A DNA stretch of 64,000 bases from Firmicutes bacterium UBA2203. GTDB taxonomy: Bacteria; Bacillota; Desulfotomaculia; Desulfotomaculales; Nap2-2B. Under the pieces are notes generated by a model. The model did not search any database and had not been told where the DNA came from. It was given only the letters and a program-made list of their open reading frames with translations. Shown here in pieces: positions 1-64,000 of the stretch; the stretch's first letter is position 1; each line of letters starts with the position of its first letter. The stretch lies in the NCBI GenBank assembly GCA_002327235.1, contig DCUX01000004.1:93553-157552 (forward strand), in the 5' to 3' direction. The position numbers and the translations under genes were made by a program.

Positions 1-740
1 GTGATAAAATTATTTTTCAGCATGGCTTCCAAGACCTGGTCCCGGCGTTTTATAGCCCTTAAGGGGTACCGAAGGGGGGAATAATTACTTGGTGATTGAG
101 GCAAACCAGCTAGAAGGGTCGTTTCAGCTAAATTTAACTCTTCTGGTTCCTTGGTAAAAAAAGTTTGGGCGGCTGCTTTAATCCCATAGGCTCCTTCGCC
201 AAAATAAATTTCATTTAGGTACCTTTCCAGAATTTCTTTTTTGCTTAGCCGCCGTTCTAGCAAAAGGGCTAAAATTGCTTCTTGAATTTTTCTTTTTAAA
301 GTTCTTTCCGGTAGGGCACCCGAGGGGCTTAAAAAAGAAATTTTAACCAATTGTTGGGTAATAGTACTGGCTCCCTGTTGAATACCCCCACTTTTTAAAT
401 TATACCAAGCTGCCCTGACTATTGCCTGAAAGTCTATTCCGTGGTGTTGGTAAAAACGTTCGTCTTCGACGGCAATAGAGGCTTGTTGCATTTGAAGGGG
501 AATGTCTTTTATTTTTACGGGAAGCCTATTTTTTGTTCCTACGCTGGCAATAAGATTTCCCTCCTGATCGTAAAAAAGAGAAGGGGCATTAAAAGACAAC
601 CAGTTTTCCCGCCAAACAGGAAGGTCTTTAAGGCTTACCACGAATAAACCAAAAGCCGCGCCGGCCCCGACAAAAACCAGAATCATTAAAATAAATGCAA
701 AAGCCCGAAACTTATTTAATTTTCTTTTTTTGGCCACCAT
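1..740 (-). CDS. Class A penicillin-binding protein (PBP1A-type), N-terminal membrane anchor plus GT51 transglycosylase domain; partial, continues beyond window start
   Basis: Own reverse translation from ATG at 740: MVAKKRKLNKFRAFAFILMILVFVGAG..., followed by GT51 motifs AVEDERFYQHHGID, GASTITQQLVK and KRKIQEAILALLLER. Absent from the ORF track because no stop codon lies inside the window. Confidence 0.85.
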   Translation of the reverse strand, partial: MVAKKRKLNKFRAFAFILMILVFVGAGAAFGLFVVSLKDLPVWRENWLSFNAPSLFYDQEGNLIASVGTKNRLPVKIKDIPLQMQQASIAVEDERFYQHHGIDFQAIVRAAWYNLKSGGIQQGASTITQQLVKISFLSPSGALPERTLKRKIQEAILALLLERRLSKKEILERYLNEIYFGEGAYGIKAAAQTFFTKEPEELNLAETTLLAGLPQSPSNYSPLRYPLRAIKRRDQVLEAMLKNNFI

Positions 741-947
741 AACTTTAGGTTTACAATGCTCCTTTTTAGGAATAGGCCAATGGCTAAATAGTTATATTTT
801 TCCTATATTTTGTCCTAAAGATAAATTATTATTATGCAAACTCCTAACCACCAGTTGTCAATTATCTATGGCTTGTATTATAACATTATTACCGGGGGGA
901 ATTGTAGTATTTAAACCCTCTTTTTTTAAGCCAGCCTTTTTTATATT

Positions 948-956
948 TGGTATAAT
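948..956 (+). promoter_or_regulatory. Possible extended -10 promoter (TGgTATAAT) for tyrS
   Basis: TGGTATAAT lies about 50 nt upstream of the tyrS GTG. No convincing -35 element and no T-box motifs in the 265-nt leader. Confidence 0.3.
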
Positions 957-1006
957 AAAAAAGTTGACTAAATAGCCGAAGAAGTCAGGAAAGGAGAACG
1001 CCCCAA

Positions 1007-2233
1007 GTGCATAAAGCGGAGCAGCAATTGGAGATAATTAAAAGAGGGACGGTAGAAATAATCCCGGAAGAAGAACTCCTCCAAAAACTTAAACGGGCGG
1101 AAAATACCGGTAAGCCGTTACGGGTAAAGTTAGGACTGGACCCTACGGCCCCAGATATTCATTTAGGACATACGGTGGTATTACAAAAAATGCGGCAGTT
1201 TCAAGTTTTAGGTCACGAGGCACTCCTTATTTTAGGGGATTTCACCGCCAGAATTGGGGATCCCACCGGAGAAAAAGAAATGCGCCGGCAACTGGGGGAG
1301 GAAGAGGTTAGGGCTAATGCCTTAACTTACGAAAAACAAATTTATAAAATATTAATCCCGGAAAAAACAAAGCTTCTTTTTAATAGCCAGTGGTTAACCC
1401 CCCTAAATTTTGCCCAAGTAATTCAGTTGGCGGCCAAATATACCGTAGCCCGCATGTTGGAGCGGGATGATTTTAACCGGCGGTTTAAAGAAGGTTACCC
1501 TATTGGGGTTCACGAGTTTTTTTATCCTCTTATGCAAGGATATGATTCGGTTGTTTTACGGGCTGACGTGGAACTAGGGGGAACAGACCAAAAGTTTAAC
1601 CTTTTAATGGGGCGAACATTACAAAAAGAGTATGGCCAGGAACCACAGGTTGCCATTATGATGCCTATTTTAGAAGGTTTAGACGGTAGCCAAAAAATGA
1701 GTAAAAGCCTGGGCAACTATATTGGAATTAATGAACCATCTCACGAAATGTATGGAAAAACAATGTCTTTACCTGACCATTTGTTGTTTCGTTATTTTGA
1801 ATTAGCCACCATGCTTTCAATAGAAGAACAGTGCCGCTTAAAGGATGGCCTGATGCAGGGAGTGTTACACCCGCGTGATTTAAAGATGCGGTTGGCCCGG
1901 GAAATTGTTACTATTTATCATGGTAAAGAGGCGGCCTTACAGGCAGAAGAAGGATTTAAAAGGGTTTTCCAGCAAAAGGAGTTACCGGAAGACATTCCTA
2001 ATTTTAACCTTACGCCAGCCATGCTTGATTCCCAGGGGTCTATTTGGTTACCTAGGCTTATACTTTTGGCCGGTCTTGTTTCCAGCACCAGTGAAGCCAG
2101 GCGTTTAATCCAGCAGGGAGGAGTTAAAATAAGCGGGGAAAAAATAACCGACCCGGCTTATAACTTAGTTCCCGTGAACGGCATGGTTATTCAAGCCGGA
2201 AAGCGGAAATATGTCCGGCTAATTTTAAATTAA
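1007..2233 (+). CDS. tyrS: Tyrosine--tRNA ligase
   Basis: Class I signatures HLGH (DIHLGHTVV) and KMSKS ([10 protein letters not shown]). C-terminal S4-like domain ([19 protein letters not shown]). GTG start preceded by GGAAAGGAG. Confidence 0.95.
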
Positions 2234-2251
2234 AAATTAATTAAGCATAAA

Positions 2252-2280
2252 GTATATTTTCTTTCTTTCTGGGTACAATA
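2252..2280 (+). promoter_or_regulatory. Possible forespore-type (sigmaF/G-like) promoter upstream of the SleB-like gene
   Basis: GTATA, a 14-nt spacer, then GGGTACAATA. This fits the GGnnAnAHTR -10 pattern reported for sigmaF-type promoters. Pattern match only. Confidence 0.25.
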
Positions 2281-2304
2281 TTAAAAGCCAGAAAGGAGTA
2301 AAAA

Positions 2305-2982
2305 ATGTTTACCAAAATAAGCAGGTTTATCTGCATTATATTGGTAATTTTATCTTTTACCGAGGGGATAGTTACCAAACAAGCGCATGGTTTAGATGAG
2401 GAAAAAACAAAAGAGGATCTAAAAGTAAACGGAATATGTTATGTGGTTAAAGAAGGAGATACTTTAAGCAAAATTGCCCAAGAATGTAAAGTACCTTTAA
2501 ATAAGCTAAGGGAGGTTAACGAACAACAGAGTGATTTAATTTACCCGGGTGAGATTTTGGTACTAGCTGATGAAGAAAAAGATTTATCTACTTTTTTACC
2601 GTCCACCATTTCGCCCGAGGACTTCAGATTACTGGCCAAAATAATTTACGCCGAAGCGCGGGGGGAAAGCTTTTTAGGGCAAGTAGCCGTTGGTGCGGTG
2701 GTCCTTAACCGTGTAAAAAGTGGTCTGTTTCCAGATACTATTCCGGAAGTGATTTGGCAGAAAAATAGTTGCACTTACCAATTTTCACCGGTAGGGGACG
2801 GAACTATAAATTTAGAACCGGATGAAACAGCCTATCAAGCAGCCCTTGAAGCGATAAGGGGGAACGACCCTACTAATGGAGCAATCTTTTTTTATAACCC
2901 TGAAATTGCTACCGATAGGTGGATTCGTACCCTGCCGGTAATTACCAGGATTGGATATCATAATTTTGCCACCAGTTATTGA
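2305..2982 (+). CDS. Secreted LysM-domain cell wall hydrolase of the SleB/CwlJ (Hydrolase_2) family
   Basis: N-terminal signal/TM segment. LysM block YVVKEGDTLSKIAQECKVPLNKLREVNE...IYPGEILVL. SleB-type catalytic block LLAKIIYAEARGESFLGQVAVGAVVLNRV...YQFSP. Confidence 0.85.
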   Translation: MFTKISRFICIILVILSFTEGIVTKQAHGLDEEKTKEDLKVNGICYVVKEGDTLSKIAQECKVPLNKLREVNEQQSDLIYPGEILVLADEEKDLSTFLPSTISPEDFRLLAKIIYAEARGESFLGQVAVGAVVLNRVKSGLFPDTIPEVIWQKNSCTYQFSPVGDGTINLEPDETAYQAALEAIRGNDPTNGAIFFYNPEIATDRWIRTLPVITRIGYHNFATSY

Positions 2983-3039
2983 CAAGGTGAGGGGTAATAT
3001 TTTAAAAATGGTGTAAAAACTCTTTTATTGAGCTTCACT

Positions 3040-3077
3040 CAGACCCTCTTCTTTAAAAGGAGAGGGTCTGAATTTTC
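3040..3077 (+). terminator. Rho-independent terminator between convergent genes
   Basis: Perfect 10-bp stem CAGACCCTCT/AGAGGGTCTG with an 11-nt loop, followed by AATTTT. Confidence 0.7.
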
Positions 3078-3096
3078 GATAATTTCTTATATTCAT

Positions 3097-4002
3097 TTAA
3101 GGATTGATAGGTGGAATTGTAAAATGTTCTTTTGGTAAATGCTCAAGAGTGATTTCTTTTACGTATATGTTAACCGCCTTAACCAGCAAGCCGGTCATTT
3201 CTTCAACTCTATTTATTATCACTTGCTGAAGGGTATGGCTAACCTCAGTCAGGTTATATCCATAAAATAAGGCAGGGAAGAGTTCTATAGTAATGCTGCC
3301 ATCATCGTGGTTAATAATATTTATTTTGCCTACACTTTTAACCTCTTCCCGTAGTTCTTTGAGTTCTTTGGCGGCGTAGCGAACAATATCTTCTAAAGCG
3401 TGCCTTTCAATAGTTAGTTTTCCGTAAAAGGTAAAGGTAGGGCGAACTACTGCTTGTTCCTGCCATTTCTGCTTTACCTGTTTTTCAGTTTTAACCCCCC
3501 TATGTTTAGTGTCTTTATGAAGCAAAAAAACCTTTATGGGGTCAATAATTGTGCCGGGAAAGGCTTTTTTAACTTCCACTACCGGAGCTGGAATAACGTG
3601 CTTACTAAACTGATTCCTTACCTGGCGGGCTTTCCTTATTTCTTTTAAGGAGGCCTCATCTTCAATTTTAATAATTTTTTTAATAGGAAAGGGAAGTGCC
3701 AGTTGCTCTATTATTTTTTCCACCATGCCGACCGAAGTGCCTAAGATAAGTATTTTTTGTGGATTTAGGCTTTGAATGGCAAGCTTGACTTGGCGCGCTT
3801 GCTGGGGATCCATGAATAAAGACGTTCTAATGGCGGCCAGACGGGTAGCTTGCCGTTTTGCCGATAAGCCGGCTAAAATACGGTCGCCCTTGATCAGTAA
3901 TCCATCATCAATAATTAATTCTGCTTCGTATTTGTGAGCCACCTGCAGGGCACGGTGGCTTTTTCCGGTCCCGCTGGAGCCTACCAACGCGTATATATCC
4001 AT
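3097..4002 (-). CDS. P-loop NTPase (HPr-kinase-like Walker A region) fused to an Asp23/Gls24-like C-terminal domain
   Basis: N-terminus YALVGSSGTGKSHRALQVAHKYEAELIIDDGLLI resembles the HprK C-terminal P-loop block. The C-terminal part (TFYGKLTIERHALEDIVRYAAKEL...VKAVNIYVKEI) looks like Asp23 (alkaline shock) family. Confidence 0.7.
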   Translation of the reverse strand: MDIYALVGSSGTGKSHRALQVAHKYEAELIIDDGLLIKGDRILAGLSAKRQATRLAAIRTSLFMDPQQARQVKLAIQSLNPQKILILGTSVGMVEKIIEQLALPFPIKKIIKIEDEASLKEIRKARQVRNQFSKHVIPAPVVEVKKAFPGTIIDPIKVFLLHKDTKHRGVKTEKQVKQKWQEQAVVRPTFTFYGKLTIERHALEDIVRYAAKELKELREEVKSVGKINIINHDDGSITIELFPALFYGYNLTEVSHTLQQVIINRVEEMTGLLVKAVNIYVKEITLEHLPKEHFTIPPINP

Positions 4003-4293
4003 AAAGAACTCCTTAATTATATAAAACCTGTCCGCCGTACCAACTTACCTGTGTTTTTGCAGGACAACAGGCAGGCGGCACAAGCGGGTAATATTCTTAA
4101 ATTACGTCGCGGCAATAATTCTCATTAGTTTAACCGAGAAATACAATTCCTACCTGGTTGCAATATAGGTCATCCCTGGAAAAGTTTACATAACATTAGA
4201 TATTATAGACCATAGTTAATGGTTCCTATAATAAATATTATGTTAACTATTCACTATACCCGTCATTTTATAAATTTTATAATAGGATTTTAT

Positions 4294-4323
4294 GGTAGGG
4301 GCGTATGGCCATACGCCCCTACC
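4294..4323. repeat. 30-nt perfect palindrome GGTAGGGGCGTATGG|CCATACGCCCCTACC (palindrome family, copy 1)
   Basis: Read directly. The same core recurs at 15522-15549. Confidence 0.9.
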
Positions 4324-4407
4324 GGTTATTTTTATGTGCCTTTTATAATAATATTAAAACCCCATCTCATCCCGAACTCTCCACACTATCCACTATACCG
4401 GTTATTT

Positions 4408-5601
4408 TTATGTGCCCTTGTGCCCTTGTGCTTCTTTTATCTGCTGGGCCAATTTGTATCCTTCCTCCAGGCTTAAAGCGCAGTTACGAATTGAGTATTG
4501 GGCGGCGTTAATTTTTGCTTGTTTACATAACTTGTTTCTTAATTCATCCTGTCCCAAAACTAATTTTATTTTGGCCGCAAACTCGGCTATGGTCTCCCTT
4601 TCCCTGTTGAGTTTTGGCGTAATTAAAAACCCGTCTTCCCCATCGGTCACCATCTCTTTGACTCCATAAGCCGACAAGGCAATAATAGGCAAACCGGCGG
4701 CTTTAGCTTCAGGCAATACTAAGCCTTGTGTTTCGGTTACTGAGGCAAAAACAAATAAATCGGCGGAATAGTAACATTCAATAACCTTTTCTTTAGGTAA
4801 CGCTCCTGTAAAAACCAGTTTTGAAGCAATTCCTAACTGCTTAGCAAGGTATTTTAGGTTTTTTTCTTCTGGTCCCCCACCTACTAAAACTAACCTGGTC
4901 GCCGGAAATTCTTCCTGTACTTCTTTATAAACTTGTAAGAGGAAGGGCAAGTTTTTTTCTTGACCTAAACGCCCTACAAACAAAAGAACTTTTTCTTTAG
5001 CCGCAAGATTATAACTTTTCCTTAACCAGGAACCGTTGGCCTTTATTATGGTAAAATCATCCATATTTAGGCCAGTTGGAACTTTTTTTACCGGAACGGT
5101 CACCCCTAACCCCTTTAAATAATTACCAATTTCTGCCGTAGGTACAATTATTAAGTCACATTTATTACAAAAATTACGGCAAAAAAACCGGGTGGTTTTT
5201 TTAGTGATTTTTGGCGCCAAGGGAAAATAATGGACGTACTCTTCATAAAGGGTGTGAAAAGTAAAGATAAGAGGAATGCCGAGTTGTTGGGCGTAATGTG
5301 CGCCTAATTGACCTAACATAAAGGGAGAGTGGACGTGAATTATGTCGGGTTTCCAGCAATGGACAAGTGATTTTGCGCGCCGGGATAAAGGCAACGCAAT
5401 GGTAAAGTCAGGGTTAGTAGGGGCAGGAATGGACTTAAAACGAAATATACTTTCTTCCTTGTCCCGATAATTTGGATAGCTAGGGACAAAAAGATGGATA
5501 TTATGACCTAAAGCGGTTAATTCTTTTTTGAAGGTTTCAAGCGATATTACCACCCCACTAGTGTAAGGACGATAGCTATCCGCAAAGAAAGCAATTTTCA
5601 T
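4408..5601 (-). CDS. GT4-family glycosyltransferase, similar in N-terminus to 1,2-diacylglycerol 3-alpha-glucosyltransferases (glycolipid synthases)
   Basis: MKIAFFADSYRPYTSGVVISLETFKKELTALGHNIHLFVP is a typical GT4/MGS-like start. The C-terminal half carries the GT-B E-x7-E region (ETQGLVLPEAKAAGLPII). The start lies 3 nt after the pfkA stop. Confidence 0.8.
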   Translation of the reverse strand: MKIAFFADSYRPYTSGVVISLETFKKELTALGHNIHLFVPSYPNYRDKEESIFRFKSIPAPTNPDFTIALPLSRRAKSLVHCWKPDIIHVHSPFMLGQLGAHYAQQLGIPLIFTFHTLYEEYVHYFPLAPKITKKTTRFFCRNFCNKCDLIIVPTAEIGNYLKGLGVTVPVKKVPTGLNMDDFTIIKANGSWLRKSYNLAAKEKVLLFVGRLGQEKNLPFLLQVYKEVQEEFPATRLVLVGGGPEEKNLKYLAKQLGIASKLVFTGALPKEKVIECYYSADLFVFASVTETQGLVLPEAKAAGLPIIALSAYGVKEMVTDGEDGFLITPKLNRERETIAEFAAKIKLVLGQDELRNKLCKQAKINAAQYSIRNCALSLEEGYKLAQQIKEAQGHKGT

Positions 5602-5604
5602 TTT

Positions 5605-6702
5605 TTAATCACCCAGACAAACGCCAAGCTGACGGGCAGCTAACAGCAAATCACAATTTAAAGGGATTTGACGTCTGTCTCCGGCAGATTTGGCAAAGGG
5701 GACAGAGGAAATATTATTTCCTTTCAGACAAACCATTTCGCCAAAACACCCCTCCATAACCATATTTACGGCTTTTATCCCGTAGCGGATGGCTAAGATC
5801 CGGTCAAATGCAGTGGGTGAACCACCTCTTTGCAAATGGCCCAACACCGTAACCCGGGTTTCTTTGCCGGTGGATGCTTCTATTTGTTCCCCTACCATGT
5901 TTCCAATGCCCCCTAACCGGATAGGGTCAAAACTATCTTCTACCTTTCTCTTTACCACTATTTCTCCTCCTAGCGGTTTCGCGGCTTCAGCCACCACCAC
6001 AATACTAAATTTTTTACCGTCCTGTTCCCGCTGGTTAACTTTATCTACTACTTTTTTTATATCGTAAGGGATTTCCGGAATTAAAATTACATCCGCCCCT
6101 CCGGCCAGCCCGGCAAAAAGAGCAATCCAGCCGGCGTAACGCCCCATTACTTCCAGAACCATTATCCGGTGGTGCGATTCGGCGGTGGTGTGCAGTTTAT
6201 CTAAAGCCTCAGTGGCCGTAAATAGGGCGGTATCAAAACCAAAGGTTTGGTCGGTATCCTTTAAATCGTTATCAATCGTTTTTGGAACGCCTACCACAGG
6301 GAGTCCCTTTTGGTATAAACCCTTAGCTACGGCCAGGCTGCCGTCTCCCCCAATGACAATTAAAGCACCCACTTCTTGAATAGCTATGTTTTCAAAAACC
6401 CGGTCGGAAATGTCAACATAAACTTTTTTTCCTTCTTTCATTACCGGGTAGTGAAAAGGACTGTCCCGGTTGGTGGTTCCTAAAATTGTTCCTCCCCGCG
6501 GTAAGATGCCCACTACGTCGTCTAAAGTTAATTCCTGGGCCTGGTTTTTAATTAAACCCCCAAACCCATTTAAAAAACCAATTACCCTAAGTTTGTATTC
6601 TCCAATGGCTACTTTTACAATCGCCCGGATAATAGCGTTAAGACCTGGCGCATCACCACCACCCGTAAGCAGACCAATAGTTTTAATTTTTTTTGGCTCC
6701 AT
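5605..6702 (-). CDS. pfkA: ATP-dependent 6-phosphofructokinase
   Basis: Motifs GGGDAPGLNAIIRAIV, IGGDGS, PKTIDNDL and MGRYAGWIA. Confidence 0.9.
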   Translation of the reverse strand: MEPKKIKTIGLLTGGGDAPGLNAIIRAIVKVAIGEYKLRVIGFLNGFGGLIKNQAQELTLDDVVGILPRGGTILGTTNRDSPFHYPVMKEGKKVYVDISDRVFENIAIQEVGALIVIGGDGSLAVAKGLYQKGLPVVGVPKTIDNDLKDTDQTFGFDTALFTATEALDKLHTTAESHHRIMVLEVMGRYAGWIALFAGLAGGADVILIPEIPYDIKKVVDKVNQREQDGKKFSIVVVAEAAKPLGGEIVVKRKVEDSFDPIRLGGIGNMVGEQIEASTGKETRVTVLGHLQRGGSPTAFDRILAIRYGIKAVNMVMEGCFGEMVCLKGNNISSVPFAKSAGDRRQIPLNCDLLLAARQLGVCLGD

Positions 6703-6861
6703 TCGGCATTAAAACCCCCTTTTTTCAATGATACGGTACCCTTTAAATGTTTGTTGAGCACCGTACCTCCTGCTTATCTGACGAAATATATTTAACCTTT
6801 TTATTATTTACTTTTTTACCAACCAAATATTAATTTATTATAAAAAAGGGAAAAAAGCAAC

Positions 6862-9624
6862 CTACTTGGCTTTGTCAGCCATTTCCTGGAGTATAGTTTT
6901 TAGCTGTTTTAATTTTTCCCCGTATCCTGCCCAATTGCCTTCTAGTAAATAAGCTTGGGCTTCGTCATATGTACGGTTGGCCTGTTTGGCCAGGGTAGCT
7001 AGGGTACGCTCTTTTAATTCAGGGATTCCCCCCGGGACCGTGCTGGGGGTAGGCGGCAAAGGACTTAATTTACCTTCTTTGCCAAATATTTGAGCCAAGG
7101 CCAATTCCAGGGTTGGTTCCATAACCACTTTTTCCCCGTGCGTTACAATGACCCGGCGCAGTTCCGGCATTTTGCTTTGTTCAGCCTGTAAATATAGAGG
7201 CTCAACATAAAGCAAGCCGTCTTTAATGGGGATAACCATTAAGTTACCCCTGATTACCTCTGAACCCCGCTGGTCCCATAAGGAAATTTGCTGCGAAATA
7301 AGCGTATCCTGGTTAATGCGGGCTTCTACTTGCATGGGTCCGTAAACCAGTTCTTGTTTGGGAAATTCATAAACCAGCAGCTTTCCGTAATTTTCGCCGT
7401 CCGAGCGGGCGGCTAGCCAGGCAATCATATTTTTTTTATTTTGGGGGGTGAAGGGCATGATTAAAATAAATTCCGGCCTTGCTTCCCCTGGTAACCGGGC
7501 AATAGTATAATAAGGTTCCATGGTTAATTCTTCCCGGCCAAAAAGCTCGGTGGGCAGTTGCCATTTATCCTCTTTATTATAAAAGACCCGGTAGTTTTGC
7601 ATATGGTAGGTGGCGTATTTTTCGGCCTGTACCGTAAATAAATCCACCGGGTAACGCAAATGTTTTTGCAAATCAACCGGCATTTTAACTAAAGGAACGA
7701 ACATTTGCGGGAAGATTTGGCGGTATGTTTTCAGCACCGGATCATTTGGGTCAGCCACGTAAAAAGTTATTTCCCCGGTATAAGCGTCAACCGCTACCTT
7801 AACCGCGTTACGAAGGTAATTAACCCGTCCTTTAAAGGGTTCGGCGTAAGGAAAACGGTCCGAAATTGTGTAAGCGTCCCAAAGCCAGTATAATTTACCG
7901 TTGCTCAGAACAAGATAAGGGTCTTGGTCGTACTCTAAAAAGGGAGCAATTTTTGGAACGCGCTCTTGAATATTCCGGTAAAAAAGGATTTGGCTATCTT
8001 TAGAAATATCAGTAGTTAAAAGGAGCTTATAATCGCTAAAGGAAACGGCAAATAACAGCCGGCGGAGTAAGGAATTTATTTTTACCCCGCTTTTAGCCTG
8101 GTAAGTAGACCAGGCATTTTCTTCTCCCTTAGGGTAATCAAACTCCTCTGTTTTGGTGTTAACCACGATGTAATTATCGGTTTTCTCCCCGAAATAAACC
8201 TCCGGCCGGTTTACGTTTAAGTTAGTAGTGGTAACAGGGGGAATGTCTTTAATAATAAAATACGGCAGCCCTTCGGCCGTAACCTCATTTACCGGGCTCA
8301 TGGTAACACCGTAACCGTGCGTGTATTTAAGGTGCTGGTTGACCCACGTTTTAGCCTTCTCCGCTATTTTTTCCTGGTTTAACTCCCGCGCCGACAGCAT
8401 GACCTGTTGGTAGCGTCCGTTAATCCGGTAACGGTCTACATCTATATCTTTAAACTCATAATATGGACGAATTTCCTGCAGTTGGCTGTATGTTTGCTGC
8501 AGAGGGCGGTAGTCCCACAGGCGGATGTTCTTAATGGTTTCCTGGTTATCCAGGATATCACCGGCCGTTAAAGTTTTACCGGCCGGGAAAAACTTTTTTT
8601 CCATTTTATCTAAACCGTAGGCCAGGCGGGTATACTTAATGCCGTTTTCAATAAAGGGCTTTTCCCGTTCTAGTTCATTGGGTACGACCACAAATTTTTG
8701 CACCAAAGAAGGGTAAATACCGCCAATCACAATAGCCGCGGCCACTAAGAACCCAACGGCATAAAGGATTAATTTAAAACGCCTTAAAAAAAGATTAACC
8801 AAAATAGCCAGAGCCGTAAGGAGGGCAATAAAAAACATTATTTTATAAGCCAAGAGGTTGGCGTGAATATCCGTATAACCAGGGCCGTAAACCACCCCCC
8901 GTTCAGAGTAAAAAATTGAGTACTGTTTGAGTAAATACCCCCAGGCCAAAATGAAGAAGAAAACAGCCGCCAGAATAGAGAGGTGATACCGGAAGGAAGG
9001 TGATTTAAACAGGCTGGTTAGTCGGCCCTGGAGTGTTTTAGCCAAGAGGTAAATAAGAACAACCGCTAGAATAATTAAGAGTACCAGCCAGACTAGCAAT
9101 TTGTATAAATACTGGTAAAAAGGGAGTTGGAAAATATAAAAACCAAGGTCGCGGTGAAAAAAAGGATCTTTAATTCCAAAGGGGCTGGGGTGTAAAAATT
9201 TTTGGATGATCATCCAGTCTCCCGTAACCGCCTGACTAACTAGAAAGGCCATGACTAAACTGACTATAAGATAAGTTAGGTTTAGCCGGCGCGCGTTAAG
9301 AAAACGGCTCCAAAAAGACGGTTTTAATTCAACTACCCCGTCTGCCGTTTGATGTTGGGTAGTGGTCATTTGTAAAACGGCTCTTCGGGTAAATAATAGG
9401 TTAAGAAAAAATAAAATGAAGGTAACTATACCTACGGCCAGGCGTAAACCTATTTCGGAAAGCAAGATGGTAAGGTAAACTTTCTGGTAATTTAAGGAGG
9501 AAAACCAAAGCCAGTCAGTGTATAAATGGGCCCCTCCCTTAAATAAGAGATAAACAAACAGTAAAAGAATAATAACCCCAATGGTAACCCAACGTGAACT
9601 ACGCGTCATTAAATAATCTCCCAA
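6862..9624 (-). CDS. UPF0182 family large polytopic membrane protein
   Basis: 920 aa with an N-terminal multi-TM region. It carries the family-typical YTDWLWFSSLNYQKVY motif and a long soluble C-terminal part. Confidence 0.8.
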   Translation of the reverse strand: MGDYLMTRSSRWVTIGVIILLLFVYLLFKGGAHLYTDWLWFSSLNYQKVYLTILLSEIGLRLAVGIVTFILFFLNLLFTRRAVLQMTTTQHQTADGVVELKPSFWSRFLNARRLNLTYLIVSLVMAFLVSQAVTGDWMIIQKFLHPSPFGIKDPFFHRDLGFYIFQLPFYQYLYKLLVWLVLLIILAVVLIYLLAKTLQGRLTSLFKSPSFRYHLSILAAVFFFILAWGYLLKQYSIFYSERGVVYGPGYTDIHANLLAYKIMFFIALLTALAILVNLFLRRFKLILYAVGFLVAAAIVIGGIYPSLVQKFVVVPNELEREKPFIENGIKYTRLAYGLDKMEKKFFPAGKTLTAGDILDNQETIKNIRLWDYRPLQQTYSQLQEIRPYYEFKDIDVDRYRINGRYQQVMLSARELNQEKIAEKAKTWVNQHLKYTHGYGVTMSPVNEVTAEGLPYFIIKDIPPVTTTNLNVNRPEVYFGEKTDNYIVVNTKTEEFDYPKGEENAWSTYQAKSGVKINSLLRRLLFAVSFSDYKLLLTTDISKDSQILFYRNIQERVPKIAPFLEYDQDPYLVLSNGKLYWLWDAYTISDRFPYAEPFKGRVNYLRNAVKVAVDAYTGEITFYVADPNDPVLKTYRQIFPQMFVPLVKMPVDLQKHLRYPVDLFTVQAEKYATYHMQNYRVFYNKEDKWQLPTELFGREELTMEPYYTIARLPGEARPEFILIMPFTPQNKKNMIAWLAARSDGENYGKLLVYEFPKQELVYGPMQVEARINQDTLISQQISLWDQRGSEVIRGNLMVIPIKDGLLYVEPLYLQAEQSKMPELRRVIVTHGEKVVMEPTLELALAQIFGKEGKLSPLPPTPSTVPGGIPELKERTLATLAKQANRTYDEAQAYLLEGNWAGYGEKLKQLKTILQEMADKAK

Positions 9625-9700
9625 GATTATTAAATTACTAATTACCTATGCCTATAAGGCATAATTGCTAATGAAAATAGATGGCAATTTATTTTTACCC

Positions 9701-9729
9701 TAATTTAATTTAATTTAATTTAATTTATT
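9701..9729. repeat. Pentanucleotide microsatellite (AATTT)x5 plus a partial unit
   Basis: TAATTTAATTTAATTTAATTTAATTTATTA read directly, in the gap between the UPF0182 start and the small zinc-ribbon gene. Confidence 0.9.
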
Positions 9730-9740
9730 AACTAGTTTAC

Positions 9741-9923
9741 TTACATAGGTTTGGGTATTTTTTGTGCTTCATCAGCTTCGTGTTTTAATTTGGCCTGACA
9801 AAAAGTACAGACTCCCATGGATGATTTCTTTTTTGGCCTGTCTTCCTCATTGTTGTATGGGTTAGATTTTTTAGGTTCTTCTGGCTCAATTTTTCGCCCG
9901 CACAACATACACCTGTTAACCAC
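9741..9923 (-). CDS. Small zinc-ribbon-like protein (CxxC...CxxC), function unknown
   Basis: 60 aa with a GTG start 8 nt after GGGGGA. Cysteine pairs at CMLCG and CTFCQ, with a lysine-rich linker. Confidence 0.5.
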   Translation of the reverse strand: MVNRCMLCGRKIEPEEPKKSNPYNNEEDRPKKKSSMGVCTFCQAKLKHEADEAQKIPKPM

Positions 9924-10012
9924 CGAAATTTCCCCCTGAATTAATTTGTAAGCTTTATATACATTCTAAAGCTAGTTGTTTGCTACTGTCAAGTTTATTT
10001 GAAAGGAAAAGG

Positions 10013-10041
10013 TAGACAAACCGCTTAAAGAATAGTAAAAT
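10013..10041 (+). promoter_or_regulatory. Possible sigmaA-type promoter (TAGACA-17 nt-TAAAAT)
   Basis: Hexamers and the 17-nt spacer read directly, about 40 nt upstream of the GTG at 10083. Confidence 0.3.
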
Positions 10042-10082
10042 AAATCAGCCAAAAAAGCGAAGCCAAAAGGAGTGGTTTTTCG

Positions 10083-10865
10083 GTGTGGTCAAAACAAAAG
10101 ATCTTATTTATTTTAACCGGCTGTTTATTTTTAGTTTTGGTAGTGAGTATATGGGCAATGGCGGCCAACAAAACAGTAAGGCTAGTGGTTAACGGACGGG
10201 AGGTTATGGCTGATCCTCCGCCTTTTTTGTACCAGAACCGGATTTTTGTTCCGTTAAAGGCAGCCGCTGAAGCGTTAGATGCTAAGATAAGCTGGGAAGC
10301 AAAGAATCAGACGGTGATAGTTAACCGGTGGGGTGGGTCAGAAGGAAAACAAGGGGAAGAACCAACGGCAAAAAAAGGAGCCCTTTACCTGCAGGGCATG
10401 GAGAAAAACTTTATTACCGCGGCAGACTTAAAAAATTTACTTGACGACGATCACGATAACGACCTGGCTGACTTTCGGCCAGGACATAATGAGGGGGATA
10501 ACAAATATAATGACCCTTTGATTTTGGATGTACGTTCCCAAAAAGAATATGATGCCGGCCATATCCCTGGGGCCATCTGGCTTGCGCCGGCGGTAGAAAT
10601 AGGTAAAAATGAAAATGTTGCGGCCTTGCGTCAGGCTTTAAAAACTCACACGGCTAAAGGGGGACGCAATGAGGTAGTGGTTTATTGCGCTACTTCCCAA
10701 GAGGCCGGGCTGGTTTGCGGAGTTTTAGGTACTTACGGTATAAGCGTGAAAAACTTACGTTATGGCTATGCTATTGCCTGGGAAGGAAGTAAGGCGGCCG
10801 ATACCCCCATTAAAGGCCCACGGGAAAATAAAGATGGGGCTACGGTACCTTATTCTTCAGGGTGA
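10083..10865 (+). CDS. Exported fusion of a copper-amine-oxidase-N-terminal-like stalk domain and a rhodanese domain
   Basis: Signal/TM segment. Block RLVVNGREVMADPPPFLYQNRIFVPLKAAAEALDAKISW is typical of the Cu_amine_oxidN1 fold. Rhodanese block LILDVRSQKEYDAGHIPGAIW...VVVYCATSQEAG carries the candidate catalytic Cys. Confidence 0.75.
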   Translation: MWSKQKILFILTGCLFLVLVVSIWAMAANKTVRLVVNGREVMADPPPFLYQNRIFVPLKAAAEALDAKISWEAKNQTVIVNRWGGSEGKQGEEPTAKKGALYLQGMEKNFITAADLKNLLDDDHDNDLADFRPGHNEGDNKYNDPLILDVRSQKEYDAGHIPGAIWLAPAVEIGKNENVAALRQALKTHTAKGGRNEVVVYCATSQEAGLVCGVLGTYGISVKNLRYGYAIAWEGSKAADTPIKGPRENKDGATVPYSSG

Positions 10866-10880
10866 AGAAAATGTGACTAA

Positions 10881-10906
10881 TACCTGCGGGTCAGGTAAAA
10901 TTTTTT
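10881..10906 (+). terminator. Putative terminator of the rhodanese gene
   Basis: TACCTG-CGGGT-CAGGTA hairpin followed by AAAATTTTTT. The stem is only 6 bp. Confidence 0.45.
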
Positions 10907-11020
10907 AGGAATACATTTTATTTTTTTTATTATTTAACATTAATCTTAGATTGTTATAGCCTTTTATAGCCTTTTGTGATTAGTTTTGACGGATTAACTT
11001 GAGCCTTAAAATTAACTATT

Positions 11021-12235
11021 TTAAAAGGCCTTCTTTTCCCCTTTTTGTCTTAAAAGGGCTTGGACTTTTAAAGGCAAACCAAATAAATTAATGAAACCGG
11101 TAGCGTCTGCCTGGCGGTAAATTTCTTCTTGACCAAAGGTAGCCAGTTCCTGGTGGTATAAGGAATAGGGTGAACTGACACCGGCGGGGGTGCAGTTTCC
11201 TTTGTAAAGCTTCAGGCGCACTTTACCTGTCACCGTCTGCTGGGTAGATTTTACAAAAGCATCCAGGGCCTTTTTAAGCGGGGAAAACCATAAGCCGTCG
11301 TATACTAGTTCGGCGTAACGTTGCGCAACTATTTCCTTAAAGTGCATGGTTTGACGGTCCAAAGTTAAATATTCTAATTCCCGGTGCGCCAGGTAGAGTA
11401 TAGTTCCGCCCGGTGTTTCGTACACCCCGCGTGACTTCATTCCCACCAGGCGATTTTCCACTAAATCAACCACTCCAATACCATTTGCCTGACCCAGCCG
11501 GTTTAACTCTTCCACTAGGGCCACGGCCGGCATTTGTTGGCCGTTAATTTCCCTGGGGAGGCCTTCCACAAAGGAAATCTCCACGTAGGCAGGCAAATCA
11601 GGGGCTTTTTCCGGCGGAACAGTAAGCTGCAGCAAATCTGAGGGTGGTTCCTTGGCCACGTCTTCTAAGTCTCCGCCCTCGTGGCTCAAGTGCCAGAGGT
11701 TGCGGTCCCGGCTATAAGGATCTTTTTTGGTAACCGGAATAGGAATATTTCTGGCGGCCGCGTAATCAATAGCCTCTTCCCGGGAGCGAATGTCCCACTC
11801 GCGCCAGGGGGCAATAATTTTTAAGGCAGGGTCGAGGGCTTTAACGCTCAGTTCAAAACGGACCTGGTCGTTGCCCTTACCGGTAGCGCCGTGGGCAACC
11901 GCCTCAGCCCCTTCTTTTTGGGCGGTTAAAACCAGGTATTTAGCAATTAAAGGGCGGCCTATAGACGTGCCTAAAAGATATTTACCTTCGTAAACCGCCC
12001 CGGCTTGTAAGGTTGGAAAAATATACTCTTCAATAAATTCTTGTTTTAAATCTTCCAGGTAAAATTTACTGGCGCCGCTTTTTAAGGCTTTTTCCCTTAA
12101 GGGGGCCAGTTCCTCTCCCTGGCCCAAATCTGCCGCCAGGGCAATAACTTCGCAGCGGTAATTTTCTTTAAGCCAAGGAATAATAATAGAGGTATCCAGG
12201 CCGCCCGAATAAGCTAAAACTACTTTTTTGACCAT
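11021..12235 (-). CDS. argG: Argininosuccinate synthase
   Basis: [12 protein letters not shown]-binding motif and [13 protein letters not shown]. Confidence 0.95.
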
Positions 12236-12252
12236 TTTTTAAACCCCTCCTA

Positions 12253-12335
12253 TTTGGAGGTTAGAGGTTGGAGGTTAGAGGTTGGAACTTTTTGATTCCA
12301 ATTCCAACTTCCACTTTCCACCTTCTACCTTCCAA
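12253..12335 (-). repeat. Heptad-array hairpin element, copy a (argF|argG gap)
   Basis: Plus strand reads (GGAGGTT/AGAGGTT)x4, a T-rich loop, then an inverted CCAAC/CCACY array. On the mRNA-sense strand it ends CCTCCAAA-TA-GGAGGGG-N9-ATG(argG). Confidence 0.9.
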
Positions 12336-12340
12336 TTTGT

Positions 12341-13360
12341 TTACATAATAAGACTCAAAATGGCTTTTTGGATGTGCAATCTATTTTCTGCTTCATCCCA
12401 CACGGCCGCATGGGGCCCATCAATAATGTCTGCCGTAACCTCTTCGCCCCGGTGAGCTGGCAAACAATGCAAAAAAATAAAATCCGGCTTGGCGTGTTTT
12501 ACTAATTCAGTATTTACCTGGTAAGGGGCAAAAGCTTTTCTTCGTTGTTTTTGTTCCGCTTCCTGACCCATGCTGGTCCAGACATCGGTGATTATTACGT
12601 CCGCGTTTACCACGGCTTTTGCCGGGGAGTTTAAAATTTCAATATGGCTTCCGGTTTGCCGGGCAATATGTCTAGCCAGGGCAATTATCTTTTCCGCGGG
12701 AGGATATTCTTCCGGAGTAGCGATAAAAAGCAGCAGACCTAGTTTTGCGGCCGTAATAAGTAAAGAATGACAAACGTTATTGCCGTCTCCCACGTAAGCT
12801 AATTTCAAACCGACTAAATTCCCTTTATACTCCTGGATTGTTTGCAAGTCAGCCAGCACCTGGCAGGGATGGTACAAGTCAGAAAGTCCATTGATTACAG
12901 GAATATCGGCGTAAAGCGCCAGTTCCTCCAAGTCTTCCTGGGCGTAAGTGCGCACAACCAGGCCGTCTAAATAACGGGACAAGACGCGGGCCGTGTCCGC
13001 GATGGTCTCGCCCCGCCCCAGCTGTAAATCGTTAGCGTTAAGGTAAAGCGCGTATCCACCCAAATGATACATGGCTACTTCAAAAGATACTCTGGTACGG
13101 GTGGAAGCCTTTTGAAAAATCATCCCTAAAGTTTTTCCGGCCAGGACGGAAGTTTGCGGCTTCCCCTTTTTTTGCCTTTGTTTTAATTCCGCGGCTAAAT
13201 CTAAAATATATTTTATTTCGGCCGGGGTAAATTCTGCTAAGGAAAGTAAGTCTTTTCCTTTTAAATTTTTCGCTGGCTCCGGCGGCCCGCCTGTCTGGCA
13301 GGCTGTTAGGTTATCTACCATAACACTGCTATCTTGCCTGTCCGCCTGACGGGCAGGCAA
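12341..13360 (-). CDS. argF: Ornithine carbamoyltransferase, with an unusually long N-terminal extension derived from a repeat
   Basis: STRTRVSFE, HPCQ and HCLPAHRGEE motifs. TTG start 6 nt after AAAGGAGG. About 25 extra codons precede the conserved LKGKDLLSL block. Confidence 0.9.
   Translation of the reverse strand: MPARQADRQDSSVMVDNLTACQTGGPPEPAKNLKGKDLLSLAEFTPAEIKYILDLAAELKQRQKKGKPQTSVLAGKTLGMIFQKASTRTRVSFEVAMYHLGGYALYLNANDLQLGRGETIADTARVLSRYLDGLVVRTYAQEDLEELALYADIPVINGLSDLYHPCQVLADLQTIQEYKGNLVGLKLAYVGDGNNVCHSLLITAAKLGLLLFIATPEEYPPAEKIIALARHIARQTGSHIEILNSPAKAVVNADVIITDVWTSMGQEAEQKQRRKAFAPYQVNTELVKHAKPDFIFLHCLPAHRGEEVTADIIDGPHAAVWDEAENRLHIQKAILSLIM
13285..13358 (-). repeat. CAGGC-type hairpin repeat, copy b, inside the 5' end of the argF ORF
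   Basis: The minus strand reads GCCTGCCCGTCAGGCGGACAGGC...CAGCCTGCCAGACAGGCGGGC. This matches the arms of the element at 29448-29535. Confidence 0.7.
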
Positions 13361-13383
13361 ATTGTTCCTCCTTTTTCTTAGTT

Positions 13384-14592
13384 TCAGGATAAATTTGTTC
13401 TTTCTATAAAAACCTGGCTTATTATGTTTATAGCCCAGTCAATTTCCGGCCGGGTAACGATAAGCGGGGGCAGGAAACGCAAAATATGCGAGCCAATGCC
13501 GTTAATTAATAGTCCTTGCTCCATGCATCGGCGGACTATCTCCGGACCATTTTGATTTTGGTTTAATTCTATAGCCAGCATTAAGCCCATCCCCCTCACT
13601 TCCCGGATAAAAGGAAAGCGCTGGGCTAGAAAAGTCAATTGTTCCTTGAAATAATCCCCGGTTAAAGACACTTGTTCAATAAGGCCGTGATTTAACATGT
13701 ACTCAAGCACGGCTAGGCCAACGGCGCAGGCCAGAGGATTACCCCCAAATGTAGAAGCATGATTTCCGGGCTGAAAAGCCAGGGCAAATTCTTCCTTAGC
13801 CACCATAGCCCCAATCGGAAACCCGCTGCCCAGGCCTTTAGCCAGGGTAAAAATATCCGGGGTAACCCCGTAGTGCTGAAAAGCTAAAAATTTACCCGTC
13901 CGGCCCAGCCCGCACTGCACTTCATCAAAAATAAGGGCCAGTTTGTGCCGGTGGCATAATTCCCGTACTCCGGCCAGATAGTCCTTGGCGGCCGGGTAAA
14001 TTCCGCCTTCTCCTTGAATTGGCTCCAGCATTATGGCACAGGTTTGCTCATTAATGGCTTCCTTTAAAGCTTTTAGGTCATTAAAGGGTACGTGAGTAAA
14101 ACCTGCCGGTAAGGGTTCGAATCCTTGCCGGTGTTTAGGTTGCCCGGTGGCGGCTAAGGTAGCCAGGGTCCGGCCATGAAAGGACTTAAGGGCGGTAATA
14201 ACTTCGTACCTTTCTGGGTGACCGTTAACCTTAGCGTACTTACGGGCTAGCTTTAAAGCGGCCTCGTTAGCTTCCGCCCCGCTGTTGCAAAAGAAAACCC
14301 GGGCTCCTTTAAAAATTTGACCTATTAATGCGGCTAATTTGGCTTGAGGTTGGATATAGAATAAATTAGACACGTGAATTAACTCTTTAGCCTGGCGGCA
14401 TATGGCTTCGACTACCACCGGGTGGCAGTGCCCCAGGGAGCAAACAGCTAAACCGGCGGTAAAATCCAGATATTCCTTACCGTTGGCATCCCACAATTTA
14501 GACCCCTTACCCTTTATCAGGGCAATTGGAAAACGATTGTACGTGGGCATAAGGTATTCATGGCTTAGCTCAATAATTTCCTGACTGGTCAA
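13384..14592 (-). CDS. argD: Acetylornithine aminotransferase
   Basis: Class III aminotransferase blocks LIFDEVQCGLGRTGK and TLAKGLGSGFPIGA. Lies within the arg operon. Confidence 0.9.
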   Translation of the reverse strand: MTSQEIIELSHEYLMPTYNRFPIALIKGKGSKLWDANGKEYLDFTAGLAVCSLGHCHPVVVEAICRQAKELIHVSNLFYIQPQAKLAALIGQIFKGARVFFCNSGAEANEAALKLARKYAKVNGHPERYEVITALKSFHGRTLATLAATGQPKHRQGFEPLPAGFTHVPFNDLKALKEAINEQTCAIMLEPIQGEGGIYPAAKDYLAGVRELCHRHKLALIFDEVQCGLGRTGKFLAFQHYGVTPDIFTLAKGLGSGFPIGAMVAKEEFALAFQPGNHASTFGGNPLACAVGLAVLEYMLNHGLIEQVSLTGDYFKEQLTFLAQRFPFIREVRGMGLMLAIELNQNQNGPEIVRRCMEQGLLINGIGSHILRFLPPLIVTRPEIDWAINIISQVFIERTNLS

Positions 14593-14604
14593 TTTCTTTT
14601 CCTC

Positions 14605-15483
14605 CTAAGGTACTACCATGGTGCCTACACCCTGGTCAGTAAATATCTCCAGTAAAATGGCGTGGAGTATTCGCCCGTCTAAAATATGAGCTGTTTTTAC
14701 CCCTCCGCCTAATGCGGCTACGCAGCATTCTATTTTAGGAATCATCCCTTTGTTAATTACATTTTTTTCCATTAGGGCGGGTATTTCGGAAACCTTAATA
14801 GTGGAAATGAGGGTATCTTCGTCATTTAAATCTGCCAGCACCCCGGCCACGTCCGTGAGAATCACTAATTTTTCGGCCGCTAAGGCCGCCGCGATTTCTC
14901 CGGCCGCATGGTCAGCGTTAACGTTATAACTCTCCCCTTCACTTCCTACCGCTACGGGGGCAATAACCGGAATGAAGCCCTGGTTGATAAGGTTAAAAAC
15001 AAGCCCTGATTTTACGTGGTTAATTTCTCCTACGTAGCCAAGGTCAATTTCCCCGTCCGGAAAGCCGTTGTTAATCATCTTTTTTCTAGCCTGTAAAAAG
15101 CAATCGTCTTTACCGGATAAACCTATAGCCCGGCCCCCAATCTTGTTTACGAGCGAAACAATTTCCCGGTTAATTTTGCCCACTAAAACCATCTCAACAA
15201 TTTCCATGGTTTCTTTGTCGGTTACCCGTAGACCGGCCATAAATTGCGAGTTTACCCCTAGCCTGGTTAACATTCCGGTAATTTCTGGTCCCCCCCCGTG
15301 TACTACCACCGGGTTCATCCCTACGTATTTCATCAAGACAATATCGGTAAGGACAGCATTTTTTAAGTCCTTATCTAACATGGCGTGGCCGCCGTATTTA
15401 ATAATCACTGTTTTCCCGTAAAAATTTTTTATATACGGTAAAGCTTCTACTAAAACGGCTGCTTTAGCTAGAGCATCCTTCAC
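14605..15483 (-). CDS. argB: Acetylglutamate kinase
   Basis: [19 protein letters not shown] and the amino-acid kinase fold. GTG start after AAAGGAG. Confidence 0.95.
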
Positions 15484-15521
15484 TTTATAACTCCTTTTGA
15501 TGTAGGATAACCCCTTTTGAT

Positions 15522-15549
15522 GTAGGGGCGTATAGCCATACGCCCCTAC
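15522..15549. repeat. GC-rich palindrome GTAGGGGCGTAT-GGCT/AGCC-ATACGCCCCTAC (palindrome family, copy 2)
   Basis: 12-bp perfect stem directly abutting the argJ stop codon. On the mRNA-sense side it is followed by a 20-nt tandem duplication containing the argB SD. Confidence 0.9.
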
Positions 15550-16758
15550 TTAAGTCCGGTAGCTGGCGTTAATCCGGATGTAATCGTAAGTTAAATCACA
15601 GCCCCAGGCCGTGGCCTTATGAGTACCCTCGTTAAAATCAACTAAAATGGACACTTTACTGCCGGCTAATGCTTCAGCTGCGGCCGCTTCACTAAAAGGG
15701 AGCATTGCGCCGTTTTGCGCTACTTTTTCAGGCCCTATAAAAATATCTAGGCGGTCTGGGTTAAATTTTGCACCGGAATAACCAACGGCGCAAATTATCC
15801 GTCCCCAGTTGGCGTCCTGCCCGAATACGGCTGTTTTGACTAAATTTGAGGCGGCTACGGCCCGCGCCGCCAAACACGCATCTTCCCTTGAGGCTGCGTT
15901 GATTACCCGCACTTCGAGCAGTTTGGTTGCCCCTTCCCCGTCACGGGCAATAGCTATAGCTAATTCAGTACAAACTTTAAGTACTGCCTCCTGGAACAAA
16001 TAATAAGCCGCCTCTTTTTTGTTTATAGCTGGATTTTCAGCCTGCCCGTTAGCTAAGATAACCAGCAGGTCATTTGTGCTGGTGTCCCCATCCACATCAA
16101 GCAGGTTAAAACTGGAGGCCGCGGCAGAATGAATAACCTCCTGCAGGCAGGGAACAGTTACCACCGCGTCAGTAGTTAAAAAACAAAGCATGGTAGCCAA
16201 TTGAGGGTGAATCATCCCGGCTCCCTTAGCCATACCGCCTACCGTGATTATTTTCCCGGCCAGTTCAAATTGCAGGGCTGCTTCTTTGGGTCTGGTATCC
16301 GTAGTCATAATTGCCTCGGCGGCTGCTCCTCCCCCTTGCTCACTCAGGGCAGCCACCGCCTGGCCAAGGCTTTTTATAATATTGGTTAAGGGCAGCGGTT
16401 GGCCAATTACTCCGGTAGAGGCCACTAGGACATCTTCAGCCGGTAGATGCAAAAGACAGGCCGCCTCACTGGCCACGGCTTTAGCATCTATTAAACCCTG
16501 GTTGCCGTTGCAGGCGTTGGCGTTACCGCTGTTAATAACCACTGCCTGGGCACGCCCGTCTTTCAGGTGCTCTTTAGTAACGTGAAGAGGGGCCGCCTTT
16601 ATCTGGTTAGTCGTATACAGGGCGGCCGCGCCGGCCGGAACAACCGAATAAATTAAAGCTAACTCTTTGCGGGTTGGGTCTTTAATTCCGGCGGCGACGC
16701 CTGCGGCCTTAAATCCTTTGGGGGCAGTAACTCCGCCGGTAACAGGTTTATAAACCAA
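15550..16758 (-). CDS. argJ: Bifunctional ornithine acetyltransferase / N-acetylglutamate synthase
   Basis: Autoprocessing site context HPQLATMLCFLTTD. Length and operon context fit. Confidence 0.95.
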   Translation of the reverse strand: MVYKPVTGGVTAPKGFKAAGVAAGIKDPTRKELALIYSVVPAGAAALYTTNQIKAAPLHVTKEHLKDGRAQAVVINSGNANACNGNQGLIDAKAVASEAACLLHLPAEDVLVASTGVIGQPLPLTNIIKSLGQAVAALSEQGGGAAAEAIMTTDTRPKEAALQFELAGKIITVGGMAKGAGMIHPQLATMLCFLTTDAVVTVPCLQEVIHSAAASSFNLLDVDGDTSTNDLLVILANGQAENPAINKKEAAYYLFQEAVLKVCTELAIAIARDGEGATKLLEVRVINAASREDACLAARAVAASNLVKTAVFGQDANWGRIICAVGYSGAKFNPDRLDIFIGPEKVAQNGAMLPFSEAAAAEALAGSKVSILVDFNEGTHKATAWGCDLTYDYIRINASYRT

Positions 16759-16777
16759 AAATTTTTCCTTCCTTTTC

Positions 16778-17839
16778 TTACGGGTAAACTCCTGCTTCTT
16801 CTAAGGCCATAGTTTCCGGAAAGTCAAACATTATATTCATATTTTGCACGGCCTGACCGGAAGCTCCTTTAATTAAATTATCAATGGCGGATAAGATTAT
16901 AACCTGATTTGTCCGCTTGTCAACTACTATCCCTAAAGCGCAATAATTAGAGCCGGCCACCATTTTTGTGCCGGGCAGGATATGCGGCGGCATAATTCGA
17001 ATGAAGTGCTCATCCTGGTAAAAAGTACGGTATAATTTTAATATTTCCGGTAAAGTTATGTTAACAGACAAGGGAGCGTATATGGTGCTGAGAATTCCTC
17101 TGGTCATGGGAGTTAGGTGTGGGGTAAAGGTTACTTTAATTTCCCCGTCTGCCAGAAGACTTAATTCTTGCTCTATTTCCGGAGTATGACGGTGGTTGGC
17201 AACGCTGTACGCTTTTATATTTTCATTTACTTCACAGTAATGAGTGTTTAAAGAGAGTCCTCTTCCTGCTCCGGATACCCCTGACTTGGCATCTATAATA
17301 ATCCTGTTTGGATCAATTATTTTATTTTTTAAAAGCGGGGCCAGACCTAAAAGCGCACTGGTCGGGTAACAACCAGGATTAGCCACCGTTTTAGCCTGCC
17401 TGATTTCCTGGCGGTGTAGTTCGGGCAGGCCATACACGGCTTGGACCAGCAATTGTGCTGTAATCGTACGGTCCAATGACTGGTCTAAATCAATCCGGTA
17501 CCATTTAGCGTAAACAGCCGGGTCTTTTAACCGTAAATCCGCCCCCAAATCAATCATTTTTTTTCCCTGATGGATAACCTCTTGGGCCACGGGAAGCGCG
17601 TGGCCGTGAGGCAGGGAAACAAAAACTGCCTCGCACCTGTTTACCAAAGCAGGGATATTTAATTCTTCTCCCACCAGGTCTACTTTGCCCGATAAGTGGG
17701 GGTAAACTTCCGCAAAGGGAAGACCCACATATTGTTGGGTGGTTAAAGCTACTAACTCCACCAGGGGATGATGCTTTAATAACCGTACCAGTTCCGCTCC
17801 CGTGTAACCGGTAGCGCCAATTATGCCAACTTTAATCAT
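16778..17839 (-). CDS. argC: N-acetyl-gamma-glutamyl-phosphate reductase
   Basis: IGATGYTG NAD(P) motif and active-site block NPGCYPTS. Confidence 0.95.
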   Translation of the reverse strand: MIKVGIIGATGYTGAELVRLLKHHPLVELVALTTQQYVGLPFAEVYPHLSGKVDLVGEELNIPALVNRCEAVFVSLPHGHALPVAQEVIHQGKKMIDLGADLRLKDPAVYAKWYRIDLDQSLDRTITAQLLVQAVYGLPELHRQEIRQAKTVANPGCYPTSALLGLAPLLKNKIIDPNRIIIDAKSGVSGAGRGLSLNTHYCEVNENIKAYSVANHRHTPEIEQELSLLADGEIKVTFTPHLTPMTRGILSTIYAPLSVNITLPEILKLYRTFYQDEHFIRIMPPHILPGTKMVAGSNYCALGIVVDKRTNQVIILSAIDNLIKGASGQAVQNMNIMFDFPETMALEEAGVYP

Positions 17840-19853
17840 CTTTCTTTTCTTTGGCTTTTTTAATTATTTCTTCCGCCAGGCGTGCCGGAACCTCTTCGTA
17901 ACCGTTAAATTTCATTTCAAAGGACCCTCTGCCTTGGGTCATCGATTTTAAGTCAATGGCGTAACGTGTTAACTCGGCTAGCGGGGCCGTTGCCTTGACT
18001 ATTGTTTTATTACCTGCCGGCTCCATACCCAAGACGCGGCCGCGCTTGGTGTTTAAGTCACTGATTACATCACCCATAAAGTTCTCCGGTACGGTCACTT
18101 CAACATACATGATTGGCTCTAGCAGTACCGGGGCGGCATTTTGCACTCCCTTTTTAAAAGCCATAGACGCCGCAATTTTAAAGGCCAATTCGGAAGAGTC
18201 TACCGGATGGTAGGAACCGTCGTACAAAACTACTTTTAATCCTGTTACCGGGTAGCCGGCCAGTACACCTTCGGCCAGTGACTCCCGGACTCCTTTTTCT
18301 GTACCTGGAATATATTGCTTGGGTACCGAACCCCCAAAAATTTCCTCGGTAAATTCAAATTCACCTTCCGTCAATGGTTCCAGGCGCAGCCAAACGTGTC
18401 CGTATTGACCATGACCGCCGGTTTGTTTTTTGTACTTGCCTTCCATAGTAATGGTCTGACGAATTGTCTCCCGGTAAGGTATTTTAGGCGGTTCCATGGA
18501 AACATCTACGCCGTACTTTCTTTTCAATCTTTCTAGAATAATTTCCAGGTGCAGTTCACCCATCCCCGTAAGGATGTTTTCTTTGGTTTCCAGATTTTTT
18601 TCAATTTGTATCGTCAAATCTTCTTCTAAAAGTCTGTTTAAGGCGTTACCCAATTTATCTTCGTCCCCTTTGCTTTTGGGGGAAATTGCCACGGAAAGAG
18701 TTGGTCTCGGGAAGGTAATCCCTTCTAATTTTTCACCCTTATCTTTTTCACCAAGAGTATCGGCGGTGGTAGTGTGCTGCAATTTAACCAACACGGCCAT
18801 ATCCCCGGCCGGCACTTCTGGCGTAGGGACTGAGTTTTTGCCCCGGACATAAAGGATTTGACCAATTTTTTCTGTTTTTTCTTTAGAGCTGTTGTAAACT
18901 TGCATATCGTTTTTTAGCGTTCCTTTATAAACCCGGATGAAGTTCATTTTTCCTACGTAAGGATCGGCTAGGGTTTTAAATACTAAGGCCGAAAAAGAAG
19001 CATCGTCAACGGCAGCCGGAGCCGGACAATAATTAACTAGAATATCCATTAAATTGGTTACAGCTATATTTTTAGTGGCCGCTCCACAAAGTACCGGAAC
19101 AACTTTAGCCTGAGCAATACCGTTTTTTAAGCCTAAAATTATTTCTTCACTACTTAACTCTTCTCCTTCTAAATATTTTAACATTAATTCATCGTCGGCT
19201 TCTACCGCTGCTTCCACTAGCTTCTCACGGTAACTGGCTATGGTCTCTTTTAAACCGTCAGGCACCGGTATTTCTTGGGGGCTTTTACCGTTATCCAGGT
19301 ATGTATAGGCCTTTTGGGTAATCAAATCAACCAGGCCGGTAAAATCATTGGCTTGACCAATCGGAAGCTGAACGGGAACAAAATTAGCCTTTAATTTGTC
19401 TTTTAATTCAGTCAAGACATTAAAAAAATTAGCATTTTCCCGGTCCATCTTGTTTACAAACACCAGAGCCGGTAAGCCAGCCCGGGCGGCGTATTCCCAA
19501 ATAATCTCTGTTTGTACTTCTACCCCATCTACCGCTGAAACCACAAAAAGGGCTGTGTCCACTACCCGTAAAGCCGAATATACTTCCCCTATAAAATCAG
19601 CGTAACCTGGCGTATCTAAAACATTAAGTTTATTATCCTGCCATTCACAAGGCACCAGGCTAAGATGAATGGTTATCTTACGGTTAATCTCTTCAGGGTG
19701 GTAGTCAGCCGTGGTTGTCCCGTCTTCTACCCGGCCTAACCTGGTAATTGCTCCTGTGTTATAAAGCATGGCTTCTACCAAGGAGGTTTTACCCGCCCCC
19801 CCGTGTGCCACCACCCCTATATTACGAATTTTTTCGCGGGGATAATTTTTCAA
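17832..19853 (-). CDS. EF-G-like translational GTPase paralogue (EF-G2-type)
   Basis: G1 AHGGAGKTS (diverged from the canonical AHIDAGKTT), G3 DTPGYADF and G4 NKMD. Five-domain length of 673 aa. The stop overlaps the argC ATG (GATGATTAA). Confidence 0.85.
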   Translation of the reverse strand: MKNYPREKIRNIGVVAHGGAGKTSLVEAMLYNTGAITRLGRVEDGTTTADYHPEEINRKITIHLSLVPCEWQDNKLNVLDTPGYADFIGEVYSALRVVDTALFVVSAVDGVEVQTEIIWEYAARAGLPALVFVNKMDRENANFFNVLTELKDKLKANFVPVQLPIGQANDFTGLVDLITQKAYTYLDNGKSPQEIPVPDGLKETIASYREKLVEAAVEADDELMLKYLEGEELSSEEIILGLKNGIAQAKVVPVLCGAATKNIAVTNLMDILVNYCPAPAAVDDASFSALVFKTLADPYVGKMNFIRVYKGTLKNDMQVYNSSKEKTEKIGQILYVRGKNSVPTPEVPAGDMAVLVKLQHTTTADTLGEKDKGEKLEGITFPRPTLSVAISPKSKGDEDKLGNALNRLLEEDLTIQIEKNLETKENILTGMGELHLEIILERLKRKYGVDVSMEPPKIPYRETIRQTITMEGKYKKQTGGHGQYGHVWLRLEPLTEGEFEFTEEIFGGSVPKQYIPGTEKGVRESLAEGVLAGYPVTGLKVVLYDGSYHPVDSSELAFKIAASMAFKKGVQNAAPVLLEPIMYVEVTVPENFMGDVISDLNTKRGRVLGMEPAGNKTIVKATAPLAELTRYAIDLKSMTQGRGSFEMKFNGYEEVPARLAEEIIKKAKEKKDD

Positions 19854-20043
19854 TATTTTTATGCCTCCTTCAGAAATATGGTGCTCAACGCTATTTTATT
19901 CGTTACAACCTTTATACCATAATCCTTATATAAATTCTACGTTAAGGTTTAATATCCTTGTCCTGATAAAAAAACAGTTTTGAAAGCTTAAACCACATAC
20001 AAGCTGGTAGATTATCATACATATAACTAGGGGTGACTTAAAT

Positions 20044-21600
20044 ATGACCCGGCAATCTTTCTTAGGCGGCACCTTAATTCTTCTTTTAGCTAGTTTTTTT
20101 AACCATTTTATTGGGTTTATTTACCAAATTATTATGATTCGCCTTATCAAGCCGGAAGGGGTAGGATTATTTAATATGATTTACCCCATTTATGTCCTTG
20201 TTTTAATTCTGTCTACCGCCGGCATCCCCGTTGCGGTAGCTAAAATTGTGGCCGAAAAAACGGCTACGGGTAACTTGCGGGAAGCTTACCGCGTTTTATA
20301 TATCTCTCTTGTTTGTTTGGTTTTTAGCAGTTTATTTTTTACCGTTTTGTTTATCATCAGCCTACCCTGGCTGCAAAAAAACTATTTAGCCCATCCTAAA
20401 GTTATTTATAGCCTCTTTTGTTTTACCCCTGCTTTACTTATTGTTTCCTTGTGTTCCGCTTTCCGGGGATTTTTTCAGGGACTGCAGCAAATGACTCCGA
20501 CAGCAGTTACCCAAGTGGCGGAACAGATAGTCAGGGTAACCAGCGGCTTAATTATGGCTTACTTTATGCTCCCTTACGGGGTTGAATACGCAGTAATGGG
20601 GTTGGCAATTGGCATTGTTTGTGGTGAATTTGTGGGATTTTTACTAATGCTGTACATCTACGTCCGCCAACGACCTCGATTTAAAAAAACAACCCCTTTT
20701 TTACCGGAAAAACTTCTTGCCGTACTGACGCAAATTTTTCAACTGGCAATTCCCGTAACCTTTATTCGCTTTATTTCTACTATCTCTTCGGCTATAGAGG
20801 CCTTACTTATCCCCGGCAGGCTCCAGACGGCGGGCTTAACCCATTCCCAGTCTATCGCTACTTTTGGACAGCTTACCGGAATTGCGGAATCCCTGCTCTA
20901 TATACCCAGTATCGTTACCGCTTCCCTGGCTACTACCTTGATTCCAGTCGTAAGTGAAGCCGCGGCCCAAAATGACCATTATCTTATCCGGTCGCGTATT
21001 GAAGAATCAATACGGATAACTATGCTAACGGGTTTGCCTGCCGTAGCAGTTTTTTACCTGTTGCCGGGTGAATTATGCGCTTTATTTTACGGTTACGGAG
21101 CAGCAGGAGTTATTTTAGGACTTTTAGCTTTAGGGGCTCCTTTTTTATATCTTCAGCAAACTTTTACCGGTATTTTGCAGGGCTTAGGGTATGCCGCCCG
21201 GCCCCTTAAAAATCTGTTAATTGCCTCAGCATTTAAAATTGCCGGGATTTATTATTTAACCGCAGTGCCTCAATTAGGGATAAAAGGAACTGTTCTGGCT
21301 ATGTCAGTCAGCTACTTTATCCTGGCCGGTTTAAACTATCACGACTTAAAAACACTAATTCGTTTACCCCTTGATTTTAATTACTGCGCCGCTAAACCTC
21401 TTTTGGCCACAACCGGTATGGCCCTGGTTATTTGGCAAACAAAACTTTGGCTGCCTGCTTTTTTTGGCTCGGCTAATTTTAAAACCATTAATCTTTTACT
21501 AATTGGGGCCCTAAGTTATCCTATCTTTTTGTACTTGGCCGGCGGCATTTATAGTTACGATTTAAACCGTTTACGTTCTTTTATAAAACTTAAGTTTTAA
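20044..21600 (+). CDS. spoVB: MOP/MurJ-superfamily flippase, stage V sporulation protein B-like
   Basis: 518 aa with about 14 predicted TM segments. The N-terminus FLGGTLILLLASFFNHFIGFIYQIIMIRLIKPEGVGLFNM is typical of SpoVB. Confidence 0.75.
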   Translation: MTRQSFLGGTLILLLASFFNHFIGFIYQIIMIRLIKPEGVGLFNMIYPIYVLVLILSTAGIPVAVAKIVAEKTATGNLREAYRVLYISLVCLVFSSLFFTVLFIISLPWLQKNYLAHPKVIYSLFCFTPALLIVSLCSAFRGFFQGLQQMTPTAVTQVAEQIVRVTSGLIMAYFMLPYGVEYAVMGLAIGIVCGEFVGFLLMLYIYVRQRPRFKKTTPFLPEKLLAVLTQIFQLAIPVTFIRFISTISSAIEALLIPGRLQTAGLTHSQSIATFGQLTGIAESLLYIPSIVTASLATTLIPVVSEAAAQNDHYLIRSRIEESIRITMLTGLPAVAVFYLLPGELCALFYGYGAAGVILGLLALGAPFLYLQQTFTGILQGLGYAARPLKNLLIASAFKIAGIYYLTAVPQLGIKGTVLAMSVSYFILAGLNYHDLKTLIRLPLDFNYCAAKPLLATTGMALVIWQTKLWLPAFFGSANFKTINLLLIGALSYPIFLYLAGGIYSYDLNRLRSFIKLKF

Positions 21601-21614
21601 ACCAGAGCATCATT

Positions 21615-22667
21615 TTAATAACGCCGGCGCAAAAAAGCCGGAATATCCAGGTCCTCATGGTCGGCAAAAGGTTTTATTTCTAGCTCTGATAAGATACGTT
21701 CTCTTTTTACCCTTTTTTGGTCAAAGCCCGTGGCAATAACCGTAACCCGGACTTCTTCCTCCATATTTTCTTCTATTACCGCCCCAAAAATAATATTTGC
21801 TTCCGGGTCTGCCGCTTGGAAGATAATTTCTGCGGCCCCGTTAACTTCAAATAAAGTTAGGGAGGTGCCGCCCGTAATATTTAATAAAACCCCCTTGGCC
21901 CCTTCCACCGAGGTCTCTAATAACGGACTGGAAATGGCCACTTTAGCTGCTTCGGCGGCCCTGTTTTCACCCTTAGCCACCCCAATCCCCATCAGCGCTG
22001 AACCCGTATCCTTCATAATGGTTTTAACATCGGCAAAATCCAAATTGATTAATCCTGGTACGGCAATTAAATCAGAAATCCCTTGGACTCCCTGCCGTAA
22101 GACATCGTCGGCAATCCGAAAAGCTTCTACGATAGAAGTATGTTTATCAATTACCTGTAATAACCGGTCATTAGGAATAGTGATTAGGGTGTCTACTTTT
22201 TCTTTAAGACTTTGAATTCCTGTCTCTGCTTGATTCATCCGTTTGCGTCCCTCAAAAGTAAAAGGCTTGGTAACTACCCCAACGGTTAATACACCTAATT
22301 CTTTAGCTACCTCCGCAATTACCGGTGCTGCCCCGGTTCCCGTGCCTCCGCCCATCCCGGCGGTTACAAAAACCATATCAGAACCTTTTAAAATTTGGTT
22401 AAGCTCTTCTTTGCTTTCTTCAGCTGCCTTTTGACCAATTTCAGGGTTGCCGCCGGCCCCTAATCCTTTGGTTAATTTTGCCCCTATTTGAACCTTATTT
22501 AATGTTTGGGTTAATTGCAAAGCCTGGGCGTCAGTATTTACCGTAATAAACTCAACTCCTTTTAGGCCGCTGATAATCATCCGGTTAACCGCATTGTTTC
22601 CTCCCCCTCCTACTCCAATAACCTTTATATTGGCAAATTGTTTTGTCTCTAGTTCAAAATCAAGCAT
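21615..22667 (-). CDS. ftsZ: Cell division protein FtsZ
   Basis: Tubulin signature [13 protein letters not shown] and NTDAQAL. C-terminal DIPAFLRR peptide. Confidence 0.97.
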
Positions 22668-22771
22668 GGTTTAAGCCTCCTTTTGGGTTGATTAATTCAA
22701 GTTTTTTGTGAGTACCCTGATTAAAATCTTAATTTCAATATTTATCTTATTTCTCCTTTTTTAAAGGAAAT

Positions 22772-23116
22772 TTATTTTTTAAGCAAGTGGCGCCGGATAA
22801 TGGCCAGGTTTTGAAAAAGGCGGACACCAAAAGCAACCACGGCCGCTAAATATAAGTCCATGCCCAGTCTTTCCCCGATAAAAGCCAAACCGGCAGCTAA
22901 CAGGGCATTGCTAAAAAAACCCGTCAAAAAAATGGTGTTGTCATAGCTGTCTTCCATGGCTGCTCTTACGCCCCCAAAAACCGAATCAAGGGCTGCCAAG
23001 ATCGCTACCGATAAATATTTAGCGTATAGCTGGGGGATTAAAAAGGGAACGTTTAGACCTACTAATACCCCAATGGCCAATCCACCTAAAATTATTACCC
23101 AGGCTAATATTCCCAC
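22772..23116 (-). CDS. sbp: Small basic protein Sbp (DUF1290)
   Basis: 114-aa four-TM protein ending in the basic tail IIRRHLLKK, in the position occupied by sbp in Bacillus-type dcw clusters. Confidence 0.8.
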   Translation of the reverse strand: MGILAWVIILGGLAIGVLVGLNVPFLIPQLYAKYLSVAILAALDSVFGGVRAAMEDSYDNTIFLTGFFSNALLAAGLAFIGERLGMDLYLAAVVAFGVRLFQNLAIIRRHLLKK

Positions 23117-23120
23117 TTAT

Positions 23121-23828
23121 CTAATCTCCTTTTGTTGGTTTGGCGTAGCGAAACTCAATGGGGGCCGTATAACCAGGAACGGTCAAATTTTCGTAAGACT
23201 GGATTCTTACCTGTGCGCCAAGACTTTGCAAATACTCAGCCAGCCCTCCGGATATTTCTAAAGCGCTGGTTAAATTTTTAGGGGCGCCAATGGCCAGAAT
23301 ATGGTAAGGAGGAGCTATTCTGGTCAAATTAACATTTATAAAAGGAGCGGCCCAGCGAATTTCACTGGTAGCCAGAATTCTTTGTCCATTAATTGACATT
23401 GCTTCTACCCCGGCCCCGTTCAATTCGTTTACCAGGCGCAGTAAATCTTCATCGCGGATAGCAAATATGGTATCCCCCGGCCCTTTGTTTTGTCCGGCTG
23501 AGGGATTATCTAGGGTTATTTCAATACCTGGTCCCGATACTGCGGTCAAACCAGCACCTAACCGGGTTTTTTTTAACTCTTCCGTCAAAACCTCTTTTGC
23601 TTCAGCTTGTCCTTTAGTAGTTTGCTGAATTTTTTGGATTAAATCTTCAATTTCTGATTCTAACTGCTTTTTTTCTGTAATTAGCTGGTTTAGTTCAACC
23701 GATAATTCCTGCGACCGGCTAAGGGGAACACCTTGCTCTATAGAGTTGGTGGTACGGAACTGTAATGCCACCATTAAGCCTATAACTAAAGCCACTAAGA
23801 AAACAGAAAGATATATTTTCCGGTTCAT
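23121..23828 (-). CDS. DUF881 division/sporulation-associated protein (YlxW/YlxX-like)
   Basis: N-terminal TM segment with the LQFRTT motif, a coiled-coil, and the conserved C-terminal domain. Paralogue of 24047-24766. Confidence 0.8.
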   Translation of the reverse strand: MNRKIYLSVFLVALVIGLMVALQFRTTNSIEQGVPLSRSQELSVELNQLITEKKQLESEIEDLIQKIQQTTKGQAEAKEVLTEELKKTRLGAGLTAVSGPGIEITLDNPSAGQNKGPGDTIFAIRDEDLLRLVNELNGAGVEAMSINGQRILATSEIRWAAPFINVNLTRIAPPYHILAIGAPKNLTSALEISGGLAEYLQSLGAQVRIQSYENLTVPGYTAPIEFRYAKPTKGD

Positions 23829-23875
23829 AATATTCCTACCTTTTTATTGTCTCCTTATTTTATTTTTAAACTTTT

Positions 23876-23992
23876 GTAACTATTCAGGTAGGCACATAGG
23901 TTCAAAGTAAAATGAAAACGTATAGAGATCTGCAAGTCTGGCAAAAAACTTTGTGCCTCTGTGCCTTTGCCCCTTTGAACCTGAGTATTTAC
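23876..23992 (+). mobile_element. MITE-like element, short copy (TIR GTAACTATTCAGG / CCTGAGTATTTAC)
   Basis: The terminal inverted repeats and internal blocks (GGCACATAGG, GAAAACGTATAGAGATCTGC, CTGGCAAAAAACTTTGTGCC...TTTGCCCCTTTGAACC) match the reverse complement of 29397-29667. Confidence 0.7.
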
Positions 23993-24046
23993 AAACTTTC
24001 CAGTTTAGAATCTTCAATTTACAATTCAATGCTTAAAAAATATCGT

Positions 24047-24766
24047 TTAACTTTCTGGTTTGGCGTAATCAAAGCGCAACTGGCCTGTATAAGCCGGTAC
24101 GATAATATTAGGCATAGATTTAACCGTTACTTGAATCTCCCAAAAACGAAGCTGGTCTACCACTCCCCCGCGCATTTGCAAAGCGTTAACTAAATTATCA
24201 GGATTACCAATGGCCGTGATTACAAAAGGAGGGGTAAGCCGCTGATTTTTATTAGTAAGTACGGTGGGGCCAAGGCAGCGAATCTCACTGGTAGCCAGAA
24301 GTCGTTGACCATTAAGAGCGATAGCTTCTGCGCCGGCTGCTTTTAATTCGTTAATGACCTTTAAAATATCTTCATCGTGCAGGACATAAAGATTAGGGTT
24401 TTCACCGGGCTGAATTCTTTTATTGCTATCACTAAGGGTAACTTCTACTCCTGGACCGGTTAGTTCCGTCATTCCGGCCGCAAGACGGGTTTTGCTTAAT
24501 TCTTGGTGCAGGGTGGTCAGATGAAAGCTGCCAGTAACCTGGTCTAGTTGCTGGCGTAATTTTTCTACCCGGTTTTGTAAGGCCTCATTCTCTTCCCGGG
24601 CGGTTTTTAGACGCGCCGCCAATTCTTGCGTTTGCTGTAAGGGAAGGCTTTGTTTAGCCGCGATATTAGTGCGAAACTGCAGGGCAAAAATAAAACCCAG
24701 GCTTAGCGCAATGAAAGCCATGATGATATAAATACTTTTTGTTTTAAATATAACCTTATATTCCAT
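24047..24766 (-). CDS. DUF881 protein (second paralogue)
   Basis: Same architecture as 23121-23828 (ALQFRTN, coiled-coil, conserved C-terminal domain). Confidence 0.8.
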   Translation of the reverse strand: MEYKVIFKTKSIYIIMAFIALSLGFIFALQFRTNIAAKQSLPLQQTQELAARLKTAREENEALQNRVEKLRQQLDQVTGSFHLTTLHQELSKTRLAAGMTELTGPGVEVTLSDSNKRIQPGENPNLYVLHDEDILKVINELKAAGAEAIALNGQRLLATSEIRCLGPTVLTNKNQRLTPPFVITAIGNPDNLVNALQMRGGVVDQLRFWEIQVTVKSMPNIIVPAYTGQLRFDYAKPES

Positions 24767-25568
24767 CCTTATATTTTACCACCGGCGAATCTGTAAGGGA
24801 AATATCAATATATTCAATTTGAGGGGTGTTTTTAAGCTGGCAAAAAAGTTGGTTAAGAATTATCCCCTTCTGGGTTATGTTTGTCGCCTGGCCTAAACGA
24901 CACTCCACCCCACTTAAGTGGTAAAGAAAAATCTGTTCCTGTTTGTTGACGTGGACTTCGGAAAGATTTGTTGTTATCTCCCTAGGTAGGGCGGTAATAA
25001 CTTTTAAGGCAGTTTTTAACTCGGGAAAGTCAAAAACCTGCCCTGGTTTAATAGCATGGATTGGCTTACTATCAACCATAGGCTGGTGGCTTGGGCCACT
25101 GGTTGACCTGCCATCAGTTATTGTTTCGTTGGCTGCCGTTATTACCGGCAACCCCGAAGTGCTTACTTTGCCCGGCTTTAAGTATATTCCCTCCTTATCT
25201 ACTTCTACAAAACCGTTCTTTACCGGGACCAAGGCTACAGGGTAACGTTCTTTTATTTCAATGATTATTTGAGAAGGAAACCTACGGGTTAAATGTACTT
25301 CTTTAACTAACGGCAGGGTCTTAATTCTGCCGCCTGCCCGGGATAAATTAACTTTAAAAATATTTGTCCCTTCGTTAAGCCGGGATAGAGCTACAATCTC
25401 GGCGGTCGTAAAAGAATGGTTGCCCCGGACTAAAATTTCCTTAACTTCAAATAAAGATGACCGCCAGAAAATATATGCCGCCAGGATAACCAGGAAAATA
25501 AAAAATAAGCTTTCTCCCAAGTTAAACTTAAATTTTTTTATTTTTTTTTCTTTAAATACCACACTCAT
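24756..25568 (-). CDS. divIB: Cell division protein DivIB/FtsQ
   Basis: Single TM segment followed by a POTRA-like block (FEVKEILVRGNHSFTTAEIVALS). Sits between murA/murB and the DUF881 genes. Confidence 0.8.
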   Translation of the reverse strand: MSVVFKEKKIKKFKFNLGESLFFIFLVILAAYIFWRSSLFEVKEILVRGNHSFTTAEIVALSRLNEGTNIFKVNLSRAGGRIKTLPLVKEVHLTRRFPSQIIIEIKERYPVALVPVKNGFVEVDKEGIYLKPGKVSTSGLPVITAANETITDGRSTSGPSHQPMVDSKPIHAIKPGQVFDFPELKTALKVITALPREITTNLSEVHVNKQEQIFLYHLSGVECRLGQATNITQKGIILNQLFCQLKNTPQIEYIDISLTDSPVVKYKDGI

Positions 25569-25685
25569 TTGGTCATCCGGTATTTAAACCAAGTTTTATC
25601 TCCAAGCAGTTTATACCATACCATATATTTTTTAAAAAATAAAGTAAAATAATACTTGTCCCAGATAGAGTTAGAAAAAATAACT

Positions 25686-26933
25686 TTAAGCACGTTTAAT
25701 ATTAGCGCCTAAAGCATTGTATTTATCCTCCATTTGTTCATAGCCACGGTCAATGTGCTCTATCCCTTCAATAACCGTATTGTTTTCCGCGGCTAAAGCA
25801 GCCAATAATAAAGCGGCCCCAGCCCTTAAATCAGTTGCTTCTACCGGTGCCCCGCTTAATTTTTTTACCCCTCTAATAATGGCGGTTTGACCCTCTACGG
25901 TAATTTCAGCCCCCAGGCGCCTTAATTCACTAACGTGCTGGTAGCGGTTTTCAAAAATTGTTTCGGTAACTACACTGGTTCCCTGGGCTAGGGTCAGCAA
26001 GGCCATCATTTGGGGCTGTAAATCGGTGTGAAAACCAGGGTAAGGCATTGTTTTAATGTTGGTAGCTTTTAAGCAGCCGGTTGAGCTTAATTTTATAGCC
26101 TCATCTTTGACCTCCACCTTTACCCCTATTTCCTTTAGCTTAGCTAGTAGTGATTCCAGGTGTTCCGGGATAACATTGGTTACCGTAACGTCTCCGCCGG
26201 TGATTGCCGTCCCGATTAAATATGTACCTGCCTCTATACGGTCGGGAATTACGGCGTGTTCGGCATTATGCAGGGTCGTTACTCCTTCAACTTTAATTAC
26301 ACTTGTTCCGGCCCCTCTGATTTTGGCCCCTAGGTAGTTAAGAAAATTCTGTAAATCAACTATTTCTGGCTCCCTGGCGGCATTTCTAATTATAGTTATT
26401 CCTTTGGTCATTACCGCCGCCATCATAATATTTTCGGTTGCCCCGACACTTGGTACATCCAGGTGTATTTCGGTTCCCTTTAAGTTTCCGGCCTTTACGT
26501 TGATATAACCGTACCTTTCGTTTATATCGGCTCCTAATGCCCTTAAGCCTTTTAAGTGTAAATCCATGGGCCGGGAACCAATATTACAACCCCCTGGATA
26601 AGAAATTTTTACCTGTTTAAAGCGCCCCAACAGAGGGCCTAAAACCAGGTTGGAAGCCCGCATCTGACGCATTAAATTTTCTCCTACTTCCCAACTATAA
26701 ATATCCCGGGTATTTATAATTAAAGTATTACCTTCCCGTTTGACTTTTGCCCCCAGGGTTTCCAGGACGCTGCTCATGGTAATAATATCCTGCAGTTGCG
26801 GTACTTCGTGAATGATACATTCCCCAGCGGCCAGGATACTGGCGGCCAAAATCGGCAAGGTAGCATTTTTACTGCCGTTTACGGTTATAGTTCCTTTCAG
26901 GTGGTTACCTCCGGTAACTATAAATTTGGCCAT
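25686..26933 (-). CDS. murA: UDP-N-acetylglucosamine 1-carboxyvinyltransferase
   Basis: Active-site Cys context YPGGCNIGSRPMDLHL. EPSP-synthase-like fold length. Confidence 0.95.
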   Translation of the reverse strand: MAKFIVTGGNHLKGTITVNGSKNATLPILAASILAAGECIIHEVPQLQDIITMSSVLETLGAKVKREGNTLIINTRDIYSWEVGENLMRQMRASNLVLGPLLGRFKQVKISYPGGCNIGSRPMDLHLKGLRALGADINERYGYINVKAGNLKGTEIHLDVPSVGATENIMMAAVMTKGITIIRNAAREPEIVDLQNFLNYLGAKIRGAGTSVIKVEGVTTLHNAEHAVIPDRIEAGTYLIGTAITGGDVTVTNVIPEHLESLLAKLKEIGVKVEVKDEAIKLSSTGCLKATNIKTMPYPGFHTDLQPQMMALLTLAQGTSVVTETIFENRYQHVSELRRLGAEITVEGQTAIIRGVKKLSGAPVEATDLRAGAALLLAALAAENNTVIEGIEHIDRGYEQMEDKYNALGANIKRA

Positions 26934-26946
26934 TTTATTTCACCTC

Positions 26947-27906
26947 TTAATCCTCCCCGACTATTCGAATTTCCAAGGCTAACTGGATACCAAATCGTTG
27001 CGCCACCATTTCCTGAACCTGGGATATAAGGTCTTGCACCTCTTTGGCCCGCGCCCCCCCTAAGTTAACAATAAAATTAGCGTGTTTTAACGATACTTTA
27101 GCTGCTCCAATTTGCCGTTCCTTTGCTCCTGCCTGTTCAATTAAGTATCCGGCGGCAAAACCAGAAGGGTTTTTAAAAACACTGCCGGCACTGGGGTACC
27201 TAAGCGGTTGAGTAATCTGCCGACGGCGGAGATATTTTTTTTGTCTTTCGGCAATATATTCCTTTTGGTCCGGTACTCCTTGGCAAACTACTTCTACCAC
27301 TACCTGGTCACAGCCTAATAAATTGCTGCTCCGGTACCCAAATCCTAAATCCTCTTTTTTTCGCCGGACAAAATAGTTTTTTTGGTCCAGAACCAGGACT
27401 TCCTGCACTACATCACTCATAGCGCAGCCTTCGGCCCCGGCATTCATTACAATTGCTCCCCCTACTGTTCCAGGAATACCGACGGCAAACTCAAAACCGG
27501 CCAGGTTGGCTTGACAGCAATTCAAGGCTAAGCGGGACAAGGCTGCACCGGCTTCTGCCACAACCGTAAGACCGTCTATTTTAATCTTGGCCAGATGACG
27601 GTCTATTTTTATTACCATACCCCTAATTCCACCATCACGAACCAGTAAATTAGAACCGGCTCCCATTACAAAGAAAGGGATATTTTTGTCTTTAGCGTAA
27701 AAAATTGCTTCCTTTAAAGCAACTATTGTACGAGGTTCAATAAAAATATCCGCTGGTCCGCCAATCCGAAAGGTAGTGTGTTGAGACATTGGTTCTTGTA
27801 AACGCACCTGATTGGGCAAAAACTGCTTTAATTCTTTATAAACGGCTTTACATTCCTGGTTAGGCAGGTAAGAAGAACCGTTTTTACTCACGCTGTATAC
27901 CCTCAT
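26947..27906 (-). CDS. murB: UDP-N-acetylenolpyruvoylglucosamine reductase
   Basis: FAD-binding block FRIGGPADIF...MGAGSNLLV and a C-terminal MurB domain. Confidence 0.95.
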   Translation of the reverse strand: MRVYSVSKNGSSYLPNQECKAVYKELKQFLPNQVRLQEPMSQHTTFRIGGPADIFIEPRTIVALKEAIFYAKDKNIPFFVMGAGSNLLVRDGGIRGMVIKIDRHLAKIKIDGLTVVAEAGAALSRLALNCCQANLAGFEFAVGIPGTVGGAIVMNAGAEGCAMSDVVQEVLVLDQKNYFVRRKKEDLGFGYRSSNLLGCDQVVVEVVCQGVPDQKEYIAERQKKYLRRRQITQPLRYPSAGSVFKNPSGFAAGYLIEQAGAKERQIGAAKVSLKHANFIVNLGGARAKEVQDLISQVQEMVAQRFGIQLALEIRIVGED

Positions 27907-29299
27907 GTTGCTTTTCCCCTAATTTTTTTATTAAAGCCTCGCCCACCGTCCAAATATCGCCGGCCCCGATGGTCATCACTAAATCCCCCGATCTAATTAC
28001 CCCAGTTAAATAAGGAACAATTTCTTTCTTATCGGCGATATATTTTACTTCTTTATTGCCTTGTTGTAAAATAGCTTTAACAATTAACTGGGCGTTTACG
28101 CCGTTTAAGCAGGTTTCACCTGCGCTGTAAATATCGCTTACAATGACTAGGTCGCTTTGCTTAAAAGCAGAACCAAAACGCTCACTCAGAAATGAAGTCC
28201 GGGTATAACGGTGAGGTTGAAATACGCTGATTATCCTTTGAGGTTCTATTTGCCGGGCAGCTTGCAAGGCTGCTTTAATTTCACTGGGATGATGCGCATA
28301 ATCGTCTATTACTTTTATTCCTTTTACTTCGCCACGTAATTGAAAGCGGCGTTCCACCCCCAAAAAATGACGCAATGTTAGGGTAATCCGTTCAAAATCA
28401 AGGCCAACCCAACGCGCGGCAGCCAGGGCAGCTAAAGCATTTAGCAGGTTATGTCGTCCAGGAATAGCCATTTCAAGTAAACCCAGCAAATGACCGTGGT
28501 AAAAAACCTCTCCCCGTGAACCATTAGGGTTCAGGTAAACATTTTTCAGGACATAATCGGCTCCGTGATTGTTAATGGCGTATGTAACCAGAGGAAGCTT
28601 ACAACCCTTTATAACTTCAATTATTTGAGGGTCATCCAGGCACACAAACGCCGAAGCTTTGGTGAGAGAAATAAATTTCCTAAAACTATCCTTTATTTTA
28701 CCTATGTTTCCGTAATAATCAAGGTGATCGTCTTCAATATTAGTGATTATGGAAGCGACAGGCTTTAGTTTTAAGAAAGAACCATCGCTTTCATCAGCTT
28801 CAGTAACTAAGTAATCGCCTTGCCCTAATTTAGCGTTGCTTCCCAGGTTGCTTAATTCCCCTCCTACCACCACGGTAGGATCAAGGCCATTTTCCTCCAA
28901 AACCAGAGCTAGCATAGAAGTGGTAGTGGTCTTGCCGTGCGTACCGGCAACGGCAATACCTTTTTGTTTTTTCATCAAGTAAGCTAGTAATTCACTGCGG
29001 TGGATTATCGGGAGCATCCTTTTTTGTGCTGTTTTGAGCTCAGGATTGTCGGGCTTAATGGCTGATGAAACAACCACCAAACTTGGGTTAGTCACATTTT
29101 TTGCCTCATGTCCAATGTAGCAAGTAGCACCTAAAGTTTCCAACCTCTTGGTAACCGGAGTGGCGACTAAATCTGAGCCGGATACTGGAAAGCCTAACTC
29201 TAGTAAGATTTTAGCCAACCCGCTCATTCCAGTGCCTCCGATGCCAATAAAGTGCACCAGTTTCTTGCTGTGTTCGAGGGGTTCAAATTTTGCCGGCAA
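27884..29299 (-). CDS. murC: UDP-N-acetylmuramate--L-alanine ligase
   Basis: GIGGTGMSGLA and GTHGKTTTTSM motifs. Confidence 0.95.
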   Translation of the reverse strand: MPAKFEPLEHSKKLVHFIGIGGTGMSGLAKILLELGFPVSGSDLVATPVTKRLETLGATCYIGHEAKNVTNPSLVVVSSAIKPDNPELKTAQKRMLPIIHRSELLAYLMKKQKGIAVAGTHGKTTTTSMLALVLEENGLDPTVVVGGELSNLGSNAKLGQGDYLVTEADESDGSFLKLKPVASIITNIEDDHLDYYGNIGKIKDSFRKFISLTKASAFVCLDDPQIIEVIKGCKLPLVTYAINNHGADYVLKNVYLNPNGSRGEVFYHGHLLGLLEMAIPGRHNLLNALAALAAARWVGLDFERITLTLRHFLGVERRFQLRGEVKGIKVIDDYAHHPSEIKAALQAARQIEPQRIISVFQPHRYTRTSFLSERFGSAFKQSDLVIVSDIYSAGETCLNGVNAQLIVKAILQQGNKEVKYIADKKEIVPYLTGVIRSGDLVMTIGAGDIWTVGEALIKKLGEKQHEGIQRE

Positions 29300-29396
29300 T
29301 GTTTTTCCTCTCCTTTTGTTTTAACCTTTATATCCTATGTTAGCTTCAAATTAGGTGTTAACAAAGTTAAAATGGTAATTTTTATAAGCTTGTCCC

Positions 29397-29667
29397 GTAA
29401 CTACTAAGGTTCAAAGGGGCAAAGGCACAAAGTTTTTTGCCAGAATTGCCTGTCCGTCAGGCCTGTCCGTCAGGCTGTCAGGCAGGTAATCTATCAATGT
29501 AAAGTAATCTATCAGCCTGACAGACAGGCGGGCAGATCTCTATAAGTTTTCATCCGAAAATCCTTGGATTTTCATTCTCCTTTGTGCTGAGCTATTGCCA
29601 GCATGGATGTTTCATTTCCCTATGTGCCTATGTGCCTTTGCCCCTTTGTGCCTTCCTGAATAGTTAC
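29397..29667 (-). mobile_element. MITE-like element, long copy carrying nested inserts; fills the murG|murC gap
   Basis: TIRs GTAACTACTAAGG (29397) and CCTGAATAGTTAC (29655-29667). The internal blocks are colinear with the short copy at 23876-23992 but interrupted by extra sequence. The murG stop codon (29664-29666) lies inside the right TIR. Confidence 0.7.
29448..29535 (+). repeat. CAGGC-type hairpin repeat, copy a, nested inside the MITE-like element
   Basis: GCCTGTCCGTCAGGCTG pairs with CAGCCTGACAGACAGGC (17 bp, 1 mismatch). The loop contains the direct repeats GTAATCTATCA. Confidence 0.75.
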
Positions 29668-30782
29668 ATAAAAGTCGCAATCATTTCTAGTATATCAGCC
29701 AGGGCCTGGGGCCGGCCAATTTTTTTACTATTCCTGGCCATAGTGCTAAGAGTATCAGGAGAATTAAAAAGCGATTCTATTATTTCCGCCAGCTTCGCTC
29801 CGCTTAATTCTTGTTCCCGGACTAAAAGGGCCGCTCCCTGATTAACTATGGCGAGGGCATTATACTCCTGGTGGTTGCCTGCGGCGTACGGGTAAGGGAT
29901 TAAAACAGCCGGCAAACCTACCGCCGTTAATTCAGCCAGGGTAGATGCTCCGGCCCGGCAAATAGCTAAATCCGCCGCTTTTATGGCCAGGGGCATTTCA
30001 TTAAGATAAGGTACAATGGTAATATTACCATTATTCGTCATTTTTAATCCAAAAGAACGGGCTTGATTTACAAAATCTTCATATTGGCTGGGGCCTGTAA
30101 CGTGTAAAAAATGTTTCTTTTTATCATTTAAAAGAATCTTTAACAGTTGTAACACAGCCCGATTAATGCTTTGGGCCCCCTGACTTCCTCCGAAGGATAA
30201 AATCAGCCGTTTTTTAACGGGCAGACCTAACCGCTGACGTGCTTCTTCCGGTTGGATTTCCGTATTTACCAGTTCCGAGCGGACGGGTAAACCGGTTACT
30301 TCAAGCCATTTGGCGCGGGGGAAATATTTTTTTGAATCCGCAAAAGTTACGGCAATTCCCCGGGTAAAATAAGCTAATACACGGCTAGTTAGGCCGGGAT
30401 AGGCATTTTGTTCGTGGATAAGGGTAGGAATACCGCCTAAGGCCGCGGCCAAGATTACCGGACCACATACATAGCCCCCTGTACCTATAACTACCCGGGG
30501 TTGAAATTGGCGCATAATTTGCCAGGCCCTACCGAGTGATATAGTTGCTTTTCCCAGGACAATTAAATTCTTCAAGGTAAATTTGCGTACGAAACCAGCG
30601 GCGGAAATAGTTTTTAATTGAAAACCGGCTTGAGGGACCAGCTTGCTTTCCAGCCCGTAACTACCCCCCACAAAGAGAATCTCTGAACCCGGATATTTTT
30701 CTTTTAAGCCTTTAGCTATGGCCAGGGCAGGGTAAATATGACCCCCTGTACCGGTACCGCTGACAACAAATCGTGTTTTCAA
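29664..30782 (-). CDS. murG: Undecaprenyldiphospho-muramoylpentapeptide beta-N-acetylglucosaminyltransferase
   Basis: GGTGGHIYPALA motif and GT28 architecture. Confidence 0.95.
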   Translation of the reverse strand: MKTRFVVSGTGTGGHIYPALAIAKGLKEKYPGSEILFVGGSYGLESKLVPQAGFQLKTISAAGFVRKFTLKNLIVLGKATISLGRAWQIMRQFQPRVVIGTGGYVCGPVILAAALGGIPTLIHEQNAYPGLTSRVLAYFTRGIAVTFADSKKYFPRAKWLEVTGLPVRSELVNTEIQPEEARQRLGLPVKKRLILSFGGSQGAQSINRAVLQLLKILLNDKKKHFLHVTGPSQYEDFVNQARSFGLKMTNNGNITIVPYLNEMPLAIKAADLAICRAGASTLAELTAVGLPAVLIPYPYAAGNHQEYNALAIVNQGAALLVREQELSGAKLAEIIESLFNSPDTLSTMARNSKKIGRPQALADILEMIATFM

Positions 30783-30787
30783 ATTAC

Positions 30788-31900
30788 CTAAACTCTCCTT
30801 GTGTGCCGGGAAATATTAAGCAAAATTCCTACCCCGGCTAGCGTAAAAACCAGCGAGGTGCCCCCAAAACTGATAAAGGGAAGGGTAATACCCGTAATAG
30901 GAAAGGTGCTGGTTACTACCCCGATGTTTATAATGGTCTGGAGGGCTATACCACCAACAATGCCCGCGGCCAACAAGCTGCCAAAGGGGTCAGGAGAAGT
31001 AATAGCGATTCTAAAACCACGCCAAAAAAAAATAAGGAATAGAAAAATAACCAGACAAGCGCCAATAAAGCCTAGTTCCTCGCCAATTACCGCAAAAATG
31101 AAGTCCGCTTCTCTGATGGGCAGGTAAAGGAACTTGGAATGCCGCCCCTGACCTAAGCCAGTACCCAAAAGTCCTCCTGAGCCTAAAGATAATAAAGAAT
31201 TTAAAATATGCCAACCGCTGCCGGCGGGGTCTTTTTCGGGATTCAAAAAGGCCAGAAAACGTTTCAACCGGTAAGGCTCCTGCCATATGGCCAGGGCAAC
31301 TGCTCCTATTCCCAGGGTGGCTAGGGCCGCCAGGTGTTTAATTCTCGCTCCAGCCACAAAGAGCATAATAAAGATTGTTCCGGCCAGGGTTACGGTGGTG
31401 CCTAAATCGGGCTGTTTCATAATTAAGCCGGCGGCAAGGCCTAAAATTAATAGGTAAGGCAAAATCCCCCGCCAAAAATTAAATACCTTTTCCGGGTAAC
31501 GGGATAAGCCGTAAGCCGTAAAAATTACCAAACAAAGTTTGGCCAATTCAGAAGGTTGAAAACTTAAAGAACCCATTCTTAACCAGCGCTGCGCGCCGAG
31601 TTTTTCCACCCCAAGGCCAGGAATTAAAACGGCCGTCAAAAGAATAAGGGCGGTAATTAATAAGCAACCAGACCATTTTTTAAGGTGCTGGTAATTATAA
31701 TAACGCCAGAAAAAAAACAGGGTAAATAAACCCAGGCCGGCGTAAATTAGCTGGCGGGTAAAAAAGTAGTAGGGATTATTAAAAGGGGGAAACATAGCGT
31801 AATAACAACTGGCACTAAATACCATCACAATTCCTATACTTAAAAGTATAAGCACGGTAAGAAAAAGAATAAGATCTGATGATTGTTTTATATGTCTCAT
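30788..31900 (-). CDS. ftsW: SEDS-family peptidoglycan glycosyltransferase FtsW/SpoVE
   Basis: 10-TM SEDS protein with conserved LQPSE-like (FQPSELAKL) and PDLGT blocks. Confidence 0.9.
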   Translation of the reverse strand: MRHIKQSSDLILFLTVLILLSIGIVMVFSASCYYAMFPPFNNPYYFFTRQLIYAGLGLFTLFFFWRYYNYQHLKKWSGCLLITALILLTAVLIPGLGVEKLGAQRWLRMGSLSFQPSELAKLCLVIFTAYGLSRYPEKVFNFWRGILPYLLILGLAAGLIMKQPDLGTTVTLAGTIFIMLFVAGARIKHLAALATLGIGAVALAIWQEPYRLKRFLAFLNPEKDPAGSGWHILNSLLSLGSGGLLGTGLGQGRHSKFLYLPIREADFIFAVIGEELGFIGACLVIFLFLIFFWRGFRIAITSPDPFGSLLAAGIVGGIALQTIINIGVVTSTFPITGITLPFISFGGTSLVFTLAGVGILLNISRHTRRV

Positions 31901-31916
31901 ATTACCTTTAACTCCC

Positions 31917-32005
31917 TTTTGGAGGTTAGAGATTGGAGGTTAGAAGTTAGAGGTTAGAGTTTTAAATCCAACCTCCAACCTCCAACCTCCAACCTCCAAC
32001 CTCCA
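31917..32005 (-). repeat. Heptad-array hairpin element, copy b (murD|ftsW junction)
   Basis: Plus strand reads GGAGGTT AGAGATT GGAGGTT AGAAGTT AGAGGTT, a loop, then (TCCAACC)x5. The mRNA-sense 3' end is CCTCCAAAA-GGGAG-N12-ATG(ftsW). The 5' arm lies inside the murD ORF. Confidence 0.9.
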
Positions 32006-33341
32006 TTTGAAGTTCCAGGACAGTTTTTCGAAACAGGTTGCCTCTTTCCACGTAGTCGCAAAACATATCCCAACTGGCGCAAGCTGGAGATAATAAAACT
32101 ACTTCTCCCGGTTGAGCTAACTGGCAAGCTGATAAAACTGCCTGTCTTAAATCTTGCGTTCGTACCACCTTAGCCACCCCGGCCTGTTTAGCTTCTTTCT
32201 CCAATTCACCGGCGCATTCCCCCAGGGTAATCAATACCCGGACCTTTTCTTTAATCTTTTGCGCTAAAGCGGTAAAACTGTTTCCTTTGTTTTTGCCGCC
32301 AGCCAGTAAAATGATGGGAGCGGTGAATGCTTCCAAAGCTCTAATGCTGGCTTCAGGGTTGGTTCCCTTGGAGTCATTTATATAGCGTACCCCGTTAATC
32401 TCAGCCACAAATTCCAGCCGGTGAGCCACCCCTTTAAAGAGGCGTAAAGTTTTAGCTACTTTCAATGGTTCAATTCCTAAGACTAAGGCGCTGGCCGTGG
32501 CAGCCAGGACGTTTTCCAGATTATGTGCTCCGGGGAGTTGAATTTCTTTTACCGGTAAAACAGGTTCTATTTTTCCGGAAAGATTACTAATAATCCAATC
32601 ATTTTGCGTATAAACCCCTTTTTCTAAAATACGCCGGCGGCTAAAAAATATAACTGTTCCGGGAGAATAAACAGCCAGGTTTTGGGTATAAGGATCATCA
32701 AAATTTAAAATAGTAAAATCACTTGCTTTTTGATTTTCAAAAATTTTTATTTTAGCGGCGGTATAATCAGTTAAAGTTTTATGCCGGTCTAAATGATCAG
32801 GCGAAATATTTAAAATAACAGCCACTTGCGGCTGGAAAAAAACAGTTGTCTCTAATTGAAAACTGCTCACTTCAGCCACCACAACATCGCGGGCGGTATA
32901 GTTTTCTATTTTTGTTATCAGGGGAAGACCAATATTGCCGGCCACTAGGGTGTTTAAACCGGCGTTTTTACATATTTCCCCAACTAAAGTAGTAGTGGTG
33001 GTCTTACCGTTAGTACCGGTAATGGCTATCATAGGAGCTAAAGCGTACCAGTAAGCTAGTTCCAGTTCACTTACCACCGGAATATTTAAATTTTTAGCCT
33101 GGACTACCGGAGGTATATCCAGCGGTACGCCCGGGCTTACAACTACCAGGAAATAATCGCCGGGCTTAATTAAGGGGTAGCCAGGCAGACATATCTTTAC
33201 GCCGGCATCCTCCATGGCGGCCAGTTTTTCCGCGGCAATGTTTTGTTTGTCTGTAAGCACTACCTCAGTACCTTTACGGTTTAAAAACCAGGCCGTCGCC
33301 AGACCCGTTTTACCTGCCCCAATTACTAATACTTTATTTAT
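31962..33341 (-). CDS. murD: UDP-N-acetylmuramoylalanine--D-glutamate ligase; start re-assigned upstream to a non-canonical codon
   Basis: GTNGKTTTT motif. The ORF-track start (GTG at 33260) removes the Rossmann motif. In-frame upstream codons read (I)NKVLVIGAGKTGLATAWFLNRKGTEVV with no ATG/GTG/TTG. ATA at 33341 lies 9 nt after GAAGGGAG. Confidence 0.85.
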   Translation of the reverse strand: MNKVLVIGAGKTGLATAWFLNRKGTEVVLTDKQNIAAEKLAAMEDAGVKICLPGYPLIKPGDYFLVVVSPGVPLDIPPVVQAKNLNIPVVSELELAYWYALAPMIAITGTNGKTTTTTLVGEICKNAGLNTLVAGNIGLPLITKIENYTARDVVVAEVSSFQLETTVFFQPQVAVILNISPDHLDRHKTLTDYTAAKIKIFENQKASDFTILNFDDPYTQNLAVYSPGTVIFFSRRRILEKGVYTQNDWIISNLSGKIEPVLPVKEIQLPGAHNLENVLAATASALVLGIEPLKVAKTLRLFKGVAHRLEFVAEINGVRYINDSKGTNPEASIRALEAFTAPIILLAGGKNKGNSFTALAQKIKEKVRVLITLGECAGELEKEAKQAGVAKVVRTQDLRQAVLSACQLAQPGEVVLLSPACASWDMFCDYVERGNLFRKTVLELQMEVGGWRLEVGGWI

Positions 33342-33360
33342 ATAAATTATCTCCCTTCTA

Positions 33361-33449
33361 TTTGGAGGTTAGAAGTTGGAGGTTAGAAATTAGAGTTTGG
33401 GTTTTTGATCCAATTTCCAATTTCCAACCTCTAACCTCCAGCCTCCAAA
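33361..33449 (-). repeat. Heptad-array hairpin element, copy c (mraY|murD gap)
   Basis: GGAGGTT AGAAGTT GGAGGTT AGAAATT..., a loop, then ...CCAACCTCTAACCTCCAGCCTCCAAA. The mRNA-sense 3' end is CCTCCAAA-TA-GAAGGGAG. Confidence 0.9.
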
Positions 33450-33453
33450 TGGT

Positions 33454-34446
33454 TTACCACCAAATATTATAACCGCCTACCAGTCCCAATAAGGAAAAGA
33501 GTATGGTCAGGCCGCAAAAAAATAAGACAATTTTATTTTCACTCCAGTTGCCTAACTCAAAGTGGTGGTGTAAAGGGCTCATCCTAAAAATACGGCGCTT
33601 AAAAAGCTGAAAAGAAATTACCTGTAAAATTACGGATAAAGCTTCCAAAACAAAAACACCGCCAATAAGAATTAAAAAAAGTTCGCTTTGAGTAATAACC
33701 GCCGCGGCAGCCAAACCTCCGCCCAAAGCCAGCGAACCTGTGTCTCCCATAAATACTTTAGCCGGATGACGGTTAAAAAATAAGAAACCAGCGCATCCTC
33801 CCATAAAGGCAGCCATGGTGTGGGCAACTTCAACTTGCCCCTTTAAAAGGGCAAGATATAAGAAAGCAAAGGCGGCAATGAAGGTTACCCCTGCGGCCAG
33901 GCCGTCCAAACCGTCAGTAAGGTTTACCGCATTAGCCGTTCCTGCAATTACCAAAGCAGTAAAGGCAAGAAAAACCCCTAAATTTAAGTCTAGCGTTATC
34001 CCACTAGGTGTAAAAAAGCCGCTAAAAGGAACGATTACTTCTGTCCTATGGCCTAACGTTAAAACCAGTAAAGCCCCCAATAAAAGGCTCAATAATACTT
34101 GGCCTACCAGTTTTTCCCTGGCCCTTAAGCCTACCGGTCTTTGCCAGTGTACCTTAATTAAATCGTCCACAAAGCCAATAAATCCAAAACCTAAGGTAAG
34201 GACCAACACTAAAATGGCCTCAGGGTTAAAAGAAACAAACCATATAATACTTAAGGTTATTCCGGCTAAAAAGATCAGGCCTCCCATAGTTGGGGTTCCA
34301 GTCTTGGATAGATGGCGCGCCGGACCGTCTAAACGCACCCTTTGGCCAAATTTTAGACGGCGCAAAAAAGGGATAATTATTGGGCCTAGCAGCAAAGTGA
34401 CCGCAAATGATACGGTACCGGCTCCAAGTAAAGTACGGATAGTCAT
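33454..34446 (-). CDS. mraY: Phospho-N-acetylmuramoyl-pentapeptide transferase
   Basis: NAVNLTDGLDGLA and MGDTGSLALGG motifs. 10-TM protein. Confidence 0.95.
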   Translation of the reverse strand: MTIRTLLGAGTVSFAVTLLLGPIIIPFLRRLKFGQRVRLDGPARHLSKTGTPTMGGLIFLAGITLSIIWFVSFNPEAILVLVLTLGFGFIGFVDDLIKVHWQRPVGLRAREKLVGQVLLSLLLGALLVLTLGHRTEVIVPFSGFFTPSGITLDLNLGVFLAFTALVIAGTANAVNLTDGLDGLAAGVTFIAAFAFLYLALLKGQVEVAHTMAAFMGGCAGFLFFNRHPAKVFMGDTGSLALGGGLAAAAVITQSELFLILIGGVFVLEALSVILQVISFQLFKRRIFRMSPLHHHFELGNWSENKIVLFFCGLTILFSLLGLVGGYNIWW

Positions 34447-35826
34447 TTAAATTTTATTAGCAATATCCTCCATTTTTAATAAACGCGAGCCTTTAATTAA
34501 CACCGTACTACCCGGGACTAAAATTTTTCGCAGGCAGCTTACCGCCTCATCATTATCGAGGCAGGTAAAAATACTTTTTTTTGGCATCCCGGCCGCGCTT
34601 GCCCCAACGGCTATTTGCAAAGCCAATTCGCCAACAGTCACTAGGTGCTGGATATTTGAGGCGGCTGCTGCCCTGCCTGTTTTCCGGTGACCCTCGAAGG
34701 CATATGAACCAAGTTCCAACATGTCGCCTAAAACGGCTATCTTAGGGTTTTGCCCGGCCACATCGTTTAAAACTTCCAGGGCCGCCAGTACAGAATTCGG
34801 GTTGGCGTTATAAGTGTCGTTAATAATGGTAAGGCCGTTTTGCTCGTAGATTTCTAACCTCATTTTACTTATGGTTACTTTGGCTAAACCAGCCTGAATT
34901 TCGGTTAAGGAAAAACCTAAAATTTTGGCTGCCCCTATAGCTGCTAAGGCATTGAAGACATTATGCCTTCCCGGCAAAGGCAGATATATTTCAGTCTCGG
35001 TTGTCTCATGGTCATTTATACGCATGGTAAACCGGATACCTTTTTTAACGGTTTTAAGGTTAAAGGCTAAAATATCTGCGGCCCCACGGAGAGCAAAAAA
35101 CAAAACCTTTCCGGGGGTCCGGCGTGCTTCACGGTAAATATAGGGACTTTCACCGTTAAGAACTGCAAAACCATTTTGGGTAATATGGTCTAATATTTCC
35201 CCTTTTGCCCGGGCCAGGTTGTCTTGAGAACCCAAGCGTTCCAGATGGGCTAGGCCGATATTTGTAATAATGGCTCCGTCAGGGTTGGCCAGACGACAAA
35301 GAAAATCGATTTCGCCCGGTCCTCGCATAGCCATTTCTACCACGCCTACTTGGTGGGAGGGATTTAATTCTAATAAAGTTAAAGGCAGTCCAATTTCATT
35401 ATTTAAATTGCCGTTAGTTTTTAAGGTAACCAGTTTTTCAGCCAGGAGCGTGGCTAAAATATCCTTAGTGGTAGTTTTTCCTGCACTACCGGTAATTCCA
35501 ATGATAAGTGCCGGACAGTTTTGGCGGTTATACCGGGCCAGCTTTTGCAGGGCTTCTTTTGAGTCAGGCACCTTTAGTATGGCCAGATCAGAAGGTAAAG
35601 TAAAGCCTGGGTGACGGGCTACAACTATGCCGGCCGCGCCGGCTGCCGCGGCTTGCTCTAAAAAATCATGGGCGTCGTAACGTTCTCCTTTTAAAGCAAA
35701 AAATAAACTTTCCTTTTTTAAATGCCGGGTATCAATAGATACATTTTCTATTTTTAACCAGGGATCTCCCTGTAAGATAGTAGCCCCGGTAACCCGGGCT
35801 ATCTCTTCAATGGTCATTGTTCTCAT
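34447..35826 (-). CDS. murF: UDP-N-acetylmuramoyl-tripeptide--D-alanyl-D-alanine ligase
   Basis: GITGSAGKTTTK motif and Mur ligase domain order. Confidence 0.95.
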   Translation of the reverse strand: MRTMTIEEIARVTGATILQGDPWLKIENVSIDTRHLKKESLFFALKGERYDAHDFLEQAAAAGAAGIVVARHPGFTLPSDLAILKVPDSKEALQKLARYNRQNCPALIIGITGSAGKTTTKDILATLLAEKLVTLKTNGNLNNEIGLPLTLLELNPSHQVGVVEMAMRGPGEIDFLCRLANPDGAIITNIGLAHLERLGSQDNLARAKGEILDHITQNGFAVLNGESPYIYREARRTPGKVLFFALRGAADILAFNLKTVKKGIRFTMRINDHETTETEIYLPLPGRHNVFNALAAIGAAKILGFSLTEIQAGLAKVTISKMRLEIYEQNGLTIINDTYNANPNSVLAALEVLNDVAGQNPKIAVLGDMLELGSYAFEGHRKTGRAAAASNIQHLVTVGELALQIAVGASAAGMPKKSIFTCLDNDEAVSCLRKILVPGSTVLIKGSRLLKMEDIANKI

Positions 35827-37315
35827 TTTTTTGCTTAAACCCCATTGCTTTTAGGTTTTTAATTACTTCTTGCCGGTCGTCAAAGGGGTATTTTTGCGTG
35901 CCGATTATCTGGTAGTCTTCGTGTCCTTTTCCGGCTATGACCACCACATCGTTTTTTTCGACTAACGCTAAAGCCTGACGAATGGCCTGGCTTCTATCAG
36001 CGATAATCAGGTAGTCACCCTTTTTTAGCACCTTTAAGACCCCGTTTTCAATGGCGGCCATAATCTGCGCCGGGTCTTCCGTACGGGGATTATCCGAGGT
36101 AATTACGGTCAGGTTACTGTAACGGGCGGCTATTTCGCCCATTACCGCCCTTTTGGTCCGGTCGCGGTCGCCTCCGCAGCCAAATACCGTAATTAAGCGG
36201 CGGGCGCAGATTTGCCGGGCCGTTTTTAACAGGTTTTCCAGGCCGTCAGGGGTGTGGGCATAGTCAATTACTACGGTAAAATCCTGACCCTGGTTTATCG
36301 TTTCAAAGCGGCCGCGCACCCCAGAAATTTTTTCTAAAGCTAAAACTATTAAAGATAGGGGAAAACCCTCTCCTCCACCTACGGCCAAAGCAGCCAAAGC
36401 ATTATATACGTTAAAGAGACCGGTAAGTTTTAGTTTTACTAAAGATTCTCCCCAGGGACTGGTAACCACAAAGGATGTCCCCGCAGGTGAAACCTGAATT
36501 TCTTTTGCCTGCACCTGAGCCGGCCTATTTATCCCGTAAGTGATTACCGGTACCCGGGTTACTTTAATTATTTGTTTGGCGTAACGGTCGTCGTAGTTAA
36601 CGACCGCAAAGCGTGATTCCTTTTTATTTCCCTTCCCCAACATTTCAAATAAGCGTTGCTTTGCCGTCAGGTAATTGTCCATACACTGGTGAAAATCAAG
36701 GTGGTCCTGGGTAAGATTAGTAAACACCCCTATATCAAAAAAACATTCCTCAACGCGTTTTAAAGCCAGCGCGTGGGAACTGACCTCCATTACCGTGGCA
36801 TTTATTTTTTCGGACACCATTTCGGCCAGCAACTGCTGCAGATCGAGCGATTCCGGGGTGGTATGCTGTCCGGTTATGATACGTGACCCAATACAGTGGG
36901 CAATTGTTCCTATTAGACCTACCTGTTTGCCCAAGTCCCGGTAAATGGCCGCAATTAAATTTGTAGTGGTGGTTTTGCCGTTGGTTCCCGTTACTCCGAT
37001 TAACCTTAATTTTTGCGCTGGATAGTTATAAAAACGGGCTGACATTTGAGCTAAAGCAAGACGGGTATCCGGTACCTGAACCCAGATTGTTCCAGCCGGA
37101 TAAAACATCTTTTTTTGTCCTACCAGGGCTGCGGCTCCGTTAGCTACCGCTTGGGGGATAAATTTATGACCATCAGTTTTAAAACCTTCAATAGCCACAA
37201 AGACAAAGCCTGGTTTTACTTGACGCGAGTCGTAGGCCAGACCCCGGATATCGGTTTCATAATTACCACTACCGTAAATTATTTTTTGTTCCTTTAATAA
37301 TTCTTTAAGTAACAT
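35807..37315 (-). CDS. murE: UDP-N-acetylmuramoyl-L-alanyl-D-glutamate--2,6-diaminopimelate ligase
   Basis: GVTGTNGKTTT motif. The DNPR motif (TSDNPRTEDP) is characteristic of meso-DAP-adding enzymes. Confidence 0.95.
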   Translation of the reverse strand: MLLKELLKEQKIIYGSGNYETDIRGLAYDSRQVKPGFVFVAIEGFKTDGHKFIPQAVANGAAALVGQKKMFYPAGTIWVQVPDTRLALAQMSARFYNYPAQKLRLIGVTGTNGKTTTTNLIAAIYRDLGKQVGLIGTIAHCIGSRIITGQHTTPESLDLQQLLAEMVSEKINATVMEVSSHALALKRVEECFFDIGVFTNLTQDHLDFHQCMDNYLTAKQRLFEMLGKGNKKESRFAVVNYDDRYAKQIIKVTRVPVITYGINRPAQVQAKEIQVSPAGTSFVVTSPWGESLVKLKLTGLFNVYNALAALAVGGGEGFPLSLIVLALEKISGVRGRFETINQGQDFTVVIDYAHTPDGLENLLKTARQICARRLITVFGCGGDRDRTKRAVMGEIAARYSNLTVITSDNPRTEDPAQIMAAIENGVLKVLKKGDYLIIADRSQAIRQALALVEKNDVVVIAGKGHEDYQIIGTQKYPFDDRQEVIKNLKAMGFKQKNENNDH

Positions 37316-37507
37316 TTTAACATATTTCCCACCGGTAAAAAACTAGCCACCACCAAAGATACGGCACTCAACAAGATGACTTTATTTAAAATACTATCAT
37401 TATCATTGCTGGGTAATCTATCATGAGAAAAATTATTTAGTTAAGTGGCCATAACCATATTATGGGTTTTTAGCCTTTACCTTATTCAATTTTATTAAGT
37501 ATATTTA

Positions 37508-39709
37508 TTACGGGTGTTCAATAAATTCTTTTTCCGTAGTAATGTTTAAGAAAGAGGGTAAGTTTTTATCTTTTGGGAGTAAATCCTCCTTTAAGGTGGG
37601 TCTAAATTCTACGTAAATTATTTTACCACGGGGTACTTTACTACCGGTAGGTATATTTTGGTAATATGCTCGTCCCGCACCCGACGGTTCTAAAAATAGA
37701 CCTGTTTGGGCAAGTAAATCAGCTGCCTCTGTTAGCTTTAACCCTGTTAAATCCGGTACGGTTACCTGTTCTTTTATTTGTTCTCTGGTTGGTTTTTGCA
37801 GGTTTAAAATAATTGTTGTACCGCTCATTATTTCTACCCCTGCTTCTGGTATTTGACCGTAAATAACCTTCCCTTCCCCCTGGGTTTTAAAATTTAAGTT
37901 ACTTTCCTGGAGTTTTTTTATTCCTTCTTCCCGGGGGTAATTAGTTACGTTAGGTACAATTACAGGCCTTTTTTCTTCTTCGTAAACAAAAGGTTGTTCC
38001 GGTTTTTTTAAACCTGGTGTTTCTGGCACTCCCAAATAATGAAGGGTATCCCGCACTACCGAGGCAAAAACAGGCGCCGCAACCTGGCTGCCGTAGTAAA
38101 GACCCCCTTGTGGTTCGGCAACCATAACTAGAGCGGATACGCGCGGGTTATCTACCGGGGCAAAACCCGCAAAAGAGGCCACGTATCGCCCGCTTACGTA
38201 ACCTCCGCCTTCTCCCACTACTTGGGCGGTACCGGTTTTACCGGCCGCCCGGTAACCAGCCACAAAAGCGTTTCGGCCCGTGCCTTTAAAAACTACCTTC
38301 TCTAGCAAAGACGCTGCTTGATGGGCTGCTTCCGGCGGGACTGCCCGGCAAACCGTCTTTGGTTTAAACTCAACCAGGTTTTCTCCTGAAGGGTCTTGTA
38401 TTTTTTTAACTATTTGGGGTCGGTATAAGGTTCCTCCGTTAGCTATAGCGCTAACAGCCGAGAGTAATTGAATGGGGGTAACGGCAATGGACTGGCCCAG
38501 CGATATGGTAGCTATGTTTAAATTAGTGGCTTTATCTTTGGGGATTATAATTCCTGCTGCTTCACCCGGCAACGCAACTTCCGTGGGAACCCCAAAGCCA
38601 AATTTTTCAAGGTAATGATAAAATTTTTCTTTGCCCACGCGCAAACCAACCTCAACAAAACCAGGGTTGCAGGAGTGCATTACTACTTCGGAAAACTTTT
38701 GGCTGCCGTGACCTCCGTCTAACCAGCAGTGAATATAACGGTCAGCAACTTTTATATAACCCGGACAGTAAAAGGGATCATTTTCTTCAACTACTTTTTC
38801 GGCTAAAGCCGCGCTTGCCGTTACTACTTTAAAGGTTGATCCCGGCTCATAATTATACCATATAGCCGGGTTCCGGTCCCAAATTTGGCGGGAAGTATTT
38901 AACCAGTTGTTGGGGTCAAAGGAAGGCCGGTTGCCTAGAGCCAATATCTCGCCTGTATTTGGGTTCATAACTATAATTACCGCTAAACGGGGGTGGTATT
39001 TTTGGACAATTAGGTTTAGTTCCCGCTCCACAAATTGCTGAATAGTAGTATCAAGCGTTAAAGTCAGGTTTTTTCCTTGCTGGGGCGGAAAAAACTTATG
39101 AATTGGCTCCGGTAATTCCCGCCCGGCCGCGTCTTGTTCAATGACTATCCGGCCTTGTTTTCCTTGAAGCTCACCGTCAAAACTATTTTCAAGACCAATC
39201 AGTCCTTGATTATCTACACCGGTAAAACCAAGTAAATGAGCGGCTAAATCACCATAAGGATAATGGCGTTTGCATTCTGTAACCAAAAACACGCCTGGTA
39301 AATGCAAAGCTTTTATTTGTTGCGCTACTTGTTCCGCTAAATTACGTTTTATCCATTCAAAACAGGTCGGGCGATTTAGCCTCTGGAAGATTTCGGCTGC
39401 CTCTATATTTATAAGGGATGATAAAATTTTAGCTGTTTTTTCGGGGTTTTTTATCATAAAGGGAACAACATATAAGGAGTCAGTACTGGTGTTAGTTACT
39501 AAAGTCCGGCCCTGCCGGTCATAAATATTGCCCCGTCCGGCGGCTACCGGAACATTCCGCAGGCGTACTTCTAAGGCTTTTTTTTGCAAGACATCACTTT
39601 TAATGAACTGGAGCCAAACCAGCCGGCCGGTTAAGAAAATTAAAGCCAGGCTAGTGAGCAAAATAAGCCAGGTCAATCTTTTTTGCCCAAGCAGGTAAAG
39701 ATGGTACAC
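37508..39709 (-). CDS. Class B penicillin-binding protein with two C-terminal PASTA domains (SpoVD/PBP2B/FtsI-like)
   Basis: SxxK (GSTFK), SxN (HSCN) and KTG (GKTGTA) motifs. Two PASTA-like repeats (VPNVTNY..., VPDLTGL...). Confidence 0.9.
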   Translation of the reverse strand: MYHLYLLGQKRLTWLILLTSLALIFLTGRLVWLQFIKSDVLQKKALEVRLRNVPVAAGRGNIYDRQGRTLVTNTSTDSLYVVPFMIKNPEKTAKILSSLINIEAAEIFQRLNRPTCFEWIKRNLAEQVAQQIKALHLPGVFLVTECKRHYPYGDLAAHLLGFTGVDNQGLIGLENSFDGELQGKQGRIVIEQDAAGRELPEPIHKFFPPQQGKNLTLTLDTTIQQFVERELNLIVQKYHPRLAVIIVMNPNTGEILALGNRPSFDPNNWLNTSRQIWDRNPAIWYNYEPGSTFKVVTASAALAEKVVEENDPFYCPGYIKVADRYIHCWLDGGHGSQKFSEVVMHSCNPGFVEVGLRVGKEKFYHYLEKFGFGVPTEVALPGEAAGIIIPKDKATNLNIATISLGQSIAVTPIQLLSAVSAIANGGTLYRPQIVKKIQDPSGENLVEFKPKTVCRAVPPEAAHQAASLLEKVVFKGTGRNAFVAGYRAAGKTGTAQVVGEGGGYVSGRYVASFAGFAPVDNPRVSALVMVAEPQGGLYYGSQVAAPVFASVVRDTLHYLGVPETPGLKKPEQPFVYEEEKRPVIVPNVTNYPREEGIKKLQESNLNFKTQGEGKVIYGQIPEAGVEIMSGTTIILNLQKPTREQIKEQVTVPDLTGLKLTEAADLLAQTGLFLEPSGAGRAYYQNIPTGSKVPRGKIIYVEFRPTLKEDLLPKDKNLPSFLNITTEKEFIEHP

Positions 39710-39749
39710 CTACTTTCACTTCCTACCATTTGTTGAAGTGGTATCTTAA

Positions 39750-40232
39750 TCAGGTACGATTAACTAAATTTACAAAAGCCTGAATTAGCCAGTTTCGGGT
39801 CTGTTTATGGTTTAGTTTAGTTGTTTTAGGCGGTAAGCTTTCTTTTTTGACGGCCGTAGACTCCTTTTTTTCTACCGGCACCCTAACTAATAAAACATTG
39901 CTGTTGTCGGCAGGAACCATTCCCAACCTGGTTGTAGCTACTGCTTCTACATTTTCCAGGGAGGATAAGCGGGCTATTTTTCCTGAAAGTTCTTGTGTTT
40001 CCATATCTAAGGCCGCTAAGTTTTCCTTTAAGCAATAAATATGGTAGTTTGTAGCCTGCACTTGCGTGTAAAAAAAGATAGTAAGCAGTCCTAAGCAGAA
40101 TCCCGCCAAAATTAAACCGGTGTAAATTAATAATTTTTTAGTCGGTAAAATATAATGTTTGGTTTGATTAATTAATGGGTTAATTTTTTCTGGTAATTCT
40201 TGCTTAAATACATCTTTTTGGGCCTTAATCAA
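39750..40232 (-). CDS. ftsL: FtsL-like cell division protein
   Basis: Single TM segment followed by a coiled-coil (LKENLAALDMETQELSGKIARLSS). Canonical position between rsmH and the PBP gene. Confidence 0.6.
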   Translation of the reverse strand: MIKAQKDVFKQELPEKINPLINQTKHYILPTKKLLIYTGLILAGFCLGLLTIFFYTQVQATNYHIYCLKENLAALDMETQELSGKIARLSSLENVEAVATTRLGMVPADNSNVLLVRVPVEKKESTAVKKESLPPKTTKLNHKQTRNWLIQAFVNLVNRT

Positions 40233-40235
40233 AAT

Positions 40236-41237
40236 TTATGCTTCCTCCTTCCTCTTTAGACCAGGGGATAGTTTTTCGGCAATTCTTAAGCGGGCGCTTC
40301 GGGAACGGGGGTTGCGAAAAATTTCTTCTGGTGACGGGACAATTGGCTGCGGCGTGATTTGTTTAATTAAAGCGCTCTTGTTGCATACACAAAGGGGAAA
40401 TTCAGGGGGGCACTGGCAAGAAGCCGCCAAATCCTTAAAGGTGTTTTTAACCAGACGGTCTTCTAAGGAATGATAAGAAATCACGCCAAGACGTCCACCA
40501 GGTTTTAACAAATTTACTGCTTCTGGTAATACCTGGGCTAAGTTTTCTAGTTCATGGTTAAGGGCAATCCGTAAAGCCTGGAAGGTGCGCTTAGCGGGGT
40601 GCCTACCCGTTCGTCTAGCTGCGGCCGGAATAGCTTTTTTAATGATTTCCACCAGTTGAGTGGTTGTTTCAATGGGTTGACGTTTTCTTTCCTGAACAAT
40701 AAAAGCAGCTACCCGTCTTGCCCAGCGTTCCTCACTAAAACGGGAGATAATTGTGGCCAGTTCTTTTTCCGAAAGTTTATTAACCAAGTTTGCTGCCGTT
40801 ACTAATTTATCCGGGTTCATCCGCATATCCAGCGGTCCTTCGTGCTGATAGCTGAAACCTCGCTGGGGGTCATCCAATTGGAGGGAACTGGCCCCTAAAT
40901 CAAAAAATATACCGTCTACATCCCTAATTTTTAACTTTTTAAAAACTTGAGCCAAATTAACGTAGTTTTCCTGGACCAAGATTACCTGTTTTTTGTAAAA
41001 AGAGAGGCGTTGTTTAGCTACGTCTAAGGCGTAAATATCCTGGTCAAAACCAACCAGCCTGGCTTCATGCCCGCAAGAATGCAGGATCTCCAGGCTATGT
41101 CCCCCTGTGCCTACGGTACAGTCAACGTATATTCCTTTGGGTTTTAAATTAAAACCCCTTAAGACTTCTTTTAAAAGAACCGGTTGGTGTAAGTAGTCCT
41201 GATTATAATTTGCTTCCATTAACCTTACCTTGGTCAA
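40236..41237 (-). CDS. rsmH: 16S rRNA (cytosine1402-N4)-methyltransferase
   Basis: HQPVLLKEV and DCTVGTGGHS motifs, with the C-terminal NPRSRSARLR block. Confidence 0.95.
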   Translation of the reverse strand: MTKVRLMEANYNQDYLHQPVLLKEVLRGFNLKPKGIYVDCTVGTGGHSLEILHSCGHEARLVGFDQDIYALDVAKQRLSFYKKQVILVQENYVNLAQVFKKLKIRDVDGIFFDLGASSLQLDDPQRGFSYQHEGPLDMRMNPDKLVTAANLVNKLSEKELATIISRFSEERWARRVAAFIVQERKRQPIETTTQLVEIIKKAIPAAARRTGRHPAKRTFQALRIALNHELENLAQVLPEAVNLLKPGGRLGVISYHSLEDRLVKNTFKDLAASCQCPPEFPLCVCNKSALIKQITPQPIVPSPEEIFRNPRSRSARLRIAEKLSPGLKRKEEA

Positions 41238-41253
41238 ACTTTAATTTTAAAAA

Positions 41254-41679
41254 CTAAAACTCCATTAAACTTTCCGCTAGTTGAGTTATTTTATTAGTTA
41301 CTTCTGCGGTGTAAAGATCCCAATGCTCTTTGGCCCATATTTCCACGTGCATTGAAGCGCCTGTAATCATTATTTCCTTTTCCAGCCCAGCGTAATTACG
41401 AAGATTGGCCGGAATTAATATTCTTCCCTGACGGTCAAAGCTGCATTCACAAGCTCCGGCAAAAAAGAAACGGATAAAGGCCCGGGCATCAGCTTTATTT
41501 AGGGGTAAAGCACGCATTTTATTTTCCAGGGCTATCCATTCAGAAGGGGGATAGGCAAAAAGGCAGTTATCCAGACCTTTAGTTAAAATAAATTTCTCGG
41601 TTAGGCCTTCCCGAAAAAAGGCGGGTACAATAAGCCTTCCCTTGCAATCTATGGTATGCTGGTATTCACCAATAAACAC
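41254..41679 (-). CDS. mraZ: Transcriptional regulator MraZ
   Basis: Two SpoVT/AbrB-like repeats with DxxxR motifs ([18 protein letters not shown]). Confidence 0.95.
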
Positions 41680-41705
41680 CGTCTTAGCTCCTTTTGTCCC
41701 TGTCT

Positions 41706-41735
41706 ACCACTTTACACCACTAACTACCACTTCAC
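41706..41735 (-). promoter_or_regulatory. Putative MraZ operator: three AGTGGT boxes at 10-bp phasing plus a degenerate fourth
   Basis: The minus strand reads AAGTGA-AGTGGTAGTT-AGTGGTGTAA-AGTGGTAGAC, 27-56 nt upstream of the mraZ start. Confidence 0.55.
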
Positions 41736-41947
41736 TTTATAAATTCTAGCTGGTCTAAAAAATTCCTGCTTAAAATTAAAAAAAATTAAAAAAGCTAGAT
41801 TTATTTTTTTATAAACTAAATATTGCTTTACTTTTCGTTAACCTGGACATCTTGTGGTTCTTCTGATAAACTCATCTTTAAGGTGTACCCTTTAGGCCGT
41901 CATTTTTACCTTATTACCCCACCAATCCAAGGAATTGAAGGGTCATT

Positions 41948-43093
41948 ATGGATCAAAAGGAAACCAAAAAGATAATTAGCACCTTCGCCTTAGCTTCATT
42001 TTTAAATGATTTAGGCTCCGACATGATTTATCCTATCTGGCCATTGTTTGTAACATCTGTTTTAGGCGCACCAATGGCTATTCTTGGCTTAATAGATGGG
42101 TTGGGTGAGGCAATTGTTTCCATATCCCAAGCTGCTTCAGGTTATATCGCTGACAGGACAAGAAAAAGAAAAATTTTCATTTGGACAGGTTATTTGCTTG
42201 GGTCATTATCAAGGGTTGGTTATGCTCTATCAGCAGTTTGGCAGCAATTAATACCATTTAAAGTTTTAGACCGGGTGGGAAAAATAAGGGGTGCCCCCAG
42301 GGATGCTATTATTGCCGATATTTCCTTAAAAGAGAACAGGGGTAAAAACTTTGGATTGCTTCGAGCCATGGATAATCTTGGTGCCGTAGGTGGTATTTTA
42401 GTTTGCATTTTATTTTTTAAGCTATTAGGATATAGAAAATTATTTTTATTGGCCGCCATACCATCTGCCATTGGCGCTTTATTAATTATTTTTTTGATAA
42501 AAGAAAGAAAGCCGGCGGATGTTAAAATCTACCAAGGATTTGCCTTGAAAGATTTAGATAAGAATTTTAAATTATTCCTCCTGTCAAGTTCTTTTTTTGC
42601 CCTTGGTTCTTTTAGTTACTCTTTTCTTTTAATATACGCCAAAGAATTTGGTTTTCAGGTCGCCTTTGTACCGGTGCTGTATTTGATATTTACCGCTGTG
42701 GCCGCTCTCTTTTCGCTACCTTTTGGGAGACTGGCAGATAAAATAGGTAGAAAGTCGGTATTGGTGCTATCATATAGCCTTTGGGGATTAATATGCTTGA
42801 GCTTCATTTTTAGGCAAAGTTATTTGTCGATTATTTTAACCTTTGTTTTATACGGTTTACACATAGGAGCATTACGTCCCGTGCAAACAGCGTTCGTATC
42901 TGAGCTTGCTCCAGCGGAATACCGGGCTAGCACTTTGGGAGGATTTCAAATGGTCATTGGTTTATGCGCTCTTCCGGCATCTCTAATTGCAGGGATACTT
43001 TGGGACCAGATTAATATATTCATGCCTTTTTATTTTTCACTAGGTTTAACTATTTTATCGCTCCTACTGTTAATATTTATAAAGGAGAAATAA
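41948..43093 (+). CDS. MFS transporter
   Basis: 381 aa with about 12 TM segments. MFS loop motif between TM2 and TM3 (GYIADRTRKRK). Confidence 0.8.
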   Translation: MDQKETKKIISTFALASFLNDLGSDMIYPIWPLFVTSVLGAPMAILGLIDGLGEAIVSISQAASGYIADRTRKRKIFIWTGYLLGSLSRVGYALSAVWQQLIPFKVLDRVGKIRGAPRDAIIADISLKENRGKNFGLLRAMDNLGAVGGILVCILFFKLLGYRKLFLLAAIPSAIGALLIIFLIKERKPADVKIYQGFALKDLDKNFKLFLLSSSFFALGSFSYSFLLIYAKEFGFQVAFVPVLYLIFTAVAALFSLPFGRLADKIGRKSVLVLSYSLWGLICLSFIFRQSYLSIILTFVLYGLHIGALRPVQTAFVSELAPAEYRASTLGGFQMVIGLCALPASLIAGILWDQINIFMPFYFSLGLTILSLLLLIFIKEK

Positions 43094-43295
43094 AAAATAA
43101 GACGCTCCAAAATTGACTCTTGTTTTTACTACGTCCGTTTCAATTGAACAGGCATAAAAGTTACTGTAAAGTATTCTTCGGTATTTACCAGTAAACTTCC
43201 AGGAGAAAAAGCAGGAATTAAGCCCTTGAAAAATTGCACTTAACATCACCCTTGGTTTATTGTACAATATTTCTAAAAATATTTCTTAAAGTTTG

Positions 43296-43309
43296 CGAAC
43301 TAATGTTAA
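43296..43309 (+). promoter_or_regulatory. Possible LexA (Cheo-type) box overlapping the recN start codon
   Basis: CGAACTAATGTTAA has the form GAAC-N4-GTTA, one mismatch from the GAAC-N4-GTTC core. Overall 10 of 14 matches to CGAACATATGTTCG. Confidence 0.35.
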
Positions 43310-44994
43310 TTTCTCTTTACGTGAAAAACTTTGCCCTGGTAGAAGAAATTACCTTGGATTTTTATCCCGGCTTAAATGTTTTAACGGGGGAAACCGGCGC
43401 GGGCAAATCAATAATTGTTGACACCGTACAGCTTTTAACCGGAGGCAGGGCCGCAACAGAATATATCCGGACGGGCCAGGAAAAAGCGCTGGTGCAGGGC
43501 GTCTTCGACCTTACCAGAACGCCGGACGTAATCTTCTTTTTAAAAGAGCACGGTTTTGAACCAGAAGAGGATGGGACCTTGCTTATGTCCCGGGAAATAA
43601 CCCGCGGAGGAAAAAATGTTTGCCGGATTAACCAGCAAATAACCACTTTAAGTGTCTACCGGGAAATAGGTCAGGCCTTAATTAACTTGCACGGGCAGCA
43701 AGAACAGCAGGCCCTGCTTACTTTAGATCACCAGCGTGACTTGCTGGATAAGTTCGGGGGGCCGGAACTACAGGAAGCTTTAGACCAGGTAAAAAAATCT
43801 TTTTCCCACTGGCAAACAGCTAAAAAAACCCTCGACCAACTGAGCGAAAAAACGGAGCAGCAAACTAAAAATATTGCCCTTTTAAAATACCAGTTAAATG
43901 AGATTAACGCCGCCGCCCTACAAGAAGGTGAGGAAGATACACTTTTAACAGAAAAAAATTGGTTGGTTAACGCCGCAAAAATAGCCCGACTTGCCGGTCA
44001 AGGATACAGTCTTCTTTACGAAAGCGGGGCGGAGCAACCCGCCGCCTTAGAGCTATTAGGGGAAACTTTAAAGATAATCAGGGAACTGGCAGAAACAACT
44101 AAAGAAGCCGTTCCTTTGCCGCAAACTTTAGAAGATACTATAGCCCAGTTAAAAGAAGCGGCAAGCTTACTTTTTCACCTTCACGAAAAAGCCGAACCCA
44201 ACCCGGCGCGGCTGGCCGTTCTTCAGGAACGCCTGGAAACTATCCGGCAGCTTAAACGGAAATACGGCCCGACCATAGAAGATATATTAGCCCGGAAAAA
44301 AGAAATTGTTAACACCCTGAGGCAGCTTACCGAACACCAGGAAATATTTGAAACTTTGGAAAAAGAAGCTAAAGCCCACCAAGACACTTGGGAAAAATAT
44401 TCTTCCTTACTAAGTGAGCGGCGTCAAAAGGCGGCCCGGGTTCTGGAAGAAAAGGTAGCCGGTGAGCTTGGGGCCCTGGAAATGAAAGGGATTAATTTTA
44501 AGATTTCATTTTCCCCCTTAACCGAAACAGGACCTTCCACTTGGGGAAAAGAAAAGATAGAGTTCTTAATTGCGCCAAATCCAGGCGAACCCTTAAAACC
44601 CCTGGCGAAAATTGCCTCAGGCGGGGAATTGGCCCGGATAATGCTGGCTTTAAAAAGCATTCTGGCGGCGGTAGACGAGGTCCCCACCCTTATTTTTGAT
44701 GAAGTTGATACGGGTATTGGCGGCAAGGTTTTATCTACAGTTTCCGAAAGGCTAGCCTACCTTGGGCAGCACGGCCAGGTGATTTGCGTTACCCATGCTG
44801 CCCAGGTGGCGGCTTACGCTAGAACACATTACGCCGTTTTTAAGGAAGTCAGCGGCGGACATACCAAGATAAAAATAAAATTACTGGACCACTTTGAAAA
44901 ACTTTTAGAAATTACCAGAATGCTTGGCGGAACTGAAAAAAGCAGTATTATAAAAGAACATGCCCGACAGTTGTTAGAAAAAGGCAAGGTTTAA
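43303..44994 (+). CDS. recN: DNA repair protein RecN (start moved to the internal ATG)
   Basis: MLISLYVKNFALVEE is the conserved RecN N-terminus. Walker A GETGAGKS, long coiled-coil, and C-terminal SGGE/Walker B (LIFDEVDTGIGG). Confidence 0.9.
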   Translation: MLISLYVKNFALVEEITLDFYPGLNVLTGETGAGKSIIVDTVQLLTGGRAATEYIRTGQEKALVQGVFDLTRTPDVIFFLKEHGFEPEEDGTLLMSREITRGGKNVCRINQQITTLSVYREIGQALINLHGQQEQQALLTLDHQRDLLDKFGGPELQEALDQVKKSFSHWQTAKKTLDQLSEKTEQQTKNIALLKYQLNEINAAALQEGEEDTLLTEKNWLVNAAKIARLAGQGYSLLYESGAEQPAALELLGETLKIIRELAETTKEAVPLPQTLEDTIAQLKEAASLLFHLHEKAEPNPARLAVLQERLETIRQLKRKYGPTIEDILARKKEIVNTLRQLTEHQEIFETLEKEAKAHQDTWEKYSSLLSERRQKAARVLEEKVAGELGALEMKGINFKISFSPLTETGPSTWGKEKIEFLIAPNPGEPLKPLAKIASGGELARIMLALKSILAAVDEVPTLIFDEVDTGIGGKVLSTVSERLAYLGQHGQVICVTHAAQVAAYARTHYAVFKEVSGGHTKIKIKLLDHFEKLLEITRMLGGTEKSSIIKEHARQLLEKGKV

Positions 44995-45435
44995 AAATAA
45001 GCGGCTGAAAAATTAAAACCCTGAATCTTTAATCCAATTAAAATATGGTGTATTGCCCGGGTTAATTTTCTTTTCGATAAAGACAATAAATATTGTCTTA
45101 CCAGTGATGATATTTGCCATCACTTTGGTACAAAAAAAAGTACAGTTGGCCAAAAGGCTACTTTAATTGAAAAAACATTGAAGATTAAGTTATTCGACGA
45201 AAATTTTTGCACCCAGGAATTGATAGAACAGAACCCTTATCGTAATTTTGTCGTGATTAACGGACTACTTGTTCCGAGGGATTTGCCTAAATGATAGCAA
45301 CTCTTCCTTTAAAAACAAAACAAAAAAACCAAGATAATTCTAACTTCTGTTTATGACAACTGCGATTAATTAAAGAATTAAAAACGGTTAAAAGCAATTT
45401 TTTCTATCTTTTAAGTCTGTATTCGTAAAGGTCAA

Positions 45436-45953
45436 TTACTTTATCAGGTAAGCCGCTACCTTTTTCAAGATGATTGATGACTTTGGATATTTCTTCTCTT
45501 CCAGCAACAATAAGATCATTCCCCTATTCTTATCTTTTAGCTCATTTACAAAACTATAATTTCTGCCCGGGAGAAGCGACTGGAGTTTTTCCAGCAACTC
45601 GTCCGAATACGTATCCCGCTCAATTTCCCACCCTTTATCGGTATAGACAAGCATTGTAGTCTGCCGCTGTACTCTATAGCCAGGTATTCCTTATTAATCA
45701 TCCAGTCAACTCGGGCAGTTATCTCTTCAATCTTTAATTCCTGATAAAAACCGTATACGGAACTTTTATCTAGACCATATTGAAGTAATTTTTTATCTTT
45801 TGAGCCCTTCAGGATTTTGGCAAGCATATTCCTCCCTCCGGTGGCAATAAGCTCATCGGCACCACGTAAAATTGCTTTAATTTCTACAAACGGTAGCTCT
45901 TTTATCCCCTTTGGATCAAGGTGATAATGAACTTTTTGTTTCTTTCTACCCAT
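45436..45953 (-). pseudogene. RQC/HTH_40-like small DNA-binding protein, frameshifted
   Basis: ORF 45546-45953 (AKILKGSKDKKLLQYGLDKSSVYGFYQELKIEEITARVDWMINKEYLAIEYSGR) continues in another frame as ORF 45436-45654 (MLVYTDKGWEIERD...). The shift lies near 45655-45660. Confidence 0.55.
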
Positions 45954-46023
45954 TAATCAGTTTCGGTTGCGGATAATTTAAGACGCCAGATAATTTTTCT
46001 GCCTCCCCCAGACATTACAGGAT

Positions 46024-46507
46024 TCATTTTACTTTCGCCAGTGCCCGGTTTACTTCGTTTATATAAAAATATTCCGGGTCAAACTTTCTCCCATCTGTGT
46101 CCTTTTCTGCCCAGACCAGATAATCGTTGTACTCTGGATGCTCAGGGTCGCTAATTATACTTAAAAAATCTTCGTAACCCGAAACTCCGCCGGCATCCTC
46201 TGGTGGCCGGTGACGGGCACCGGCAACGCATACCGGATATCGTTTTTCTTCATCAACCGGCAAGATTTTCTCCAGGATTACCTCATGCTGCCAACTGTCC
46301 CCAAAGTCGTAGGTATAGACATAATTTTTGCGTTCGCCAAGCAGGGTATCGATCTTTTAGATGATAATCCTGCCATCCAAAAGCAGCTTGGATGGTTTTG
46401 TGCAATTTATAAAAAGTGATGTCTGACAACACTAAAACCCGCCTCCAGATGGGTGGTTCAATCTCCCTTAACGTTATTTTAAGCTGATATACCATATTTG
46501 ACCTCAT
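46024..46507 (-). pseudogene. pRiA4b ORF-3-like (PF07929-type) protein, frameshifted
   Basis: N-terminal ORF has YQLKITLREIEPPIWRRVLVLSDITFYKLHKTIQAAFGWQDYHL. C-terminal ORF has YPVCVAGARHRPPEDAGGVSGYEDFL...FDPEYF. The two halves are in different frames. Confidence 0.75.
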
Positions 46508-46847
46508 AATTCGCCACCTTTCTTTTTTTGTTCGCCAAGAGGAAACAATATTTTACCATTTTTTCGGTCTGCCCTGACGGTGAACTATTTTTGTCAATTT
46601 TATTTTTTCAGCCATTTTTATCACACCTTTTGCGTTGCAATTACCAGGATAGTTCCTCATGCCGCCTGCGGCACCACTAATTATGAAAAGCTTATTCTCA
46701 GAGCATTTCAGGGTATAGTAGATATCTATAAAAAACTAAACTGGCTTGTCTTTTATTATATAACCATCAACAGCATTTGGAAATAGTATTATTTGTTTCT
46801 GGTCAACCCCTTAGTTCCTTTTGTTTCTAATTGTTTTTTTGGTGAGA

Positions 46848-46997
46848 TTAGTACGAAAATAAATTGCCACCTATTTTCATTTGTGGTTGTGCCTTGCGAG
46901 CATGGGTGGTTAGAGTACCACATTTTTTATAGTTTTTCACCCAGTAATTAACCAGGCTAGAGGCAATATTATGCTTTTTGGCAACAATCCAAAAGAA
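46848..46997 (-). pseudogene. Transposase N-terminal HTH fragment (IS630- or IS3-like), no start codon
   Basis: Own translation: FFWIVAKKHNIASSLVNYWVKNYKKCGTLTTHARKAQPQ...*, preceded by an in-frame stop. Confidence 0.35.
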
Positions 46998-47516
46998 TTA
47001 TTACTTAAAACCGTATTTGGGGTGAAATCAAAATTTTAAAAAGGTTCACCATTAATTTTTGTCGAAAAAAAAGGTAAACGAAGGTAAATGGAGAATAAAA
47101 TAATAAAATTATAAAATAAAACATAATACCCAGATGATAGGCAAGCCAATATAAACCAAGGATTTGAGGAGGCAAAGCAAAAGGTCATTCAGGGTTTGGG
47201 AAAAGAAGCCTTTACCTCCACTAATGAATGAGGTTTTTGGAGAAGGAAATTTTAGGAATGAGAATGATTTTAAGGAAGATAAAGAATTTATCATCAGGGA
47301 ACTTGAAAGATGGTCGCCGCATATTGTCTATGTAAATGGACAGAGCGTTTTAACTCCAAAGCTTGGGAAGCATCAAGTAGAAATCTGATATATTGAGCCA
47401 AAATTTAAAAAATTAATGGAGGGATAGAAAAGGTTTTTCCTTATCAATGATAGGAGCGTTAAATTTAGCGCCCAACGAAGAAAGGTTAAGTTACTGATCG
47501 AAGGGAGTGAGGTATT

Positions 47517-47937
47517 TTGTTTCCGCTTCGTAAATTTCCTTTTGCCGGTCTATTTCTGATTTTACTCCTTTTGATTTTTACTTTCTTTTGCTGGCATGGC
47601 TGTTCGGAGGCGCCCCCTCAAAAGGACGTTCCGGTCTTAGCACTGCCTTCGCCGCGGCAGGTTTCTATTACCATAGCGATAATGGGTGATTTTTTAATGC
47701 ATCTGCCGGTGGTGTATTCGGTTCAGAACCCGCATAACGGCCGCTTTGAATTTAGTAAAAAACTTTTCCTCCGTGGCCGGATTAATTGCCGGGGCTGATT
47801 ACAGCATTGCTAACCTGGAAACCCGGCTGGCAGGAGCCGCGGCCGGCTATTCCGGCTATCCCCTGTTCAACTGTCCCGCTGACCTGGCTACGGAAATACA
47901 CACCATAAATAATCGCGTAAATAAAGAAGGGGTTTAG
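47517..47937 (+). pseudogene. CapA-family (PGA_cap metallophosphatase-like) N-terminal fragment, frameshifted and truncated
   Basis: Signal/TM segment followed by ITIAIMGDFLMH. After the frame change it reads GADYSIANLETRLAGAAAGYSGYPLFNCPADLA. It stops about 130 codons in, just before the next gene. Confidence 0.65.
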
Positions 47938-47953
47938 GCGAAAAAGCAAAACT

Positions 47954-49090
47954 ATGAAAGAAAAAGAAATAGTAGACGTTACCATAATAGGGGCTGGGGT
48001 TATTGGTTTAGCCGTAGCTTCAAAAGTAGCCGGTAAAAAAAGAAAAGTGTATGTGTTAGAGAAAAACGACACTTTTGGGCAAGAGACCAGCAGCAGAAAT
48101 AGCCAGGTTATTCACGCCGGTCTTTACTATCCGCCGGCTTCCTTAAAAGCTAAAACCTGTGTTGAAGGAAACCGGATGCTTTATGCAATAGGCGAAAAAA
48201 ACAACGGGGTTGCCTTTAATAAACTAACCAAAATAGTTATTGCTACCAGCGAATGGGAAGTAGGAAAGTTAGAAGCCTTGCGAAAAAACGGTATAGATAA
48301 TGGAGTTATGGGTCTTCTTCTTTTATCCCGGCAGGAGACAAAGAGGCTGGAACCTAATGTAGAAGCAAGGGCGGCTCTTTTTGTACCCTCAACTGGAGTT
48401 ATAGATGGACACGGTTTAATGAAATTTTTCCTTCAAAAGGCAAAAGACAAGGGAGCGCAAGTCGTTTACAGGTCAAAAGTAACTGATATCGCTAAGACAA
48501 ATACGGGATATGTGGTAGAGACCCAAGAGGGCAAGGAAAAATTTGATTTTTTGACCCGCGTATTAATTAATTGCGCTGGCCTGGGGGCCGATAAAGTTGC
48601 CGCCATGGCCGGCATAGATATAACCAGGGCAGGTTACCGGCTGCATTACTGTAAAGGGGAGTATTTTAGCGTTAGTGGCGGTAAAAGGAAGCTGGTAAAA
48701 AGACTTGTTTATCCGGTTCCCTTACCTGAACTTGCGGGGGTTGGCATCCACGTTACCCTTGATTTAGACGGCAGGATGCGTTTAGGCCCTGGAGTGGAGT
48801 ACGTTAAAGAAATTAATTATAAGGTTGACGAAAAAAAGAAACCGTTTTTTTACGCCAGCGTTAAAAAATTTTTACCGGACCTAACTTTGGAGGACTTAGA
48901 GCCTGAAATGGCGGGAATCAGGCCAAAACTGCAGGGGCCTGGGGAAAAACAAAAGGATTTTATCATCCGTCACGAGATAGATAAAGGACTACCTGGTTTG
49001 ATTAACCTTATCGGAATAGAATCTCCTGGTCTAACCGCATCACCTGCCATAGCAAAAATAGTAGGCAACATGGTAAATGAAGTATTATAG
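47954..49090 (+). CDS. FAD-dependent oxidoreductase of the L-2-hydroxyglutarate oxidase/DAO family
   Basis: N-terminal dinucleotide fold VTIIGAGVIGLAVA, then SSRNSQVIHAGLYYPP, with C-terminal GIESPGLTASPAIA. Confidence 0.8.
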   Translation: MKEKEIVDVTIIGAGVIGLAVASKVAGKKRKVYVLEKNDTFGQETSSRNSQVIHAGLYYPPASLKAKTCVEGNRMLYAIGEKNNGVAFNKLTKIVIATSEWEVGKLEALRKNGIDNGVMGLLLLSRQETKRLEPNVEARAALFVPSTGVIDGHGLMKFFLQKAKDKGAQVVYRSKVTDIAKTNTGYVVETQEGKEKFDFLTRVLINCAGLGADKVAAMAGIDITRAGYRLHYCKGEYFSVSGGKRKLVKRLVYPVPLPELAGVGIHVTLDLDGRMRLGPGVEYVKEINYKVDEKKKPFFYASVKKFLPDLTLEDLEPEMAGIRPKLQGPGEKQKDFIIRHEIDKGLPGLINLIGIESPGLTASPAIAKIVGNMVNEVL

Positions 49091-49093
49091 CTT

Positions 49094-49918
49094 TTAAATT
49101 CCTGTATTATGGGAATATTGATAACGTTTAGAGTATAACGCCACTTCATGATAACCCGCCCGTCTTAAATGCTGAACGGCTTCTTTGAATTCATACCCTA
49201 CCTGGTCGGGCTGATGCGCGTCCGAACCAACGGTGGCGGGAACCCCGTGCTGCCGGCAAACCTTTAAAAAACTTAAACTAGGATAAATCTCGCCTGCCGG
49301 AACACGTAAGCCGGCGGTGTTTATCTCCACGCAAACACCGGCTTGGGCAAAAGCCTTTGCCGTTTCCAGATATAACGGGATGGGTTCTTCGGCCAGGCGG
49401 TAATTAAACTTTTTAATTAAATCGGGGTGAGCTATAATGTCAAAAAAACCGGATAAAGCGGCCTCTTTAAGCAGGCCAAAATACTGGTGGTAAACGGCAA
49501 CAGGGTCTTTACCGGCGTAAGCGGCCTGCTGGGTTGCCTGGTCAAAGCCCCAACCGTTCAGGTAATGAACGGACCCGATAAGATAATCAAAGGTATATTT
49601 ACCCAAAAAATGCGCCAATTCTTTTTCCCGTCCTGGGATGAAGTCTACTTCCAGGCCAACTTTTAGGGTCAAGTCTTGATTTTTAGCCTGCAGACGGTTT
49701 ATTTCAGCCAGATAAAACGCTAATTCTTTCTCCTGCATGGCTAAAGAAGGGTCTCGCTGTTCCGGTAAAAGCCAGTACATGGGTATATGGTCGGCAAAAC
49801 CTATTTCGGTTATGCCTTTTTGCCGGGCTGCCGCGAGGTATTCCTCCATCTGACCTGCGGCGTGACCGCAATGCCAGGTGTGGATGTGATAATCAGGTAA
49901 ATGATAATCAAGCATCAA
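49094..49918 (-). CDS. PHP-family histidinol-phosphatase (HisJ/HisK-like)
   Basis: DYHIHT metal-binding start, then GFADH, SVHY, AHPD and GSDAH motifs spaced as in PHP phosphoesterases. Confidence 0.8.
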   Translation of the reverse strand: MMLDYHLPDYHIHTWHCGHAAGQMEEYLAAARQKGITEIGFADHIPMYWLLPEQRDPSLAMQEKELAFYLAEINRLQAKNQDLTLKVGLEVDFIPGREKELAHFLGKYTFDYLIGSVHYLNGWGFDQATQQAAYAGKDPVAVYHQYFGLLKEAALSGFFDIIAHPDLIKKFNYRLAEEPIPLYLETAKAFAQAGVCVEINTAGLRVPAGEIYPSLSFLKVCRQHGVPATVGSDAHQPDQVGYEFKEAVQHLRRAGYHEVALYSKRYQYSHNTGI

Positions 49919-49937
49919 GAAAATAATTCCTTTATCC

Positions 49938-51020
49938 TTAATAACCTTTAATATGCTTGGCGGTTAAGCAGGTCAAGCGGTATATGTGCTGGGCCAGGGC
50001 CGGCTCAAGTAAACCGGCGCCGCAGGCTGGTGTAATCATAGCCTGCCTTTTTAAAACTTCCTGGTCGGCACCTTTGGCGGTTAATTCAGACCAAAGGGCC
50101 TGCAGTTTAGCCGTTAAAGTGAATACATCTTCGGAAAAGGTTTTTTCGGAAGTAGGGGTGATTCCCCAGGCTATTACCCCATCCCGGGCTAAAAAGTCTT
50201 TTAATTCCTTGGTGTAAGGAAGCAAGGAATGGCCGTAATTGTAAGCATCTAAATTAACAATATCCGGGTGGGTCTCAAATAAAATAGTCCAGTCAAGAGC
50301 GGCGCAAGAATGAACCCCTGTTCTTCCGCCGGCGGTATTTACAGCTTGAATAATTTCGGTCAGGTCACTTATAATCATTTCTTTAGTAACGGTGATATAA
50401 CCTGATTGGCCGTAAATACTAATTGCGGGTTCGTCTATAAAAATTATGGGCGGGCGGCCCAGGCTCATTAGCTGATTTGTTTGCCAGCGGGCGTGCAACG
50501 CCAGGGTCTTGACCAATATGTCACGTAGTTGGGGATCGTAATAAGCCAGGTTTCCGCTGGCATCTTTAACCTGCAACCCGAGGGTGACCGGTCCTGCCAG
50601 TTGTCCCTTAAAATAAAGGGCCTGGCCGGTTCCTGCTTTTTTTATGGTTTCTATAAAGGCATAAAAGCCAACGGCTGCCTCAGGCGGAAAGGAAAAAATT
50701 TTAAGCGCTTCTTGTTCCCCAGTCTCACCGGCTAGGTAAAAACGGTAAAATTCCGTTAAACGCTCCGGCCAGTCAGAATGTTCATTGGTAAAATAGGCCT
50801 GGTTTGCTTTTAGTTCCAGAAGACCGGTTTGGACCAGCGGATTTAAAAATTGAAATACAAAACCTTCTTGGCTTCCGCGCCGGGGAAGTTGCGGCCAATG
50901 AGGAACCTGGGGAAATGATTCCAGGATAAGATTTAAAGCGGCCTGGGGCTGGTGAAAGGGCAAGCTCCCTATTCCTGTAGCCAAGCAATCCGGTATAAAT
51001 TGTGGTGGTTTATTCATCAC
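49938..51020 (-). CDS. MetE-like (cobalamin-independent methionine synthase C-terminal domain family) Zn-dependent enzyme
   Basis: Candidate Zn ligands in MetE-like spacing: GVHSCA (H-x-C) and ITPACGAG (C-G). (beta/alpha)8-size protein. Confidence 0.55.
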   Translation of the reverse strand: MMNKPPQFIPDCLATGIGSLPFHQPQAALNLILESFPQVPHWPQLPRRGSQEGFVFQFLNPLVQTGLLELKANQAYFTNEHSDWPERLTEFYRFYLAGETGEQEALKIFSFPPEAAVGFYAFIETIKKAGTGQALYFKGQLAGPVTLGLQVKDASGNLAYYDPQLRDILVKTLALHARWQTNQLMSLGRPPIIFIDEPAISIYGQSGYITVTKEMIISDLTEIIQAVNTAGGRTGVHSCAALDWTILFETHPDIVNLDAYNYGHSLLPYTKELKDFLARDGVIAWGITPTSEKTFSEDVFTLTAKLQALWSELTAKGADQEVLKRQAMITPACGAGLLEPALAQHIYRLTCLTAKHIKGY

Positions 51021-51045
51021 TTTTTATCCTCCCTGCTTCAAAAAA

Positions 51046-52326
51046 CTAACGCCTGTATCTTTTAATCGGGTAACTCCGTAAGATATAATTTTGGCGTGCC
51101 CGTCTTTGTTTTACCCGGCTATAAAAGTGCGTAAAAATTAATAATGATACCGGTAAAGTCAACCACCCCAACCACAAAGGATATTTTTTTTCTACTGGCT
51201 GGTCGGTTATTAAATCTACCCGGCCTAACTCCTGCCCTTCCTGAAGAAAGATTAATTCCCCTCCCTTTTTGCCTTTGGGAAGGGGGGCGCGAAGTTCTTC
51301 GTTTAAGGTAACTTGACGGTCAAAGGACTGATCAGGTAAATATTTATTGTGCCCGGCCGGAAAATTAAGATAAAAAGAATTTTTGGCCACTAAATTTACC
51401 ACCTCTTTTCCTTGCCGTGCTTTCAAAGAGGATATTTTTGCTCCTTTGTTAACAACCGGGGTAGTTGCAAAACCATTAAAACCGTAGTCCAATAAATTAA
51501 TGGCGTCATGGGTAATATTCGAACCCTGGCTTTTTAGAACTACCGCGATTAGCTCTCTATTCCCGCGTTTGGCTTGGGCCACTATACATTGGCCTGCTTC
51601 CACCGTATACCCTGTTTTAACCCCGATTGCTCCAGGGTAAAGAGACAATAACCGGTTATGATTCCACAAATGTTCCTGCGGCGGTCCTTTGCTGCGGTCA
51701 GCCAGGGGCCTTTGAATTACCGCCAGCCGGGTGGCTACTATTTGCCGAAAAATAGGGTCTTGCATGATTTTTTGCGTTATAAGAGCTAAGTCGTAAGCGG
51801 TAGTGTAGTGTAAAGGATCGGGTAAACCGTTGGGATTGATAAAATTGCTTTCTTTGGTCCCGCATGAGCGCGACCATTCGTTCATTAAGGCGGCAAATTC
51901 AATTTCTGAGTTAGCGATATGCATAGCCAAAGCGGTGGCGGCGTCATTGCCTGAGGCTAACATTAAAGCGTATAAAAGGTCTCTTAAGGATAATTGTTCC
52001 CCTTCCTGCAGGCCAATAGACGAGCCGTCTTGCAAACAGGCGGCCCGCGGTATAGTGACTATATCGTCAAGTTTACCTTTTTCTATCGCGACCGCCGCCG
52101 TTATTATTTTGGTGGTGCTGGCCGGATACATCAAGCGGTGCATATTTTTTTGGTAGAGCACTTGTTTATTACAGGCATCCATTAATGCAGCCGCTTCACC
52201 ATCAATATCCGGAACTTTAGTGGCGCTGGCCTCTAAAGAAAGAGGAAACATAAAAACAAAAAAAAGAAAAAAAAGAAAAAAAAGAAAAAAAAGAAAAATA
52301 ACTGGCTTTATTTCAATTCTTTTCAT
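51046..52326 (-). CDS. D-alanyl-D-alanine carboxypeptidase (peptidase S11, DacB/DacF-like)
   Basis: SxxK (ASTTK), SxN (ASGND) and KTG (KTGYT) motifs. N-terminal signal peptide and a C-terminal membrane anchor. Confidence 0.9.
   Translation of the reverse strand: MKRIEIKPVIFLFFLFFLFFLFFVFMFPLSLEASATKVPDIDGEAAALMDACNKQVLYQKNMHRLMYPASTTKIITAAVAIEKGKLDDIVTIPRAACLQDGSSIGLQEGEQLSLRDLLYALMLASGNDAATALAMHIANSEIEFAALMNEWSRSCGTKESNFINPNGLPDPLHYTTAYDLALITQKIMQDPIFRQIVATRLAVIQRPLADRSKGPPQEHLWNHNRLLSLYPGAIGVKTGYTVEAGQCIVAQAKRGNRELIAVVLKSQGSNITHDAINLLDYGFNGFATTPVVNKGAKISSLKARQGKEVVNLVAKNSFYLNFPAGHNKYLPDQSFDRQVTLNEELRAPLPKGKKGGELIFLQEGQELGRVDLITDQPVEKKYPLWLGWLTLPVSLLIFTHFYSRVKQRRARQNYILRSYPIKRYRR
52252..52296 (-). 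repeat. 9-nt tandem repeat (AAAAAGAAA x4 plus one variant) inside the dac signal peptide
   Basis: Encodes FLFFLFFLFFLFFVF on the minus strand. Confidence 0.9.
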
Positions 52327-52329
52327 AAT

Positions 52330-53526
52330 TTAACGGCGAACTTTAAGTTTTTTCACCGCCTGCTCCAATCCTTCCACCGTTAGTTCAAACATTGGAAATA
52401 CCCGGCTGATGGCTTTAATTGTTTCGTTCCCCCAGGCGTAGGTCCAGGTTTTTTGAGGAACAGGATTCAACCAAACCGACCGGGTAAAATGGGTAGCCAG
52501 TTTTTCCAGCCAGGACAGTCCTGTTTCACCGTTAAAGTCGTACCAATCAATTACTCCGCCTACCATTAACAGTTCACTGGCGGCCATGCTGGCGTCGCCG
52601 ACAATTATTAAGTAGTAATCCTGATCCAAATTTTGCAGCATCTCCGAAGTAGGCATAGAAGCAAAGCGATAGCAATACGGGTCAAGGTAAATCTTTTCGT
52701 AAACACAATTATGAAAATAATAAAACTTTAAATCTTTAAAGTGGCCTACTTTATGTACGGCGTTAAAAAGTTGAGCGCAAAGCCTGGCGTAAGGGTCCAT
52801 GGAGCCGCCGGAATCCATTAAAACCAGCAATTTTACGGTGTTTTTCCGCGGCCTGGTCCAGATTATTTTTAAATACCCGGCGTTGCGGCAGGTAGCGTCA
52901 ATAGTATTTTCTAAATCCAGTTCATCTTTTGGCCCTTCGTCCCGGTATCCCAGGGTGCGAAGTTTGCGTAAGGCCAGTTCAAAGTGCCTGGTGTTTAAGG
53001 TTTCATCGTTACGAAAATCGCGGTAGCGGCGCTCTGCGGCTACTTTTACGGCGGAAAGATTTAAAGATTCGCCCCCAATGCGCACGCCGGCCGGATGATA
53101 ACCTGAATGGCCAAAGGGGGAGGTGCCCCCCGTGCCAATCCAGCGTGAACCGCCGTGATGTTCCCCGGTTTGCTGGGCTAAAAGTTCGGCTAATTTTTTA
53201 CGTAAGGTATCCAGGTCCCAGGAAGAAAATTTTTCCCTTTGGGCGGGGTCCATCCATAAAGGAGGCAAAGAACGCTCCAGCCATTTCATTGCTTTTTCAG
53301 CTATTTCAGGCGAGGCTTCAATCCCTTTAAAATATTGTTGAAACGCCTGGTCAAAACGGTCGTAATACGCTTCGCTTTTTACCAGCAAAGCCCGCGCCAG
53401 GTAATAAAATCCTAGCAGGCTGTTTTGGGCCAGTCCTTTATCCAGGGCTTCCATTAGCATCATCCACTCGTTTAAGGAAACAGGAATCCCTTCTTGTTTA
53501 AGGAAGTAAAAAAAACCGCTAAACAA
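52330..53526 (-). CDS. CoxE-like vWA-domain protein
   Basis: 398 aa with a TTG start after AGGAG. C-terminal vWA-like block with a MIDAS-type start (VLMDSGGSMDPY). Partner of the upstream MoxR-type ATPase. Confidence 0.7.
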   Translation of the reverse strand: MFSGFFYFLKQEGIPVSLNEWMMLMEALDKGLAQNSLLGFYYLARALLVKSEAYYDRFDQAFQQYFKGIEASPEIAEKAMKWLERSLPPLWMDPAQREKFSSWDLDTLRKKLAELLAQQTGEHHGGSRWIGTGGTSPFGHSGYHPAGVRIGGESLNLSAVKVAAERRYRDFRNDETLNTRHFELALRKLRTLGYRDEGPKDELDLENTIDATCRNAGYLKIIWTRPRKNTVKLLVLMDSGGSMDPYARLCAQLFNAVHKVGHFKDLKFYYFHNCVYEKIYLDPYCYRFASMPTSEMLQNLDQDYYLIIVGDASMAASELLMVGGVIDWYDFNGETGLSWLEKLATHFTRSVWLNPVPQKTWTYAWGNETIKAISRVFPMFELTVEGLEQAVKKLKVRR

Positions 53527-53680
53527 TAGCCTTACTCCTAAAATGATTCTGATTTAAAATTTCGGCTTTTGCCTCTTATAATTATAAAAAATTTTTAAGA
53601 GCATTTAATGTTCTCAGGAGAAAAAACTCCCCTAACTATCATACCATATAACGGAAGTGAGGGGCTCCCACTATCTTTTT

Positions 53681-54553
53681 TTACCAGTTTTTTTGTCCGT
53701 ACCCCGTAGCGGCAGTGGGCTTTTGTTTTCCTGAGTTTGTTAGTTTTTGTAAAACCAGGTCGTAATCTTTATTCTTTTTTAGCAAAACGCCTAGAAAAGG
53801 CATTTCAGCGCAAATTTTTTCCGAACGTATTCCTTCTGACATTAGAGCCAAAATCCAATCCAACAGCTCACTGGTACTTGGTTTTTTCTGCAGGCCGCTT
53901 ATACTTCTTACCCAATAAAAAGCCCTTAAGCTTTCCTGGAGCAGTTTGTTTTCTAAATTCGGAAAGTGTACCCGGATAATTCTTTCCATCATTTCCTCAT
54001 CCGGAAAACTAATGTAGTGAAAAACACAGCGTCTTAAAAATGCGTCGGGCAGTTCTTTTTCCGCGTTGCTGGTAATCACCACCACGGGTCTTTGTTTGGC
54101 GACTATGGTCTCCTTAATTTCTGGAATATAAAAATTCATAATATCCAGTTCCCAAAGTAAATCGTTAGGGAATTCTAAGTCGGCCTTGTCTATTTCGTCT
54201 ATTAATAAAATAGTTTTTTTCTCCGATAAAAAGGCCTCGCCCAATTTACCCAGCTTTATATACTGTTTGATGTCTGAAACATCGTGATCGCCAAATTGAC
54301 TGTCGTATAACCTTTGAACTGTATCATATACGTAAAGGCCTTCCTGAGCCTTAGTGGTGGATTTAATATTCCAGGTGATTAACGGCAGTCCTAGTGAATC
54401 AGTAATTGCTTTGGCTAGCATAGTTTTCCCGGTGCCGGGCTCTCCCTTAATTAACAAAGGTCTTCCTATGGCAATAGCTACATTTACCACGTCTTTAAGC
54501 TCATCAGAAACCAGGTAGTTGTTGGTGCTTTCAAAAACTGGGGCAGGTTTCAC
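53681..54553 (-). CDS. MoxR/CoxD-like AAA+ ATPase
   Basis: Walker A GEPGTGKT, Walker B ILLIDEIDKA and sensor region ITSNAEKELPDAFLRRC. Confidence 0.85.
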   Translation of the reverse strand: MKPAPVFESTNNYLVSDELKDVVNVAIAIGRPLLIKGEPGTGKTMLAKAITDSLGLPLITWNIKSTTKAQEGLYVYDTVQRLYDSQFGDHDVSDIKQYIKLGKLGEAFLSEKKTILLIDEIDKADLEFPNDLLWELDIMNFYIPEIKETIVAKQRPVVVITSNAEKELPDAFLRRCVFHYISFPDEEMMERIIRVHFPNLENKLLQESLRAFYWVRSISGLQKKPSTSELLDWILALMSEGIRSEKICAEMPFLGVLLKKNKDYDLVLQKLTNSGKQKPTAATGYGQKNW

Positions 54554-54698
54554 TTTTCTTACCCTCCCTAAAATAATTCCCTTAAAAGAATATCCAGATA
54601 CGCCTGTTGTGTCAATAAAAAATTTATTTTAGGTTAAGGATTAATTTATTTTTATAATTAGGGTACTTGCTAATTTTCCTTTAAACCGAAGACAAAAA

Positions 54699-54724
54699 AT
54701 TAGAAAGGCCTACTTCTAATTTTT
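54699..54724. terminator. Orphan bidirectional-looking hairpin at the core/island boundary
   Basis: AAAAA-ATTAGAA-aggcctac-TTCTAAT-TTTT. No gene ends next to it on either strand. Confidence 0.35.
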
Positions 54725-54817
54725 GCCGAAAAGAAAGGAAACCAAAAGTAAATGTAGAAGTAATATAAAATATGATCCCTAACAAAAGGTGGGTAGATTA
54801 TTGGAGGGAAGAATGGG

Positions 54818-55750
54818 ATGAAAACTAACCGAAAAAAAAGAGGAACTCAAACAAGCTCTTTCGGCTCCCCCGGCAGAATAAATCATAATTCTACCGCATT
54901 TTACGCAAGCAAATTATATAGAGGGTTACCTCAGGAGCAGAAAGTTGAATATGCGGAAAATCTTATCCCTCCACAGTTCTTAGATAAAATCTTTTGCAAA
55001 TCTTCTGAATGGATGGAAGAACTGCTAGATAATAGCGTTCATTTGATGGTGACATCGCCACCATACAATGTTGGGAAAGATTATGATGAGGATTTTACGC
55101 TTGAAGAATACTTACAGTTTTTGAAGAGAGTATGGAAGGAAGTTTATAGAGTTCTAGTTCCTGGGGGTAGGGCTTGTATTAACATCGCGAATTTAGGGAG
55201 AAAGCCGTATATCCCTTTACACGTTTTCATAGTGAAAGATATGCTCGATTTAGGCTTTTTAATGCGAGGAGAAATCATTTGGAATAAAGCCTCCAGTGCC
55301 AGTCCTTCCACAGCATGGGGGAGTTGGCTTTCTGCCGCTAATCCAACTTTAAGGGATGTCCATGAATATATTCTGATTTTTTCTAAAGGCACATTTAGTA
55401 GAAAAAATAACAACAAGAGAAAAAATACAATCCCAAAAGAGGAATTCCTTGAGTTTACTAAAAGTGTTTGGACATTTCCAGCAGAACCTGCTCACAAAGT
55501 AGGGCATCCGGCCCCTTTTCCCGTTGAACTTTCATATAGATTAATTCAGCTTTACACATATGAAGACGAAGTAGTTTTAGACCCATTCATTGGAAGCGGA
55601 CAAGCTGCGATAGCAGCAATAAAAACAGACCGTCATTATGTTGGATACGACATAGAAGAAACGTATGTAAAATTAGCAGAAAGGCGAATTAGAGGCTTTT
55701 TATTAGAATTTAAATCTCCAAAATTGTTTAACTTTACTGATAAAAAGTGA
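54818..55750 (+). CDS. Beta-class N4/N6 DNA methyltransferase (SPPY catalytic motif, probably m4C)
   Basis: Motif IV MVTSPPYNVGKDY precedes motif I VLDPFIGSGQAAIAA, which is the beta permutation. RBS GGAGGG lies 9 nt upstream. Confidence 0.85.
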   Translation: MKTNRKKRGTQTSSFGSPGRINHNSTAFYASKLYRGLPQEQKVEYAENLIPPQFLDKIFCKSSEWMEELLDNSVHLMVTSPPYNVGKDYDEDFTLEEYLQFLKRVWKEVYRVLVPGGRACINIANLGRKPYIPLHVFIVKDMLDLGFLMRGEIIWNKASSASPSTAWGSWLSAANPTLRDVHEYILIFSKGTFSRKNNNKRKNTIPKEEFLEFTKSVWTFPAEPAHKVGHPAPFPVELSYRLIQLYTYEDEVVLDPFIGSGQAAIAAIKTDRHYVGYDIEETYVKLAERRIRGFLLEFKSPKLFNFTDKK

Positions 55751-55784
55751 GAAATAACGAGCAAAGCTATGTCTATCAACAGCC

Positions 55785-56069
55785 TTGCTTGATTTAATAA
55801 ACTTAAAAAGCTCATTAGATAAAGCAACAGATAAAATTAAAACTGACAAACTCAAACAGAATGATGTTAAAAATAAGGCCAAAATCCTTAAAGCAGTTCT
55901 AAATGAAATAGCTCTTAGAGAAAGAAATATTCAATTGGCCCTATATTACCCGGCAGCCGGTAAAAGATTAAAGAACAGGCACCTATTTCCCCCGCAGAAT
56001 AGACAAATAGAAATATCTACCCCGGATACCTTTAATATTAGCACCTTGAGACAAACAGCTTCACATTAG
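55785..56069 (+). CDS. Hypothetical 94-aa ORF, possibly the truncated remnant of the methyltransferase's partner gene
   Basis: TTG start with no recognisable motifs. Ends 10 nt before an IS91-type fragment. Confidence 0.2.
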   Translation: MLDLINLKSSLDKATDKIKTDKLKQNDVKNKAKILKAVLNEIALRERNIQLALYYPAAGKRLKNRHLFPPQNRQIEISTPDTFNISTLRQTASH

Positions 56070-56078
56070 GTCTAACCG

Positions 56079-56135
56079 GTGTTCGGGTAGACCTAAAACA
56101 CTTCAGCAGTTTAGTTTTCCGGTTCCGGTTGCAAC
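56079..56135 (-). mobile_element. Short IS91-family transposase C-terminal fragment
   Basis: The minus strand encodes NRNRKTKLLKCFRSTRT, almost identical to NRNRKTKLLKCFRLTRT in 57256-57489. DNA identity is visible with 57336-57392. Confidence 0.6.
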
Positions 56136-56365
56136 AACTCTTTTTTACTTTAAAAGATAAAGGAAGGTGTGATAAACTGGTAGAAGAAAATTTAAAAGAC
56201 TACCGCGAAGCGGTTTAGTTCAACAGAGCGTGTCTGGTTTCGATGCTTCGCACCTTTGCCCAAATTCCACTTCAGGTAACTTTAGATACGCTTGTGGCGT
56301 TAGGTGAAATTACTGTACATACTTTATAAAGTTCGAATCAAATAACAATTACGAGGTGAGAAAGA

Positions 56366-56625
56366 AATGCAACAATTAAAAGTAATAGTTGAAAAGCATC
56401 CTGAGGGGTATGTGGCATATCCTATGGGCTAAAAGGTGTAGTGGTTGGTGAAGGTGATACCTACGAGGAAGCACTTGCGGATGTGAAACCGGCTGTCAAA
56501 TTTCACATAGAAACCTTTGGGAAAGGGGTTTTTGAGACTGAAGAGATTATGGAAACCTTTGCTGCAGAAGCGGCAGTGTAATGAAATTCCCAAGAGATGC
56601 TTCTAAGCGAAAGGTCATAAAATCA
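56366..56625 (+). pseudogene. hicB-like antitoxin (frameshifted) plus the first ~14 codons of a hicA-like toxin; remnant copy 1
   Basis: MQQLKVIVEKHPEGYVAYPMG then a stop. After a 1-nt shift the frame reads LKGVVVGEGDTYEEALADVKPAVKFHIETFGKGVFETEEIMETFAAEAAV*. The overlapping ATG gives MKFPRDASKRKVIK, then homology is lost. Confidence 0.65.
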
Positions 56626-56638
56626 AAGGAGGAATATC

Positions 56639-56860
56639 ATGGAAATAGCTCCAAGGATAAGTGTAGATGAGAAAATTCGTTTTGGCAAGCCTATAATTAG
56701 TGGGACACGTGTTCCGGTGGATCTTATCATGGGCAAGCTTGCAGGAGGGATGACCTACGAAGAGGTTATGGCTGAATACGAGATCACCCGTGAGGATATA
56801 CTAGCTGTCCTCGACTATGCTGCCAAGACTCTATCCAGCGAAGAGATTAAAGCGATATGA
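56639..56860 (+). CDS. DUF433 (COG2442) antitoxin-like protein
   Basis: RISVDEKIRFGKPIISGTRVPVDLIMGKLAGGMTYEEVMAEYEITREDILAVLDYAA is the typical DUF433 core. RBS AAAGGAGG. Confidence 0.85.
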   Translation: MEIAPRISVDEKIRFGKPIISGTRVPVDLIMGKLAGGMTYEEVMAEYEITREDILAVLDYAAKTLSSEEIKAI

Positions 56861-56864
56861 TGAA

Positions 56865-57227
56865 ATGCCAAAATTTGTGATTGATGAGGATATGCCTCGT
56901 TCTACAGGAGCGATTCTTAAAGAGCATGGATATGATATTAGGGATATTCGGGACCATGGCCTTCGCGGAGCAAAGGACGAAGAAATTTATAAGTTTGCGC
57001 AAAGAGAACAAGCGGTGATTCTTACAGGCGATAGAGGTTTTGGCAATATTCTGCGGTTTCCATTAGGAAATCATTTTGGAATCGTCGTTACGCACTTTCC
57101 TAATGAAATGTTAACCATGGAGATGAACCACCAGCTTCTGGAAAGATTTAAGGATCTGTCGGAAGAGGACTTCAAAGGAAATCTAATAATCGGAGAACCA
57201 AGAAAGATAAGGATTAGAAGAAGATGA
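56865..57227 (+). CDS. DUF5615/COG4634 PIN-like putative toxin
   Basis: MPKFVIDEDMPRSTGAILKEHGYDIRDIRDHGLRGAKDEEIYKFAQREQAVILTGDRGFGNI. The start was chosen at the ATG 5 nt after the DUF433 stop rather than the longer ORF-track start. Confidence 0.8.
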   Translation: MPKFVIDEDMPRSTGAILKEHGYDIRDIRDHGLRGAKDEEIYKFAQREQAVILTGDRGFGNILRFPLGNHFGIVVTHFPNEMLTMEMNHQLLERFKDLSEEDFKGNLIIGEPRKIRIRRR

Positions 57228-57255
57228 AATGAAGTGTAATCGAGCAAAACGTCGC

Positions 57256-57835
57256 CTAACACTTGGGATTGGTTGCGCAGTTACCTGGAAAAAAACCTTC
57301 ATCACAAATAAAGATAAAGGCAAATAATAGGTACTGTGTTCGGGTAAGCCTAAAACATTTCAGCAGTTTGGTTTTCCGGTTCCGGTTGCTTAAAAAACCA
57401 TAATACCTGATTTTTTGAAAACCGGAAGGAAGGACATGAAGAAGAAACCTCCGGATAAACTCTATAGCCTCAAGGGTCATTAGTTTCATTTTATTATGAT
57501 CATGAGAGTCCCGGTATCGGAAAGTAACCGTCGAAGTAAATCAATTGAAACCAACCGGTTATTGTAAATAGCGGTCTTATGAGTATACCGGCTTAAATAC
57601 TCCACCACCCGATAAGTCTCCTGAAAAGGCTTTTTTCAGTATACAACTTAAGGCAAGTATCATTTAGGGAAGCAATTAAAGAAAGAAAACCGGATTCATT
57701 GGAATATGGAGGAAGAGACTCTCCGGTAAATCTTAGCAGATGATTATCGAAAGCCTTTTTTAAATAAAAAAGAAACTTACCCCGGAATACAGGCAACTTC
57801 GTTTATCCGCAAAACGTCAGCGTTCATGCTAAGAG
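57256..57835 (-). mobile_element. IS91-family (HUH Y2, rolling-circle) transposase pseudogene, middle and C-terminal parts in three frames
   Basis: Fragments read VFRGKFLFYLKKAF, LSRYTHKTAIYNNRLVSID (own translation of 57490-57592) and MKLMTLEAIEFIRRFLLHVLPSGFQKIRYYGFLSNRNRKTKL. Confidence 0.8.
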
Positions 57836-57844
57836 ATACTCAAT

Positions 57845-59272
57845 ATGAAAAACATGAATGAGCAAATAAAAATATCGAGATTAACAAATACAAATACATT
57901 AGTAATTGCATTCTTCTGTTTAATATTTGGATTGATTTCTTTTATAATTAGATTTTATTTAAATTTTTCACAAGAATTAATTCCAGGAGTTAATGGTGGA
58001 TACTATCCTTTACAAGTAAGAACACTTCTTGCCTTTGGATATTTGGGTTTTTCCGATATGCCATTATTGTTCTATCTTAATGCAATGATTATAAAGATAA
58101 TCTCATTATTTGGGTTTGCAATTACTGATGCTCTAATTTTACATGTGGTTAAATTTACCGATAGTATATCCATTCCGTTAATAGTTTTTCCTCTTTTTAA
58201 AATGATAAGAATAAATACGATGTCCTTACCAAAATCAATTTCACTAAGTATAATAGGATTTTCCATTTTATCGTTTAACCCACTACTACTAAATTCAGAT
58301 TTACAAAAAAATTCTTTAGCTATCCTATTTTTAATGGGTTTTATTGCATTTGCATCATCTTTTCAACAGAACAAAAAAAGAATAAGTATTTTTTTATCAA
58401 CTCTTTTTCTAATACTAACTGGACTTACACATTTCGGAACTTTTTCTTTTGCTCTGTTTTATCTTTTTCTGACTATGGTATTTCTCTATCGTAAAAAGGC
58501 TGTCATTCCAGTTCTTCTAATTTTTACATTGGGTATCATGCTTATCGGTATTTTTGATAGTTCAAGGTTTTTCCGGATATTCACTTTTGGCTTGGAATTA
58601 TTTGATAAGCCAGCTCTCATTTACGGTGCTTTAATGCCTCCCGATTTTATCCTTGTTTTATTTTCATACATACTGGCAGTCATAGGAATTATTACCCTCA
58701 GAAAAAAGGGAGGATTAATGTCAAATAACCAAAAGGCTGTTCTTTTTTCCAGCATTGTTTGTTTGTTAGTTCTGTCATTTCCGTTGTTTGGTAGTGAGTA
58801 TTTTAAAAGGTTAAGCCTCTTTTTGTTTATTCCCCAAATTATTTTGATGCTTACATTGGCACAATTTTTAAAATTGGGTACGCTTAAAACAATGGCTATC
58901 ACTTTTCTTACGATAACTTTGTTGTCGGTATTGGCGATTTTCGGACATCCGAAAGAAGTTGTTATTGACCACGAAGCATATTTAAATTTAAAAAATCTGA
59001 ATTCAATTATTTCAAGTGATGATAAAACAATTGTGATAGCGAGACACGGACTTGAGTGGTGGACAGCATGGGCATTAAAAACAAAGGTAGCCCAGGACAA
59101 AGCGGTTGATTATAATTTGCTTATGAATTACAATAACATTTATTTTCTCAATCAGAAAAAAGGCTTTAACTCAGGCCATGAAAGAACACTATTTCATGAA
59201 CCAACTTTTCCTGAAAACGCAGGTTTAATATATTCTTCTGATTATTTTAATGTTTACAAGTGGAAAAAATGA
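57845..59272 (+). CDS. Polytopic membrane protein (about 11-13 TM) with a small C-terminal soluble domain; possibly a GT-C-fold (ArnT/PMT-like) glycosyltransferase
   Basis: 475-aa uninterrupted ORF. Composition is strikingly A/T-rich compared with neighbouring sequence. The hydrophobic segments are arranged as in GT-C enzymes. No catalytic motif could be verified by eye. Confidence 0.7.
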   Translation: MKNMNEQIKISRLTNTNTLVIAFFCLIFGLISFIIRFYLNFSQELIPGVNGGYYPLQVRTLLAFGYLGFSDMPLLFYLNAMIIKIISLFGFAITDALILHVVKFTDSISIPLIVFPLFKMIRINTMSLPKSISLSIIGFSILSFNPLLLNSDLQKNSLAILFLMGFIAFASSFQQNKKRISIFLSTLFLILTGLTHFGTFSFALFYLFLTMVFLYRKKAVIPVLLIFTLGIMLIGIFDSSRFFRIFTFGLELFDKPALIYGALMPPDFILVLFSYILAVIGIITLRKKGGLMSNNQKAVLFSSIVCLLVLSFPLFGSEYFKRLSLFLFIPQIILMLTLAQFLKLGTLKTMAITFLTITLLSVLAIFGHPKEVVIDHEAYLNLKNLNSIISSDDKTIVIARHGLEWWTAWALKTKVAQDKAVDYNLLMNYNNIYFLNQKKGFNSGHERTLFHEPTFPENAGLIYSSDYFNVYKWKK

Positions 59273-59303
59273 CTTATATTAAAGAGCACGAAACACTAAC
59301 AGC

Positions 59304-59411
59304 GTGTATAAGTAATGGCGGGGTTTGTAGCGTATTCGAGCGTTCTACTTCTCATCAAGTTTTGTGTATCTTGATAGGAAAGTGCTCCGAAGTCCGCCAC
59401 TACTCATACAC
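59304..59411 (-). other. Long-range 18-bp stem structure (candidate structured RNA or mobile-element end)
   Basis: GTGTATAAGTAATGGCGG (59304-59321) pairs with CCGCCACTACTCATACAC (59394-59411). The two non-Watson-Crick positions are A.C on the plus strand but G.U on the minus strand. Confidence 0.55.
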
Positions 59412-59593
59412 GTAACCATTGCACTAAACCGCTTCGCGGTGGTTTTCAGCATACCATCACCTGCTCTTTGAAAATTGAATAGTTTCTGGCCATAGCCTGT
59501 TTTTAGGGAGGCTCCATATTCATTTTTTGAGATTAGCAGCTCCCAGGTTATAATCTCCTTTGGGAAAAGTTACTTACTAACCATTAAAGAAGA

Positions 59594-59752
59594 AACCTTT
59601 GGGAAAGAGGTTTTTGAGACTGAAGAGATTATGGAAACCTTTGTTGCAGAAGTGGCAGTGCAATGAAATTCCCAAGAGAAGCTCCTAAGCGAAAGGTCAT
59701 AAAAACATTGGAAAGTCTTAGTTTTAGAATTGTGCTGTTGATGATTATATAG
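59594..59752 (+). pseudogene. hicB C-terminal fragment plus truncated hicA-like ORF; remnant copy 2
   Basis: About 115 nt is nearly identical to 56510-56622. The hicA part reads MKFPREAPKRKVIKTLESLSFRIV before truncation. Confidence 0.65.
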
Positions 59753-59787
59753 CTGATGATTATATAACAGAAAATAATTCAGTATTA

Positions 59788-60530
59788 AGGAGTGGATTCC
59801 CGCAAGGAGGGTCACTGGAGTTTGCCAGAGCCATTGAGAGACAGTGTTTAAACATGGGAGCAAAGATTGGTTATAAATGCCGGGTGGCAAAGATTCTGGA
59901 AGAAAACGGCCGGGCATTGGGTATTCAGCTGGTTGACGGCAGGGAAATCAGGGGAGATTATATCATCTCTGCCGCAGACTTAAGGACAACACTTTATGAG
60001 ATGCTGGATGGCAAGCATATTGACCCAATTCATCAAGAACTGTTCCATAGCTGTAAGATACTCCCGTTCTTGGTTCAGGTCTCCTTCGGGGTCAATATGG
60101 ACTTTCTGCCCAACCCAAATGCCTTGGTGAATGTTATAAAGCCTCATTTTTGAAGGACTGGAAAGCGGATTGGACGGTGATGAAGAATTATTGTTTCGAC
60201 CCCACCCTGACTCCGCCGGGAAAGTCTGTTGTGGTGACCGGTTTTACAACTGATGACTATCCATACTGGGAACAATTAGCAGCCAATAAGGACGCCTATC
60301 AAGATGAGAAAGAGAGAATAGCCGCGGTATTTGCCGATGAACTTGAGCGCAAGTATCCCGGCTTTAAATCTGCCATTGAAATGACCGATGTCGTTACCCC
60401 GATGACCTACGTCCGCTATACCGGAAACTGGAAGGGCGCGTTTATGACTTGGGTCATCTCGCCGGATAAGGTAAAACGGTTCCGGACAATCCCAAAGACA
60501 GTCCCGGGACTGGATAACCTCTGGCTCTTC
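59788..60530 (+). pseudogene. Phytoene-desaturase-family (CrtI-like) FAD oxidoreductase fragment: N-terminus missing, internal frameshift, C-terminus cut at the hsdM stop
   Basis: GFPQGGSLEFARAIERQCLNMGAKIGYKCRVAKILEENGRALGIQLVDGREIRGDYIISAADL. Frame change near 60150. ...TVPGLDNLWL ends at about 60527. Confidence 0.7.
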
Positions 60531-61993
60531 TATAGATGGTTTTCCCCTAAATCAGCGCAAATGGTGCTAAACTGCTCTAGGGCAGATTCAAGGTTTTCCG
60601 TAATATCTCTGGCCAGCAAATCAGGAGGGGGGAGGTTTTCGGAGTCTTCCAGGCTTTCGTCTTTGAGCCAGAATATATCTAGGCTTACTTTGTCCCGCTG
60701 GATTAACTCCGCGTAAGCAAAGGCTTTAAAGCGCTCTGTTTGGCGCCGGGTAAAGCGGTTTCCCGGGTGGTGGCATTGAATAAAGTCTTGCAAATCTTCA
60801 AAACGCAAAGGGTTTGTTTTTAAGGTGAAGTGCATATTGGTTCTTAAATCATAAACCCAAAGCTTTTCTGTCCAGGGTTTTTCGCGGGCCGGTTTTCGAT
60901 CAAAGAAAAGCACGTTTGCCTTGACGCCTTGGGCATAAAATACACCTGTGGGAAGCCTTAAAAGAGTGTGCACATCACATTCGGCCAGCAATTTTTTTCT
61001 TATTGTTTCCCCAGCTCCTCCTTCAAAAAGGACATTATCGGGTACGACAATACCGGCTTTGCCGTTGATTTTTAAAAGTGTTTTGACGTGCTGGAGAAAA
61101 TTCAACTGCTTGTTGGAGGTGGTGGCCCAGAAATCCTGCCGTTCGTAAATCAGCGGTTCATGAGCGGCTTTTCCCCCGTTATTCACAATGGTGATACTGC
61201 TTTTTTTGCCAAAAGGCGGATTGGTCATCACCAGGTCAAAACGCTCGCCCGGGTCGGAAATTAGAGCATCCCCCGCCTCAATGGGGCTCTCATTCCCTCC
61301 AATCCCGTGCAGGTATAGATTCATGACGCAAAGTCTGACCACATTATCGACAATATCTTTTCCTTTAAAGGTATTAAATTTAAGGAACTTTTTCTGCTCG
61401 ACATCCAGTGGATAGTTTTTGGCTATATAATCATGGGCGGCTAAAAGAAAGCCCCCGGTGCCGCAGGCTGGGTCGTAAATGGTCATTCCCGGCTGGGGCT
61501 GGATAACCTCTACCATGGCTTTAATTAAGGGTCGGGGCGTAAAATACTGCCCGGCCCCGCTTTTTACATCCTCGGCATTTTTCTGTAAAAGTCCCTCGTA
61601 GATTTCCCCTTTAACGTCAATATCCATGCCCATCCAGGTTTCCGCGTTAATAAGTTCAATCAGACGTTTGAGCTTGGCCGGGTCTTGGATTTTATTTTGT
61701 GATTTCCTGAAAATAACCCCCAACATACCCGGTTCGACGCCCAGGGCTTCCAGAGTGCGGCGGTAATGGGTTTCCAGTTTGTCGCCGTCCTTAGAAAGGA
61801 GGTTTGGCCAGGCAAAGTCTTTGGGGATGGTAGACGGCTTATTAAAGGGCGGTTTTGTCTGCTCATCGGCCATTTTTAAAAATAAAAGATAGGTTAGTTG
61901 TTCAACGTAATCGCCGTAGCTTACCCCGTCATCCCGCAGAACATGACAGTAATTCCAGAGACGCTGCACAATGGCGGCCGATTCATTGGGCAT
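60530..61993 (-). CDS. hsdM: Type I restriction-modification system methyltransferase subunit
   Basis: HsdM N-terminal domain (IVQRLWNYCHVLRDDG), motif I DPACGTGGFL and motif IV NPPFG. Confidence 0.95.
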   Translation of the reverse strand: MPNESAAIVQRLWNYCHVLRDDGVSYGDYVEQLTYLLFLKMADEQTKPPFNKPSTIPKDFAWPNLLSKDGDKLETHYRRTLEALGVEPGMLGVIFRKSQNKIQDPAKLKRLIELINAETWMGMDIDVKGEIYEGLLQKNAEDVKSGAGQYFTPRPLIKAMVEVIQPQPGMTIYDPACGTGGFLLAAHDYIAKNYPLDVEQKKFLKFNTFKGKDIVDNVVRLCVMNLYLHGIGGNESPIEAGDALISDPGERFDLVMTNPPFGKKSSITIVNNGGKAAHEPLIYERQDFWATTSNKQLNFLQHVKTLLKINGKAGIVVPDNVLFEGGAGETIRKKLLAECDVHTLLRLPTGVFYAQGVKANVLFFDRKPAREKPWTEKLWVYDLRTNMHFTLKTNPLRFEDLQDFIQCHHPGNRFTRRQTERFKAFAYAELIQRDKVSLDIFWLKDESLEDSENLPPPDLLARDITENLESALEQFSTICADLGENHL

Positions 61994-62315
61994 AGATTAC
62001 TTCTCCCTCTCTAGCGTATTCAGCAATAAGTGAAGTCCCCCGGTCAAATTCTTCAGGGGTCAAGGTAATAATATCAAAAGGGATTATAAACTTCTTGATG
62101 GTCATGATCTCAGGCTCTTTTGTAAGTTCTGCCCGCTCAAAAATGTCTTTACCTTCAAAATCTCTTGAGATAATAACAATGTCTATATCACTTTCTTCTG
62201 TTGCCTTTTCTTTTGAATATGAACCAAAAAGGATAATCTTTGTTATGCTTAACCCTTTTTCTCTTAAGCAATGTTCTAAAAAGTTAATTGCTTCTATTGC
62301 TGTGTTTTTAACCAT
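61983..62315 (-). CDS. Minimal nucleotidyltransferase (MNT) antitoxin-type protein
   Basis: GS-x10-DIDIVI pattern (LFGSYSKEKATEESDIDIVIIS). 110 aa. Overlaps the hsdM start by 11 nt. Confidence 0.85.
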   Translation of the reverse strand: MVKNTAIEAINFLEHCLREKGLSITKIILFGSYSKEKATEESDIDIVIISRDFEGKDIFERAELTKEPEIMTIKKFIIPFDIITLTPEEFDRGTSLIAEYAREGEVIYAQ

Positions 62316-62476
62316 TGGAGAACCTCCCTGCTTTTTTTAACTATCATTTTAGTTTTTTCTTTATTGTATTCTTTTTGCATTCTTTGTAAATCATCAGGAT
62401 AGTGAGTCGGAATGCTCACTCTATATCGTAATAAGCTTGTTTAAACCATTCTTGCAAGTTTTTCCCCATTAAGCAT
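62294..62476 (-). pseudogene. HEPN-domain toxin remnant (frameshift plus internal deletion)
   Basis: Own translation: MLNGEKLAR, a frameshift, WFKQAYYDIE*, then in a third frame VSIPTHYPDDLQRMQKEYNKEKTKMIVKKSREVLQWLKTQQ*, overlapping the MNT start. The middle of the domain is missing. Confidence 0.5.
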
Positions 62477-62484
62477 TACCTCTT

Positions 62485-63905
62485 TCAAGTTTGTTCTTTT
62501 CTCCTTTTTATCCGCTCTAGCAATTTTTCGGCTGGCTCGTCGTTAGGGTCCTGGGGAACCAGTTTTCCTTCAAAGGCTCTTTTTAAAATACTCATGCGCA
62601 ACCTTTCCGCCTGCTTGAGGCTTTGTTCCACAATTTTTTCAACCTCGTCAGTAATAGAAAAACGGCGCTCAATTTCCTCAACGATTTGGTGCTGCTCGGG
62701 AAGGGATGGGAGGGGAATATAAAAATTACTTATTTTTTGAAAATCAACCCTTGGATGCTGAAATCCACTTACTTGCTGATTGGCATATTTGACAAAATCT
62801 GTTCGCAACAAACGAAACATTACATACTTATTGAAAAGATACTTTGACTGAGAAAAAACAAGAATATCTGTTGAACAAATGCCATCGAAATCTGGAACAC
62901 AAATTTTATTTAAATATGGTCTTAGTTTGCCATAAAGTAAATCGCCGCTATGAAATCTGTTTTTTGTGCTTCGTACTTCATCAGAAATACCATAACTTAA
63001 TAATTTTCCTGTATCTTTTTCAATATGTTCGAGTCCAATATATCGTGTAGGTTGAATATTCAGAGGATTAACTTTTTCGTTAGAAGTTTGCATAATCTCC
63101 CCAACTCTCGTCCACACCCAGCCATCTGGGATTTCAGGTAAATCTGACGTATCCAGTGGCGGTAGTTCTTTATATTTTCCTTTAGCGGCTTTTTTTCGTT
63201 CTGCTTTTATCTGCTCCAAAAGCACGGCGGCAGGCTCCAATTTATTCTTATGGTTTTCCCGCCATTCCTCAGTTAATTTTCCGGCAAAGGCATATTTCAA
63301 AACGGCCTGACGATAACGCTTAAGCTGTGCCTTTACTTTTTTTAGTACCGCAACACCGGCATCCAGCTTAGTAAAAAGCTCCTCAATCCTGGCCACAATG
63401 CGCTGCTGCTCGGCAAGGGGAGGGAGAGGGAGGGGAATTTGTTCTACGTCGGTCTTTCTTACCGAAGGAACTGTGGTAGCTCTGCTATAATTACCGAGCC
63501 TTATTGTAAAAGAAAATAAAAAATAAATAATTCGCTTTGCTCTTGGAAGATACTGTAAACACCCATTATATTATTATCAACGAGGGAATCTTGACCTAAA
63601 ATTACCCTCCTGTTCAATTTTATAGCCTCACCGATTTTTGCAAAAACTATAGTACCGTCATTCAATGGTTTGGCTTTTAACTCCTTGCAATTGCTAGTAG
63701 AGATATAGTTTTCGGCTTTTTTTAAATAAATATTTCCATTCATAACCGCTTTTGAAATATCCCCAACTTTAAAGAAAGGTATTTCGCCTTGCAATTTTCC
63801 CTGATATTTTTCCGGAAAACCATATCCAGAGCATATGTCTGCAACCTCCCCCAGCCTCGTCCACACCCAGCCTTTTATAGGAGGCGAATTAAAATTATTT
63901 TTCAT
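62485..63905 (-). pseudogene. hsdS: Type I R-M specificity subunit HsdS, two TRDs, interrupted by a frameshift in an A/T homopolymer region
   Basis: TRD1 ORF 63501-63905 (GWVWTRLGEVADICSGYGFP...). In another frame the sequence continues ...YFLFSFTIRLGNYSRATTVPSVRKTDVEQIPLPLPPLAEQQRIVARIEELF into ORF 62485-63396, which holds TRD2 (PDGWVWTRVGEIM...) and the distal conserved LPSLPEQHQIVEEIERRF. The shift zone is 63505-63540, containing A6 at 63518-63523. Confidence 0.8.
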
Positions 63906-64000
63906 TCTTTAATTCCTCTAAGACCTTTGAAAAAAGATATTTTAATCGTAGTCTCCATATAACCGTTTTTTCATACATATATTGCCTCTTTTAGAATCTT

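Follow-up and report, generated by a model that had tools for sequence, protein, structure and literature searches.

Heptanucleotide-repeat hairpins at operon junctions of a Peptococcaceae lineage, probably a foldback family of long simple-sequence repeats

Palindromes of the REP/BIME/REPIN and MITE types (Correia, ERIC, RUP) affect mRNA stability or RNase III processing, and switches made of Shine-Dalgarno (SD), anti-SD and anti-anti-SD segments occur in riboswitch expression platforms and translational-coupling hairpins. The cyanobacterial STRR heptanucleotide repeats, which Mazel is said to have described in 1990, reportedly form direct arrays, as do the prokaryotic long simple-sequence repeats of 5-11 nt attributed to Mrazek in 2007. 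Heptamers are the most abundant class of long simple-sequence repeats according to the work of Mrazek et al. as summarised in PMC4679880, and polymerase slippage was proposed as their source. Xanthomonas genomes carry 70-75 convergent pairs of GGGAATC arrays each, which lie between co-oriented ORFs, can form stem-loops, have the G-rich array first and vary in length and sequence among close relatives, while Nostoc has GGGGA(C/T)T heptameric repeats (Rehm et al. 2015, PMC4692102). The TAACTGA arrays of Beggiatoaceae, Cyanobacteria and Bacteroidetes are intergenic direct repeats of 2-6 units (an inverted case was reported once) that end immediately before start codons; their spread across phyla is puzzling, and translational regulation has been proposed for them (MacGregor 2015, PMC4679880).

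The window analysed here, by which we mean the whole stretch of 64,000 nucleotides, contains three heptad hairpins of about 85-90 nt each, all on the minus strand, at the argF-argG (copy a), murD-ftsW (copy b) and mraY-murD (copy c) junctions (Table 1). All have the layout (RGAGGTT)n, AT-rich centre, (AACCTCY)n, with 2-22 nt separating the inverted arms. Their 3'-terminal 25 nt are identical (TAACCTCCAAYYTCTAACCTCCAAA), and the termini ATTTGGAGG...CCTCCAAAT and the centre GGAT(T/C)(T/A)AAAA are common to the copies. TRF detected period-7 and period-14 arrays in both arms of every copy (2.7-5.6 copies, 78-100% matches); the (GGAGGTT)5.6 run in the 5' arm of copy b is 100% homogeneous, and the arms of copy a differ systematically, unit for unit (GTGGAAG versus the complement TTGGAGG). 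A double heptad with up to 3 mismatches matched 22 times, against 5.2 ± 2.3 times in shuffled sequences (maximum 13), and 20 of these 22 matches fall inside the three elements. The minus-strand RNAs of copies a, b and c fold at -33.1 (z -3.7), -75.6 (z -15.5; range -70 to -76) and -50.3 kcal/mol (z -7.7), with stems of 30-39 pairs, a stability reached by 0 of 200 shuffles. Sequence, TRF, shuffles and folding thus all bear out the three copies that the first-pass annotation had placed here. Four independent metagenome contigs contain copy a at 100% identity, and it is therefore not an assembly artefact. Rfam 15 gave no matches in the whole window at the gathering threshold; in E-value mode on the three elements, every match it returned fell below threshold; the matches lay on both strands, nearly all of them to models of miRNA precursors from eukaryotes or viruses, and reflect generic long hairpins.

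Table 1. Coordinates of the heptad hairpins, the adjoining gene ends and ribosome-binding regions, and related junctions in the window
Feature	Position	Strand	Sequence or remark
Element a, argF-argG	12253..12335	-	TTGGAAGG...CCTCCAAA
Element a, 5' arm	12335-12300	-	units TTGGAAG/GTAGAAG/GTGGAAA
Element a, loop	12299-12290	-	AAUCAAAAAG
Element a, 3' arm	12289-12253	-	units CCTCTAA/CCTCCAA
argF stop codon	12343-12341	-	TAA, 5 nt upstream of element a
argG native ribosome-binding region	12233..12252	-	TAGGAGGGGTTTAAAAA + ATG (12235-12233)
Element b, murD-ftsW	31917..32005	-	TGGAGG(TTGGAGG)4...CCTCCAAAA
Element b, 5' arm	32005-31967	-	perfect (GGAGGTT)5.6 run
Element b, loop	31966-31959	-	
Element b, 3' arm	31958-31917	-	TCTAACC/TCCAATC units, mixed
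MurD C-terminal tail encoded by element b	32003-31965	-	EVGGWRLEVGGWI (translation)
murD stop codon	31964-31962	-	TAA, in the hairpin loop of element b
ftsW native ribosome-binding region	31898..31916	-	GGGAGTTAAAGGTAAT + ATG (31900-31898)
Element c, mraY-murD	33361..33449	-	TTTGGAGG...CCTCCAAA
Element c, 5' arm	about 33450-33410	-	
Element c, loop	33409-33401	-	
Element c, 3' arm	33400-33361	-	
mraY stop codon	33456-33454	-	TAA, 4 nt before element c
murD native ribosome-binding region	33339..33358	-	GAAGGGAG + 9 nt + ATA start (33341-33339)
murB-murA junction, empty	26930..26953	-	GGATTAA/GAGGTGAAATAAAATGG; reference for insertions in relatives
murG-murC, wider-class member	29400..29664	-	nested hairpins, -101 kcal/mol
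murG-murC, outer hairpin	29654-29619, paired with near 29440-29410	-	8-nt units, (CACAAAGG)x4 paired with CTTTGTGCCTTTGCCCCTTTG
murG-murC, inner hairpin	29448-29535	-	CCTGACGGACAGG units

Pfam calls on identical or related contigs agree with the intercistronic placement proposed for the copies: OTCace and Arginosuc_synth flank the argF-argG junction, Glycos_transf_4 (MraY), Mur_ligase (MurD) and FTSW_RODA_SPOVE follow one another in this order, and the flanking genes are co-directional in every case. It also holds that the copies begin after or within the end of the upstream gene. Copies a and c start just past a stop codon, and copy b overlaps the end of murD, its 5' arm forming the final 13 codons; MurD ends in ...LELQMGS before the stop in the L128 strain, whose junction is empty, and the alignment to the Desulfofundulus MurD stops at ...LEL. 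On the downstream side, the next start codon (for murD, the non-canonical ATA) lies 16-19 nt past each element, and 0-5 nt separate the end of the element from the SD. The sequences that follow CCTCCAAA in the copies are TAGGAGGGG, AGGGAG and TAGAAGGGAG, and in each copy 3-9 nt lie between the final CCUCC and GGAGG or GGGAG. The element tails (AAAAGGGAG, AAATAGAAGG and AAATAGGAGG) lack the U tract of an intrinsic terminator, so that we rejected a Rho-independent terminator and would expect read-through rather than transcription termination. No terminator-like sites were called at 31917-32005 and 33361-33449, and neither terminator nor promoter counts over 29-34 kb exceeded those of shuffles.

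The first-pass annotation had suggested that the element either abuts the SD of the next gene or brings the ribosome-binding site along. The abutment stands, and the second part does not, since the SD is intact at the empty sites of close relatives (L128 murD-ftsW, CAAATGGGGAGCTAAAGGTAATATG; SCADC argF-argG, GGGAGAGGAGCTTAAAAAAATG). The GAGAGGGGTTTAAAAAATG of argG is also present in L184 and L185, both devoid of a heptad element, the GGGGAGCTAAAGGTAATATG of ftsW is retained in the empty L128 allele, and AATGGGGAGGTAATTT stands to the right of very different inserts in all five mraY-murD alleles.

The proposed comparison of orthologous junctions did reveal presence/absence polymorphism. Among strains that share 86-96% identity, a given junction may be empty, contain the same hairpin with other unit counts, or contain hairpins of unrelated units, and both empty and filled alleles are known at murD-ftsW, argF-argG, murB-murA and murG-murC. 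L128 and L126 have an empty murD-ftsW junction, and in L125 and L156 it contains the hairpin with other unit counts; the counts, which may be unreliable where they come from short-read metagenome assemblies, are 5.6 in the window, 4 in L125 and 6 versus 4 on the two arms in L156, and 6 or 3.7 at the copy c junction. At the copy b site of L125, the arms are a perfect mirror, all 28 of 28 positions forming Watson-Crick pairs and the A/G pattern of the units being mirrored as well. Every one of five related strains has some hairpin at mraY-murD, the sequence differing and four different repeat units being represented: L128 carries a shorter GGAGGTT hairpin, L125 a (CAAAGGCA)n hairpin, L126 and L127 GACGTCR hairpins, and L156 (GTTCGAA)5. 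The murB-murA junction, empty in the window, holds a 105-nt GAGAGGT/CCCACTTCTCA hairpin in L125 and L126 and a 72-nt CCTGTCCGTCAGG-type hairpin in L128, exactly between TAA and GAGGTG. Similarly, murG-murC, which contains a member of the wider class in the window, is empty in L126 and has other inserts in L125 and L128. Predicted allele stabilities spread widely, from -28 to -76 kcal/mol. Further copies of the GGAGGTT family, for which a search of relatives had been recommended, were found in L143 at X-purE and purE-purB. The 190-nt pbp-murE spacer is free of repeats in three strains. At argJ-argB, relatives carry (TTAGTTG)n in 19.6, 16.6 and 5.6 copies, and the window has a GTAG-type palindrome. 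A separate GTAG-type family, GTAGGGGCGTAT...ATACGCCCCTAC, coexists in the genome (4294-4323 and about 15520-15547).

Two arguments had been made for an element selected as RNA. The shared orientation relative to transcription turns out to be uninformative, because (GGAGGTT)n-loop-(AACCTCC)n reads the same way on the opposite strand, with the G-arm first. The second argument, that G.U pairs on the sense strand reveal selection on the transcript, applies to copy b, the only one with a clear sense advantage; it is reversed in copy a, whose antisense fold is the more stable (-35.2 versus -33.1 kcal/mol), and the two strands of copy c are nearly equal. At these junctions, most hairpins made of other units are more stable as antisense RNA, and minimum free energies on both strands of 15 hairpins showed no consistent sense bias, on which ground we rejected selection as a sense-strand RNA. 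Within the GGAGGTT family, the sense fold is equal or better at four of five loci, which hints at a function. An enrichment of G.U pairs would also be mimicked by a C-to-T change bias on the non-template strand.

Heptamer arrays extend far beyond this lineage. In 870 kb from 120 AACCTCC-array loci of many phyla, 7 was the modal tandem-repeat period among the matches listed (278 of 944 arrays, more than 130 different units), although the genome-collection scan was seeded with the AACCTCC pattern and thus shows breadth, neither abundance nor unit preference. Hypervariable heptamer arrays are abundant in this lineage and in many phyla. Among the matches listed, inverted pairs have the G-rich arm first at 33 loci and last at 1 when two sets are pooled (19 versus 1 in GTDB genomes, 14 versus 0 in metagenomes), and the same polarity is seen in unrelated units from many phyla. 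In another Bacillota MAG, a GGAGGTT hairpin occupies a loop of the 16S rRNA, a place without an SD to seed its growth, and AACCTCC-type heptads are also present in rRNA loops, in riboswitch loops and in Bacteroidota, in which SD use is rare. A search of 2.9 million viral contigs returned only 9 stretches, and therefore gave no sign of phage-borne spread. An ORF-based test of which genes flank the AACCTCC arrays of other phyla proved uninformative, since long spurious frames arise in high-GC genomes and from heptads free of stop codons.

We consider it probable (roughly 0.6) that the three loci belong to one family of foldback heptanucleotide repeats specific to this lineage, a DNA-level phenomenon of the long simple-sequence repeat kind. 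Each element would have originated or landed in the few nucleotides separating a stop codon from a pre-existing SD. Slippage would then lengthen and shorten the arrays in 7- and 14-nt steps, and inverted duplication by intramolecular template switching would occasionally restore the symmetry of the arms. The homogeneous 5' arm of copy b would reflect a single recent expansion by slippage, facing an arm that is older and mixed, and the unit-by-unit differences between the arms of copy a are expected if the arms are homogenised separately. Turnover is so rapid that presence, unit number and even unit type differ at one junction between strains about 94% identical. The elements would be co-transcribed with their operon as an RNA hairpin of 30-39 bp, in which the two arms, SD-like on the 5' side and anti-SD-like on the 3' side, pair with each other; the real SD would thus be left free and the insertion tolerated. 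Any effect on the mRNA would be generic at most: the hairpin could shield the upstream cistron from 3' exonucleases or be cut by RNase III. The elements are probably close to neutral and not a conserved means of control. Local growth seeded by the SD itself fits murB-murA in L125 and L126 and, loosely, the GGAGGTT sites; we rejected it as a general rule, as it accounts neither for the units CAAAGGCA, GACGTCR and GTTCGAA nor for the copies found inside rRNA and riboswitch loops. An intrastrand-triplex reading (G-arm, C-arm and SD; PMC4666352) is required by no observation made here.

A somewhat unlikely alternative is a MITE- or REP-like element mobilised in trans, with a transposase encoded elsewhere that would use the heptad arms as terminal inverted repeats and insert beside SD-like targets. 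The 25-nt 3' end, the termini and the centre are common to non-orthologous copies, a likeness at the sequence level that hints, against local growth, at copy-and-paste or gene conversion. Moreover, tiny stop-to-SD gaps are hit over and over while the pbp-murE spacer stays repeat-free, which suggests targeting beyond a filter of selection. A comparable hairpin is known from a 16S rRNA loop, the same junctions also have a genuine REP-like family of the GTAG type, and a fixed G-first polarity would be expected from the terminal inverted repeats of a single element. The direct repeats flanking the elements (CAAATGG/CAAAAGG at copy b, TTAAGA at murB-murA of L125) are also in its favour, although they match imperfectly and differ in length from site to site; no target-site duplication of constant length emerged, and the L128 insert at murB-murA (family 4) has none. 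In addition, the murB-murA G-arm CAGTTGAGAGGTGA nearly copies the local SD region CAGTTAAGAGGTGA, which points to local duplication instead of import, and the arms change by whole units, with counts that differ among alleles. No transposase is known for the heptad elements, and a single one cannot explain the G-first order in unrelated units of many phyla.

RNase III action on long double-stranded RNA and REP-mediated stabilisation are both established, and the hairpins could in principle be selected as an mRNA processing or stability element. The duplex would then be kept for RNase III cutting or for blocking 3'-to-5' exonucleases, and would uncouple the stabilities of mraY, murD and ftsW, and also those of argF and argG. 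The nearly perfect stems of 30-39 bp, with z-scores down to -15, the constant location within co-directional operons and the occurrence of a hairpin of some sort at mraY-murD in five of five strains are what one would predict of such punctuation. The hairpin is nevertheless dispensable at murD-ftsW, argF-argG, murB-murA and murG-murC, as the empty alleles demonstrate, and unit number and stability vary between alleles over the range given above, so that we judge this explanation unlikely.

It is tempting to speculate more broadly, on fairly improbable ground, that heptad hairpins are a self-propagating, transposase-free class of foldback element that spans phyla and has a strict built-in polarity, the G-rich arm being 5' on both strands. 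The sites colonised would be only those where an additional helix is harmless, namely stop-to-SD gaps, the apical loops of 16S rRNA helix 6, the P3 loop of the SAM riboswitch and tRNA spacers. The polarity would be caused either at the RNA level or by a directional fold-back replication mechanism. In the former case, a C-rich arm made first would be exposed as a loading site for Rho, and one made second would pair immediately. GGAGGTT, as the universal SD/anti-SD pair, would be a convergently favoured seed.

Less probable still is a three-part device of SD, anti-SD and anti-anti-SD that sets the ratio of neighbouring cistrons. The closed hairpin would leave the SD free; once the 5' arm is occupied by ribosomes ending the upstream gene, as could happen at copy b, or is cut off by an RNase, the (AACCUCC)n arm would pair with the SD and lower initiation. 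Partition-function folding predicts the ftsW and murD SDs to be unpaired with probabilities of 0.8-0.99 in the whole element and of less than 0.1 with the 3' half alone, and at copy a the SD is predicted to be partly paired even with the full element, which is ambiguous. The short distance from the last CCUCC to the SD in three of three copies, the murD frame that traverses the entire 5' arm of copy b and the equal or better sense folding at four of five GGAGGTT-family loci would all suit a switch. Since a C-rich arm beside any SD gives the same folding prediction, this prediction is not evidence of design. The element is absent from the same junctions in close relatives, other relatives have hairpins of CAAAGGCA, GACGTCR, GTTCGAA or CCTGTCCGTCAGG units, without SD-like sequence, and AACCTCC heptads also occur in Bacteroidota and in rRNA and riboswitch loops. 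The missing conservation argues against a required function, and the switch predicted at b and c is a by-product of the sequence of the repeat unit. If it were true, the hairpins would be a naturally tunable spacer that sets cistron ratios in 7-nt steps. Finally, a mobile cassette that supplies its own SD to the downstream gene is extremely improbable, for although a and c both have ...CCTCCAAATAG(G/A)AGG after the hairpin, the element stops short of the SD, and SD and spacer are nearly identical in alleles without the element or with unrelated inserts.

Operon junctions of this Peptococcaceae lineage, which includes anaerobic alkane degraders, are mutational hot spots where repeat hairpins emerge, switch their unit and disappear within about 5% protein divergence. 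Gene calling is affected, as seen in the MurD tail, the ATA start and inflated 'intergenic' gaps; such arrays are difficult to assemble correctly from metagenome reads; and claims about the expression of these operons should account for the hairpins. The preference for a 7-nt period and the recurrence of units in distant phyla form a puzzle, to which the near-absolute G-first polarity and the tolerance inside rRNA and riboswitch loops offer two handles. Arrays are carried by the cultured Tepidiforma flava (complete genome NZ_CP115149.1), Algoriphagus iocasae and Marinicellulosiphila megalodicopiae.

How do these hairpins compare with known systems? Like SD switches, they have an anti-SD-like segment that is predicted to pair with an upstream SD-like segment or to sequester the real SD, but they have no ligand or sensor part and are not conserved between close relatives. 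With REP- and MITE-type sequences they share being short, non-coding, multi-copy palindromes in operons, presumably co-transcribed and polymorphic for insertion; they differ in lacking the GTAG/CTAC head of REP/BIME (their termini are (A/T)TTGGAGG...CCTCCAAA) and a known transposase, and in having internally repetitive arms that change by whole units. The preference for period 7, the intergenic location, the hypervariability and slippage as the proposed source are those of STRR and long simple-sequence repeats, for which neither the hairpin architecture nor the SD adjacency is known to have been described. The first-pass annotation did not recognise a described family. In our best reading, the elements do belong to the already described intergenic heptamer repeats, which include inverted pairs (PMC4692102, PMC4679880); the GGAGGTT unit and this lineage have, as far as we found, no earlier description, a literature search for the exact repeat GGAGGTTGGAGGTT and variants having returned one unrelated paper that contains the string. 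Like TAACTGA, the heptamers are intergenic, end directly before start codons and recur as the same unit in distant phyla; the unit differs, and the inverted pair forming a long hairpin is the norm for GGAGGTT. The likeness to the Xanthomonas and Nostoc heptamers extends to tandem 7-nt units that are mostly intergenic and mostly between co-oriented ORFs, the G-rich array coming first, and variation in unit number. The GGAGGTT and AGAGGTT units have only GG runs, versus at least 3 G per unit in G-quadruplex heptamers, and GGAGGTT is therefore not a classical G-quadruplex former. In contrast to GGGAATC of Xanthomonas, the heptad elements mimic the SD and anti-SD and have a Firmicute host, and whereas the Xanthomonas arrays lie close to the upstream ORF, with about 160 nt between them and the downstream ORF, the heptad hairpin fills the entire gap from stop codon to SD and can enter the upstream ORF.

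The heptad hairpins at the argF-argG, murD-ftsW and mraY-murD junctions (copies a, b and c, respectively), each composed of an (RGAGGTT)n 5' arm, an AT-rich centre and an (AACCTCY)n 3' arm, are a real feature, which the first-pass annotation correctly described and partly over-interpreted. Their presence at these junctions was borne out by a search against shuffled sequence, TRF, folding and gene calls (ORFs in the window; Pfam on identical or related contigs). Together they hold 20 of the 22 double-heptad sites in the window (<=3 mismatches; 5.2 +/- 2.3 in shuffles), and TRF reports periods 7 and 14 on each arm. The mRNA strand folds at -33, -76 and -50 kcal/mol for a, b and c (z-scores -3.7, -15.5 and -7.7), with 0/200 shuffles as good. 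Moreover, copy a is matched base for base in four other metagenome assemblies, and therefore is not an assembly artefact.

The three copies share the final 25 nt of the 3' arm (TAACCTCCAAYYTCTAACCTCCAAA) and occupy the entire stop-to-SD gap with the RBS intact, as the 16-19 nt between the element end and the next start codon are exactly the SD plus spacer. Copy b begins within murD, with its 5' arm forming the last 13 codons (EVGGWRLEVGGWI) and the stop codon lying in the hairpin loop. The repeat gives MurD a different C-terminus (31962-32003, minus strand), which reads ...LELQMEVGGWRLEVGGWI* in the window, against ...LELQMGS* in the empty allele of the relative L128 and ...LELLNGG* in the relative L125; the repeat-encoded tail is evidently tolerated. 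At its other end, murD appears to start with a non-canonical ATA (33339-33341, minus strand), spaced 9 nt from the preceding GAAGGGAG. The stretch from an in-frame TAA within the element 3' arm to the nucleotide-binding motif GAGKTG offers no ATG, GTG or TTG, and gene callers therefore shorten MurD to 421-447 aa. The ATA is kept at the same place in L125 (right after an in-frame TAA), L126 and L128, and the Desulfofundulus MurD alignment begins at residue 2.

Hairpins in the window and states of the orthologous operon junctions in relatives (L-numbers, loci from relatives or scans; SCADC, Peptococcaceae bacterium SCADC1_2_3)
Junction	Source	Position (strand)	State or sequence
argF-argG	window, copy a	12253-12335 (-)	minus-strand sequence AAATTGGAAGGTAGAAGGTGGAAAGTGGAAGTTGGAATTGGAATCAAAAAGTTCCAACCTCTAACCTCCAACCTCTAACCTCCAAATAGGAGGGG
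argF-argG	SCADC (96% ArgG identity)		empty: TAAATAACTCGGGAGAGGAGCTTAAAAAAATG
argF-argG	L185		two GTAG-type palindromes
argF-argG	L184		unrelated 60-nt spacer
murD-ftsW	window, copy b	31917-32005 (-)	CAAATGGAGG(TTGGAGG)4TTGGATTTAAAACTCTAACCTCTAACTTCTAACCTCCAATCTCTAACCTCCAAAAGGGAG
murD-ftsW	L128 (94% MurD identity)		empty: CTTCAAATGGGGAGCTAAAGGTAATATG
murD-ftsW	L126 (86% MurD identity)		empty
murD-ftsW	L125 (94% MurD identity)		four-unit hairpin, arms mirrored perfectly, 28/28 Watson-Crick pairs
murD-ftsW	L156 (93% MurD identity)		hairpin, six units on one arm vs four on the other
mraY-murD	window, copy c	33361-33449 (-)	GGAGGTT hairpin, six units; minus-strand sequence CATTTGGAGGCTGGAGGTTAGAGGTTGGAAATTGGAAATTGGATCAAAAACCCAAACTCTAATTTCTAACCTCCAACTTCTAACCTCCAAATAGAAGGGAG
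mraY-murD	L128		GGAGGTT hairpin, three units; centre same as copy b
mraY-murD	L125		(CAAAGGCA)n hairpin
mraY-murD	L126 and L127		hairpins of GACGTCR units
mraY-murD	L156		(GTTCGAA)5
murB-murA	window	26930-26953 (-)	empty: GGATTAA/GAGGTGAAATAAAATG, TAA directly then GAGGTGAAATAAAATG
murB-murA	L125 and L126		GAGAGGT/CCCACTTCTCA hairpin
murB-murA	L128		hairpin of the CCTGTCCGTCAGG type, placed precisely between TAA and GAGGTG
argJ-argB	L180	6675-6854	(TTAGTTG)n, 19.6 perfect copies
argJ-argB	L181	6628-6786	(TTAGTTG)n, 16.6 perfect copies
argJ-argB	L184	6712-6785	(TTAGTTG)n, 5.6 perfect copies

On the sequence compared (64 kb of this genome and about 240 kb from relatives), we regard the orthologous junctions as the decisive evidence on the nature of the hairpins. 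By MurD and ArgG, the closest relatives are MAGs of Peptococcaceae, including SCADC, which comes from methanogenic alkane-degrading cultures (PMC4161757), followed by Desulfofundulus and other Desulfotomaculum-like genera (~60% MurD and ~80% ArgG identity). Among these relatives, the presence/absence comparison proposed in the first-pass annotation revealed empty, unit-variant and other-unit alleles. At murB-murA, repeat hairpins of 72-105 nt from two families stand in relatives at the exact point that is empty in the window, and in L125 and L126 the start of the G-arm (CAGTTGAGAGGTGA) nearly copies the local SD region (CAGTTAAGAGGTGA). The murG-murC and argJ-argB junctions behave in the same way. 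The elements do abut the RBS, as first proposed, but they do not bring it along, since at every junction compared the insert is followed on its right by the native SD and spacer.

Other repeats lie nearby. The murG-murC spacer (29400-29664, minus strand) is composite, with an outer hairpin of 8-nt units, (CACAAAGG)x4 facing CTTTGTGCCTTTGCCCCTTTG, that encloses a second hairpin of CCTGACGGACAGG units; it is empty in L126 and holds different inserts in L125 and L128. A separate REP-like family, headed by GTAG (GGTAGGGGCGTATGGCCATACGCCCCTACC, which is perfectly palindromic), occurs at 4294-4323 and about 15520-15547 (minus strand), and one GTAG-type copy directly follows the argJ stop, before 20 nt that duplicate the SD region of argB. 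The 8-nt units TGTGCCCT at 4411-4431 overlap the 3' end of ORF 4408-5601. At the boundary of the minus-strand ORFs 52330-53526 and 51046-52326 lies a (AAAAAGAAA)x5.2 array (52252-52298), T-rich on the minus, coding strand; the called start of ORF 51046-52326 is probably too far upstream.

The elements are young, dispensable and polymorphic for insertion, and vary in steps of whole units. The two arms can be homogenised independently, as the arms of copy a differ systematically and the 5' arm of copy b is uniform, and perfect mirror symmetry recurs, as in L125. We therefore favour a near-neutral DNA repeat (probability roughly 0.6): foldback heptamer repeats that would be generated at the DNA level by slippage and inverted duplication, with a possible contribution from copy-and-paste or conversion between copies, since termini and centre are common to them. 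Once co-transcribed, the elements would form a long, non-terminating RNA hairpin, and such an insertion may be tolerated because the anti-SD-like arm is kept in check by the SD-like one. The latter is supported by folding: the full element leaves the SDs of ftsW and murD 80-99% unpaired, whereas with the 3' half alone they are >90% paired.

A generic effect of such a hairpin, through RNase III cutting of the 39-bp duplex or as a barrier to 3'-exonucleases, is plausible, if hypothetical. The predicted exposure of the SD by the full element, and its concealment by the 3' half, also make a regulatory SD switch formally possible; however, a function that is both required and conserved is unlikely, given the empty alleles and the unrelated hairpins found at these junctions. 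The shared orientation relative to transcription, noted in the first-pass annotation, carries no information, because (GGAGGTT)n-loop-(AACCTCC)n reverse-complements to the same arrangement and any such element reads alike on either strand. Orientation is definable only by the loop and the mismatches. Sense-strand loops are A-rich in all three copies, and sense and antisense energies are -33.1 and -35.2 kcal/mol for a, about -70 and -46 for b, and about -50 and -47 for c. Across eight GGAGGTT-type hairpins the sense strand folds better at 4/5 independent junctions, whereas among other-unit hairpins or arrays at the same kind of junction antisense is better in 6/7 (clearly in three, by 6-17 kcal/mol, and by 2-4 kcal/mol in the other three); the remaining one, GTTCGAA of L156, is slightly better in sense. 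The G.U pattern does favour sense folding in copy b, but copy a favours antisense, and selection at the RNA level does not follow: the pattern reflects one expansion event, because a 100% homogeneous (GGAGGTT)5.6 5' arm opposes an older, mixed 3' arm. An intrinsic terminator was rejected; no copy has a U tail or was called terminator-like. No Rfam family fits: none matched at the gathering threshold, and E-value mode gave only sub-threshold matches, which came from both strands and were nearly all to miRNA-precursor models, as for a generic long hairpin.

Within this lineage, direct heptad arrays also differ widely among contigs encoding one identical ArgG protein (P0125), although these counts, from short-read assemblies, may be distorted by assembly: (TTTAGGA) has 14.7 or 4.7 units and (ACTAAAAACTATCC) 8.9, 4.9 or 1.9. 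The same limit applies to (TTAGTTG)n at argJ-argB, where L180 and L181 encode that ArgG and L184 one 94% identical; in all three the array is followed by (CCAAAGA/CCAACGA)n and the SD AAAAAGGAG. In wide scans, which were seeded with the heptad pattern itself, AAYYTCYAAYYTCYAACCTCCAA was found (one genome per species, among the matches listed) in Chloroflexota, Acidobacteriota, Bacteroidota, Armatimonadota, Bacillota, Planctomycetota and others, and a stricter pattern in at least 51 metagenome stretches. Tandem repeats in the 870 kb surrounding the genome matches listed most often have a period of 7, which leads all other periods by a wide margin (278/944 arrays, >130 different units). Heptad hairpins also occur between tRNA genes and inside structured RNAs. 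In the 16S rRNA of a Bacillota MAG, the helix-6 (V1) loop is extended by a 138-nt insert (L020 2568-2710, minus strand of the locus) with outer arms made of GGAAGTT/GGAGGTT/AGAGGTT heptads and the complementary units, while SAM-I riboswitches of two Anaerolineae (L023 1704-1912; L110 3529-3717) hold an 81-nt hairpin in the P3 apical loop, GGAAATT/AGAGATT... facing ...CCAACTTCC, and still score above the Rfam threshold. In fermentation and bioreactor metagenomes (L139, L148, L152, L154, L178), long satellite-like blocks are built from (AACCTCY)n, (GACCAAA)n and GGGACGRGGA-type units in alternation, an organisation unlike simple hairpins.

Among the matches listed, AACCTCC-type arrays with an inverted partner within 150 nt have the G-rich arm upstream at 19 loci vs 1 in the genome set and 14 vs 0 in the metagenome set (33 vs 1 in all, loci L005-L179), and unrelated units with a clear G/C skew give about 10 G-first pairs vs 1 C-first. 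This bias needs a cause, because both arrangements would fold equally well. Fold-back template switching may work only from a G/T-rich nascent strand, or selection may act against a long C-rich, G-poor arm that emerges first and unpaired, as a Rho-loading site. That the hairpins form a general polar, self-propagating class with an RNA-level rule seems to us improbable.

The hairpins are best classed with the known heptamer-repeat, foldback-hairpin kind. The closest described examples include the inverted GGGAATC heptamer pairs of Xanthomonas, whose reported 'convergent' arrangement is the G-first polarity found here (PMC4692102), the TAACTGA arrays ending just upstream of start codons (PMC4679880) and the cyanobacterial STRR heptamers. 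The features that define inverted heptameric SSR pairs are present in copies a, b and c. Intercistronic palindromes of the REP/BIME and MITE types are alike in behaviour; the heptad hairpins lack the GTAG head of REPs, and their kinship to MITEs is uncertain, since no constant target duplication was found. The new aspects are a unit that mimics SD and anti-SD, the host lineage, the exact placement in stop-to-SD gaps with copy b partly translated, the replacement of one unit family by another at a single junction, the quantified polarity, and the occurrence within rRNA and riboswitch loops.
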